Origin: Amphiscolops sp. MND2022
Lineage: Eukaryota
DNA: 64,000 nucleotides
Reading direction: 5' to 3'
Assembly: GCA_964187785.1 (NCBI GenBank)
Contig: OZ076409.1
Span: forward strand, 33,482,001 to 33,546,000
Below are positions 1 through 64,000 of the stretch, in pieces. Below the pieces are notes generated by a model. The model was not told the DNA's origin. It did not search any database and saw only the letters and a program-made list of their open reading frames with translations. The stretch's first letter is position 1, and every line of letters begins with the position of its first letter. The position numbers and the translations under genes are program-made.

Positions 1-59
1 GTCGTTGTTGGGTGAAATGAGCCTTTAGATTGAGTCTCGGCTGCTTGTACCGAAGGTAT

Positions 60-241
60 AGTGTTTTTTAATAATCCTAAAATTTTGTCCATCGTGATAA
101 GATACGATCTTGGAATAAGTATTATCTTAGTAAGATCTTAATAAGAATCTTGCCATGGGATCCATGGCTGCCAAGATGTACTAAGAATTTGGCAAGATCT
201 TGCCAAGACAGCCAAGATGCTAGTAAGAGGGTCAACCCGGG
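60..241. repeat. Partial CAAGA/TCTTG-rich MITE-like repeat, one end only
   Basis: Clustered gatcttgccaag-type motifs ending in gtcaacccggg; same motif style as the MITEs at 21419 and 53111. Confidence 0.4.
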
Positions 242-1686
242 CTTTTTGCAACAACTTTAATCCTCCAGCCACCGAAAGTGCATTGGTGATTTCTATGCTG
301 CATGGAACAGTTATTGGTAACTAAGACGACAAAACTGACAGCCATTGACTATCATTATAACGTGAGCAACAATAGGTTACGACCCTAATGAATTCATAAA
401 CATTGCTGTTCATCGAGAAAAACGGCATCTGAAACCTCGAGTTATCGATCCATGGAGTCGCAACGAAAAGAGGCTCCATTTATATTGACGGTGATTCATT
501 CTACTAACAGAAGTCGCCTAATTTAAAAACATTCAAGTTCTTCAGGGAAAGGTCATATTTAGTTCATATTTTAAATTCGGTTCATGTTTCACTTCATATA
601 AAGGAAGAGTAAAAACACTATTAAGAATCATTCAACGAAAGAAATTCTCAACTTCGGACCAATTATTCCGCATTGAACTATGTTTTTCTGTAAGGTACAG
701 CAGCTAGAGGCGTAGCTGAAGTTCCCTAAACTTCTCAAAAACGCAAGAAGAATAATTAACTAATCAGGAAAGGTTCACCAAAAAGCAAGGGATCTTACAA
801 ATGTGACGAAATTACCAAATAGAAACAGCTTTACTTTGAGAGCGATATCGTTGGAGTCTTTTTGAAGAGACAAATATCGTCTCAAATAAAAAGTCAAATC
901 TTTAAATCTGTGCAGCTTCTTCTTACTAGCGTTTATGTAACATTATACATTCGCATTTTGTTCAATGGAGGGCACTAAATTTAATTACAAAACATATGAA
1001 AGAATTCTTTTTCACCCTTTGTTAACCCATTGAGATAACTAATCTGTTTTCCTTGATGCATTTGGTGATTCATCGCTACTACAACTAAGCTACCAAACCA
1101 AAGCCACGTGATCAACGTCTGAAAGCTCATTGTTTTTCAATCAATAAAACATGAATAGTTAGTCAGAATTCGCCGCCAAATACCTAAAGTTTAAAGAAGT
1201 CAAAAGCCCTCTTTATACCATGGTGCCGCAAAAAGCTACAGAATTTACACAGCACCATACATTACCATGCCAAACTGGTATATTTGTGAATTGTTTGAAT
1301 CCACACAATAATGTTTGTATGTTTAACGGCTGCTTTTGCGGAATTCACGGAACTTTGTGGATTCCACAAAATAATTTTGGCCATTGCTTGGAATCCACAA
1401 AGCTAAAAGAAGCATTGCGTTGAATCCACAAAATGAAAACGTGGATTCCACCAAAGTAACTCTCCCATTCGCATAGTTGTTCGACAGAGTTTATTTTTCC
1501 TTTTAGAGTTGTTATAATCTCCTAAAAAACAGATAGTAAAGCCAGATACTAAAGCCAAGAAGATCTTATTTTGTCATTTGTCGAATTTAGCAATTTACTT
1601 TCATTAAAATGTGTGATGTTAATACCCGGTCTGGAGGTACATATCGTGTCTTGTGCATATGATATTTCACGGAGGCCAAAAAGATC

Positions 1687-4120
1687 ATGGATTCAGTTAG
1701 TAATACATCAGATCGAAATAACCGCCTCAGTCAAATTATAAGGCTAATGGAAAAACGTTCGAGCGAAATTCAACCATTCGATTCACAAATACATGACGTT
1801 TTGCAAGTCGATGAAAGCAAACTCAACATCTTCTGCAGATCTGATAATCAAACATTCATCAACAATGACACGATAAAACCTTTCCTCCATAATATAAACC
1901 AAACCTCTGAATCTACAGGCGTTAGCACTGCTGCATCCTCGTATACGCTGAACAGTAAGGCAAACAGAAACAATACAATGTTACCAAAATTTATTTTTCC
2001 CACTTTCAGTGGCAATTACATACACTGGAGTGTTTTTGGTCTTTTTAACAGCTCCGTTGTTTCAAATACTACTTAGACAGATTGACAAAAAGAGCAACAT
2101 TTGAAAACTTCATTATCATCTGACGCCGTCAAACTTTTGTACTCTTTTACTGTAACAGGTAATAATCATTGAACGGCACCCGAAGTGTTGAAAAACGTTC
2201 TGACAACCCATGTATTATTGCTCGAGCTCATGTCTAAAGAATTTGCGATTCACCAAAAATGCGAAACGACAATGGCAAGGACTGGCCGAACCTAATTGAA
2301 GGAATAGAAGGACATCGTTTGAGTTTGCAAACTTTTGGTCTGCTGGTGGAACATTACGATCTCTCTCTCTCTCTCATTTTCCTTGTAACAGAACAAATAG
2401 AATGGAAAACTCCGACGACAATGGGAAATTGTTTCATCTGACACGTGTTTACAAACATACGAAGCACTACAATATTCACTGAGACAAGATTCAATTCTCT
2501 CGAAGCATCAACGCCCAGTTCAAAACGATTTGACCCAGAACACAGACATCAATTGCAGCAGAACAATCAACAACCTAATCAAAGCTATGCAGGAACACAG
2601 TCCCTCGAAACTTGCATATGTTTTGGACAAGAATACACACTTTACACTTGTCCAACGTACAACGAACTGACTATTGACGAAAATAAACTCACTTTATAAA
2701 AGAAAAACATTATCCTTCAACTGCCTTCGGTACGGATATCATCTTCAAGACTGCTCAAGTGCTGGTAAATGCATATATTGTAAATGTTTTCATCACACGT
2801 CTCTCCATCGACAACAGAAAGATTTCAAACCAGATTCAACTACAGTAAAAGCTCAGAAGATAGTCGAAATCCACAGTTCCATACGTTCCCATCGAAGTTT
2901 ACGAGCACCTGTAGTTCAAGTGCAGGGTAAGCAAGGTGTTCATTCCTTGTTGACTTTTCTAGATTCGGGCTATCAGGCGTCTTCAATCGCCGACCATGCT
3001 TCACAGAAACAAAACAATGCACTCTTTCCACTCCAAATGTTTCCGAAATTCAGTTTGCCTCTATCAAATTTTACAATTCGTTCTATCGAGCGACTTGAAA
3101 GACGAAATTCCCTGTTAGGGAAACGAGATATTTTACCTTTAACAATTCTAGCAAAAAACTTGCTCTGTTCCTAGACCTCGCCACTAAAAACGGTTGAGTT
3201 GATTGTCGTTTGACACAAGGTGACATTTCACAACCGAAGGAATATCCTGTTTTGACTTTGAAGGATTCGATAAGAGGCAAAAAGTTATCTGCAGATGTCC
3301 ATTTCCAAACTCTATATTGTGAAAATAGTCTAGCTTTACTGGACCTTTCGGGAAAAAATTTGCTGCCACCGTAAAGGACCCTGTGAACATTTACGTTTGA
3401 CGCTTTGTGTGCTTGTCTGCGAAAGCATGTCAATAAGAAGTTGTTAAATCTTTACATGAAGAAGCGCATCTGGTGGCAATTGCACTTTTCTGCGCCCGGA
3501 ATGGTCGACCAACATAAATCTTCTCTGACAATGCAACTAAGTTTTTCGATTCCAAAACAGAGTCAGACACCGGATTTGAAATTTATACTTTTATTCGACA
3601 CATGATGCAGAACTTGTCAACAACAGCAATCGATTGGTTAGTTATACCAGTACGTGCATCACACTTTGGAGGGCTTTGGGAAACACCAGTCAAGACCATG
3701 ATACATCATCGACAAAAAGTCATGAAGAAACAACTCCTAATAAATGAACATTTCACAGCCTGAATTACACTAATTAAACTCATTCTGAACTCGATACTAA
3801 TATCAGCCTTATCCACTGACGCTAATTATTTGAATGCCCTAACTCAAGGACATTTTTTATTTGGCTTGGCGATCAACCTAATTCCTGACCTGAATTCCAA
3901 TTTACAAATCGTTCGGGCAATTTCAGAGAATTTCAGCAACTGCAGACTACAAGAAGCCAGTTTTGGAAAGAATGGCATCGAAACTACTTTATCTCTTGGC
4001 AAGTTCGAAAAAATCTTTGAACTATATTATCAACATCAACAAAGGAGACATTGTAATGGTTGCTCAGGAAACCTGTTGTGTTGTCGATTGGCCTCTCGCC
4101 CGGATTACCAAACACTTCAA
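1687..4120 (+). pseudogene. BEL/Pao gag-protease-integrase remnant, copy 1 (no RT/RNase H)
   Basis: LPKFIFPTFSGNYIHW (DUF1759-like); Cys/His knuckles CLRYGYHLQDC and CIYCKCFHHTSLH; protease FLDSG; integrase SHFGGLWE and LTQGHFL; C-terminal KGDIVMV..WPLARI. Many frameshifts. Confidence 0.9.
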
Positions 4121-4597
4121 CGAAAATGCCCTCTCTATATCATGGTGCCGCAAAAAGCTACAGAATTTACACAGCACCATATATTACCATGCCAAAGTGG
4201 CATATTTATGATTTGTTTGAATCCACACAATAATGTTTGTATGTTTAACGGCTGCTTTTGTGGAATTCACGAAACTTCGTGGACTCCACAAAATTATGTT
4301 GGCCATTGCTTGGAATCAACAAAATTAAAACAAGCATTGGTGGAATCCACAAAATGAAAACGTGGATTCCACCAAAGTAGCCCTCCCATTCGCATAGTTG
4401 TTCAACAGAGTTTATTTTTCCTTTTAAAGTTGTTATAACCTCCTTAAAGTCAGATACTAAAGCCGAGAAGACCTTATTTTGCCATTCGTCGAAACGAAAT
4501 TAGCAATAGACTTTTATTAAAATGTGTGATGTTAATACCCGGTCCCAAGGTCATATCGTGTCTTGTGCATATGATAATTCAAGGAGGCCAAAAGATC

Positions 4598-7310
4598 ATG
4601 GATTTAGTTAGTATTACATCAGATCAAAGTAACCGACTCAATCAAATCATAAGGCTAACGGAAAAACGTTCGAGCGAAATTCAACCATTCGATTCACAAA
4701 TACATGACATTTTGCAAGTCGATGAAAGCATCCTTAACATCTTCTGCACATCTGATAATCAAACATTCATCAACAATGACACGATAAAACGTTTCTTTCA
4801 AAATATAAACTAAACCTCTGAATCTACAGGCGTAAGCACTGCTGCATCCTCGTTTACTCTGAACAGTAAGGCAAACAGAAACAATACAAAACTACCAAAA
4901 TTGATTTTTCCCACTTTCAGTCACAATTACATACACTGGAGTGTTTTTGGTCTTTTTAACAGCTCCGTGGTTTCAAATACTACTTAGACAGATTGACAAA
5001 AAGAGCAACATTTGAAAGCGTCATTAACATCTGACGCTGTCAAACTTTTGTACTCTTTTACTGTAACGGGTAATAATCATTTAACGGCACCCGAAGTTTT
5101 GAAAAACGTTATGACAACCCATGTATTATTGCTCGAGCTCATGAGCAAAGAATTTGCGATTTACCAAAAATGCGAAACCACAATAGCAAGGACTTGCCGA
5201 ACCTAATTGAAGGAATAGAAGGACATCGTTTGAGTTTGCAAACATTCGGTCCGCTGGTGGAACATTACGATCTACCTCTCTCTCATTTTCCTTGTAACAG
5301 AGCAATTAGAATGGAAAACTCCTACGACAATGGGAAATTGTTTCATCTGACACGTGTTTACAAACATACAAAGCACTACAATATTCATTGAGACAAGATT
5401 CAATTCCCTCGAAGCATCAACGCCCAGTTCAAAACGATTTTACCCAGAACACAGACATCAATTTCAGCAGAACAATCAACAACCTATTCAAAGATATGTT
5501 GGAACACAGACTCTCGAAACTTGCATTCGATTTGGACAAGAATACACACTTTACACTTGTCCAAAGTACAACGAACTAACTATTGACGAAAACGAACTCA
5601 CTTTATAAAAGAAAAACATTATCCTTCAACTGCCTTCGCTACGGATATCATCTTCAAGACTGCTCAAGTGCTGGTAAACGCAATTAATGTAAGTGTTTCT
5701 ATCACACGTCTCTCCAGCGATAACAGAAAGATTTCAAAGCAGATTCAACTACAATAAAAGCTCAGAAGATGGTCGAAATCCACAGTTCCATACGTTCCCA
5801 TCGAATTTGACGAGCACCTGTAGTTCAAGTGCAGGGTAATCAAGGTGTTCATTCCTTGTTGACACTTCTCGAGTCGGTCTATCAAACGTATGCAATCGCC
5901 GACCATGCTTCACAGAAACAAATCTGTGCGCTCTTTCCACTCCAAATGTTTCCGAATTTCAGTTTGCCTCCATCAAATTTTACAATTCGTTCAATCGAGC
6001 GAATTGAAAGACGAAATTCCCTGTTACGGAAACGAGATATTCTACCTTTGAAAATTCTAGCAAAAAACTTGCTCTGTTTCTAGACTTAGCCACTAAATTA
6101 GTTTGAGTTGATTGTCTTTTGACCCAAGGTGACATTCACAACCGAACGATTATCCTGTTTTGACTTCAAAGGATTCAATAATAGGCAAAAAGTTATTTGC
6201 AGATGTCCATTTCCATAGTCTATATTGTGGAAATATTCTAGTATTGAACACAATTATACAAAAGTATTGGATGGTAGCTGCCAAACCATTGGTTATATTT
6301 TTCATTGAAGATTGTGTTACTTGTTGTTGATTCACTTGTACTGAGCCGTTTCAAACTAGGGTGATCTTCCTGAGGAACGAATTTCAGGTCATGTTTCTAA
6401 TGACATTGTAATGGATATTACTGGACCTTTTAGGAAAAAATTTGCTGCCACCGTAAAGGACCCTGTGAAAATTTACGTTTGACTTTTTGTTTCCTTGTCT
6501 GCGAAAGCATGTCAATCAGAAGTTGTTAAATCTTTACATGAAGATGCGCGTCTGGTGGCAATTGCACTTTTATGCGCCCGGAATGGTCAACCAACATAAA
6601 TCTTCTCTGACAGTGCAACTAATTTTCTCAATTCCAGAACAGATTCAGACAACGGATTGGAAATTTATGCTTTTATTCGACACATGATGCAGAACTTGTC
6701 AACAACAGCAATCGAATGGTTAGTTATACCAGTACGTGCATCACACTTTGGAGGGCTTTGGGAAACATCAATCAAGACCATGATACATCATTGACGAAAA
6801 GTCATGAAGAAACAATTCCTGCTAAATGAACATTTCACAACCTTAATTACACTAATTAAAGTCTTTCTGAACTCGATACTAATATCAGCCTTATCCACTA
6901 ACGCTAAGTATTTGAATGTCCTATCTCAAGGACATTTTTTAATTGGCTTGGCGATCAACCTAATTCCTGACCTGAATTCCAATTTACAAATCGTTCCGGC
7001 AATTTCAGAGAATTTCAGCAAATGCAGACTACCAGAAACCAGCTTTGGAAAGAAAGGCATCGAAACTACATTATCGTGTACTATTACACTACAAATCGTT
7101 CGGGTAATTTCAAAGAATTTCAGCAAATGCAGACTACAAGAAACCAGTTTTGGAAAGTATGGCATGGAAACTACATTATCTCTTGGCAAGTTCGAAGAAA
7201 TGGGTAAACTATATTATCAACATCAACATAGGAGACATTGTATTGGTTGCTCAGGATACCTGATGTGTTCTCGATTGGCCTCTCGCTCGGTTTACCAAAC
7301 ACTTAACTGA
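4598..7310 (+). pseudogene. BEL/Pao remnant, copy 2
   Basis: Same motifs as copy 1. Retains an extra ~190 bp of integrase N-terminus (GDLPEER, ~6240-6420) and has a short internal duplication near 6985-7180. Confidence 0.9.
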
Positions 7311-7615
7311 AAAATATTTGTTCAGTTACCTTATCGCCTTTTTACTTTGTTTACATCTTAGCATTACAAGCGACGTTTTTTCGGTGCCCATACTTTCATT
7401 CAATTATCTCCTGCCATTCGTGGAGTTGTCTTTATAATCATAGCCAATTTTTCCGCAGTTTCAATTGAATTTGTTTCAGTAACCACGTCTATTGCTTCGC
7501 CCCTCTTGTCAATTTAAACCCGTTAGTTCAAGGCGTGGGAGAATATGTTGTTTCATCACTACTAAAACTAAGCTACCAAACAAAAACTTTAACTTTTTGT
7601 TTGATAGCTTAGTTT

Positions 7616-8174
7616 TGTGATGATCGGCTCTTTCCTGTCTGTTTTCATTTATGATAACGGTTTCGTCTAAAATGTCTTCAGTAATCCCAAGGGGAGTATA
7701 TGGTTGTCTTAATTCACCCATTTCAGATGGATAGAACCGATCATCCTGATTCTTATTTTTGTCTAGTGTTGTATTTGATGCGTGTTTGTTTCTGAGACCC
7801 TTATTTTTAGAGTTAGAAGGACCGGGCTGATTATTCTCGGCATCCTCTTCATCAGTTATTACAATGTAGTTTTTGTTTGTTCTAATCTCCTTAAGTATCT
7901 CTTCAAATTTGTTGTTTAGTTGTTCTTCAATCTGCGACATCTTGTCGTTGTTTTGTTCTGTTAGTCTTTGCGAAATAACTTCTATCTCATTGCTTACTTG
8001 AGACGGTTCTGTTAGTTCACTACCTAAGTTCCTGTCAAAAACTTCGTTAGCATTCCCAGAAACATTAATTAAAGTCGCATTACCTTGAACAAAGCTTGTT
8101 TCTGATGCGTTTTCTTCCCTGTCTGAGGACTGAGATGTAGCCCTCCTAGTTCGCCTGTTTCTTCTATTTCCCAT
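7616..8174 (-). CDS. Gag-like N-terminal ORF starting inside the LTR (MGNRRNRRTRR..., ~186 codons, coiled-coil)
   Basis: Uninterrupted frame from the ATG at 8174 to the LTR end. The rest of the tracked ORF (to 7509) is read-through into the flank. Confidence 0.55.
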
Positions 8175-8629
8175 GTTGAAAATAGTTTTGGTGGAAAGAA
8201 ATCTTTGAATTACAAAGATATTGTTGAAATGAAACTTGTAGTTATCTTTACAGAGAAAGAAACTGCAAAGTTTGAGTGTGATGAAAGGGTTCAGCAAATT
8301 TGTGTGACTGTGTTTTGCGTGTGATTTCAGTTGAATGAGTTGTGGGGTAAACTGATTTTGTAGGTCCCTTTTGAATAATCTTATTGGGTGGTATTTTTAG
8401 TTACATGACATTCAATTTTATGCAAATCATCATAACGTCATGTTTCTAGGGTCAAATGTTAAAAATATAATATTGCGTCAGACTCCTGGAAGTTCTAAAT
8501 ATAGCACTGTGACTTACAACATCATAGCACTGAAGGTCCTTCAAATTATGCTGTTTTACATCATAATACAGTATATGCTGTCTCATGAAAACCTCATAAT
8601 TCAGTATAATTTTATCAGCTGAAATAAGA

Positions 8630-8990
8630 ATCTTCATGCTGTTTTTAAATTAAAACGTCATACTGTTTCTGTCAAATTTCCGCATATGCTGCTCCTATAG
8701 TGAAACGTCATACTGTTTCCACAGGGTTTCCGCATATGCTGTTTCCACTCTGAATCATCATGCTGTTTCTGCTAGATTTCCGCATATGCTGTTTTTAGCT
8801 TAAGTCATCATGCTGTTTCTACTGAATTTCCGCATATGCTGTTTTTAGCTCAAGTCATCATGCTGTTTCTACTGAATTTCCGCATAATGCAATACAAAGC
8901 ATAAACTACACTGCGTACATGATTATTATGCTGTTTCTTTAACAAAACCGCATATGCTGTTTTATGAAAACTGCATAATGCTGCATAATC
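8630..8990. repeat. ~46-bp tandem repeats inside the solo LTR (U3-like)
   Basis: Repeated catgctgtttctactgaatttccgcatatgctgtttttagc-type units. Confidence 0.85.
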
Positions 8991-11640
8991 AGTATCAAAT
9001 AAACGTACTAAAGTATCATGCTGATTTTTAAGTGGATCATCGTGCCGTTTTTGATTGTTTTCCTCATGATTGAACTACAAATAATTAAATGTAGCAAAGA
9101 TATATAGGACCATTGGATCTAATTCCTTTCTACCATTTAAGATGATAAAACAAAGATTTAGCACTGTTTTGATAACTTTGACGTTACCTTTCCTGTTGTT
9201 TTTTTCCAATTGATCAACACACCCTATGAGTGAAACAAAAGCAACAATAACGACGTTCAACAATCATCATTTTAGATGAAATGTACAACTACAAGCAACA
9301 TTTTATCAAACGAACAATAACAAGCATTGTTTAAGTTTAGAGTTTGAAATGTTTATCAAGTTCTGGTCCATATTCGGGTAGACAACCATTATGATGGGTA
9401 AGCAGCGTTGACTGCTTCATCGATGTTGCACTCCGGACATCTCGCACGGGTAAGCCGGCGACAAGTTTTAATAGTGATGAAACAACATATTCTCCGACGC
9501 CTTGAATTTTATTGATTGAAAAACAATGATCTTCAAAAGTCAGAATTTGCAGGCAAATATTCAAAGTTTAAAGAAGTGGAAAGTCTTCTCGAGCATTGTT
9601 AGCATCCGGTTTTATGTTTCAAGAATTCATAAGCCTGGGCTTGGCGGTACTCAGAAGTCTTCGACACGAATAGACTTTAAATAAAAAGTTGTTGACAACT
9701 GAACTTTAGAAGAACATATATATTCCAGTTGTACTCAATTTTGGGTTTATGCTGATAGTGTGTAGATTGATTATCCTAAACCAACGTTTTTTCTGTCAGA
9801 ATGCGATTCAGTCAAACTTCGATATCCTTGGAAATTCGAAATGCATCGGGTTTAATTAAGTGACTCTTAATTCAATACTCCTTAAAGTATAGGAAACATC
9901 AAAGAATAGAAGCAATAGTTTACTGTCGGTCCCCCTTGTTTTTCGTGAACTAGTTTTTTCGAAGACAACATTGCTCGATTGTTTTCATGAAGTTCTTAGT
10001 AACACTGCTTCAAAAACAAGTTCGTTCACAAATAACTCAAGTGCCGTAAAAGTGGAACATTGAACACTGTTGAATTTGAATCCGAAGTTGAAAATGAGGT
10101 GTTCGAAAAACTTTCGATGAGATTAAAGACACGAAAATCCTGTTCATAAAACTGGAATACTTTTAGGATAGTATTCTCAGTGGAATTATTTAGGTTACAA
10201 TTGTATAAACTTAACCAAAAAGATTGAAATTTCCTCAACATAATTTTGATTTCCAAACAGATCGTTTTTGATTACGCAATTGTAAGAAAAACAATTATTT
10301 CTATTGGGGGTGATTTGAACCTTCATATATTCTGTGAAAATAATTTTTCCAATAATTTTTTAATTCCTCAACCCTACTTCAGATAAAGTACAAATATAGT
10401 GATGATAATAGCCTTTTTGGCATTGTGACCAAAACAGAAACATCAATGTATTTAGCAAAAATGCTAAACCATTAGCAGGTTAGGCCATGAAAACAACTCC
10501 CTGAATAGAAGAGAAAACAAAGACGCAATTGGGAGATATAATTTTTCTCGCCGCCCATAAAATAGAAAAGCCACGTGAACAAACCTACTTGAGTGTTTTT
10601 TCAGTTGTTCACATCTCGGCTGGCAAGGATGTTGTATCTCAATGTGAAGAAAGCGCTATCGACTCCTTCCTGTCTAATTTACACCAAGTAAACACCCGTC
10701 TTTGAGTGATATAAAAAATTTTACAATGCCATTGATTTCCAAACTCTGAAAATTGCCAATAAAGTAAATTCTTACAAGATCGTACGTATTCTTGTTTTTT
10801 TTTCGGCAAGAGCCTTGCAAAGATTCTTATGGAGGATTTCAAGAATATACAAGAGTTAGTGAAGTGTCACAGTGTCAAGTTCATACACGAGCAGGAAACT
10901 TGACAAGAGAAGCTGAACAAACGCGTTAGTTCAATTATACTGATAAATCAAGAAATTTTGTAATTGTTCTTCATTACTACCTTGGTACTGTGCTCGAAGT
11001 TGCGAACACATGACATAGGGATTGTCGTTCTAATAGAGCTGGTTGTCAAATTCTTTTGAGGTGAAATGTTGACATTGATGCATAATCTAAACATGGAACT
11101 CTGATCTTCTACCTAATTCAAATAATCCGATTAGGAATATGTTTTGTAGTCACCGAACGTAACAAAGCGATTATTTGCAACGAGATTCAGGATTCGTCAG
11201 TAATCAAATGTGCCTCCGTGTTTATCCCAGTCGAAAGGTTGCGGGTTGAATGACAGCCTATGAGAAAAGAAACAAACATGCAACTATTTGGCCACTAACC
11301 ATTTTTAACCATTTTCTTTTGGCGTGAGTAGTAAACTTAAAGTAACCTAGGAAACAAAAGCGAATATTTTTATTAACTTTTGAATTAATTGATGGATTAA
11401 TTCTTGAGAATTTGTCGGTGACAAAACTCACTCAATTTTCGATGGTTATACAAAAAGTAATGTTTAACTTTGGAAATCCCATTCTATTTTTGTCCTTTCC
11501 AAAAATTGAAGAGCTGAAAATTATGAACTCGAACGATTTGACGAATCTTCCCGTACTCTTGGACACGCGCAAGAATGTACAGATTGGATTAAATGTATTC
11601 TCGTTATAAGGCAACATGTTCGGTGGTCAATTGGAATGTT

Positions 11641-11742
11641 TTCGTCTTCCTGATACTGCAGTACTAACAGTGCCTTTTGGAAACGTTTTTAACCTGTGTT
11701 TGACGTCAACACAGGTTAAACACGTTTCCAAAAGGCACTGTT
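11641..11742. repeat. Palindromic element centred on tgacgtca (11701-11708); right arm continues at 18826-18855
   Basis: tgcagtactaacagtgccttttggaaacg... is mirrored by ...cgtttccaaaaggcactgtt[Gypsy]ctgttagtactgca. Confidence 0.85.
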
Positions 11743-12087
11743 TGTTCTGTTTCGTGGTTCGATAAGAAAAAAATGTGGATTTTGTTAAAAGTATCTTTAA
11801 ACGCAAAAGCAAAGTCAAAGCGATCTTCTTTCTATCCTGATTGGTAACACAAATGATATATCTTTAGTACGAAAGATTTAGCACTATGTTTACAATTATG
11901 TAAAAACATAAACCTCATTTGGTCTATAAAAGTCTAAAGAAAGATTTGAGTTTGATTGACGTTGTCACCGAAGAGATCGGTTCGGTATTATACCGTATAA
12001 AATTTCCTCCCTTCTAGGCTTTCTTCGTTCATTGATTTGATGATCGTGGAGTTGATGTTTTCTCCCGGGTGAAAACTGCTGGTTTCG

Positions 12088-15000
12088 TCAATGGTTTCGG
12101 GGGCTCTTTTCGGATGTTCCATCTTTCACCTGTAACAGTTTTGTTTTAAAATCACACCCAGAATTTTTTTGTATATGTAACCCATATCTATTCGGTTGTC
12201 TACTTTCACGGTTTGACCGTCTGCTTCCTTCATTTTCGGTTGTATTGTTTTTAAGTTTTTTCTCACCAGTATTTATTTCACCGTCGGTATGTAGATTGAA
12301 TTCATCCTCGGGGGATGTTGTCACTGGTCGGTAGCAGCCGTCTTTCTCGGAGGTAACGTGATTTTCAAAATCACTCTCATCGTCCTCTATCTCGCCTTCC
12401 TCGCTTTCCGAGTCTGATTCGGTTCTTTGATTTGGAACGATTTTACTTTCCGTTGAGTACGTCTCGCAGTACCTCGTTCCATTGTATATATTTACCATCG
12501 ACTCCTCTGAGGCAATGGCGCTTTTTGGGGGTGATGATGTTTCCAATTTTCGGTACTGCTTTCCTTTCTTTCTGAAATACAGTTGGACCCCGTATAAATT
12601 TTCGGTGTCGGTGGTTACAGTATGTTCCGTACCATTTACTGCAGTTTGTAGTTTTTACTGGAATCTACCTTCCAATGATTTTTCGTTATGGTTCTTTTCA
12701 AAGAATTGAAAAGGATATATACCAACCGAACTTTTCTTCTTCGGAGATTTTTCGGCTAGTGCTTTTTCTTCACTCTTGGTCCGGGCCATAATGATGTGAT
12801 TTGAAACTTCTCCATCACCATTTCTGGTTATATAGATGGGGATTTTCGGTCTATCTCTTTTCGGCCACACGGCTAAAACAGGTAGTTCCGACCAGTTAGA
12901 AAGGAGTGATCTTCCATTTTTGATCACGTTCGTTAATTCGGTTCTTGGTTTCCGACCGTGATGTAGTTCAAATGGCGTCATTTCCATCCCCGTATGTATT
13001 GTAAAACGCATCACATTCAATGCTCTATTTACAAATTCGGTTAGACATATGTTTTCTTCTAGGTTAGTAATGATCAAATTCTTCAATGTCTGTATTACTC
13101 GTTCTACTGCTCCCATACCGGTATGAGTTCTCGGTTTACTATATTCAATTTCTTTATTTTATGACTCACAAAATTCTTTGTATCCTTTCGAGATGAACGC
13201 TCCGCCTTTATCCGTTTTTATTTTCTCCGGTAGTCCGTATAAGTTGAAATTTCGATTTAGAAAGTTTAGAATTTCTTTGGTTTCCTCTGATATACAGATT
13301 TTTGCCGTCGGCCATTTGCTAAATCTGTCTACCGCAATTAGAATTTGGTATTCTCCTTTTAGTTTCTCATTAGTTAGTTTTCCGGAAAAATCAATTTGAA
13401 TTTCTTGTCCCGGCTCCGTTAATGTTTTTAGTTTTCCGAATTCGCGTTTCGGTATTTGGTATTTCAAATTCTTACCGGATGCTATGAATGCCACACAGTT
13501 TTTTGCTTTTTCTTCGATCTCCTTTTGCATGTTTGGCCACCAAAAGATTTTGACTTCCGCTGCCATCTTTGAAGATCCGGCGTGTCCGAAGTGTAGTGTT
13601 TCCAATAATTTCTTTCTCAATTCATTTGCCACTATTACTCGGTCATCATTGAAGGTTAGTCCCCACTTGTTTCTCAATTTTTCAAATGTTGTTCGGTTTG
13701 CTTCCGGAGACGTGTTTTTCGCGTTTTTTCTCATTGCGTTCCTGACTCTATCCAGTTCCGCGTCGGTGGCTGATTTGGCTATCAGCGTTTTTAGGTCGAG
13801 CATGAAGTTGAATTTGGCCTTTTTGATTGTTTCTTCGCTTTCAGATCAACAATTGGAAAGTTGTCGTCCCGGTTTATCTGGCTTTCGCCCTCACTTTCTG
13901 CTTCGGCTTCTTCGATTGTCTCCGGTTGTTGCGGTTCTTGATCCTCCTCTTCTACTTGTTCTTCTAATGGTTGGTACCCTCCTCCGAAAACATTGGCCCG
14001 TGTTAGTAGTTCGCTGTCTATTTTCTTCTGCTTCTTTTGTTTGGCCTTGAGGGGACCCATATTTGTCTTTGGGCATTCATGTCGAACTTTCTTTGCATCG
14101 TTCCGGTTCGGGAGATTTCTAGACATCTCTCTAGCAGTCTGAGTGTTTCCGAGCTTTTTCTCCTTTTTCTGACAATCTCCATTATTTCGGCAGTTGCGCC
14201 CCAAAGGAAGCAATCCCGGCCCAATTCGGTCTTAAATAGAGGTATACTTTGTAATGAATTTTGATTTGAATTTGAGTTTTGATTCCATTTTCGGATTGGA
14301 CTTTCCGTTTTAGCTTTTCGTCGTCGATTCTAGTTTGTGAGTTTCGCTTGTTCGTGTTTTTTGTTCACGTCTCGGTTCTTCTCGAATGTCTTATTCCGCT
14401 GTGATTGGTCGTTAAAGTTAGTTCCGGTCGTTTTTATTCTTTCCGTCGCGTTTTGTGACTGGTCGGCGAATATTGGTCCAAATTTTCCATTCAATTCGGC
14501 TTGTTCTGAGAGGATGTTAATTACGTGTTGCTCATCGTATACGTCTTCGGTCGTTGCTTTTTTTTTTACCAGATTTCTACTTAGAAAGTCGGTAAACTTT
14601 AAATTACTTCCTGCGATGTGTTGAATAGCTATATCAAAGTGTGCGAGGCGGTCTAACCATCTAGTTAATCTCGCGCTATATTGTCTATTACATCGGTTCC
14701 TTTTAATCAAAGGTTCAAGCGCTTGGTGGTCTGTGTAAAGAAAAACTTTCTTCCCGTGTAGACAAAATCGGAAATTTTCTAAACCCCAGACGCCCGCCAG
14801 AAATTCTAGTTCTCCGATTGAATAATTTTTTTCGCTGTCGTTCAAGTATCTGCTACCGAATGCTATCGGTTTGATTTTCCCATCTGATTGTTTTTGCCAT
14901 AATGTAATTGCGAGTCCGGCTTGGCTTGCGTCGGTTGACACTATGTTTTCTCTATCTTTTGAGTAGTGTGCCAAGCAAGGTTCTTCGGTAAGCATCTTCT

Positions 15001-18000
15001 TCATGTTATTAAAATCTTCATCTCGTTGCTTTCCCCAATTCCATGTGGAATCTTTCTTCGGAAGTCTTCGAAGCCTTTCCGTCTTTTCCGATAGTCTCGA
15101 TAAAATTTTGCCAGATATTAAATTGCGCCGAGAAATGATTTCAGTTGTTTTTGGTTATCCGGGTGTTTTAATTCCAGAATTGCTTTTACTTTTTCTTTGT
15201 TTGGTTTGATTCCCGTTTCGTCAATTTCGTGCCCCAGCCATTTGGTTCTGTTCAGGAAGAATTCGGACTTTCTTTCACTTGCTCGGTATCCTGCATTCTC
15301 CAATTTTCCCAATATATCGAATAGTTTCTTTTCGTGTTCTTTTCGGTCACCCCGTGTTACCACTATAATGTCATCCAGCCATGCCAGTGTGGAGTACTCT
15401 AATGTTCGGTTGATTTTTTCTGGGAATTTTGTGGGGAGATCGGCGAGACCGTAGAATAACTTTTTGAATCTGTAATATCCACTAAAATTTCCTCCCGTTA
15501 TTGCAAATACGCATTGTCGGCTTGTCTCTTTTGATAATTTCATTTGGCCCTATGCGTAATCGAGGGCGATCTTCGATATCATCAAATCTTTTGTTCGGTC
15601 TCTTGTAATTTCCACCGAAATTTGGTTTAGCAGTTCTTCCACGTTCGGCATGTGTAATCGGATTTTTATACAGCTGTCATTTAGCTTTCTCGAGTCCAAT
15701 GCTATTTTTACCGACTTGTCATTTTTTACTGTAATTACTACCGGTGAAACAAAACAATCTTCATCTACGTGTTTTACTTTTTCCAAGTGTCCGGTTTTCA
15801 TCAATTTTTCTAGTTCTTTCCCGACTTCTTCTTGTAGATGTAATGGAATCGGTCTTCCTTTCTGTTTTATCGGATAGTATCCCGGTTTTAGTTGGATAAA
15901 TATTTCGGTATATTTTAACGTGGTGTTGTTCTTGAATAAGTCCGGAAACTTCTCGATTACTCGTCTCTTTTCTGATTGGCTGGTATCTTCCAATCGGATT
16001 TTTCCGATTGTCAAGTTAAATTTCTTCATCCAGTCCATTCCGAGCAATGGTGTAATATCAATTCTTTCGGTAATTTTTCTGTTCATTGTTCTCGTATTCG
16101 ATGTTTGCCGGTATTTTTCCTCGAAATTCCACTTCATTTTTGTTTACATCTTGATACCGTTGTTTAACTTTTTGTGTCTCGGGTTGTTTCATTATTTTCT
16201 CATCTACGGGCATTATTGAAATCGTTGATCCGGTGTCCACTATAAACTCCGTTTCGATACCGTTTATTTCTATCACGGCTCTCAGACATTTGTTTCTGTC
16301 AGTAATTCTGTTTATTTTTTCAATTCTGTGTATGCATGTTTCTGATTCGTCGAATTCTCCGCCAATCGCCTCTGATTCGTCTTCGGTTACATTGCGTTTT
16401 TGGCGTTTGTAGTTTTGTCTGCATACCCGTGCGAAATGTCCTTTCTTTCCGCAGTTGTTGCAACGTTTTCCCAATGCCGGGCATTTGGGATTCCAGCTCG
16501 GTTCATTGGAATTTGCAGTTTCTCATTTGTATATTTATTCTTCGGTCTTGTCTCGGATCGTTCCATTCCTTGTATCGGCTCTTCTTTTATTACTTTTTCT
16601 ATGTGTGAAATCAGAGCTTCCGGTATGGTGTTTCTTCTGGTCTTTCTCTCGTACGTGTTTTGTTTGATCATTTCAATTGTTTTCTTCAGTTCCAGCTTCT
16701 TCTCTTTCATTAATTTGTCCCGAAGTTTCGTATCCGTATTGCGGTCATAAGTTTTAAAATCAACAAATCTTTGTCTGTTATTCCTTCAAATGCGCATTCT
16801 TTTTCCATTTCTATGAGTCTCCGCCAGAAGTACTCCGGTGTTTCGGATTCGGTATGTCTTGTCCAGAAGAATTCTCCGCGGTTATGGTAAGTGTTCCATT
16901 TCGGTAAAAAAAACCGTTGAATAGTCGGATAAGGTCTTTTACCGCTATTTTGTCAGGTTCTGTTTTGTACTCCGCTCGTGTCATTTGATACAGTGCTTCG
17001 GGGCCGATCCCCCATATGAAGTCTTCTTGAATTTCAGCTTCTTTTCCGGACCAACCGGTTTGTGTTATTTCGGCTCCCCGTATTAATTCGGTGATGTCCA
17101 TTTTGTGTTTTTTCTTGGTATATTGCCGAAATCTTTCGAGCCAGTCTTTCGGAGTGAAAATTCTTTTCCCGTTTGATGTGGTTTAGAAATTCGGAACTTC
17201 GATTTTGCTTTCTTCTGTCATTTTCTTTGTTGTAAATGGAATTTCTCCGATTGGCTGGTATCTTCCAATCGGATTTTTCCGATTGTCAAGTTAAATTTCT
17301 TCATCCAGTCCATTCCGAGCAATGGTGTAATATCAACTCTTTTGGTAAATTTTCTGTTCTTTGTTCTCGTATTCGATGTTTGCCGGTATTTTTCCTCGAA
17401 ATTCCACTTCGTGTTTGTTTACATCTTGATACCGTTGTTTAACTTTTTGTATCTCGGTTTGTTTCATTATTTTCTCATCTACGGGCAGTTTGAAATCGGT
17501 GATCCGGTGTCCACTATAAACTCATTTTCGATACCGTTTATTTCTATCACGGCTCTCAGGCATTTGTGTTTCTGTCAGTAATTCTGTTTCTTTTTTCAAT
17601 TCTGTGTATGCTTGTTTCTGATTCGTCGAATTCTCCGCCAATCGCCTCTGATTCGTCTTCGGTTACATTGCGTACTTTGCGTTTGTAGTTTTCTCTTTGT
17701 CTGCATACCCGTGCGAAATGTCCTTTCTTTCCGCAGTTGTTGCAAAGTTTTCCCAATGCCGGGCATTTGTGAGTGGGATTCCAGTTCGGTTCATTACAGA
17801 ATTTGCATAGTTTCTCATTTGTATATTTATTCTTCGGTCTTGTCTCGGATCGTTCCATTCTTTGTATCGGCTCTTCTTTTATTTCGTTTTCTATGTGTGA
17901 AATCAGAGCTTCCGGTATGGTGTTTCTTCTGGTCTTTCTCTCGTACGTGTTTTGTTTGATCATTTCAATTGTTTTCTTCAGTTCCAGCTTCTTGTCTTTC

Positions 18001-18530
18001 ATTAATTTGTCCCGAAATTTCGTATCCGTATTGCGGTCATAAAATTTGAAATCAACAAATCTTCGTCTGTTATTCCTTCAAATGCGCATTCTTTTTCTAC
18101 TTCTATGAGTCTCCGCCAGAAGTCCTCCGGTGTTTCGGATTCGATATGTCTTGTCCAGAAGAATTCTCCGCGGTTATGGTAAGTGTTCCATTTCGGTAAG
18201 AAAAACTCGTTGAACAGTCGGATAAGGTCTTTTACCGCTATTTTGTCAGGTTCTGTTTTGTACTCCGCTCGTGTCATTTGATACAGTGCTTCGGGGCCGA
18301 TCCCCCATATGAAGTCTTCTTGAATTTCAGCTTCTTTTCCGGACCAACCGGTTTGTGTTATTTCGGCTCCCCGTATTAATTCGGTGATGTCTATTTTGTG
18401 TTTTTTCTTGGTATATTGCCGAAATCTTTCGAGCCAGTGTTTCGGAGTGAAAATTCTTTTCCCGTCTGATGTGGTTTAGAAATTCGGAACTTCGATTTTG
18501 CTTTCTTCTGTCATTTTCTTTGTTGGAAAT
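12088..18530 (-). pseudogene. Gypsy gag-pol, frameshifted, order gag-PR-RT-RH-IN
   Basis: Gag CNNCGKKGHFARVC; protease FIVDTGS; RT LAWLDDII; RNase H TDAS..ELE..TDH..DFLSR; integrase HFGHAG/WWP, IQIDFSG, TDKGGAF, GAVERV. Confidence 0.95.
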
Positions 18531-18535
18531 GGAAT
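15974..18535. repeat. Internal tandem duplication (~1275 bp) of the gag-protease segment
   Basis: gattggctggtatcttccaatcgg occurs at 15974 and 17249; the gag ORFs are duplicated. Confidence 0.95.
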
Positions 18536-20146
18536 TCTTGGGTAGTTCAGATTGCTGACTGCGCCATGTTCTATTTCTTGGTTCGATAAGAAAACAATGT
18601 GGATTTTGTTAAAAGTATCTTTAAACGCAAAAGCAAAATCAAAGCGATCTTCTTTCTATCCTGATTGGTAACACAAATGATATATCTTTAGTACGAAAGA
18701 TTTAGCACTATGTTTACAAATATGTATAAACATAAATCTCATTTGGTCTGTAAAATTCTAAAGAAACATCTGAGTTTGATTGACGTTGTTACCAAGAGAT
18801 CGGTTCGGTATTATACCGTATAACACTGTTAGTACTGCAAAATCAGAGAGACGAAGGCATCATGATCATTCTACATCCGTCTTTGTCAAGGCTATGTCCG
18901 TCTTTGCATGATCATGGCCCATGAATAGATTCTCTTTAAAAAGATTTCAAATATTAATGAAAACTATTTATAATAGAGTATTGGACGCCAAAAACACTAA
19001 AACAAAAAAACTTTGGTCAAAGTATTTCACCTGACGTATTATTGGGTTCAACAATAATTACAATGTCATTACAAATATCGGCTTCCTTCCGCTTTTACTA
19101 ATTCTGCCGAAGGAATAATTCTTTCTCTCGGGTGATTTTGTTCTATTTGTTGGTTTCATTTTTTCGCGACAAGTAAATGCGGAAAAAACAGGCGTGATCC
19201 ATGTTAAATTCACGTTTTATCTGACCAAAACCACCGTCTAATTAACTTTAAAAGCGTTAAGTGAAAGTCTAACAAAATTGTCATTTTCTAAGGTCGTACA
19301 TAATTATAAATAGCTTAAGAGCTAACTATACAACAAACAACTTGCATTTCTAGAATGAATTTTTTACCAAATGTCAATGAAAACGTCATATAACACTGAT
19401 ATCAGATCCGAGACTTGAAAAGCAAACCGAAGCAAGCCGCTTGAGGCTCAAGAAAGTCTTGTACGCTCAAGGACAATTATCGAGAAACTTTCTTACAGTA
19501 CCGAAAATACTCGAAAGGGGCCTTTTGAGACTCGAAAAATGCTTTACCTTAATTGGAAACATTTAAAAAAAACGAAAAAACAAAACGTGTGGAAAAGTTG
19601 GAAAATTTTATGAATGTGGTCAGCTTAAAAACGTAAATGAATCGAGGTTCTTGGATAACTAGAAAAACTTGACAACAATTAAATCACACTTAACATTTCA
19701 AAAACTGGCAGGTTTGTCAATCAATGAGCCAGGTTCTACTGTTTTAAAATTACATCCAGGACAAGGATAATACTTTAAGTCTTCGGCTATATGTCGTTGA
19801 ATACTGAAGCTATGGAATTTTGAAAATACCCTGAATGAGCTTGGTCGATATTCATCGAAGCCAGCATCTTCATGTTCTCTTCACAACTTGGGGGGTGCTG
19901 TCGCGCATACCAAAGAGTTGAATGTTTCCTCACCATCGTGGTCAGATGGTGGTTTGTTTTGTTTGTTTTGAAGAAATTCCCGACTCTTACAGTGGCTAGT
20001 TTTTTTCGTCAGTTCAACGCGATCGGTCCACTTTCTTGTTCATTTGTTCAACATCAGCAACTTCAACTGCGGACCTCCAAAACATACTCGAACCGCCAGA
20101 ACGTCGTCCAAAACAAAACATCGACCTCCAGAACCTCGATAACATA

Positions 20147-20498
20147 GGATCCCCCCTTTGGTGTTTTTCACTCGGATTTTTTCGGCATTATGCTACTTTT
20201 TTGAAGCTTTTTGGATTCCACCAAAGGGTCTCCCCTACAATTTTTTAAATATTTTGCAACACAATGGATGTCAAAAAATCCCAAAAGGTCCCCCCTTTTA
20301 CAATTTTCGGCGCTGTGACACTGTTCAAAAATCTCAATTTTAGAATTTTTTTGAATTTTTTTAATGTTTCCAAAGATCCCCTCTTCATTTTTTTTTGAAA
20401 TTTTGCAATCAAATGGAGTTTCACAAAGTCCAAAGGGTCCCCCTTTTACAATTTTGAGCCTCAGATATACCGCCTACTTTGGCCGTTCCCGGCTTGTT
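20147..20498 (+). mobile_element. Dispersed non-autonomous repeat, Helentron/DINE-1-like, family A
   Basis: aaagggtcccccttttacaat blocks; end gagcct.agatata.cgcc.actttggccgttcccggcttgtt is shared with copies at 33084, 52380 and (inverted) 44211. Confidence 0.6.
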
Positions 20499-21540
20499 TA
20501 ATGTTAAATCTACATGCTGAGTAGTTTGTTCTTGTCTGGCCGAATGCGATTGAATTCTTGAAAAAAATTGAAAGCTTTTCTTCCAGTTGAATAAAAATTT
20601 AGATATAAATATATTTGGAGGTAATCAGAGCAAATTAAAGAAAAATTGTGTCATAAACTAACTCAGTAGTTTTTCGAAATAGACCCTGGGTGTGGAGATA
20701 CATCATTAATTTTTTTTCAGGTAACTTGGAGTCTGAATTTAAAACAGGGCCCAATTTAGAAAAAATGTAGATCTCTGTTAGACTACTTCTTTTGACTGAA
20801 AAACTGCTAGACCAAAAAAGACGTCAGCCTTTGATTTTTTAAAAGTCTATGGTGACAAGGCTTTGACAAAGAGCTGACGCAAATTACAGAAAAAAATTTG
20901 TTCAGTTTCAAGTCGTCAATGCTTTGGAAAATTATCAAAGACTTGGAAATTCAATAAGGTTCGTCTTTGACAACATCCTTTACACTTAATTCTTTCTCCT
21001 ACATTAGATCCATCTAATCTAAAAATTCTGGGTCTTTGAAGCAGCTTTTTCAAGACACTAATCTCTAATAAAAATTAGCTGCGCTTTGTTAAATTAGGTA
21101 TCCAGTTGCATTTATGTTTGACTGCTGCACTAAAATGAATGCTTCAAACACAACTGACATCAATGTACATCTTTAAGAAGTTAATCTTAACACGATTTCA
21201 GATATGCAATTGGACTTCCTCGCAGTGTTTCTGTATTTCATGGAAATTAGTTTCGAAGAAAAAACTAAAGTGGAATTTTTAGTATATTTGAAATTTTACA
21301 GAGGAAGCTGCATGCGAAATGAATCTTTCAGGCAATCAGTACGACACTTATCACGAACCATGTGTTCAACACCTCCCCCCCCCTCCCTCTTGAATAGAAA
21401 TTTTAACTGATAAGGTATCCCAGTGTAAAAACTATTGCAACTTTTGATAAGAATCTTGGATATTCCTGGATTTCTGGGTAAGAATCTTGCCAAGCTTCTT
21501 ACAAAGAAATCCACGAATTTGTAAGAACTTGCAAGATTGT

Positions 21541-21880
21541 TGTCGGAACGGGTCTCATGTCCAATTGAGACCGTGTTAAGGTTGTTCCCTTCTCTATTGC
21601 TAGAGGATGCCTTATCGTTGGAGGATATTTTCTCAGTCAACGCGATAACCAAGCTTGTTAACTCGCTAATCTGCTTGTTCATTTCATTGAACCGTTGGTT
21701 TACAGTGTGATGTTCTGATTCATTCCTGTAGTCTAGCAAATTTCCGTCGTCGAACTCGTTCATTTGTTCTCTCGTAAGAACTTCAGGAACACTACTTTCA
21801 CTTTCAGCGTCGCTATATCTATCTGTTCCGTTCATATTCGGATGAGTATTCTTGGCTGTTCTGGATCTAGTATTGACCAT
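21541..21880 (-). CDS. Gag-like N-terminal ORF inside the LTR (MVNTRSRT..., ~113 codons)
   Basis: Open from the ATG at 21880 to the LTR end; AATAAA on the minus strand at ~21905; coiled-coil RFNEMNKQISELTSLVIALTEKI. Confidence 0.55.
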
Positions 21881-22571
21881 GAAGGAGAGTGTAAGAGTTT
21901 AAGTTTTATTGATTGTTGAGTGTAATGAGTAAGAAATGTCGAAAATTGTGAAATCAAGATACTGATGTGGTAAGCAACTGCACGTAGTAACTTTACAAAA
22001 TCTACTGGTTGCACTATATTGTCTGGTGTCAATTATGGCGACGTTTGTCATGTGACTACATCAACCAATCATATTACTGCGTCCATTCACCCCTTGGTTT
22101 GTAATTGCGCATTTTCGGTTTGGTTTCGTTAAAGCACAGGAACAAAACGCAATTGCGTTGCTATGGTTACATGACTCAATACTTGGTATTATGATGTGGT
22201 TACACTACTAGCATCATATGAGTGAATGGTTACTATATGTATATTGATCACAGGGCTAATAAATTGAAGCGAAAATCTAATGATGGTGTATCATCCACAT
22301 TACTTTAACAGCCAACTAAAATGTCGTGAATTTGGTTCACAGGGTATATGTAGCAAATGTATGAAATATGGGTAAATAGAACAAGGTTATTTGGGGATCG
22401 AATAAAAATGATGCGTTTGGCAAATTGGAGTTCAAGTGTTATGATGTGGTTTAGTTCACCACATCCTTCTTCATCAATATTCGTTCGCTGTTTGTCGGTT
22501 TATTTTCCGTCATTTGTATGTAGGATGGTTATCCACATCATTGTTTGTATTTTCATGCATCAGGCAAGACA
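21541..22571 (-). mobile_element. Solo LTR, 1031 bp
   Basis: TGTC...GACA ends; TSD ATTGT at 21536-21540 and 22572-22576; the empty site is visible in the MITE copy at ~53525. Confidence 0.9.
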
Positions 22572-25500
22572 ATTGTGCCAAGAAATTCAAGAGATGAACT
22601 GACAAAAGTGAATGAAAACAAACAAAAACCGACGCCAACTGGAGCTTGAATCCGCGTACCTATCATGTCGCAGCTTTTCGCGCTACCAACCAAGCTATCA
22701 CGTTCTGAATTGCACTACTTTGTGTTGTCCTAAATCCAATACTTGAAAGAATGATAGTGTAACTGGTAGTTCGAACAACAGCAAAATACTTGTAAACAAA
22801 ATTGATGTGTTTGTTTTACAACTAATTCATTCTCTTGACACTCTTGATAAGACTCTTACCAAGAGTCCTATCAAGAATTACAGGAGGTTTGTGTGAAGCA
22901 AGAATAAACAAGATCTTATCAAGACTTTCAAGAGTAAACGGGATTATGTAAGAATATGCAAGATCTTGGCAACGTTATCAAGAGTTTTTACACAGGAATA
23001 TTATGTGAATGCAAATTCTTACAGGGTTATCTCTAAAACTGTTTTGACACTTCAGGCGAAAAGTGCACTCTAACTTTTCGATTTTACTATCCAAAATAAC
23101 AGAAATTCAAGCTTGGAACAAGCTAAAATTATATAAATTGGCCCCTATTTTAACGCAAATTTTCTCACAATAAAAAAATGTAATGAGCAACTTTCAATTT
23201 ACAGTCAATGTAATGGATAGGATTATGCCGACATCAATTACTTTCTTGGACCAAACTTCCACCGCCAACAGTGTCGACAAAATGGTATTTGAACCTTGCG
23301 TCTCACTTCCCGCCTTCGGTCGCTTGGGGGGATTGAAAGAATGGTCCCTTATCACACATATATAAGAAGAAGGATACTTATCTCATTTGCTGACTTTCAT
23401 TCAAACGTGCGTGTTACAGGTTGAAACCGCTACCGACATAGTATCTACCAGTGATTCTCGGTTGGCTGCAATTGTGTGCAATCCAAGTTAGGTCCCAATA
23501 TTATATAGCCAAAAAAAACTATGTGATTTCAGTGGAACTAAAAAAGTTTGGGCGAGAATTCGTCGCAAGCGACAATTCGTCCCAAGCGCATTTCGTCCCA
23601 AGCGACAATTCGTCCCAAATTCCAAAAAGCGACAATTCGTCCCAAACGTCAATTCGTCCCATCATTTGTAAAAAGCGACAATTCGTCCTAAATTGTTTAA
23701 TTGATCAGCTAATTACCAACCTTCAGAAGGTTGAAATGAAAGAAATAATCAGATCAACTACAAATGAGTTCATTTAAGCACGTGACAACAATTAGAAATT
23801 GTTGCATTTTAACGTACTAGTCGTAGAATGTTAAAATTAATTGTTGGTACCTGTCTCTAATTGTAATCTTTCCGGAATGGTTACTATATGTATATTGATC
23901 ACAGGGCTAATAAAATTGAAGCGAAAATCTAATGATGGTGTATCATCCACATTACTTTCACAGCCAGCTAAAAAGTCGTGAATTTGGTTCACAGGTTATA
24001 TGTAGCAAAAGTATGAAATATGGGTAAATAGAACAAGGTTATTTGGGGATCGAATAAAAATGATGCGTTTGACAAATTGGAGTTCAAGTGTTATGATGTG
24101 GTTTAGTTCACCACATCCTTCTTCATCAATATTCGTTCGCTGTTTGTCGGTTTATTTTCCGTCATTTGTATGTAGGATGGTTATCCACATCATTGTTTGT
24201 ATTTTCATGCATCAGGCATGACAATCGTGCCAAGAAATTCAAGAGATGAACTGACAAAAGTGAGTGAAAACAAACAAAAACCGACGCCAACTGGATCTTG
24301 AATCCGCGTACCTATCATGTCGCAGCTTTTCGCGCTACCAACCAAGCTATCACGTTCTGAATTGCACTACTTTGTGTTGTCCTAAATCCAATACTTGAAA
24401 GAATGATAGTGTAACTGGTAGTTCGAACAACAGCAAAATACTTGTAAACAAAATTGATGTGTTTGTTTTACAACTAATTCATTCTCTTGACACTCTTGAT
24501 AAGACTCTTACCAAGAGTCCTATCAAGAATTACAGGAGGTTTGTGTGAAGCAAGAACAAACAAGATCTTATCAAGACTTTCAAGAGTAAACGGGATTATG
24601 TAAGAATATGCAAGATCTTGGCAACGTTATCAAGAGTTTTTACACAGGGATATTATGTGAATGCAAATTCTTACAGGGTTATCTCTAAAACTGTTTTGAC
24701 ACTTCAGGCGAAAAGTGCACTCTAACTTTTCGATTTTACTATCCAAATAAACAGAAATTCACGCTTGGAACAAGCTAAAATTATATAAATTGGCCCCTAT
24801 TTTAACGCAAATTTTCTCACAATAAAAAAATGTAATGAGCAACTTTCAATTTACAGTCAATGTAATGGATAGGATTATGCCGACATCAATTACTTTCTTG
24901 GACCAAACTTCCACCGCCAACAGTGTCGACAAAATGGTATTTGAACCTTGCGTCTCACTTCCCGCCTTCGGTCGCTTGGGGGGATTGAAAGAATGGTCCC
25001 TTATCACACATATATAAGAAGAAGGATACTTATCTCATTTGCTGACTTTCATTCAAACGTGCGTGTTACAGGTTGAAACCGCTACCGACATAGTATCTAC
25101 CAGTGATTCTCGGTTGGCTGCAATTGTTTGCAATCCAAGTTAGGTCACTAAATTATATAGCCAAAAAAACTATGTGATTTCAGTGGAACTAAAAAAGTTT
25201 GGGCGACAATTCGTCGCAAGCGACAATTCGTCCCAAGCGCATTTCGTCCCAAGCGACAATTCGTCCCAAATTCCAAAAAGCGACAATTCGTCCCAAGCGT
25301 CAATTCGTCCCATCATTTGTAAAAAGCGACAATTCGTCCTAAATTGTTTAATTGATCAGCTAATTACCAACCTTCAGAAGGTTGAAATGAAAGAAATAAT
25401 CAGATCAACTACAAATGAGTTCATTTAAGCACGTGACAACAATTAGAAAATGTTGCATTTTAACGTACTAGTCGTAGAATGTTGAAATCAATTGTTGGTA

Positions 25501-27182
25501 CCTGCCTCTAATTGTAATCTTTCCGGAATGGTTACTATATGTATATTGATCACAGGGCTAATAAAATTGAAGCGAAAATCTAATGATGGTGTATCATCCA
25601 CATTACTTTAACAGCCAGCTACAAAGTCGTGAATTTGGTTCACAGGGTATATGTAGCAATTGTATGAAACATGGGTAAATAGAACAAGGTTATTTGGGGA
25701 TCGAATAAAAATGATGCGTTTGACAAATTGGAGTTCAAGTGTTATGATGTGGTTTAGTTCACCACATCCTTCTTCATCAATATTCGTTCGCTGTTTGTCG
25801 GTTTATTTTCCGTCATTTGTATGTAGGATGGTTATCCACATCATTGTTTGTATTTTCATGCATCAGGCATGACAATCGTGCCAAGAAATTCAAGAGATGA
25901 ACTGACAAAAGTGAATGAAAACAAACAAAAACCGACGCCAACTGGATCTTGAATCCGCGTACCTATCATGTCGCAGCTTTTCGCGCTACCAACCAAGCTA
26001 TCACGTTCTGAATTGCACTACTTTGTGTTGTCCTAAATCCAATACTTCAAAGCATGATAGTGTAACTGGTAGTTCGAACAACAGCAAAATACCCTGTAAA
26101 CAAAATTGATGTGTTTGTTTTACAACTAATTCATTCTCTTGACACTCTTGATAAGACTCTTACCAAGAGTCCTATCAAGAATTACAGGAGGTTTGTGTGA
26201 AGCAAGAATAAACAAGATCTTATCAAGACTTTCAAGAGTAAACGGGATTATGTAAGAATATGCAAGATCTTGGAAACATTATCAAGAGTTTTTACACAGG
26301 GATATTATGTGAATGCAAATTCTTACAGGGTTATCTCTAAAACTGTTTTGACACTTCAGGCGAAAAGTGCACTCTAACTTTTTGATTTTACTATCCAAAA
26401 AACAGAAATTCACGCTTGGAACAAGCTAAAATTATATAAATTGGCCCCTATTTTAACGCAAATTTTCTCACAATAAAAAAATGTAATGAGCAACTTTCAA
26501 TTTACAGTCAATGTAATGGATAGTATTATGCCGACATCAATTACTTTCTTGGACCAAACTTCCACCGCCAACAGTGTCGACAAAATGGTATTTGAACCTT
26601 GCGTCTCATTTCCCGCCTTCGGTCGCTTGGGTGGATTGAAAGAATGGTCCCTTATCACACATATATAAGAAGAAGGATACTTGTCTCATTTGCTGACTTT
26701 CATTCAAACGTGCGTGTTACAGGTTGAAACCGCTACCGACATAGTATCTACCAGTGATTCTCGGTTGGCTGCAATTGTGTGCAATCCAAGTTAGGTCCCA
26801 AAATTATATAGCCAAAAAAAAGAACTATGTGATTTCAGTGGAACTAAAAAAGTTTGGGCGAAAATTCGTCGCAAGCGACAATTCGTCCCAAGCGCATTTC
26901 GTCCCAAGCGACAATTCGTCCCAAATTCCAAAAAGCGACAATTCGTCCCAAGCGTCAATTCGTCCCATCATTTGTAAAAAGCGACAATTCGTCCTAAATT
27001 GTTTTATTGATCAGCTAATTACCAACCTTCAGAAGGTTGAAATGAAAGAAATAATCAAATCAACTACAAATGAGTTCATTTAAGCACGTGACAACAATCA
27101 GAAAATGTTGCACTTTAACGTACTAGTCGTAAAATGTTAAAATTAATTGTTGGTACCTGCCTCTAATTGTAATCTTTCCGGA
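22224..27182. repeat. Three near-identical tandem units of ~1651 bp
   Basis: gaatggttactatatgtatattgatcacaggg occurs at 22224, 23875 and 25526. Confidence 0.97.
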
Positions 27183-27365
27183 TTCATTATTACAAAGTTC
27201 TTTAATGGCAATTAAATTGGGGACAAATTGCAGCTTTTAAATATTGGAACGAATTGTCGCCTTTTGAAAATGGGATGAATGTCGCTTGGGACGAATTGTC
27301 GCTTTTTGGATATTGGGACGAATTGTCGCTTGGGACGAATCGTCGCTTGGGACGAATTGTCGCTT
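26857..27365. mobile_element. Foldback MITE with gcgacaattcgtccc subterminal repeats
   Basis: Direct copies on the left and inverted gggacgaattgtcgc copies at 27245-27365. Left halves also occur at ~23550 and ~25201. Confidence 0.8.
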
Positions 27366-28882
27366 TACGCAAAAAACAATGCTAAAGTTGATCAAAAGTT
27401 TCATTGTAACGAAGTTTTTCAGTTCCAACACACAGGCGTAATTTTGCAGATTATGTTGTTTAAAGTGAAATGAGGTGCAAAAACGGCCAACTTTGCCGTT
27501 ATGGCTTTCTGTCTTTGTCAAACCTACATATGACGTGTATTCTTATACATATACGTATTTTCATAAACCTGTGTAATTGGACGTGAATGAACAAGGCATA
27601 CGTGAGAATTGTTCCCTGAGAGACAAAAAGAAAAGATCTGCTTCATGACAAGTTACCGAAGTAATTACTAATTCTTTGTCGTTTCTACCATATACCAGAT
27701 GTTGGCAAGTCTTGAGGAATTGCTAAGAAGGACTCCAAAAATGGGAATATCGAAATAATTAATATCTGAGTAAACAGAGACTTGGTACGTTTCAATACCT
27801 CGAACTTTCTGAAACTGCACGAAGTGATTATGGGCATTGTTGGGGATTTGGACTGAGCTTTGGGTTCAAATGGCTAATTAAATCTGGCACATGGTCTTTT
27901 AACCCTGAATTGAATGAACCTGGTAAGGTTAAAATGTGAACTACAACGTGCCATTTCCTGAATAACTTTGTCCGACTTTCGAAAGCAATCTCCTGGAGAA
28001 CGTTGACTATTTGAACCGAACGTAAACAAACACTGTTTTCCAAGCATATTGGATCCATAATTACGTCACTCTTGCTACGTCACCAAATGTACTAACTGTG
28101 TCTAAGTTTGAAAAGAAGGGTGAATGAACCATGTCCATATTTTGAAGCCAAAACAAGGCAACAGGTTATCCAAATTAAAGGTATTGTTTGGAGATTGTAG
28201 TTGGAAGTAGTGAAAACGAATGTTGAAGAAAAGAGGTGTTATTGAGGTTCGCCATGTTTGTGTGGTTCAGAAGCTGAAATGTCCACAATCGCTATAAACA
28301 AAACTCGAAAAAATGAATAATCAAAGTAGAAACAGTGCAGCTTACAGCTCAAGAAACTATAGCCGATTCTTAAAATTGATTTTTAAGACACCGAGAAACC
28401 AAGGTTGGAAATTTTCTGACGCTGCTTCTTCGTAACTTTATAGTCATTTTTCATGAATTGAAAATTATTTTTCCCAGAGAAATGACCGAGAGTCCAAATC
28501 CTATCAAAATTAACAGCCTGAAAAACTTTTTTGCATGTTTTTGATAGCATTCTTTAAACTACTCTCAGGCTCTGTTGAAATAAATATTTCTTATCTGATC
28601 GACTCAATCTCGATAAAGTGTAAGATGTGAGACTATATGTTCACTATTCAACTTCAATGTTCCGATGTTCAGTGATTTTACGTCCTAATGATGTATCTGT
28701 ATAAATTGACACATGGACAAGTACTTAACTGTCGAGGCTGTGACATCTAATGTCAGATGTCACATTCCTCCGTTAAATGCTATATCAACATAAATACAAC
28801 TTAGTGTATGACTTTGTGTATTACTAGAAACGGCTGATAAGAGCGCCAATACAGTAGTATAAATTAGAGATACGATAACTTA

Positions 28883-30202
28883 CAGTGGTGAACCTTTCAT
28901 TAAAAACACTACCCTTTTATGACAATTTCAACACAAAAAACTAATTTTTACCAATAAGATGAACATCTATTAATTGAACCTTCTAAACCAAAATAAAAAG
29001 AAAAGAAAATTCGAGAATCCCAAAATCTAGTAGGACCTCCTCTGTTTTCGATTACTTCTGCTATTCTGTCTGGCATTGACAAAACTAATTTCTCGCAACT
29101 TTCGTTTGTTATAACACTCTCCCATGCTAATGAAACATTTCTTACGAGATCGTCTTGTCCCCTGGGGATTATTTACCCGACTTCCCGCTTCAGAATAAAC
29201 CATGCAATTTCTATGGGGTTGATATCCGGATAGTTTTCCTGCCAATCCAATACTTGAAAATTTTCCTCCCGAAAAAATCTGTAAGCTATACTCGCTCTTT
29301 GACAAGGAGCATTGACAAGCATGAATATATAAGTCTGATGTTGTAACACTTCGCTTTGAAGCCTCTCCCGTAATAAACGCTCATAAATTTCTCCATTTAC
29401 ATGTACCCCAGTTTCGTAAATTTTCAATTGACTACAACCATTTCTGCTGATACAGCACCATATCACAATGGAAATTGGATGCTTGACGGTTTTCAATACA
29501 TATCGTTATAGGTATCTTGTACCTGGCGGACTCCGAACAGTTACCCGTTGGTAAAACTGACGTATCATGGTTTCATCGGAGAAGAGATCTTATGCCCAAT
29601 ATTCCAAGGAAAACGCCGCGTACCGTGTTGCAAATTCCAGCCTCCTGTGACGCATGGAAATGGTTATAATTGGTTTTCTGGCTGCTCGGTAACCATTTAG
29701 GTTGAATTTCTCACGTAGGATTCGTCAAAAATAACCAGCGGAAAAAATTATCGAATATTGTTCAAGGACCTTTTTAAGGTCACTGGAAGATGCAGAAGGA
29801 TTACGTTTAATTTTTTGAAGCAAAAAGCGCAAAGTCCGTCCAGAAGACCTTGATTTCTTTTGGAATATTGCTCTGGGTTCTTTGAGAGCCGATGATGCTT
29901 TTTCTTTCCATATTTTGCAACAGGAAGTGGCTGAACTGTTCATAACTTGGGCAATTTTTCGGTATGATAAACCAAGTTTGATAAGCATTATCACTCAGTC
30001 TTTAATCTCTAAACAATGGTCTTTTCTGCGCCCCATTTACTAAATGTATGTTGGAACGTAAGTGTATGTTGAATTCTAAATATTTTAATAACGTTTTCAA
30101 TGTTTTTGAAACCCGGATGTGACATGTGAAAGCAAAATGTGTGAATAAAACTTTCCTATAACAAGAAAATTGTTACAGTTCGTAAGGATGCGTTCACCAC
30201 TC
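28883..30202 (-). mobile_element. Decayed Tc1-family transposon (1320 bp)
   Basis: ta|cagtggtgaac ... gttcaccactc|ta; HTH-like GLSYRKIAQ; FSDE at ~29574; VIWCCIS; WQENYPDINPIE. Confidence 0.92.
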
Positions 30203-30214
30203 TATTACAATAAT

Positions 30215-31511
30215 TGTTACGATATCTGGTCGGTATGTTAGTCCAAACTTTTGGTCTCTCTGGTACGTTCTTCTCATTCGAGTGATTGGTCCATTTTGTG
30301 ATTGATTCTCTGAGTCGTGTTACTTAACCCAAGTTACTTGGTTCCCATAGCGTATAATTGGGTTGTTAGATCTAGCTGATTTTATCGTAGTTGTAGTGGG
30401 TTCACCATTTCCTTTTATCTTAATCTTTTTGATTTCTTCTGTTTCTATGAAATCAGGACAACAATTTTTTATTCTACGACTTATCCTGTTCTCTTCGATT
30501 GTTGCCAGGGCTTCGCACTATTGTTCTTTACTTGTTTTTTCTACGTGCATGCGTAGTAGCATCCTATCTAACCTCTTTAACGGCGTTGTTATAGCTTTGG
30601 TAAGCGATGGCGGTAACTCAGCAGTTGGGTCTCTGATTTTACTGTTCGTTTGTCCTATGAAATCTAAATTGTTGTTGCTAACGTCCTTGTAAGTAGTTTT
30701 GAGGAGCTGCACTTTAGCTATTTCGTTGAGTAAACATTGCCGGATTAGTGTAGCCGGTGATCTGCTGCCGATTTTGATTAGGACGTTGTTGGCCAACAGT
30801 GTTGAAAGGTAAAATTCCTTCATCAATTTTCTGTTGTTTTTGTTTTTTACTTTGTAGTAGTCCTAATTAACTTCCACTGATGAGGTTGGCTTTCAATGTA
30901 TTGTATTTTTCTTGGACTCTGCACTTCTTTTCGTAAGGTCCCCTTTTCTTGCAATTACTACACTAGGCTGACTTTGCTATGCAGTTTTGTTGTCTTGACT
31001 AGTTGGTGTCCTGCATTAGCTGCACCGGTTATCCTTGTTTTTTTTTGTTCTTGGGGACTCCGGTTGTGTTTTTGGTTCTTTCGAAAATGAAATTGTTGTA
31101 CAACTTTTTGGACGGCCTTCGTGTACGTGTTTCACTCCCCTTCCGTCCGTTAAAATGTTTGAATCGTGTAGGCGGTCGTATACGTGTTTATGTATTGGAT
31201 CGTACATGGTTTTGATGGACTTGTTGCAGTTTCTGCTTCTTTATGTCGTAACGTCCACTTGATATGCCTAATATTAAAAACAATGAAAGAAAATTTGATA
31301 CTAGTAGTTCGGCTGTTGTCACGTTGTGGAGCTCAATGTTTTTCTCCGTTTGTATTTTTTCTCTACACGTCTTTACTTGTCTTCTAAGGTTGTCTTGTAA
31401 TTCCAAAAACTCAGCTCTCCTGTGGTGTTGTTTCATTTTGTTAAGGAATGTAACCAGAAAACGAGTAAAATTGATCGAGATCCTTTCACGTTGAATCGTT
31501 AACACTAACAT
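30215..31511 (-). pseudogene. Unclassified fragmented ORF, possibly LTR-encoded
   Basis: Chain of overlapping minus-strand ORFs (31188-31511, 31016-31207, 30518-30826) with no recognisable motif. Confidence 0.35.
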
Positions 31512-32609
31512 TTTTTGTCATCATTACGATACACATCCCGGTTACGAACTAGCAGGATCCTGCTAGTTCGAATTTTGTCCAACCGCGAATAATTTTTTTG
31601 GAAATTTTACACTTGGCACTAGCAAATTAACAACTAGAAGTTATTAAGAAAGGGTGTTTATTCAATGGGGCGTGAGAGACATTTGTTGATGATGCTCACA
31701 TTGGAATAGTGACCTACTTTCATTTGTTTGGGGAGACTTGATTGGGAGGGGTGGTGTTGTTGGATAAGAAACAGTATTTACGTGAGGGGGATAAGGCACA
31801 TGGTCCAAACTTCGTTTTTAGTTCAATAATTCATGATTGGTATTCCATAAACTATTGTTTTTGGTTTGATAAAGTTTCAATTCGTATACACTATTTGTTA
31901 CAACTTTTTTTGATGTTGCTCACGGCAGGGATCAAAATTGATCCTTGTCAATACCCTGGCTCAAACTACCCAGACCAGAATACCAAGTTGAATAATTCAT
32001 TAACCAATCATTCCGGTGACCGTGCTTTGCTCACGACAGGGACCAAAAGTGAAATTAATTGAGCAATTATTGATGAGGGCTGCTTTGAAATTAAATTTTC
32101 TTAAAATTGGAAACCCCGTGATAGATCAATCAATTGTTAAAATTGTACTATATAGTAGCTACAAGGTCTTTTATTTGCACGTTAATACAGGGATCAAATA
32201 CACGTGTTCACGTGCGCAACTTGCATTGAAAGCAGTTTATACGTACTATGCACGGTAGAATTTATTTATGCTCGGTAGCATTATTTATTGAATCATTGTT
32301 TACTTTGATTGTTTTACGATGTGATGGCATGAATTGGAATTAAATTGAGCATTGAGTTTTGAATGCATATAAACATAGTGTAAGTTGGTCAAATTTTTGA
32401 CCACATTCCACTTTTTGCACTATACTTGCAATAAGTGGAAGTTAGTCGAAGTTTTGGCTGAATTACTAAAAAGCGTATTTTTGGACTAACTTCCACTTTT
32501 CACTAACTACGTGCCTTGACTAGTTTACACTGTTTTCCATTACGCGCGTTGACACAGCTACAACCTTCAGTCATAGACCGTCTTGACTAACTTACGCTGA
32601 ATGACCATT

Positions 32610-32900
32610 TTACGGATTACATAGATTACGCTGCGTGACGGAAATCCATTTTACCGGGATGTGTATCGCAATGACTTCTGTTATCGCTGCTTCGCCCAGT
32701 GCCGAGATGAATTGGTCTTTGACCGGGAGGTACAAATCGTCTCTAAATTCTTCGGTTTCTTTGTCTGTTGTCATGGTGTTGAAATCGATGTCCTTCGTCA
32801 TCTTTATGTATTGAATCATATGTCTCCATAATTTTGTGTCTTGTATATCTTGTCATTCGAAAATTGATAAGCTTAGTTTTGATGAGTTTTGTTGTTTTTA
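32610..32900 (-). pseudogene. Gypsy gag fragment
   Basis: VKDQFISALGEAAITE resembles IQEDFIWGIGPEALYQ in the gag at ~17000. Confidence 0.55.
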
Positions 32901-33083
32901 GTTGGCGCATTTTAATAGAAAAATGAGTTCAACTGATACTCTGGGTAGTTTTTCAGACGCGTAAGGTCCACTTTTTTGTTTATTTTTATAACAACTTGAA
33001 TTACGGAGGTTCAAAACACTGGAACCTAGGGACCTCATCAAAAACTAAATAAAATACAAAACAGACGTCGAAAACACGCTAAA

Positions 33084-33415
33084 GATCCCCCCGTCAGCTG
33101 TGTAGGTGTTTTTCACTTGGACTTTTTAAAGAAATTTTTTGGATTGCATCAAAGGACCCCCTTCGGTTTGTTTCGATATTTTGCAACAAAATGGATGAAA
33201 ACAAATCCTAAATTGTCCCCCTTTTACATTTTCAGCACTGTGACAATGTTCAAAGTTCTCATTTTTATTCTTTTCTCGATTTTTTCAAGTCCCCGAAGGG
33301 TCCCCCTTTTTTTTCAAATTTTGCAACCAACTTGATTTTCAAAAAGCCCAAAGGGTCCCCCTTTTACAATCTTGAGCCTTAGATATAGCGACGACTCTGG
33401 CCGTTTGCGGCTTGC
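33084..33415 (+). mobile_element. Family A Helentron/DINE-1-like repeat
   Basis: Same internal blocks and 3' end as 20147-20498. Confidence 0.6.
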
Positions 33416-33816
33416 TACATTATTTCTCTGGATTGGCGTCTCGGTTGAGGGACTTCTGCTGCCATTTTTTTAAATTTGACATTTTTTACTTATCTTACTG
33501 CTCCATAGTGTTTCTCTACTCAATGGAATATTTTTTAGGCAGAACATCTTAATGCCCAAAGCCGCTATTTTTTGGCTAGGCTGTTTTCAGCAACTTTGGC
33601 ACAAGTTTGAATGTTTTTGTAAATATGAATATCCACGAAGTTTGAAGACAAAAATTAGTTACTTCGCAATATTTTTATAGACAAAACGAGAAAAGACTTG
33701 AAAAAGACAAAAAACGATGAGACGTTTTTTACCGTAGAAAATTAACGTTTAATAATTTCACAATTAAAGGTGCTGAAACAACTGATTTCTTTTTTAGTCA
33801 TTTCAGTAAGCCTTGT

Positions 33817-36800
33817 TGTTTACGACTTGCGAAGTTATTGTAAGAAATGAAGAACTTGAAAGACTCTATTCTTCAACGTTAATGTAGATTATGGCAAATA
33901 GTGATGTTTTGTCACTTTACTTCAGATTGCCAGGTTGTGAGTAAATACTAAATTTATTCAATTTCACATAACAAGTTTTCTCACGCTATTTAAGTTATGG
34001 CTAGACCCTACACCCTACCACACTTTCCTCTCTTATAAAAGAGCCCAAAAGGGGGAAGGACGACTTTCTTCAAAAATTGTAGAGTAACAACTATCCCCAC
34101 TATTTTGCCACACTTTAATACTAACAAAGTATCGCTAACGTAAAACAGTGTTTGAACAACACACAGTTAAGGTTTCAACAATCGTTTTATTGAATGATAT
34201 CAACATGTCCATACTAGTTTTTTTAATGAGGTTTTGCGAGTTCTGTATCTCGAAAACACTCGGCAGGTTTTCTTCATCTTCGTTTGACATAGCTTTTACT
34301 TTTGTCACCACGATATTGAGACTCAGGCGATCAGTGTTCTTTTTCTCACTTGCCGAGATTTTTTTCTCCCATTTAAAGGTCCCTTTTGGTTGGGGCTAGT
34401 TTCTTCAGCGTAGTCGCAACCGAATCCTGATTGCATTGAACTTCTGCTTCGCCCTACTGTTTGTCTTCTTTTTTTCCTTCTCTTTTTGGTAATTGTTCTG
34501 TTTCCAGTAAATTCTCTTCTTCACTAGTTTTTTTTGGTGATTGACTTACTTTTGACACTTTGCCCATTTCTATCATTTGCCACCCGTTTGTCCTTTTCTT
34601 TGGTTTTGTCAACTTCTTGTTAGGTGCTTCTTCATACTTTGACTGATCCAGGAACTTGCTGCACTGCGGTTCGTCCTCACTACCTTTCTCCCAAACAATG
34701 TCTCTTTTGGACATAGTCACTGCTTTTCCTAACTTTGGCAAAAATGATATAGTGAGTTCCGACTGCCCTAGCATTTCAACATTCTTTTTTTAAATGCGTC
34801 CTCTATTTTGTTCCACGCATTCTCTTACGCACAAGGATCATTGAATCCGCCTCGTAGCTTTAGTCTTCCAGTTCAATTTCTATGAGTGGATTTTCCTCTT
34901 AAAAATAATTTTTTAATATAGCTGATTTTATTGTAGTCGCTTTTCTACCCGTTTAATTCTCAAAAACTGATTTTCCGTCCGTTTTTTTCCGTTCTCAATG
35001 CAAATAAAATGCTAGAAGTTCCGTTTTTGTTCTGTTCAACTAAATTTTCATCACTTGTTCTAAGTATCTCATTTACCGTTCTTATCATTCTTCCCACTTT
35101 TCCGTTTCCATGGTGGTCACTCGTTGGACGGAAACATTACATGCTTCACGAACCTTTCATCACAAAATTTCAATTGGAGCTTTCACATACCGTACCTGGG
35201 TCCGTTCGTATTCGTTCCGAAGTTCCAAGTGCCGCAATGAAATCTGTTCAAAATTTAATTACTTTTCGCTGTTGAATTTGATGAAAATAATGAGTATGGC
35301 CATCCCGAATTTTTATCTACAGATACCAGTAAACATTTTTCTGTTTATAACCATTTTGAAATGACCCAGCAAAATCGATTAAGAATTCCTCATTCGGTTC
35401 TTTCGCTTCCGGCAATTTTCAGAATTACTTTTGCAATTTTAAACATTCTAGGTTCTTACCTGCTCGTTGGCACTCATCCCAACATTTGTGCTTTCTGCAC
35501 AATCTCTCGGTGTACTTTCCGCCACCAAAAGTCGGTCGCTTCACGCAACATCGCATCTCGTCCTGCGTGCTCGTAGTGAATTGCCCTCAGAACGTTCTCT
35601 CTCATCTCCTTTGGGATCACTAAACGTTCATCCACTAAAAAACCACTTTGGTCAACGCTGATTGAATAATACTTTTCTCTCCATGAATGAGGACGACCTG
35701 AAAGTACTGCCTTTTTTATCTTTTACTATTTTGATAACTTTCTGGATAATTTTATCGGCTTCGTAATTAGCCTGGATGTTTACTAGAATTTGGCGTATTG
35801 CTCTCACTTGCCATTGTTCGTGATTGTTGGCTTCAATCATTTTGTTTACACTTGTGTAACATATGTGCTGATCCATCAACTGTCAAAATAATTATTTTTC
35901 GCTTCATTCCTTCCTATTCTACTTTTCTGCGTTTTTATTGCTTCGTTCTCTTTAGCCAATGCTGCTTCAAGTATCTTTGGTGATACTTCTTTTACAACAT
36001 TAAAGTGAACCAGTTGTTAACAACTCTTCCGCATTTATACTTGAACCTTCGTACTATGACGGGTGACGAGACATGTAATCGGCCATACTCAGTGTTCGTC
36101 CTGGGGTATGCATTACTGTAAAATCAAAAGGTAATAACCTGTCTACTCACCATTTGTTCCCTTTGTTCAACTTTAGCACACTTTGTAACGCTTTTTGGTA
36201 TGATACCATCACAAAACCTGTTCCAGATACGTAAATTTTGAAATTTTCATATGACCAGACCACAGCTAACAGTTCTAGGTGGTTTATTGAGTAATTCGAC
36301 TCTATTTCTGTTTATAATCTCAACTCATAAAAAACTTGTTTCCACTCTTTTTCTTCATTCTGTTGCAGAACTGTACCTAGTCCCTGTTTATTTGAATCAC
36401 ATTAAATTCGTAGTGGTTTATTCCGCTTGCAATGAGTTAACGCCACCACATTCTCACTTCCTCATTCTTTTTCGAAACGCTTTTTGGTGATCTTTTGACC
36501 CATTCCACACAAAGTCTTATATCAATATTGATCTGGATGGAATACATATGGATACCAAGACCGGAACGAAACTATTAAATTGGTTGACTGCACCTAGAAT
36601 GACCCTTATTTTCTATCAATTGTTTCGACGTAACTTTTTTTATAAACCCTCTGTTTTTGAATTGATTGGAGAAATCCCCGAACTTGTCAACATAAAACCT
36701 AACCACCCAATTTTACTTTCTGCAATAAACCCGTTTTCACCTTCAATTGCAAATATGTCTTTGTTTAATTGTTCTTGCTTTGTTCCCTTAGTTACTAATA

Positions 36801-38971
36801 AAATGTTTTCATAATAAAACAAACACTTCTTCAAGTTTAACTTGGAAAAGTTCCCCTACTTTTTGATATTCTGTTAGCATAACCGTCAGACTAGACAATC
36901 CTATGACGAAACGATATGTTCGAGTTGACTCTCCGCCGATAATTTCAAAATTACAATACTTCGCTGCTAACAGATGCAAGGGGACTCGACCATACGCATA
37001 TGTCATATCCACTGATGAACACCATGCCTCTCCATTTTCTGAATCACATATTTCAGCTACCATATCTCACAATCTCTACAGGTTTGGCATTTGGTATTTA
37101 TCTTTATCTATTGCCTGATTAAGTGCACTTGCATCTAACGCTATCTTTACTGAGCGGTCTTTCTTTACTGTGATTAAAGTTGGCTGAAAAGAACATCATC
37201 TTTGATATCATTCACCTGTTCTATATGGTAATCTTGTAGCAACCATTTTTTTTCGCCTGCCTGTTATAATATTCTCGCTTCGTTCTTTAGCCATATCTTC
37301 ACTTGATAGTTTTTCAGTTTTTCGCTTCTTTCGAAGAATTTTGGAAATTCGTTTACCATTTTCTTAGTTTCTACACTCAGTTCGTCTTCCCTTTGTTTTG
37401 AATTACCGTCCAACTCACTTTTTGCAGGTGCAAATGTGTAACGCAGAGTGGATAACTTTTCTCGTCCGATAATTGACTTTGATCAGCTTCTAGCAACTAT
37501 CACTCTAGTCTTTTTGGTGTACGTGTCTCCCACTTCGAAGTTCGCAAAACACACATCCCAAAAGATTGAGCGGCTTTCCGTTGAAATCCACGTTTTTTTC
37601 GCACTTTATCATATTTCTCACTTGCAAGTTTTCATTCTTCATTATTCTCTTCAGCTCGTCCAGTGCGCGAATTGTTACTGGGGACCAGAAATTTATCATT
37701 GTCTTGAAACGATTTCCACTGATGAAGCGTTCCATTAAAAACGGTTTTGTATTTTCTTCTTCCCTGTCTATGTTCAGCATGGTGTAATTGTCATTGTCTT
37801 CTTCTTATTCCTATTACTATTATTATGAATATTATTATTGATTGACCAGCTGCATTTGTCTGCCAGTTGGTTCGTATTTGCCTGATGTTTTGAATTTGGC
37901 ATTTTTCTAAAAAAATGTCGTTCTTCTTTTGGTTACATACGCGTTCCAAATGGCCTTTCCTGCCACAGTGGTTGCACAAGGCGTTTTGTGCCCTGCTGAA
38001 ATTTATATGATCTAGGGTGAATTTCCCTGTTCCGCAACTCCAGTATTCTCAATAACTTTGCTTACTTCCACTTACTGCACATACTGGCTCTTCTTTTATC
38101 TTCTGTTCCTGGTTGATGTACCCGTGTGTCTTCTATCTGCGTAATCCGTCTTCAAAGGCTATCGCGAATTGGAGTGCTTGTACCGGTTTTTTTCCGCTCC
38201 ATACACAGTTTTTTTGGACTTTTTTATTCGCCATGTTCAGTACAATGTCGTACAATAGCCCTTCCGTCTGGTTCCCAAAGTCACATTTTTGCTGCAAGTC
38301 CATTCAATATATTCCAATATTGATGGAGTCACTCAGTTGACATTGCTTTCTTGAGAGGAGCATGTGTGGATCTAGCGTTCTATTTCTTCGTGTTTGGAAA
38401 CACTCGGCGCAGAAATGCAGCATTAGTACCAAATGGATTAGCAGAATGTTTATTTGGAGAAACTTATCCATGAGCATTTTCCGCCCAGTTCTTCTGATAG
38501 AGATGTACAACAGACTAGTTACCTTCCGTTTGCTTGTTTCCTCTTCCAGATTTCCCATCATTGCAGAGACTCGCGGATTTTGTTGGTCTGCCTCTCTGTG
38601 ATTTCAGTCGTCGAAAAGAAAAGTCTTCCCAGTAGTGCCACCTCGAACAACTGAAGCCAATGTTCCGACTCATATGTTGGCCGTTTTTCTGGTTCTTGTC
38701 AGAAGTAGTGTAAACTTGGCACAGATAAATTAGACGAATCATTTGCTGATGATCGCAGCGCGATGTTGACGACTTGCGAAGTGAATGTAAAAACTGATGA
38801 ACTTGAAAAACTGTATTCTTCAACGTTAATGTAGGTTATGGCAAATTGTGATCTTTTGTCACTTTACTTCAGATTGCCAGGTTGTGAGTAAATATTAATT
38901 TTTAATCATTTTCACACATCAAGGTTTCTCACGCTATTCAAGTTATGGCTAGACTGCATCACTCTATCACA
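33817..38971 (-). mobile_element. Old, heavily degraded Ty3/Gypsy element
   Basis: Visibly diverged LTRs 33817-34022 and 38764-38971; TSD CTTGT; PPT 34023-34034; degenerate PBS ~38753-38763; gag CNHCGRKGHLERVC; RT SSVDMTYAYGRVPL. Confidence 0.92.
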
Positions 38972-39703
38972 CTTGTGTTTCGGAATCTAGTCTCCATTTA
39001 GCTTGGTATACTATCAGTCCCCTCTCAGTTGTTTTTTATGAAAAGTTCGAATTGAAAGTTCGGTTTATTATTTATCCATTCTCCTCTTTCCATCGTTCTT
39101 CGGTATTTCCGAAAAATGATTTTTTTGAAAAGCTTGCACGGAAATATGACAATATGAATATGAAAAAATGAAGGGACTTTTTATAAACCCCTCAAACTGC
39201 AGCAGGGGAAGTAAGAAACAAGGTTCTTCAAATACCATTATTTCGACATTGTTTTCGCTCAAATTTCAATCCAATGAAATGATTGATGTCGTATCTCCTA
39301 CATTGATTGAAAGCGGGAAATTGGTCATTGATATAAATGGCCAAGAAATTGTGCTAAAATGGGAGCTTTCGTTCTACCTTTTCATTAGTGGTTCCACAAT
39401 GAACGTGTGAAGTTCAGCATTTTTTCACAAAACATCAAAATGTCAGGGGCGCTTATGGCGAGTCAAAGCAGTGCCAAAACAGCTCTGTTTGAAGAATCAT
39501 TGTCCAAAATCATTAATAAATTTTGCAATAGCCGAATTATCAGGAGTTACCCTAAACAAGCATGAAAGATTGCGACATTCTATTGACATTCCAGGCGCAG
39601 ACTGGCTCTGAAAAGCTTTTTAGAAACAGAAGAATAATCTTTTGAGCGATTTTCCAAACAAGAGTATGTCATCAAGGAGATTTACAAATGATAAAGCTTT
39701 TAG

Positions 39704-40074
39704 TGACCCTTTTTGCTTAGAGCCTCCCCGCAGTGCATTTAAGATTGACGCAAATTTTTCTAGTTAACACGTTAGCAACGGTTTGTGATTGCATTCAGCA
39801 AGCCCCTGTAGGCACCACTCCGATCAGCCGGTCGGTCCAACTAGGACAAGATTTGCCGCCTTTCAAAAGTGACAGCCACGCGATAAGCCAGAGAATGCCG
39901 GACATTAATGTGCATTCAACCTTGTTCAATTAGTCTTATTAGGCCTTCCAATCAGGCCTCACTAGGATCCGGAACACATCTTTCGCCTCCTTCCCTCAAT
40001 AAAGCTCTACTCTCTACGCTGCAACCCACTTTAGGCCATCGCTCGTTCAACCAAGCCTAGGTAATATAGATACA
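39704..40074 (+). mobile_element. Possible solo LTR
   Basis: GC-richer block with TG...CA ends, AATAAA at ~39998 and imperfect flanks tttag/tttaa. Confidence 0.3.
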
Positions 40075-41769
40075 TTTAATCACACCCAGTCTTACTATGC
40101 AATACGGCATCAAAAACTATTCGGAAAAATACAATTTTGATTCTTTTGAAAACTGTATTCTATTTTTTGATAACAAAATACGTCTCCAAATTGGAATGCC
40201 ACGCCAACAAATCCATATTGACACCTCCAGAAAGCTTTGCCAAGATTTAGTCGCCCGCCATTGGTGGTTTTCAATGGTTACTTTTTTCATCATCGGTATC
40301 TCTTATTGTAATTTTTTATTATAATATGTGATTTGATGCGGTAAATAATGTAATTTCCTATCTCGTTGAAGCGTGGAACAAAAAAGTCATCGGTTAATCG
40401 AATCCAATTTTTAGTCATATCCACTGGTTGTGACTAAACATGACGACATCACAACTTTCACAACATCACAAGGCACCTAGGAGCGGTTAAAACCCCGGAG
40501 GTGGAAATATTGACATCCTAATGATGGAATGTTAGCAGTTTTATTGCTAATTAGCACATGTTCCTAACTAATACTTTCATGCAAAATCTAACCAATGAGT
40601 TAGGAAATTATCCTTATCAATAGAGCTGTAAAAATTATGACCAAGAAAATTAATAAACGCAAACGTTTGATACGTCGTATAGAAGAAAATAATTGTTCGC
40701 TGTTTCAAGTTTTTCAAACGATCAAAAATTTTTGTATTCACCCAATGAACAATCACCGTTCAGTTTTCTACCGTTTTATCTCGGAGCGAAAAAGCTCAAA
40801 GTGTTCAAAGTGTACCGTAGAAACAAAAATACGAATTGAACAAACACGACTTCAATGAAAAAAAATACGTGCTCATGAAATTTAGAGAGACAATTAAAAT
40901 AGGAAGATGAAACGTTTGGAGCTGCTACGTTGCATGTAGAAGCTCAAGCTTCTATTTCAGTAGATATCAAAAATTTGTTTATCACTCAAACGAAAAGGTA
41001 TGTGGCACCCAGTATGAAGGCATTAAATTCATGCATGTTGTTTTAGAATAGCATGATAAATTTTTCCTGGTGACGTTGGCTGTTTCACGAGGTCTTCCTC
41101 TCAAACATTCTTGAGTATTTCCATCATTTATAAAGAGGATACTTCTTTTCTAATTTAAACTGGTGTTAAATGTTATTTCTTTAAAAATAACTTTCGTGTT
41201 TACATTCGGAAATTTTTTATTACAATTGAACAAGAACTAGCAAAGTTAACTTTGTCTAATCAACAATTTTGAAAAAATGTTTGTTTCGCTCGAATACCTG
41301 CGTAGTAATCCCAATCCCTTGAAATAGATGTTGATGGTGAATGTGAAATTCAGAAGTTTATTAGACGACAAATTCACTTGAATTGAAGATTGATTGAATT
41401 TGTTCACATAAATTGATGTCCGTAATGTTGTGGAACAAAAAGGCCAAATCAGGCGCACGCACGGTACTCGTGTACGAACAAAAAACGCCCCAGAAAAAAG
41501 CACTTCAGTCAAAAGCGCCCATTTTATACAGTCATGAGTAATTTGTAATAAATACGCTAGACGATTTTTTCAGTGGTCACAGAATGTATTGGCAAGATCC
41601 TTGACAAACTTTTCACAGATGATCTAGAAAGTAAGCAAAGATTGCGAACGGTCCTCTTGTTGATTATTATTTTCCACCCAACTTCCATATCGGGAAGGAA
41701 AATAATTATACTCAAACGGTTTTTTTTAATTGAACATGCTATGTCCCAAATTTGTTATCAAATTGAAGG

Positions 41770-43557
41770 GTGTCACCCACAGAATTCAACTCACAAAAAA
41801 CTAGCTTCGTCCGATAAATATTTGTGGAGATATTCCGATATTCTTGAGTATGGTCGAAATGACCCCCGAATGACCCAAAATGACAACAAAAATGACAGAA
41901 AAAATGGATTATTTTCCTATTTTTACCATTGTAATTCAGTTTTTGTCACATTTTCGATCGACTTCGTGCATTAGAATGTTGAAAAGGTTCAACAAGGAAC
42001 ACTTTCATTGTCCTGTAGTCTCTTGTGAAAAGATAAATGCAGTTTTTTATGAGAAATATGCCTCGAATCTACACCGGAAAAGACAAAGTTCAAAAATTGC
42101 CCGATTTTCAACACTTTTAAACTTTGTCACAATTTCGATAGACTTAGTTGATAACGATGTTAAAACTGTTCAACAAGGAAAGAAATTGTTGTCAAGTAGG
42201 CTTCTGTCACGCGATAGTAGCAGTTTGTAAAAGGAAATAGTATAACTTTGACCCAGAAAAAAATTCCAGTTTTGTCCTTCTTCATGCAATTTCTGTTCAA
42301 TTTTCGAGACATTTCATGGGTTATGAGGTCAAAATGGAAAACTAGTTTTGCAACACGCACTTTTGAAAAGATCGATGCAGCGGTTTGCTTCAAAAACATT
42401 CCAGAGTGATTCCAAAAGAGACTCGAAAGATCGGAAAAACTTCACGTTTTGCGCAATTTATGTGTACGTTTCGAATAGTTCTGAAGTGAGATTTTTTTAA
42501 ATGTTCAACAACGCATGAACTCGTTTGTTATCCAGTGGAATTTTGAGAGAACATATTTGCGGATTTCAAAAGGAAAATGCTTCAAATCGACCTTGAAAAG
42601 TCGAAAATGTCAAAGCGATATTTGACATTTTAACTGAATCGGTATTTGAGACTAGAAACATTTTGTAAAACAAAAGCTTGAAAAAACTCCAGATGATAAA
42701 AAATTGTTCGCAGCATAATTTTTAGAGGGAAATTGGCAGTTTTATGTTAGAAACTTACCTCAAAATGACACAAAGTAGGCGAAATCTTTTTAACAATTAC
42801 TGCAAATTTTTGGATAAATTTTGAGCAAGTTCTTGGCAAACAACCGCCTAAAAAATTTAGGTATGACTAAATGTAGAATCCAATGGGCGTTTCTCAAGAG
42901 GGCCTCGAAAACACCCTAAACTGCAAAAGCGATGTTTGCAAAACGTTTATTTAATTTACCCGAAAACGGAAGTTTCGTTTTTTGAGATCATTTGTCAAAT
43001 AATCGGGATTCATAAAGAGCCAAGCGAAGTCACTAGCAATGTAGTACGCCTTCCGAAAGAAAACATTTTGCAAATTCTTTTATGGAAAGAAAACCTCAGA
43101 AAGACGCGAAATCAATTAGTTTAATGGATTTTTGTGCAATTTTTTTAAATTATAAATTATATGAGCTTTTGGAATTAGAAATACCTCCACTAGGATTTTT
43201 GGAAGAAACATATATGTTTTTTGTCAGCAAATTGTCTCCAAATGAACCCAGAGTTGTGGAAAATATCAAAAGTTTTCCGATTTCCGGCTTTTGTGGTGAC
43301 ATTTTGTGCAAAATTATAAAATTTGGCTATGCTGGGTATAGTATCCTCATAGTTCAACAACAATACATTGAGGCTTATGGCAATTTGCGTTATTGTAAAG
43401 TAGGTGTTTCCTTTAAAATGGACTGACTTGAAACATAACATTCTTTATCGCGATTTTTTTGCATTTTTGTAGTACATTGGCTGCTCTTGAGCCTCTAGTT
43501 TTTATCATTGTAAATTTTTTTGTGGTGAAAGACATTTTGGTCGGCGGGAGTCTTGTT
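41770..43557 (+). mobile_element. Family B dispersed repeat with internal ~175-180 bp degenerate units (HINE-like)
   Basis: The 5' block (caactcaca..tagcttcgt..tatttgtggagat) and 3' block (taggtgtttcctttaaaa...cttgtt) are shared with 46192-49114. Confidence 0.65.
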
Positions 43558-44210
43558 TTGAAAGTTTGCTGGAATTGAGAAACAGCTAGAAACCAAAGTG
43601 TCTCTCTGTTTTGTCTTCAATTTTCCGCCCATTCCTATTTGTCGCGAATGCAAATTACAAACGTTTGTCACTTGTTCAAATCTATGCCCAAATGATAGAG
43701 TTATTCAACAGATTTCAACTACTAGAAACATCTTTAAAAAAGCCAGGAAAAGTGGTTTTCGAGTTTATGGGTATCCCTTTGGGTATTGTCTGGCGCTGTA
43801 AATTTGTGAAATTTTGTGATTTGAAAAACTTTTATTGATTGTACATTCATTGAACTAAAACTACTAATCAAAGTTTCTTCCGTATTTTGATGTCATAAAA
43901 CACGAAATGCAAACTGCTGCTGATATTACTACATCTGTTTCGTAGATAATACAAAGGGTTTCGTTCTGAAATAATCATTCGGCAGCCTGAAATATCATAC
44001 ATTTTTCCAACATGGTTGTGTCCGAGAAAAACACGTCAACATTAATCTGCTTTTCATGGGATATTATATGTTTCTGAAAACAAGAACACCCGATTCCAAG
44101 ACTTTGTCGAGGCTACGAAGTAAAATCTAGACCTTCTAAGATTGATTTATTTAAAAATTGAAAAGAATGGCTTTCAGCGTGAACTAAATCTCTACTTAAA
44201 CTTGAAACAG

Positions 44211-44560
44211 AACAATCCGGGAACCGCATAAGTCGGCGCGCACTTTTCGCTCAAAAGTACTTCAAAGCGACAAGGTATCTAAACCTGATAACGCCAAACA
44301 AAACCCAAAAGGGAGACCCCTTTGGGACTAAAAGGACTCACCTAGGAATACAAAAACCCAGTTTTTTCCTGTTTTATCCCCAGAAACAGCAGACATAAAG
44401 CGATAACCCTTTGTGAAATTAAAATTTTCCAAAAAAAGTCGCACAGTGCCAAAAAACGCTTTTTCTTATTCAAAAATAATAAAAGGCGAAACAAACCCTT
44501 GTGGAAAATTGTTTCGAAAAACTGTCGCACAGTTCTAAAAGCTCCACTCATTTTTTTTCA
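44211..44560 (-). mobile_element. Family A-related repeat, inverted
   Basis: Starts aacaatccgggaacc..aagtcggcgc, resembling the reverse complement of the family A end. Confidence 0.45.
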
Positions 44561-45160
44561 CAAATATGTATGTCAAAATATGAATAGAAATACCATGGCA
44601 ATCAATTTGAAATTTTGTAACTTTTTTATAGTCACTTCCTGATTGAAACTCAAGAAAAATAGAAAACACTACGCAAAGTCACTATAATTGGCGAGTCGCG
44701 TTTAAAGCGTCGACTAAAAACTGAAATTGATCTGAAGTTCAGCAGCTTAATCGACCCAATGAACAAAAATCTATTAAATCTATTTCATAGCGGAGCAACT
44801 TCTGTGTTTCGGAACGTACCTAAATAACGACCACTTGCTGACGACTTACCATCTTTTGATCCGTTTCAGGCGATTACATAAATTAAAAACATTTCTGAAA
44901 TTTTTGTCTACAAAAAACGCTTAAGAGATGGAAAACTCCGCATGTCGATAGTCGATATTCGACATATGGAGCAGGACGGGAAAACTTTTATTTTAATGGA
45001 ATAGAAACTTGACAGGTAAAAATTTTCGTACACAGGATGCATTTTGGTTTGTCATGGCTTGGTGATATAGAAAAGGGGCAGTTTCATTTTGCAGTTCAGA
45101 AGAAGGAACGACCAAATGGCTTTACGAAATGAGCACACAAAGTGTCAATTCAGAGATGTA

Positions 45161-46150
45161 CAGTACCGGCAAAAAGTTTTCTAGACTGTCAAAAAAAATT
45201 TGGATATCGACGAAATTTGTTACATAAACACACTTCAGGTGAGCAAATACAAAGTTATATATAAAACAAATATAACATCCAGTATTTTATGGGATAAACT
45301 CGTATTTTAATGACCTGTTTCAACATCTATGTATTTGATAAAAAAGAAGTTCTCCACACATTCGTCAGTGATGGAAAAAGTATTTTGCACTGCTATCCAC
45401 ATTTCTTTCACGTGGTGAAAATTTTTACCAATCCAACTTTTGATGTTGTCGATGATATTAGGGTCTGAAAACAAACCTGGAATGAGCGCGTTGCCCGAGT
45501 TTTCCATGACTTCAATAGTCATCTTGAATGCGTGACATTGAGCAATTTCTTGGTGAAATGAAAACTCCTCTTGCATGTTGGGGCCGCGGAATCTCTAAAA
45601 AGACCTTTACATTAGTAGCTGTCCATCTTGCAGGGCCCTGAGTACAGATGCGATAATAGCACCCCAAGGCTTGAGTTTCTGCTTTTTGATCCCCAGGTTG
45701 TTTGCCAAATAAATTGGAGAGCCTCGATACTTTCGACCAATTGGCCGTCTAGTAAACAGCATACGAAATCCTGACATTTATATCATGGTTTCGTCCGAAA
45801 AACCGACTCTCCGCAATTCCTGAAAAAGTTTCTTTTAATATTGACGTGAAAACTACAATCGAGTCTTCGTGTGATGTCTGGAAAAAAATCAAAACTGATG
45901 ATGCCCTTCGTCCGAGGAGCCCTCTCCACTCTAGCAGGTGCCGTATTGAATACTTGTGACCATCCCCTGAGGTCTTTTAGACTATCTTGCAGTCATACGG
46001 CGACAAAAAGTGAAAACCTTCCGAGCATCGACCGGGAACGTTCAGACTTCTGGATTCACGGAGCACAGAGGCAAGGAATTCTTTCTATTGGTTGAAAAAC
46101 GTACTTCCCTGATCGCCTTTGTGGGCTCCTTCATCAAGCTACTTCATGAC
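45161..46150 (-). pseudogene. Highly degraded Tc1-like transposase, one TIR visible
   Basis: ta|cagtaccggcaaaaag end; FHQEIAQCH (FQQDNAPCH-like); SDPNIIDN (SPDLNPIEN-like); FSDE at ~45790. Confidence 0.7.
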
Positions 46151-46191
46151 TACCTATGATATAACACACATTAGTACGGGGTATTGCCGTG

Positions 46192-49114
46192 GTGTTACCC
46201 ATAGAATACAACTCACATAGATTTAGCTTCGTGCGATATGTATTTGTGGAGATTTCTGGACTTTTTTAGTTGACCCCAAGGACTCCCGAATGACCCAAAA
46301 ATGACCCCAAAAATTAACAAATTTGCTAAAATTTTCAATTTTTTTCAAGTTTTTATGCAACTTTGTGAATTTTTTTATTAATATCGTAGATTAGAATGTT
46401 GGAAACATTCAACAAGGCACCAACTCGTTGTCTAATAGTCTTCCATGAAGAGATAATTGTTGTTTTTCAAATGAAACAGATCTCAAATTGACATTGAAAA
46501 TGACAAAAAAATGTCCCCATTTTCAAAATTTTTATGCAATTTTTGTCAAATTTTCGACAGATTTCGTGAATTATAATGTTGAAAAGGGTCAACAAAAAAT
46601 TTTGGTTGTCCAGTAGTTTTTTCCGAAGATGTTATTGCAGTTTTTGAAATGAAAAATATCTCAAATTGGCACCAAAAATGACAAAAACCCAAAACGTTCC
46701 ATTTTTCAATGTTTTTATGCATTTTTGGTAAAGTTTCACCAGACTTCGTGGATTGGAAAGTGTAAAAGGGTCAACAAGGATGAAAATTGGTTGTCCAGTA
46801 GTCATTTATGAAGAGATACATGCAGTTTTTCTAATGAAAAATGTCTCAAATTGACACCGAAAATGACAAAAATCCCAAAATTATCCCATTTTCAACATTT
46901 TTGCTCAATTTTTGTTAAACTATTGGTAGACTACGTGGACTAGAACGTTTAAACCACTAAAAAATGGGACAGTTTGTTGTTATGTTGACCTTTCGTCGAG
47001 AAATAAATTCAATTAGTAAAACAAAAATGCCTGAAATTGACCCTGAAACTGTTGAAAATTTTCAATGCAACTCAAGAAAATTTTCCGATAGATTTCGTTA
47101 TAAGTTCAAACACAATCAACAACAAAAGAGCGAGTTATGCATTAATTTTTGGAAGATAACGTTGCAGCGTTTTGCTTCAAAAACACTACGAAATGACTCC
47201 AAACGAGTCGAAATTTTTCAACATATTCAATGAAATTCATTTTTATGCAACGTATGTCTACTTTTTGTATCGTTTTGGAATCAGAATGTTGGCAAACGTT
47301 CAATAAAGGTTCAACTCATAATGCAGTAGACTTTTAAAGAAAGATTTACAGACTTCGGTCGGTAAATGGCTCAAAATTCACCTCAAATAGTCGAAAATGT
47401 TGAAAATTTTGCTGATTTTCGGTGATTTCATTTTTGAGATTGGAACATTTGGTGAGCTAAAAGCTTCTAAAAGCTCCATATGATGAATCTAGGTTCACAG
47501 CACGTTTTTCAAAAAGAATGTGGCATAATTTTTGGGAGAAACTGTACTCAAAAGGACCCAAATAATGCAAAAAAAAGAGAAGTATCAAGGTTTTCCTTTT
47601 TAGGTAGTTTTATTGAAACAATTTTTGAGCTAATTCCTTGCACAAAGTTGGATTAAAAACTCAACAATGACTAATCTTGGTATCCAGTAGGCAATTTCGA
47701 AGATATAACTGCAATATCGATTGCGAGTGTCCTCAAAAACACCCCAAAATCCATGAAACAACAAAAATGCCAATACGTTCGTTTTTTGGCACAACAGTAC
47801 GTTTCTTGACAAATTAATGCCAATTTATGTTCAAACCACGAACGTTTATGAAGAGAACTTCCATTGACTCGCACGTTGAAACAATAGGGTATTCAAATTG
47901 CAATTTGTGAAAAACGTGGAATGAAGTTCATCGAGTTTCAATTAAAGGTGTCAAATTTTTCGAAGTTTCTTAATTTTTGACAACAAAGTCCCAATTTTGC
48001 ATGCACCCTTTCAGAAAATTGATTTCAATCAAAAGTACCATAGGCTCAAGGTTGAAACGTGCAGCTAGCGGCAGTGTGTCGAAAAGATTTCAGACAAATT
48101 TATTTGCACAACTTTCAAAAACTTTTCTTGAAAACGTAAATTTCGACCTTGTTTCTACAATATTTATTATTCAATAAACTCCCAGCAAAATCACTTAATA
48201 TGGAGTACAGCTCCCAAAGAACATTATTTTGAGCTACTTGAGAATGGTGTGAACTTTCAACAACAACTAAGTTTGGTGTCCAGTAGGCTTTTTCTTGAAG
48301 AGACACTTGTAAATTCCTGTTAGAAAAGTTCTTCAAATTGACGGTAAAGTTGTCGAAAATATTTCCAAGTTTTGACACTTCTGGAGAAACTATAGGCAAT
48401 AATATAATAAACCGGGAACGTTCAAGTTCCCTAAACTTGCATAGGACGTGGTTTCAAGCTTTTCCTAATTTCTCAGTGCCAAAAATTACCCCAAGAAATA
48501 CGCCTGAGACTGGGAAACGACTTTTTCCCCACCATCAATCACAAAAATCCAATTTTTAAATTTTTTTTGGTACATCCTTTGACGGCGGAACAAGTTTCAG
48601 CTCGCAAAATTACTTTTTTCAAGCCGAAATCAGCTGAAAAAGTAAGGAGTACCCTTCGACCAAATGAAAGTTTCGGAAAAACGCACTGAGTCGAAAAAAA
48701 CTGTAATGAGGTATTTTACACAATCAGTAAGAAAACGCATCCGCTCAACTGTGGCACATGATCAAAAGTAACAAAGAGGTCACCCTCAAGACTCGGGAAA
48801 CTTGTTTCCTTCACAGAAAACCTCAAAAACTAAATATTTTGAAAATTGTTTTTCGAAAATTATTTTTGAAAAATTTTATCTGAAAATTTCTCTTTATTCG
48901 GTAAGTCGCATATTGTCGAAAAAAAAACGAAAAGTAGCCAGCTATCGAAGAAATAATAAGTTAGGTGTTTCCTTTAAAAATGGGCTAAAATGAATCAAAA
49001 CTTTCTTTTTTTGTTTTTTTTTGTAGTGCATTGGCTATTCTTGAGCATCAAATTCATGTAGTTGTGGAACAGTTTAGGGGGGAAAATATCTCGCTGCTCA
49101 GCGGGCGGCTTGTT
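46192..49114 (+). mobile_element. Family B repeat, longer copy with more ~180-bp units
   Basis: Units at ~46389, 46569, 46751, 46938, 47099 and 47281; shared ends with the copy at 41770. Confidence 0.65.
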
Positions 49115-49299
49115 AAATAATGAATTGAAACATTTCGACTCATGCAACGTTGACTCAATGCAGTCCACACATGCAGTTTGTGGAGAATCAAAAAAACTGA
49201 CTTACTTCATTGAGCAGAAAGGAACTATTGTCGCCTGAAGGAGTGAAGTTGCAGCTGGTATTCGAGGTAGAGTTGTTGTCTATAGAAGTGCAGTTGTCG

Positions 49300-50250
49300 C
49301 TCATATTCAAGGAAGAGTTATCCATGATCAAGAGAAGGGCAATGGAGAGGGCTAATTAGTTAATAGGACATGTAATGAGAAACAAAATTCGGTTCAGACT
49401 TATTTCAAGATGAGAACGGGAAAAGGGACGATCTGGCGTTGCACTGTACTGTGAAGTGGGCTCCGGGACAGATTGAGTGCAATACTGTCGCTCTTGAAAT
49501 ACTTGAGTAAATAAACCTTGCTCTTGAGAAAACTTCGTCAAACTGCAAAGCTGAAAATCATAGGGAAAACATTTTTGAATAAATAAGATAAAATCTCGGC
49601 TTTCCAAGTATAAAATTGATATACGTCAATGGGTGGACATTTTCTTGATAAATTGCACTATTCAGTTTTTGCGATTTTGAGTTCTTTGGAACAAATTTCT
49701 ACAAAACTGTTTGCAGAATTTCAACAAGTACATTTGAACATTCCGTAGCAAGGGGACTTGTTACTGAATAAGAAGTAAGTAGTACAAGATTAGAAAGTAA
49801 AATTTAGAAAAGAAACTTGTAAATGGTAAAAGCAGGATTTGATTGTTATTCAGTATCAGCTTGGAACAATTTCTGCGCAGGTATAAACGATTGCAGACTT
49901 AGAGGGTACTGACAGAATTGTTTAATGTTTTGGGGGATTTATGAAGGAGGGCAATACTGCAAAAGTGGCATTCCTTTTTCTATTCTGGAATAACCGTCTC
50001 TAAGGAGTTTTCTGGCACTTGTTTGGTGGCTGTGATTTTCTTTCTCTCCTTTCTTTCACTCTCAGCTGCGAGGTCCTATCATTATATGCGGTGGTTGTTT
50101 GGCGTGAGTTGTTTTTGAAGTCTGCAAGTTGTAATAATGGGGACATTATTCAAAGTAAAGCGACGTTTAATTGCTGTAACTCTCGGGAGAATATGAAGAA
50201 CGCTGGTCGTGGGTTTGATTTTCAATAACCACGGGAAAAGCATTAATGGA
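49300..50250 (-). pseudogene. Possible very old LINE ORF2 fragment
   Basis: DRPFSRSHLEISLNRILF weakly resembles the YRPISL..SK..E.IL motif preceding LINE RT. Confidence 0.3.
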
Positions 50251-52379
50251 ATTTGCAAACCTCAATCACAGCCGTCTAATGAAGTTTTTATTGAGCACCT
50301 TTGCGACGGGAAGGAAGCTTTGATCTCAACTTACAACTAAGTCGGCATATTTCAGCGTGAAAATTCTCAACAAACGCCTGAATGATCCGACAGGAACGGA
50401 TTCGCAACAAAATGAATGAATGAATCAAATGAATGGATAGGTAGATAGATAAATAATGGACCGGTAGATAGTTGTGGTGGCTGAGTTGTTATTTCAAAAA
50501 ATAAAAGCAAACAAGCAGCTACTGCGTATGAAATTTATCACGCATCGTGGCTCTTTTCTCCTCTTTTTGTTTCTTTTCCTAGCTCTTCCATCAAAATTAT
50601 GTTTTCTCACTTCGCGACAGTGTAAATTTTGAAGAAAGAAGGCACGTATTTAGACCAATCAGAGAAGTCAACACTAACAGAAAATACAGCAAGAGCGTTC
50701 CAACGCTTTTTCCGTCGCTACCATTGGTCTCAAATTGACGACACTTTTAATTCGAATTAACGAATCGGCTTTTCTGTCTTAGTCTCTAATTCGACTGCCA
50801 TTCCTATCTGTACAAAACTACTTTAATAACTCCATTTTCGGCTACCAACGTTTTTTGAGCAATATTGAGCAACTCGTTTTTTTGAGCAACTCGATGAGGA
50901 GTCGCTTGGCAGCCAAATTTGTTGTTCAAAGTCAATCTGCTGTGCGGATTGCGAATTCGGATTGCTGCCAATTTGTTAACAAACGTTGCATTGAACGGAA
51001 TCAACACTAGATAAATCGATCTATTTTTATATCTTGCAGACCCCAGTATACAAGACAACACGACTTACTTTAGTTTACATAAATTCCTCATTGAGTGATA
51101 ATTTTTTTCGTTGTTCAAAGCAAGAGGTACAGAACTGGGTATATTCGAGACTTAGAACTATCGAAAATTTGGTGGGAATCAAGAATTTTGGTGGGTATTC
51201 TCTTGCTGCATATGTTTACCCACAACGCCTCCCCTCTGGGACGGGAGCAATTAACCGCAAAATGGCTTCTGGCTCAATAACTGGATCAATTCTGGCGCCG
51301 GCGTCTCTAACCTGTGCCGTGGAAGCCGCGTAATAAAAAAATGATTCGATATTTTGAATTTCCATAAATTTTCTGAACGTACGACGCCAATACACCCGGC
51401 AAGGCAACTGCATTTAGAGACATGCTTAAATTCTCTCCATAATAAAAAGATTGTTGCCATTAAAGCATTGATGAGCCGGAACACTCCAAACCGTCCAAAT
51501 TCGTTCATCGCTTACCCGATCCCTTTTATGTTGAAAATTTGGCCAGCGGTTAACTGCAGTGTTCCAAAGTAAAAGTTGAAAAGTTGTTTTCACTTCCTCC
51601 ACAAGGAGATGAAAGTAAATAGAATGGATGAACTGGCAAAAGCGCACAAATAAGCAAAAGTAAATAGCTGGAAATTTGCAGCTAGATTTGATTTCATTAA
51701 AGAAGTTCACCTGAAAATCGCATGCAGATGACTAAAATAAGCACGAAAAATTGAGTTTGGAAAAAAGCAGATTGAGAAAACAAAGTAGTGTTCTGATTTT
51801 CTACCTCGCAAAAGTGTTCCCAGCCACCCATAAACTCGAAAAAATAAACTTGAGAGTGAATAAACTTGATCGTGGTTTGCAATGTTATCTGAGTTCCTCT
51901 TCGCACAAGGTATTTTCTATTCAAATAAAACCAAGTATCATGAAAAATTTTTACTGCTACATTAGCCCGTAAAAATGATATTCAATATCATTTTAGCAAG
52001 GACATATTCCTTATAGACACAATTCATCAAATCATAAAATAATCAAAATGACAAGATAGCATCAAGAATTTTCAAAAAGGCGTTCTTTAATGTTTTGCTA
52101 TCCAATCAATTTTCGAAAAATTATGACAACTTTTCGACTATTTTCGACCAAGTTTTGTCAAAATGTATTGTACTCGTAACAGTTTTCTCAACTTTTACGT
52201 TAAATTGTTGTAGCCCTGAGTTTTCGGGTAGTTCGGGTATATATAATTTGACAATATATCAGCAAAATGCCCGACCCTTACAGTGACCTTTTTTTCTTCA
52301 GACCCACACTGATCGGTCCACTTTTTAGAGAAACTCCTGAAACCACCTTTCATTTTTTACTTTTTAAAGAAACCTTCAA

Positions 52380-52654
52380 AACCGGACGAGGCTAAAGGGT
52401 CGCCCCTTTCGACTTCTTTCGGCACTCTGCGACTATTTTCCGAAATTTTTTAGTGTCTCAAATAGTCCCCTTCGAGTTTTTTGATATTTTGCAACGGAAT
52501 GTATGTCAATAAATCCCTTTTGCATTTTTCGGCACTATGGGACATTTTCCAAAAGAAACAAAAATTTTCAGAACTTTCAAGATTTTTTCAAAAAAATGTT
52601 TTGCGCTTTACGAGCCTGAGCTATAGCGCCGACTTTAGACGTTCTCGTGTTGTT
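52380..52654 (+). mobile_element. Family A Helentron/DINE-1-like repeat
   Basis: Ends gagcctgagctatagcgccgactttagacgttctcgtgttgtt. Confidence 0.6.
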
Positions 52655-53110
52655 TGTATGAATAATATTTGCGCTCCATCTGTTCGACCAAAAGCGGACA
52701 GCTCAGAGCTACTGGAGAAAAAAACTAGCCACTGTAAGGGTCGTTCTTTTTTTTCCGAAAACGCCGACTGAAATAGCTCTCAAAGTTTCAAATATTTGTC
52801 AACAAACGATTAATGATAACTTTGTTTGACAGACGCTACTGTCAATCAATCAAATTAGCAACTTCTTTTGAATCAAAATAATTTTCAAACAAAAGAGACG
52901 AAACGGTAGCAATTTTCAGAATAATTTTGATGGTTCGAACCATCCTTAGTTACAAATAATACGAAAACGAGTTTTTGTGCGTTCCATTTTTGGTTCCCCT
53001 TCTTTGTTGAAACTGCATGTACTTTAATGTTGCCAGCAACTTTCATTATGGTTTTCTAAAACTCTTACGAAACCTTCCATGCGAAAGTATTTCCCTGTTG
53101 TATTTAGCTT

Positions 53111-53649
53111 CCCAGTGTAAAAACACATGGAACTCTTGCCAAGATCTTGCATATTCTTACATATTCCCGTTTACTCTTGAAGTCTTCATGAGATTTTGTT
53201 TATTCTTGCTTCACACAAACTTCTTGAATTTCTTGATAGTATTCTTGGTAAGAGTCTTATCAAGAGTGTTAAGAGAATGAATAAGTTGTAAAACAAACAT
53301 CAATTTTGTTTACAAGTATTTTCCTGTTGTTCACACTACCAGCTACACTATCATTCTTTGAAGTATTGAATATAGGACAACACAAAGTAGTGAATTTCAG
53401 AACGTGATAGCTTGGTTGGTAGCGCGAAAAGCTGCGGCATAATAGGTAACCTAATCAAGCTGCAGTTGGCATCTGTTTTTGGTCGTTTTCATTCACTTTT
53501 GTTAGTTCATCTCTTGAATTTCTTGGCACGATCTTGCAAGACCTTGCAAAGTAGTGGATTTCTTGGTAAAAATTTTGGCATGATTCTTACCAAGAAATTC
53601 AGGAATATCCAAGATTCTTATCAAGAGTTGCAAGAGTTTTTACAGTGGG
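53111..53649. mobile_element. Intact CCC-ended EnSpm/CACTA-type MITE (539 bp)
   Basis: TIRs cccagtgtaaaaac / gtttttacagtggg; 2-bp TSD TT; CAAGA-rich subterminal repeats. Confidence 0.88.
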
Positions 53650-55088
53650 TTTCATCAAGTTGCTTGAAAGATTCATCAAAACTTTGGCAGCAACTTTTAG
53701 CCTTGAAGTTTTACAGGTTTTAATAAGCAGAAGCTATAATTTTAAAAGCAACTAAGTTGCTGTCACTTTTACCGCTAATTTAATGCACAATAACACCAGT
53801 CGCATAATAAACTGCAAATTAGCATCATTTTGGCGTGCTATTTGAGAAGCGAAGATCAAATCAGATGAGTAGTTGAGAAAAAGTGTTAATACCAAGTGAT
53901 GGCCCAATGAAGTGGTATTTGTTTTTAATTTTAATTGCAGTAGTAGAAAATGCAGTGTAATTCTACATGATTTACCATCCGACGTTCACTGAAGTTTCTA
54001 GGTTTTATAAAAAATTACGCTGCATGCAGGCGTGCAGCATGTGAAACATTCCTGCAGTTTCAACTAAGGCTTGTACTTTCCATGAAATATCCAGCATTAC
54101 TATACAAAACAGACTAATAAAACCTCCGTTCAATTCTCGCGAGAATTTGTTTCACGTAAATTTTTTGAAAAATCAAAAGTTGATGCTTCTTTCGGCATGA
54201 AAATGATAATTGTACGGGAAAAACCGTCAATGCTCCATTTTGTGGGGTCGTTCAGATGAGTGAGAAAAAAAACGAAATGCTCAGTTCCATTTCACACTGG
54301 AAAGAAATCTTGTATGTAAAGAAACCAATAAATGTTTTAAATTTTTACTGTCAATCACACCAAAGTTTCTCATATTGCGTAACCACAGCTTCAGCTACCG
54401 ATATTTCTGACGTTGAGACAAGGTGTAGACATACTCTCCACTATTTTCGTTTTCAGTTTTGACGTGTGGATCCAATTTTCATCCAAAAACGAATTTGCAG
54501 TTTTATTGATTGAGAAGGTGAAATGACATATTCGGAGCTGCTCTGAAACACCTTTTTCTAAAAGTTTATATTTTTGAGACATTGAAAAGTTGTCTGTTTA
54601 GTCTTTAAAGTGTCATTTAGTGGCCTTTCACTAACACAATTCACATCTGAGTGATCCAAAAAAAAACGAGACGAGCAAGAATAGGAAGTGAAAGTGAGAG
54701 ATTTGCAGTAGTATTACAGTAATGTTTTTCGTATTTAATAACTTCAACGAACATTTTTCAGCGAAGCAAAGCGAACGAAGCATATTGCCTTTCGGTTTGC
54801 AGATGCAAATTTCACTTTTCTGTTACTAAAGTGTGAGATTGGCCAACTTTTTCAACTTTGCAAACCAACCCTAATTTTCCGTCCTTTATGACGGGTACGC
54901 GTTTTCGAAAAATATCGACACGACTCTGAACTGTCCAATTAAACCGTCGAATTAAACCGTCCAATCGACCGTCCAATTAAACAAAGTTTTGTCGACGGAT
55001 ATTCCAGTTAGTCTGTTTACCTTAGACAACTTGACAGATCAAATGTGAACACCAGTTTCTTATCAGTTGGCTACTATTATACTCGTAA

Positions 55089-55260
55089 CCCGAACTGACA
55101 AAATTTTGAATTCCAGGACTGCCAAGAATTCCCAAGGACTGGTAAGGACTTGTCAAACTCTGGACCAGTCCTTACCAGTGCCACTTTTAACCTTACAAGT
55201 CCTGGACCAGTCCTTACCAGTCCTGGGGAATCCAGGAGATACGCTGCCAAGGACTGGAAC
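55089..55260. repeat. CCC-initiated terminus with ggactgg/ccagtcc subterminal repeats (candidate EnSpm end)
   Basis: cccgaactgacaaaattttg followed by direct and inverted aggactgg/ccagtcct motifs. Confidence 0.5.
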
Positions 55261-55399
55261 ACGGAAAAATCCAAAACCGATTCAGGGCTTATAATGGCCG
55301 AATATGTGCCATATTTAGTTGAAAAAAGTGTAATTGGGTGCTGAAATAAGGTTTTTTCAGTATGTTGCCTTACAAAAATCGTGAAAAATAGTCTCTCGT

Positions 55400-56740
55400 C
55401 AAATAATCATAAAACTACCTCGAAAACATTAGTTTTTAAAGTCTTGGCTGGCCAACTGAAAAACAGTCCACACTGTGACAGGGCTACCAACGAACAGGTG
55501 CATAAAAAGCCCCATTCACAAAAACACATCAAATAAATGAGCACAAAAACCATGTTGGATGTCTCTCGAAGTCCATCAAAAAAAAACATATCAGGGCCTA
55601 ATATTCAGATCAGGACCTCAAAAACTGCCGTTTTTAAAGTCTTGGCTGGTCAACTGAGAAACAACCGACACTGGCAGGGCCACCAACGAGCACGTGCAAA
55701 AAAACGCCCCATTCGCAATAATACATCAAATAAATGAGCACAAAAACCATGTTGGATGTCTCTCGAAGTCCATCAAAAAAGCAGATCAGGACCTCGAAAA
55801 TATCCGTTTTTATAGTCTTGGCTGGCCAACTGAGAAACAGTCGACACTGGCAGGGCTACCAACGAGCAGGTGCATAAAAAGCCCCATTCACAATAATACG
55901 TGAAATGAATGAGCACAAAAACCATGTTGGATGTCTCTCGAAGTCCATCAAAAAAGCAGATCAGGACCTCAAAAATATCCGTTTTTATAGTCTTGGCTGG
56001 CCAACTGAGAAACAGTCGACACTGGCAGGGCTACCAACGAGCAGGTGCATAAAAAGCCCCATTCACAATAACACATCAAATAAATGAGCACAAAAACCAT
56101 GTTGGATGTCTCTCGAAGTCAATCAAAAAAGCAGATCAGGACCTCGAAAATATCCGTTTTTATAGTCTTGGCTGTCCAACTGAGAAACAGTCGACACTGG
56201 CAGGGCTACCAACGAGCAGGTGCATAAAAAGCCCCATTCACAATAATACGTGAAATGAATGAGCACAAAAACCATGTTGGATGTCTCTCGAAGTCCATCA
56301 AAAAAGCAGATCAGGACCTCGAAAAGATCCGTTTTTATAGTCTTGGCTAGCCAACTGAAAAACAGTCGACACTGGAGAGCTACCAACAAGCAGGTGCAAA
56401 AAAAGCCCCATTCACAAAACATGAAATGAATTAGGTCTCTCAAAGTCCTCAAAGTCCACTCAAAAGCAGATCAGGACCTCGAATATATCCGTTTTTATAA
56501 ACTCAGCTGGCCAACTGAAAAACAGTCGACACTCCTCGCGAGGCTACCAACGAGCAGGTGAATAAAAACCCCATTCACAATAATACATGAAATGAATGAG
56601 CACAAAAACCATGTTGAATGTCTCTGAGTTCATCAAAGAAACAAATCAGGTCCTCATATTCCGACCAGGTCATTGAAAATGTGTTTTTATAGTCTTGTTG
56701 GCCAACTGAGAAACAGCCGACACTGGCAAGTCTACAAACA
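55400..56740. repeat. 175-bp tandem array, ~7.5 units
   Basis: gagcacaaaaaccatgttg occurs at 55539, 55736, 55911, 56086, 56261 and 56598. Confidence 0.97.
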
Positions 56741-57099
56741 AAGAGTTACACTACTATACTCAGTCGCAAAAAATATCATCGAAATGTTGACTTAAAAACA
56801 TCTCTAGTGCGAGGATGTAAAAACAAGATACAAGGCAATTTGAATTCAATATTTTGCTTGAAATCCAGTAAAACTAGACAATGAGAAAAAGTAAATAGTT
56901 TATTCATCGAGGATGATACTCACAAAAATGAGAAGCAACTGAAAACTCATTTTCTTGAGAATGTTCTTTTGAAAAGAAGACTTCAGATGAAAAACTAAGG
57001 GCATCCCGAAGAAAAAAAAGACAGCTGGTTGCACGGATCATTTTTCAGGTATGATCTATGAAATGAGGAATTGGCATCGCCCGCATACGTTTCTCGGTT

Positions 57100-59310
57100 T
57101 CAAGGAAGGAAAAACACTTTCCGGAAAGAATCCACTGGCACAAGATCTTCTTCAAAAGTCGTCTCGAGTTCCAGATACCACTGTCTCTTACTGAATGCGG
57201 GTAGCTCCATTGACTCTTTAACTTTGAAAAACTTTCTTATCGCGGCGCAAGTAGCATTGTCCGGGCAATCAAATGGTAGAAACAGAAAATGAAGTATCTG
57301 GCCAATTCTATTTTCATCTCTGTACTTCACGAGAACATAACTATTCGGAGCTTTCAAGTTCCGAAGATAACAGGCTGAATCCAGGTAAACGCCATTGACC
57401 TGAATTCTGGAAAGTATTGCACAGCCTTTTTATAAAGACCTGGAGCGTTGAACAGCTGGGGTTTCCAAAACGTCCTTTTCAGCTACTTGTTCGTCAGCTT
57501 TTCTTGGAACTTCAAGCCAGGAAGCAATTAGGCCAGTAGCAGGATGATGAGGCAATTCCGAATAAATCAAGTTCCTCCATTCAACGTATCGTCGACATAT
57601 TGTGGTGCAATAGGAATGTGTTCCACTACTAAGCTTCCCCAGTAGGCGATTGGCTGATTCGAAGCACATTGCCGAGAAAGTGAAAAGCGGGCCAAAGTTC
57701 CGTACCTGAACAAAAAAACTCTAGGATTTCTTGGTAATTAGGAAACAAAAACTATGTCCTCACATTTTTGAAAACAACAAATGAAACCGTAAACTTACCT
57801 GATGAGATAGGTGTTTCAGCAAATGAGCATTAAGAGTTTCCAGTTTTTCATTACAATAAAGGTCTGCATATTGCTCGCAGAACAGTTGGAGCATTTGCTC
57901 AGCTTCAGCGACTGCTTGTGGTTGATCGCTTTCAAGAAGAGTTCGTTTACCAAAGACCAAGAACAGGTAATGTTCATAAAGCTCGCGGTCCAACTTGTCT
58001 TTAAGAAGCACAACAGCCACAAAAAAGATAATTGTAAAACTCGTTTGCCTTGAAATAGCCGATCTCATCGACACCTCGAATTCTTCGTCCATGAGCTGAC
58101 AATTCCTTTGGAGCCCAAGTTGCACGAGCCTCGTTGATGAAACTGCAGCGATCGAAAGCAGTCAGAGTTTTCAATTGCTGTTTGAGTAAATCGTGATAAA
58201 CACCAAGTAAAACGCAGTGCATATAGTCAATTCCGCACGCGAGAGGCAAACCATCGACCAATGCAGTGAATGAACATCTGCCTTTGACACCACACACGTT
58301 TTGAGCGCCGCCAGTCAATTTTTCAGTCTCGGCTATTGTCACCAACCGATCAGTGAGTTCAGAATCGCGAATCTCAAACTCTAAATCATGTTGATACATA
58401 TTCAGAATATGCGGACGAGCTATTGAATCAGCGACTATCCATAAAACACGAAATTGCACTCTTTTCGATCCATCTGAAGACATAATTTCAACAAGGCTGG
58501 TCAAGTTTTTTTCAATTCAGGCACAATTTTGGGAGGCAATTCACACAATGACAGCCATATTGGCCAGAGTTCACTTTTAGAGGACGACGCCACAATGCTA
58601 ACGCCGTCAGTTGACAAACAAAGATGCAGTGTAATAGTCTCAAGTGAGAAATTGGAGCACACTTTATCGAGTGGAATATCAGGAACGTGACAGCTATTAC
58701 GTCGTTCAGCATATTTGACCAGATTACACCAATTCTGCTCTACCACATGCTTCAGAAATTCGGACAACGATAATGAACAAAAGGAACCGGTATTCAAGCT
58801 GATGACAGTGGAAAAATCATGGAACCTTTTTTTCATTCGATACACAGGTATTTTGGCGCTTTGGGGTAGGCTCAATTTGATCATTTTTAATAACTCAATA
58901 GTTGCCGAGTCATCCGAATGAAAGTTCAAACTGAAGCTTCTAAGCATTGTGTCGAACGTGTTATAATCGAAAGAAGCTCCAGCGTACATAGGCTCACTCT
59001 GGCATTGCAAGGTCTCAAACGGTTGACAGATTCCGTGTCCTTGTTGGTGAACCGACGAAATTTCGTCAGTGAAATGAGGACTGGGTGCGGGTGACGTCTC
59101 CTGGAAAGGAGATTGCAGAAATTGCTTTTCATTATCGACACTTTCATCAGTTGAGGAATCGACCCGTAATGACGCATCTTCTTCGCATGTCAGAGACGAA
59201 GACTGCGAAATTGAACTTTCGCCATCAAAACTTGATTCCTTCGCGATTTTTGCAGGAGTGGGGATACTGGACAGAAAATTATGAACTTTCACTGAGAAGC
59301 ACTTCCTCAC
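57100..59310 (-). pseudogene. Animal EnSpm/CACTA-like transposase with one intron (57706-57798)
   Basis: LCLSTDGV..WPIWLSLCELPP; IVADSIARP; GVKG; IDYMHCVLLGV; RRIRG..FKANEF; NAHLLKHLSHQ|VRNFGPLFTFSAMCFESAN joined across a gtaagt...ttcag phase-0 intron. Frameshifts at ~58505 and ~58025. Confidence 0.92.
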
Positions 59311-59453
59311 AAGTCTGCCTCTTTCGGTGGGAAATTTCGAACAAGTTTCCTCGGAAAACTCTTCGAGCGGTTGATTTGAAGAGAAAAACTCAGCATTAGA
59401 GACATTGGTGCAACCCTCGTGCTCTTCTTCCTCTGCAAGTAATGTTTTGGTTT

Positions 59454-60017
59454 GACAGGTTTCGCACTTACACTGGTTACATTCAAAGAAATCGGGGTAG
59501 TACTACACAACTAACTCCTCACCGGAGAAAACTTTTCGTTTTGTTCGCAGTCGCACCACCTTTGCATCGCTCGTGAAGTCGTACTCACAGTTTGGATTGC
59601 AATCGGAATTTACAAAACGTAGTGGGCCTAACATCAGCAGTTCTTTTCCAGTTTTTTTTCAGAATACAAGACAGAAAGGTCAGTTACACCGGAAGGTATT
59701 TCACAAGTAAAACCGTAAGGATGTTTTCGAAGTAGGGTACCCTTCAAAAGTATATTCGAACCCTTGTAATACAATCCATACCCGTTGAACGAATCATGGC
59801 GGAATTCAAAATCCCCTCCACAATTGAGATAGGCAGCCAGTAGTGTCTCATGGACGTTCTTCAGTATAGTATCACGGATGAGGGAGTCACGGAAGTATGG
59901 GGCACTCTTCAAACGAACAGCTGTTCCGTGTTCTCGACCACCGTATTGAACAAGCTGTTTTACAATTTGACCGTCACATTGAGCTAACATTTTCCAATCG
60001 CAATTTCTGGGAAGCAT
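59454..60017 (-). pseudogene. Suv4-20/KMT5-like SET and post-SET domain, in frame with the transposase
   Basis: Manual translation: ...GFTCEIPSGVTDLSVLYSEK/TGKELLMLGPLRFVNSDCNPNCEYDFTSDAKVVRLRTKRKVFSGEELVV*YYPDFFECNQCKCETC. Frameshift in the A8 run (59652-59659); TAG at 59503-59505. Confidence 0.9.
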
Positions 60018-60942
60018 TATATCTGAAAGAAAGACATGGGCGTAACTTTCACTTGATTGGAAAACTGGAACTCACAAAATCCTCAGTTTTCAGAATTTGA
60101 GAAAAAACAGATACGCAAAAACACAAGTAACATCAAGTAAAATAAATTAACATCGAAAAACAAGTAGCAGCACCAAACGAGAAAAAGGCTGTCAAGTCGC
60201 GAAACAACCTCAGTGAGTTTCCAAGGTGAACATTCTTGAACCTCCTTTTTGATCCGAATCATTGTCCAGATTCCTTCTGTTTGATGAGTTGAAGTTGTTT
60301 CACCTACAGAAGAAGAAAAAGTTTGTATCTTGTATTCCAAAAAAATTTCAAAAATAGTTACCACACGTTGAAGAGCTTTTTTTTAATTTTGAGGAAGCGT
60401 TTTCTTCTTTCCGCGCAAACTTGTCAACAATATGAGCTAAATCCAGCAGTGAATCCGCCAATGTAGACAGTTTGTTGACGAGTGTCTTCAAATACTCAGG
60501 AGACAGAGCAACTTGCTGGAACAAAAAACCTTGTTAACTGAACTACATTTTTTTTCAGAAGAAAACATGCGCCTTCATACTTTTTTTGTCACAACCACGC
60601 TCATTTTGGATATGTCTTCAAAGGTCAGAAGTTTTCTCCGGAAATTTTTAGAAATCGTTTTCACCTGAAAAATCGAAAAGTAAATTCTGGAAAAGAAGTA
60701 GAGTTCCGGAAGGCCAAATGACTAACATGAACGCTTGTCGACGCTTTTCCCGGCGAACAGCGAACCAAGTTCTTGCCGATGTTCTCCTTTTAAAAATCAT
60801 TTAATTGCACTAGCTATCAGCAATGGATGATTATTAGGCAGAATGAATGTAGTTACCGTGACAACAAGGCCTCTATCATCATGCAAAACATCGACGACAC
60901 AATTGTCATGAAGGAAGTTCGACTGACATCGGCGAACATACG

Positions 60943-61235
60943 AGTAGTATGGGGAATCCCGATTCGGGCCACCAAAACCCCAAAAGTTAAAAGTCCTCAA
61001 AACCATTGATTTTATGGACTTTTTAGAAAACAAATCATCAAAAAATAGTGTTTTTACCATGAAGCAAAATTCACTAACGTTGACATTACACCATAGAGGC
61101 TAGTGAATTTTGCTTCATGGTAAAAACATTATTTTTTGATGATTTGTTTTCTAAAAAAGTCCTCAAAATCAATGGTTTTGAGGACTTTTAATTTTTGGGG
61201 TTTTGGTGGCCCGAATCGGGATTTCCCATACTACT
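60943..61235. mobile_element. TIR-only mini-Polinton (293 bp)
   Basis: AGTAGT...ACTACT ends; 6-bp TSD CATACG (60937-60942 and 61236-61241); ~135-bp inverted arms matching the Polinton end at 61270. Confidence 0.88.
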
Positions 61236-61424
61236 CATACGCTTCATTACCTCTTGACTTCACTTCAGTAGTAGTATGGGGAATCCCGATTCGGGCCACC
61301 AAAACCCCAAAAATTAAAAGTCCTCAAAACCATTGATTTTAAGGACTTTTTAGAAATCAAATCATCAAAAAATTGTGTTTTTACCAAATTCCATAGCTTC
61401 TATGGTGTAATGTCAACGTTGCAA

Positions 61425-61581
61425 CCAGCGTTCAATGTGTAATAATAACATGTTGCTGTACAGCCAACGTTAATGTACAGCCAACGTTAATGTACAACCA
61501 GCGTTAATGTACAACCAGCGTTAATGTACAACCAACGTTAATGTACAACCAACGTTAATGTACACAACCAACGTTAATGTA
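61425..61581. repeat. 17-bp tandem repeat near the Polinton end
   Basis: About 7 copies of aacgttaatgtacaacc plus degenerate ones. Confidence 0.9.
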
Positions 61582-61620
61582 CCGGCGCATACCTTATTCT
61601 TATATAACTACAACTAACAT

Positions 61621-61751
61621 TGATTCGTCTCCCATAGCTTAGTGGTTATAGCATTGACTAAAGTTAAGGCTTCGGCCGGAGTGTTTGGGGTTCACTTCTA
61701 TCCAACGTCCCCAGTCTTTGTTACAACTTACATGCTATGGGAGAATAATCA
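61621..61751 (+). ncRNA. Candidate tRNA-like / Pol III structured RNA
   Basis: Closing stem tgattcgtctcccatagc / gctatgggagaataatca (16/18); A-box TAGCTTAGTGG; GGC-UUCG-GCC hairpin; tgggg...cccca stem. Confidence 0.35.
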
Positions 61752-61844
61752 CCAATGGGCAGAGCTTCGCCACAGTTCTTTAAAAGGATAAACCCTGCTG
61801 TGGAAATTCTTAGTGGAACGGACTCCCGATGGGCTTCGAGTTTA

Positions 61845-61899
61845 CCATAGGCATGTCAATGCGCGAGGCTGCGGGCATGCCTATGGGTTTTGTTTTTTT
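61845..61899 (+). terminator. Hairpin followed by a T-run
   Basis: ccataggcatg...catgcctatgg (11-bp stem), then gttttgttttttt. Confidence 0.35.
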
Positions 61900-61975
61900 A
61901 CCACATGGGAAATAATTTTAGCCACGCGCAGCTTCGCACAACATGAATACACAACAATGAAAAAATAACTAATAA

Positions 61976-62386
61976 ATGAATTATCTCTCTTTCGAAGACT
62001 TTGTTGAAAAACATGGATTAAAAAACGAAGCAACTTCCAATGTAAAAATAAAAGAAATCTGAAAACTCATGGACATAACCGAGTGTGGAATATACATGAG
62101 AGATGATAAGTTTAACACTACCAGTGGTATAGTTAACTTACATCCAACTAAAGGAACACATTGGGTTATGTATAAAAACCAAAACTATTTTGATTCATAT
62201 GGATGCCCACCCCCAACTAATATACTTAATCATAATAAAAATGGTATTTATTCAGAATATCAAATTCAGACAAACGACAGTTATTGCGAGGCGTATTGTT
62301 TATACACACTGTATCTCACAAATAAAATTGGGTTCAAAAATGCAGTACTAAATTTATACTATCAAACTTTCAAACTTAATAAATGA
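61976..62386 (+). pseudogene. Adenain-like (Polinton) cysteine protease with one in-frame TGA at 62060
   Basis: MNYLSFEDF...KEI*KLMDITECG...IVNL..GTHWV..YFDSYG..QIQ..SYC; the His/Asp/Gln/Cys catalytic order is retained. Confidence 0.88.
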
Positions 62387-62597
62387 AGAAAATTAATAAT
62401 TATTCAACTCAATAAAAAATTATCTCGCGCAGCTTCGCGCACAGCTCCACAGAACAGCTTCACAATCAAAATCAAAATCATGGAAAAAATACAACAAATT
62501 TGCATAAGAAACCATTATCAAAAGATAGGCAAGAATTTATAAATAACATTTCCCCTAGTGGATTCAAACAAATTCAAGCATGATTTTTTCCTAATAA

Positions 62598-63638
62598 ATG
62601 GATCTATCAAGCTTTGTAACTTATGATAAAAAAGAATATCTTTTTTCAAGTATTGCAAAATCTAATCAAAAAATTGTTGAAAATACTCATTCTAAACCAC
62701 AAGAAACTCTAGAATTTAAAATGACTAAACAAAAAGAATCTTTCTCATTTGATGTTTCATTACTACTGCCTGAAAAATGGGTGATGGGAGTAACAAGTTT
62801 AGAAGTATACAACACTGTATATAACATTACTGAAAAGAATAACAAACTTGAAATTCTTCTAACAAAACAACAACTCGAAGAGCATAGAGTTGACACTGAA
62901 TTAGTGCCAAAAATAAAGGATTTGTATGAAACATCTGATGATAAACTTATAGAAAAAACTAATACACTCATAACTAATAGTTATATTAAAAAGAAGAAAA
63001 AACTTACTAGAAAAGACTTTAACCAACTCAAGGAATTAATTGAAGTTTTTAACTATCCTGATCAACAAATGCGTATTCCTGACTTTGAAATTGAACATGA
63101 TTCCTTTGGAATACAGCTAACACCAGGAGCATATGAATTAGTTGATATCAATGCTTCCGTAAAACAAATAATTACTGATACGAAGACAGCGTTGCAGTCA
63201 GCTTTCCCGTATTCTGATTTTAAATTCAACATAATACCCGACACAATATCAATGAAATCAGTTTTAACAACCTCAAATCCTATTCATTTTAACTCCGAAC
63301 TTAACAAAGTCCTGGGATTTATACAACGTGATTACCTATCCGGAACTCACACTTCAGAAAAACCAGTTATGATAACAACCACAGACAAAGTTCATCTGAA
63401 GTGTGATTGTGTAGATGGTTCAATTGTTAATGGTATACGAGAACAAATTTTATTTTCTTTCCATTCAAACGCACCTCCCGGATATAAAACTATAAAGGAA
63501 CCCACAACTGTTTTGTACAAGCTGATAAACAAAACACGACTGGACACCATTCAATTTTTCCTTGAAGACTCTAACCACAACCCAGTTGATTTCAACGGGG
63601 AGACACTCAACTTCACAATTCAAATTATCAAGATTTAA
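62598..63638 (+). CDS. Polinton/adintovirus minor capsid (penton) protein
   Basis: Intact 346 aa ORF; VHLKCDCVDGSIVNG and C-terminal IQFFLEDSNHNPVDFNGETLNFTIQI; sits next to the protease. Confidence 0.82.
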   Translation: MDLSSFVTYDKKEYLFSSIAKSNQKIVENTHSKPQETLEFKMTKQKESFSFDVSLLLPEKWVMGVTSLEVYNTVYNITEKNNKLEILLTKQQLEEHRVDTELVPKIKDLYETSDDKLIEKTNTLITNSYIKKKKKLTRKDFNQLKELIEVFNYPDQQMRIPDFEIEHDSFGIQLTPGAYELVDINASVKQIITDTKTALQSAFPYSDFKFNIIPDTISMKSVLTTSNPIHFNSELNKVLGFIQRDYLSGTHTSEKPVMITTTDKVHLKCDCVDGSIVNGIREQILFSFHSNAPPGYKTIKEPTTVLYKLINKTRLDTIQFFLEDSNHNPVDFNGETLNFTIQIIKI

Positions 63639-63656
63639 TACTTTTAATAATAATAA

Positions 63657-64000
63657 ATGAGTTATAATAAATATATAAATAATTCATTTTGTGTTGGTGA
63701 AAAACATTATTCCCCACCACAAATATTTATGGAGATGCTAGAAACAATAATGTAAAAATGTTACGGGGCACCTGTATGATATGTAGCAGAAATAAAAGTC
63801 TTATTGTATCAGATCGCACAATAAATGGGGAAGGATTGGGCGACTTCTTCAAACATTTGGGTTCTGCAGCCAAAAACGTTGGAAAGAAAATACTCAATAA
63901 TCCAGGCCGTGCATTGGAAATAGCAGCAAATATTGGAACGGCAGCAGCAAGAAAAAATCCAAAACTCATTGCTGCAACTGCCTCCGACGTTATTAAATTT
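63657..64000 (+). pseudogene. Small Zn-ribbon protein with a pVI/pX-like amphipathic segment (frameshift ~63713, truncated by window end)
   Basis: MSYNKYINNSFCVGEKHYS/TTNIYGDARNNNVKMLRGTCMICSRNKSLIVSDRTINGEGLGDFFKHLGSAAKNVGKKILNNPGRALEIAANIG... Confidence 0.65.

Follow-up and report, generated by a model that had tools for sequence, protein, structure and literature searches.

A SET domain of the Suv4-20/KMT5 kind is joined to a DNA transposase in the window, the stretch of 64,000 nucleotides that was analyzed here. On the minus strand, positions 60017 to 57100 hold a broken gene in which an acidic and serine-rich linker connects the SET domain to a DDE transposase from the CACTA-Mirage-Chapaev (CMC) group, which confirmed an earlier observation made without database searches (the sequence-only reading). 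In our judgment it is probable that the region 55089-60942 (minus strand) holds the dead copy of a large, originally autonomous TRC/Mirage-like transposon with a KMT5-like SET domain fused in frame to its DDE transposase, and that this fusion is ancestral and selected in a deep clade. The interpretation offered earlier, a transposon family with a captured H4K20-type chromatin writer, was supported; that the module was "captured" and that it is a "writer" we infer rather than observe.

The gene begins with an ATG at 60017-60015, and the coordinates of all its parts are given here for the minus strand. The frame of the open reading frame at 59634-60071 ends in ...DLSVLYSEKKLEKNC, and at a run of eight A (59652-59659) the reading passes to the next frame (59503-59658), which reads KKTGKELLMLGPLRFVNSDCNPNCEYDF...GEELVV and closes at a TAG (59505-59503). 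Past this stop the same frame is open for 333 codons (58501-59502), from YYPDFFECNQCKCETC through the acidic, serine-rich linker to ...LSTDGVSIV...LPPK. The frameshift in the A-run, the SET frame, the stop, the linker and the transposase frame were all found where the sequence-only reading had placed them. Relative to a sister copy of the element (L002), the A-run contains two extra bases, and the TAG stands at a codon that is Lys in L002. The Suv4-20/KMT5-like module, comprising an N-terminal helical domain, the SET domain and a post-SET CxCxxC, spans 59455-60017 and was recognized by Pfam SET, a PDB sequence search, the predicted fold with Foldseek, and residue mapping. Its landmarks are the Ser of an LSV motif (59675-59673), an NS in place of the NH of the NHxC motif (59610-59605) and a conserved Tyr (59502-59500), and its lesions are the two extra A and the TAG. 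The linker and the N-terminal region of the transposase follow at 58651-59454 and are poorly conserved, with a dN/dS of 0.42 against L002.

The part of the DDE core encoded in exon 1 lies at 57799-58650, where the conserved columns of 22 full-length proteins were mapped to the first D (58608-58606), the second D (58429-58427), the His of a DYMH motif (58219-58217) and the H(3)H pair (57825-57811). Comparison with L002 identified deletions of 72 bp near 58529, of 1 bp near 58513 and of 75 bp near 58392, the last of which took away the C(2)C motif. There is also a frameshift in a T-run near 58027, where six copies were compared. A programmed frameshift at this T-run was rejected, because two other copies (L003 and L006) are in frame there and L002 and the window carry different, private slips. 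Exon 1 is followed by a phase-0 spliceosomal intron of 93 nt (57706-57798), and the window, L002, L003 and L006 all retain its GT and AG ends; in single-exon relatives the protein is continuous across this site (...HLADQVRRFGPL...). Coding exon 2, the C-terminal part of the transposase, occupies 57100-57705 (open reading frames 57430-57720 and 57100-57429) and contains the codon of the catalytic E (57660-57658, mapped to E842 of L023), a premature TAA (57432-57430) that is Tyr in L002, and the natural stop (57102-57100). With its frameshifts, two stop codons and deletions relative to L002 the window copy is a pseudogene, as had been claimed. The parts had thus been named correctly in the sequence-only reading, which missed the lesions further downstream, the intron at 57798-57706, the end of the element at 55089 and the loss of homology at 60942. 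A fully open copy was absent among those read from the window's own subfamily: the T-run of L002 carries a frameshift of its own, and stops interrupt L003 and L006.

In sequence and in predicted fold, the SET part resembles Suv4-20/KMT5, as had been proposed. A 51-residue piece of the window (59503-59658) alone matched Pfam SET (PF00856) with an E-value of 4.9e-7 and 30.6 bits, and the SET domain of L002 scored 31.0 bits, the curated cut-off being 22.4 bits. The ten best matches in a PDB sequence search were SUV420H1/H2 (E-values 4.4e-11 to 2.1e-10), followed by vSET at 6.2e-5, and SUV420H was likewise best for two SET variants of the same genome (L018 and L016). An AF2 model of the module (pLDDT 87.5, pTM 0.83) was compared with the PDB by Foldseek, and the 15 best-ranked chains were all SUV420H1/H2, over 217-238 columns with a TMq of 0.54-0.75; vSET came next with a TM of 0.39, and other SET families had a TMq of about 0.4. 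In this predicted fold the superposition on SUV420H takes in the whole length of the module, from the N-terminal helical domain through the SET domain to the post-SET region. A search of a protein atlas with the SET part reached generic, mostly bacterial SET clusters only, and a host KMT5 orthologue was not singled out; among the 37 of 1275 candidates that were scored, the genome search gave repeated intronless open reading frames only.

The LSV Ser, motif Asn, YG-motif Tyr and post-SET cysteines showed little or no variation among 29 sequences; Y190, C157, C200 and C202 were invariant or at least 90% conserved. The window retains the conserved Tyr and the cysteines (CKCETC), and residue mapping agreed with the earlier account of the family Ser, the invariant Tyr, the zinc-binding Cys and the change from NH to NS. 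The canonical NHxCxPN motif is replaced in the window by NSDCNPN (59610-59590). NSDC is fixed across the crown clade to which the window belongs, and the canonical NH is retained in L018, L024, P0052, P0058, P0075 and P0081. Mutation of the His of the NHxC motif inactivates SUV39H1, and catalysis is doubtful in the window's clade because this His is Ser throughout the clade. Specificity for H4K20 is suggested by the likeness to KMT5, at about 20% identity.

A dN/dS comparison had been proposed as a check, and between the window and L002 it gave 0.27 and 0.13 for the two pieces of the SET domain and 0.42 for the linker. A comparison of synonymous with non-synonymous differences in the SET domain gave a Fisher p of 5e-6. 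These data indicated that the SET domain is under purifying selection. Within families of near-identical copies dN/dS was noisy (0.24-2.47 on 1-18 differences per class), which is expected because copies decay after insertion; with so few differences these values are uninformative.

The fusion is not a local accident; many transposon families in the genome share it. In L002 the SET, DUF1258 and Transposase_21 domains were all above cut-off in a single 747-aa frame, and uninterrupted SET-transposase frames were found in three other families (L015, 1099 aa; L023, 1043 aa; L024, 1016 aa). A SET match on the same strand lay at most 3 kb upstream at 59 of the 66 transposase loci. Twenty of the 68 database proteins that cover the transposase core carried a SET domain, with mutual identities of 32-55%, and database proteins of up to 1116 aa shared the SET-transposase layout. 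Together, the genomic loci, the open frames of several divergent families and the database proteins bore out the claim that a transposon family carries the fusion. Neither of two outcomes named beforehand as counting against it was seen: the SET part did not miss KMT5 and SET profiles, and the linkage was not unique to this locus. In an unfinished "quick" tree rooted at its midpoint, all 23 SET-bearing rows fell on one side of the root (38 rows) and none among the other 33, with moderate support (SH-aLRT 84) for the split between SET-bearing and SET-less rows; SET presence required 11 label changes on this tree because gene calls with short N-termini were interspersed. A look-up of sequencing runs for the L002 frame listed none from RNA. 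A cluster look-up of eight fusion proteins found no names or accessions, and the full-length protein reached only SET-less Transposase_21/DUF1258 clusters in the protein atlas, at 0.77. A description of a SET-CMC transposase fusion was not found in the literature searched, a scope that did not take in the articles of Repbase Reports.

The ends of the element were defined by comparison of its copies. The 3' terminal inverted repeat (TIR) of the window copy is at 55089-55099 (minus strand; CCCGAACTGAC on the plus strand, one mismatch to the family sequence CCCGTACTGAC), where homology to copies A and B ends, and the flank outside 55089 is unrelated to the flanks of other copies. Next to it are a 3' subterminal unique region (55100-55398), which aligns with copies A and B (83-86%), and a tandem array of units of about 175 bp (55399-56745), both on the minus strand. 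The terminal 29-mer of the subterminal region occurs 248 times in the genome and not at all in a reversed control. The array was recognized by TRF (period 175, 6.1 copies at 55606-56655) and by blastn ladders to L011-L013, and is far shorter than the roughly 6 kb of full copies. Upstream of the gene, a non-coding 5' leader bounded by blastn extends over 60018-60942 (minus strand). Homology to every other copy is lost at 60942, and full copies reach 6.9 kb further to the 5' TIR (in copy A the TIR is at A4800 and the equivalent of 60942 at A11665). The window copy has either lost its 5' part or been split by nested insertions. No second gene was found in the additional 6.9 kb of full copies: there was no open reading frame above 124 aa, and a Pfam search gave no match.

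Full copies are 17-20 kb long. The sequence-only reading had suggested looking for linked copies with TIRs and target site duplications (TSDs), and both were found: copies A, B and C have a perfect 11-bp TIR at each end and unrelated flanks, and all three complete copies have a target duplication of 2 bp only (flanks TG, AT and TG). Searches for a long TIR, with inverted 30-mers and 16-mers taken from the 3' end, found none, and the 5' end was located only with an 11-mer. Elsewhere in the window, we considered a Maverick/Polinton at positions 62063-64000, for which a Pfam search gave no support.

The transposase has the motif set of the CMC group: at least 21 of the 22 full-length proteins retain D507, D590, C609, C612, H818, H822 and E842; the window keeps both D, the H(3)H and the E, and its C(2)C is gone through the 75-bp deletion. 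L002 scored above the Pfam cut-offs for Transposase_21 (31.7 bits; cut-off 28.6) and DUF1258 (38.2 bits; cut-off 33.1), while the broken window piece alone was below them (E-value 0.023, 14.3 bits, and 0.0018, 18.2 bits, respectively). DUF1258 was the top transposase match in nine of the 11 SET-transposase proteins scanned and was below cut-off in P0003. The sequence-only reading had assigned the transposase to EnSpm/CACTA, which stands for the CMC superfamily in the broad sense and does not hold for CACTA in the strict sense. In the Repbase classification, EnSpm/CACTA elements strictly defined have a 3-bp target duplication. The termini here are CCCGTACTGAC...GTCAGTACGGG, starting with CCC rather than CACTA, and the duplication is 2 bp; "CAC..GTG and 3 bp" is given for the strict group in PMC12730594. 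Because of these ends and this duplication the element fits the animal TRC/Mirage-like group. TRC elements have a CCC TIR core, a 2-bp TSD, 3' tandem repeats and Transposase_21, as far as the part of the report available goes (PMC1636069), and DUF1258 is the Mirage domain (Majorek et al. 2014, PMC3985635); all of these were found here.

Taken together, these features describe an element of the animal TRC/Mirage-like branch of the CMC superfamily with a single gene of two coding exons and one predicted polypeptide. The protein would run from the helical N-domain, the SET domain and the post-SET zinc cluster through a disordered acidic, serine-rich linker and end in a DDE transposase that has the C(2)C and H(3)H motifs, and the fusion would be an ancestral, selected trait of a deep clade of such transposases. 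The SET module may bind the histone H4 tail on nucleosomes, and through this contact the transposase could be linked to the chromatin of the donor or target site. Judging from their motifs, basal members with the canonical NH probably still transfer methyl groups, and members of the NS clade, including the window, may act as weakened enzymes or as pure tethers.

The SET and transposase parts might instead be two neighboring genes, or a gene fragment carried as a passenger in one element, with frames that align by chance. The window copy is broken exactly between the two parts, as would suit this, but the stop at 59505-59503 stands at the Lys codon of L002, the junction is open in L002, L008, L010, L015, L023 and L024 and in the 20 divergent database proteins, and the SET domain is under purifying selection. 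The explanation is already contradicted by the open frames and is hardly credible. Domestication, in which the SET-transposase proteins or some of their lineages have become host genes like SETMAR and are no longer mobile, would account for the long intact single-exon frames that persist and for the many repeated SET-only open reading frames without a recognizable transposase. Against it, the catalytic DDE residues are conserved, each copy read has private lesions, and copies of the window's family have TIRs and 2-bp TSDs and lie between unrelated flanks; a SETMAR-type gene, single-copy and without functional transposon ends, is not what was found at these dozens of dispersed loci. We consider domestication quite improbable.

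How far the SET domain is itself an enzyme is a closer question. It might be a fully active methyltransferase of H4K20, or of another lysine, that marks the chromatin of the element itself as a means of self-regulation, or places its mark at the break and so guides repair, with tethering secondary. The KMT5-type fold predicted for the module, N-domain included, would suit an active writer, as would the near-invariant Ser, Asn, Tyr and Cys residues, the canonical NH in six sequences, and the strong constraint on the SET core (dN/dS 0.13), but the change from NH to NS is fixed in the window's clade, and a fully active writer is possible while holding only a minority of our confidence. The favored reading, a TRC/Mirage-like transposon with an ancestral, selected SET fusion, extends to a bolder and more tentative one: an undescribed deep clade of animal cut-and-paste transposases with a built-in KMT5-type H4K20 methyltransferase module might read or write H4K20 methylation of the nucleosomes on which they work, and the module might also have spread to hundreds of other repeated open reading frames in this 1.07-Gb genome, as a large private repertoire of chromatin-modifier domains. 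We lean against this bolder version as a whole.

Transposons are usually viewed as targets of histone methylation, and the site choice and repair bias of DNA transposons are poorly understood. Here a whole clade of DNA transposases has a histone-methyltransferase-type module inside the enzyme. Should it prove active or bind nucleosomes, this module would be a natural system for coupling a DDE transposase to a specific chromatin state, and a natural counterpart of engineered fusions between transposases and chromatin domains. A transposase that reads or writes H4K20 methylation could sense replicated versus unreplicated chromatin, bias the repair of the excision gap, or choose insertion sites. 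With NH and NS variants both present in nature, catalytic and non-catalytic roles can readily be compared. The transposon-borne epigenetic enzymes (TET/JBP, and SET in HarbingerS, MuDR, Helitron and Plavaka) are extended by these findings to animals and to an in-frame fusion.

Among known systems, the integrases of chromoviruses (Ty3/gypsy) have a chromodomain as a built-in histone-mark module for targeting, and they are a model for the reading of the SET module as a tether; they differ in that the module is a reader domain of an unrelated fold, at the C-terminus, in a retroelement. SUV420H1/H2 (KMT5B/C) and Set9 share with the module the N-terminal helical domain, the post-SET cysteines and the pattern (F/L)SV...LGP...F(I/V)N.DC.PNC...GEE...YG..FF...C.C..C. 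However, identity is only about 20%, the window's clade has Ser for His in NHxC, and the transposase takes the place of the long C-terminal tail of KMT5. SETMAR, the primate fusion of SET with the Hsmar1 mariner, is a single polypeptide in which a SET lysine methyltransferase precedes a DDE/D transposase, and to this extent, the same order of parts, it is the precedent that the sequence-only reading took it to be. It is a single-copy host gene that arose when a transposon landed beside a host SET gene, its SET domain is not counted among the KMT5 type, and the transposase belongs to Tc1/mariner, whereas the fusion described here is on multi-copy elements with TIRs and TSDs. SETMAR is not the sole precedent either, because SET genes are known on HarbingerS, MuDR, Helitron and Plavaka elements. 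In the parts of the sources available, SET genes are described on HarbingerS and MuDR of Phytophthora (Kojima & Jurka 2014, cited in PMC12730594), in Helitron captures, and as the Plavaka accessory gene PAG2 of a red alga (bioRxiv 10.1101/2025.02.11.637652). As described there, these DNA transposon lineages also stably carry SET, presumably for action on chromatin, but as a separate accessory gene, in other superfamilies and in oomycete or algal hosts, while here it is KMT5-like, in frame with the transposase, and in an animal-type genome. The closest relatives of the element itself are TRC (SmTRC1 and relatives; DeMarco et al. 2006, PMC1636069) and Mirage (PMC3985635), which, in the available parts of these papers, share the Transposase_21/DUF1258 DDE transposase, TIRs starting with CCC, the target duplication of 2 bp, a block of tandem repeats close to the 3' end and a gene that contains introns. 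The same parts describe no SET or other chromatin domain, and give SmTRC1 as 4.5 kb with a 560-aa protein, compared with 17-20 kb and about 1000-1100 aa with a KMT5-like N-terminus here. Transposon-borne SET genes are already known as a kind, and what seems to be new is the in-frame fusion of a KMT5-like SET domain to a transposase.

The in-frame fusion of a SET domain to a transposase, which the sequence-only reading had proposed from a single broken gene, proved to be real and recurrent. A genome search with the 333-aa linker/transposase piece of the window element, a poorly conserved region, returned at least 73 matches. The sister copy of the window element (L002), 82% identical in this search, had all three domains in one open frame of 747 aa, each scoring above the Pfam cut-off (SET 31.0 bits, DUF1258 38.2 bits, and Transposase_21 31.7 bits). 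Among loci of other families, L008 and L010, 32% identical, carried SET and transposase together in one 594-aa frame, and SET, DUF1258, and Transposase_21 were found in unbroken frames of 1099 aa in L015, 1043 aa in L023, and 1016 aa in L024; L018 had an equal domain layout split over two frames. Merging reduced the 73 transposase matches to 66 loci and the 150 listed SET matches to 138 loci, both lists being lower bounds. Among the matches listed, 59 of the 66 transposase loci had a SET match on the same strand within 3 kb upstream; in other words, there are multiple linked copies in the genome. At least one of the seven misses was an artefact of merging a tandem pair. Seventy-nine of the 138 SET loci had no transposase match among those listed.

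A homologue search outside the assembly found 29 proteins, of which 17 paired SET with DUF1258 or Transposase_21 according to stored Pfam annotation, in up to 1116 aa. None of these 17 was named, and the sole named match among the 29 was a fungal SET protein (E = 6e-5). Run exhaustively with L023 as the query, HMMER gave 7595 representatives at E ≤ 1e-3, of which 200 reached E ≤ 1e-30. The transposase core was covered by 68 of 175 stored proteins, 20 of which also had SET. The interest of the find lies in the transposon family rather than in the dead window copy.

The same Suv4-20-like module (N-domain plus SET, mostly with the canonical NH) also occurred throughout the genome in numerous other ORFs that are repeated, lack introns, measure 283-1153 aa, and have no recognisable transposase in frame. 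Examples are L016 (C11:60848000-60857000), L017/L020, L019/L035-L037, L021, L022, L025, and L026. Several of these ORFs recurred at identical lengths (for example, 783 aa in five places and 831 aa in five places), and a search with a fungal SET protein gave 1275 first-look candidates. Beside the SET ORF of L022 was a 611-aa ORF (L022:1482-3314, minus strand) with a sub-threshold match to the phage-integrase N-terminal SAM-like domain (E = 0.021), and this locus may be a tyrosine-recombinase element carrying a SET gene.

The window (G000:C1:33482001-33546000) belongs to a eukaryotic assembly of animal type, 1.07 Gb in size, and the copy of the element that it holds is a dead relic of an ordinary kind. 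Its chain of minus-strand frames was as first described: an ATG start codon at 60017-60015, with the protein beginning MLPRNCDWKMLAQCDGQ; a stop-to-stop frame piece at 59634-60071 with the C-terminal end DLSVLYSEKKLEKNC; a piece with SET at 59503-59658 (KKTGKELLMLGPLRFVNSDCNPNCEYDF...GEELVV); a TAG stop at 59505-59503 in place of a Lys codon of L002; and a piece at 58501-59502 that leads from YYPDFFECNQCKCETC across the acidic/Ser-rich linker into the transposase (LSTDGVSIV...LPPK), with four further frame pieces downstream to 57100. The 51-aa piece alone matched Pfam SET (E = 4.9e-7, 30.6 bits, cut-off 22.4), and on the broken pieces the transposase matches were sub-threshold (Transposase_21 E = 0.023, DUF1258 E = 0.0018). 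L002 was 90.8% identical to the window copy over 2899 aligned bases, and comparison with it upheld the pseudogene call, revealing frameshifts, two stops, and deletions. On the minus strand the A run at 59652-59659 was two A longer than in L002, and three in-frame losses removed 3, 6, and 15 bp. Larger deletions took out 72 bp near 58529 and 75 bp near 58392, the latter together with the C(2)C motif, and a single base was missing near 58513. A T run had slipped near 58027, and a TAA stop at 57432-57430 stood where L002 has Tyr. Residue mapping showed that the copy still codes for the two D, the H(3)H pair, and the E, and a 93-nt GT..AG intron (57798-57706, minus strand) was common to the window copy, L002, and two other copies of the subfamily (L003 and L006). 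Every copy examined had private lesions, which fits neutral decay after insertion.

The Suv4-20 pattern initially recognized from the sequence alone was borne out at the levels of both sequence and predicted structure. When residues 1-213 of the L002 frame (P0031) were searched against all PDB sequences, the best matches were SUV420H2/H1 (KMT5C/B), in ten distinct sequences (E = 4.4e-11 to 2.1e-10), ahead of vSET (E = 6.2e-5) and KMT2D (E = 3.5e-3). KMT5 and element aligned (KMT5 letter first) as D(F/L)S(I/V)(M/L)YS, LGP, F(I/V)N(H/S)DC.PNC, G(D/E)E, YG..FF, and C.C.TC. The AlphaFold2 model of the module, built from a 29-sequence alignment, had a mean pLDDT of 87.5 and a pTM of 0.83, and with this predicted model the 15 best-ranked PDB chains in Foldseek were all SUV420H1/H2 (217-238 columns, query TM 0.54-0.75), followed by one further SUV420H1 nucleosome complex (174 columns, TM 0.56) and vSET (110 columns, TM 0.39). 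Alignment over 217-238 columns indicates that the similarity takes in the helical N-domain preceding the Suv4-20 SET core. The NH-type variants L018 and L016 also had KMT5B/C as first match (E = 1.2e-12 and 3.6e-18). Invariant or at least 90% conserved in the 29 sequences were S133 (the Ser of LSV), N154, C157, P159, N160, E185, Y190, F195, C200, and C202, which include the family Ser, the Tyr, and the post-SET Cys noted from the window. The Ser for His in NHxC (NSDC) was likewise found in the window and in the whole crown clade, whereas the His was kept in L018, L024, P0052, P0058, P0075, and P0081, indicating that NS is a derived, fixed family trait and not decay of the window copy.

In the transposase, the columns conserved in at least 21 of 22 full-length proteins were D507 (sTDGvs), D590, G608, C609, C612, D683 and H686 (DYMH), N816, H818, H822, F841, and E842. 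This signature is described as that of EnSpm, Mirage, Chapaev, and Transib (PMC12730594), and DUF1258 is assigned to the Mirage group and Transposase_21 to CACTA/En-Spm (PMC3985635). The EnSpm/CACTA label given earlier therefore stands for the CACTA superfamily broadly, on the DDE signature and the Transposase_21/DUF1258 domains, but not for CACTA proper, from which the window family differs in lacking CACTA termini and a 3-bp duplication. The animal TRC elements of Schistosoma, Tribolium, and Aedes, as characterized by DeMarco et al., have TIRs that begin with CCC, target duplications of 2 bp, a block of tandem repeats on the 3' side, and the Transposase_21 domain (PMC1636069). All four features as outlined there are shared by the window family, and the element is of TRC/Mirage type.

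Homology of all copies to the window stopped at 60942 on one side and 55089 on the other; two full copies shared 16.8 kb. An 11-bp perfect inverted repeat (CCCGTACTGAC...GTCAGTACGGG) was present at both ends of three complete copies: A (17.4 kb, on contig C10), B (20.2 kb with a 2-kb 5'-end duplication, on contig C9), and C (also on C9). Their outer flanks were unrelated to one another, and the 2-bp flanks were equal on both sides in all three (TG/TG, AT/AT, and TG/TG), while the 3-bp flanks were not. These copies have both TIRs and 2-bp target-site duplications. The tandem duplication of about 2 kb in copy B (G000:C9:39897000-39901000, L029) included the 5' TIR and adjoining flank, the TIR lying at positions 1227 and 3236 of a 30-kb stretch with identical upstream flanks. 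A tandem array of 175-bp units, about 6 kb long in copies A-C, measured 1.3 kb in the window (55399-56745). The 3'-terminal 29-mer occurred 248 times in the genome (118 forward, 130 reverse; reversed control 0), as against only six coding copies of the window subfamily, suggesting that numerous non-autonomous derivatives, or related families with the same end, are present.

The 6.9-kb 5' part of the full copies contained no ORF longer than 124 aa and no Pfam match. In the window, palindromic MITE-like repeats (60943-61340, arms with GGCCCGAATCGGGATTCCCCATACTACT) abutted the end of transposon homology and may be an insertion interrupting the transposon. Given these repeats and the unrelated ORFs beyond 60942, the missing 6.9 kb was either deleted or displaced past the window end by nested insertions. 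Three plus-strand ORFs at 62063-64000 (107 aa, 346 aa, and at least 100 aa, the last running off the window) matched no Pfam family at E ≤ 0.001; a Maverick/Polinton identity had no Pfam support, and this region is probably another repeat. Short tandem repeats flanked the element at 61457-61582 (17-bp unit, 7.3 copies) and 54929-54982 (13-bp unit, 4.2 copies). Two short stretches at 20000-20500 matched the 5' leader of the full copies L011 and L013 (49-58 bp, 81-90% identity), probably through a small repeat that lies nested in the leader of these copies.

Between the window and L002 sub-lineages (dS about 0.2), dN/dS was lowest in the SET core (0.13), with 0.27 in the N-terminal SET piece and 0.42 in the post-SET region taken together with the linker. 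SET differences were 23.5 synonymous on 117 sites versus 20.5 non-synonymous on 389 sites (Fisher p = 5e-6), indicating constraint; among near-identical copies, with only 1-18 differences per class, the ratio scattered from 0.24 to 2.47. A quick maximum-likelihood tree of the transposase core was midpoint-rooted and comprised 71 rows, the 68 stored core-covering proteins plus L015, L023, and L024, leaving out 107 stored proteins without core coverage. All 23 SET-bearing rows fell on one side of the root, with 14 short-N-terminus rows and one other-N-terminus row, and none of the 33 rows on the other side bore SET, the two basal branches having an SH-aLRT of only 84. The SET label required 11 changes, fewer than in any of 500 shuffles (mean 19.7), because gene calls that are probably truncated were interspersed. 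In Pfam, fifteen SET-less relatives had only Transposase_21, DUF1258, and weak DUF4218, and no alternative N-terminal domain. This pattern fits, but does not prove, one old SET acquisition by a TRC-like transposase, followed by the change from NH to NS inside the clade.

The element is a cut-and-paste transposon whose DDE transposase has a conserved, constrained KMT5-like N-terminal module. KMT5 enzymes act on the H4 tail of nucleosomes, and several of the matching PDB entries were SUV420H1-nucleosome complexes, so the simplest reading is that the module would dock the transposase on nucleosomes via the H4 tail. The module of NH-type members probably methylates as well. For the NS clade, where catalysis is doubtful, tethering or targeting seems the likelier role, like that of the chromodomains on chromoviral integrases. 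Such a mark or tether could affect site choice, the timing of transposition relative to replication, repair bias at the empty donor site, or self-limitation.

SETMAR, a known SET-transposase fusion, differs from the window family in being a host gene with a different type of SET and a mariner transposase. Full-text literature searches, which did not extend to Repbase Reports or to Repbase/Dfam entries, found no fusion of SET with a transposase of the CMC, TRC, or Mirage groups, nor one of KMT5 type; earlier annotation may exist in those Repbase and Dfam sources. In the TRC paper (PMC1636069) the word methyltransferase is absent, and its three whole-word uses of "set" are the ordinary word. Further precedents are SET accessory genes, reported for Phytophthora HarbingerS and MuDR, for Helitrons, and for Plavaka of a red alga (PMC12730594, bioRxiv 10.1101/2025.02.11.637652), and TET/JBP genes carried by fungal transposons including EnSpm and Plavaka (PMC12730594).
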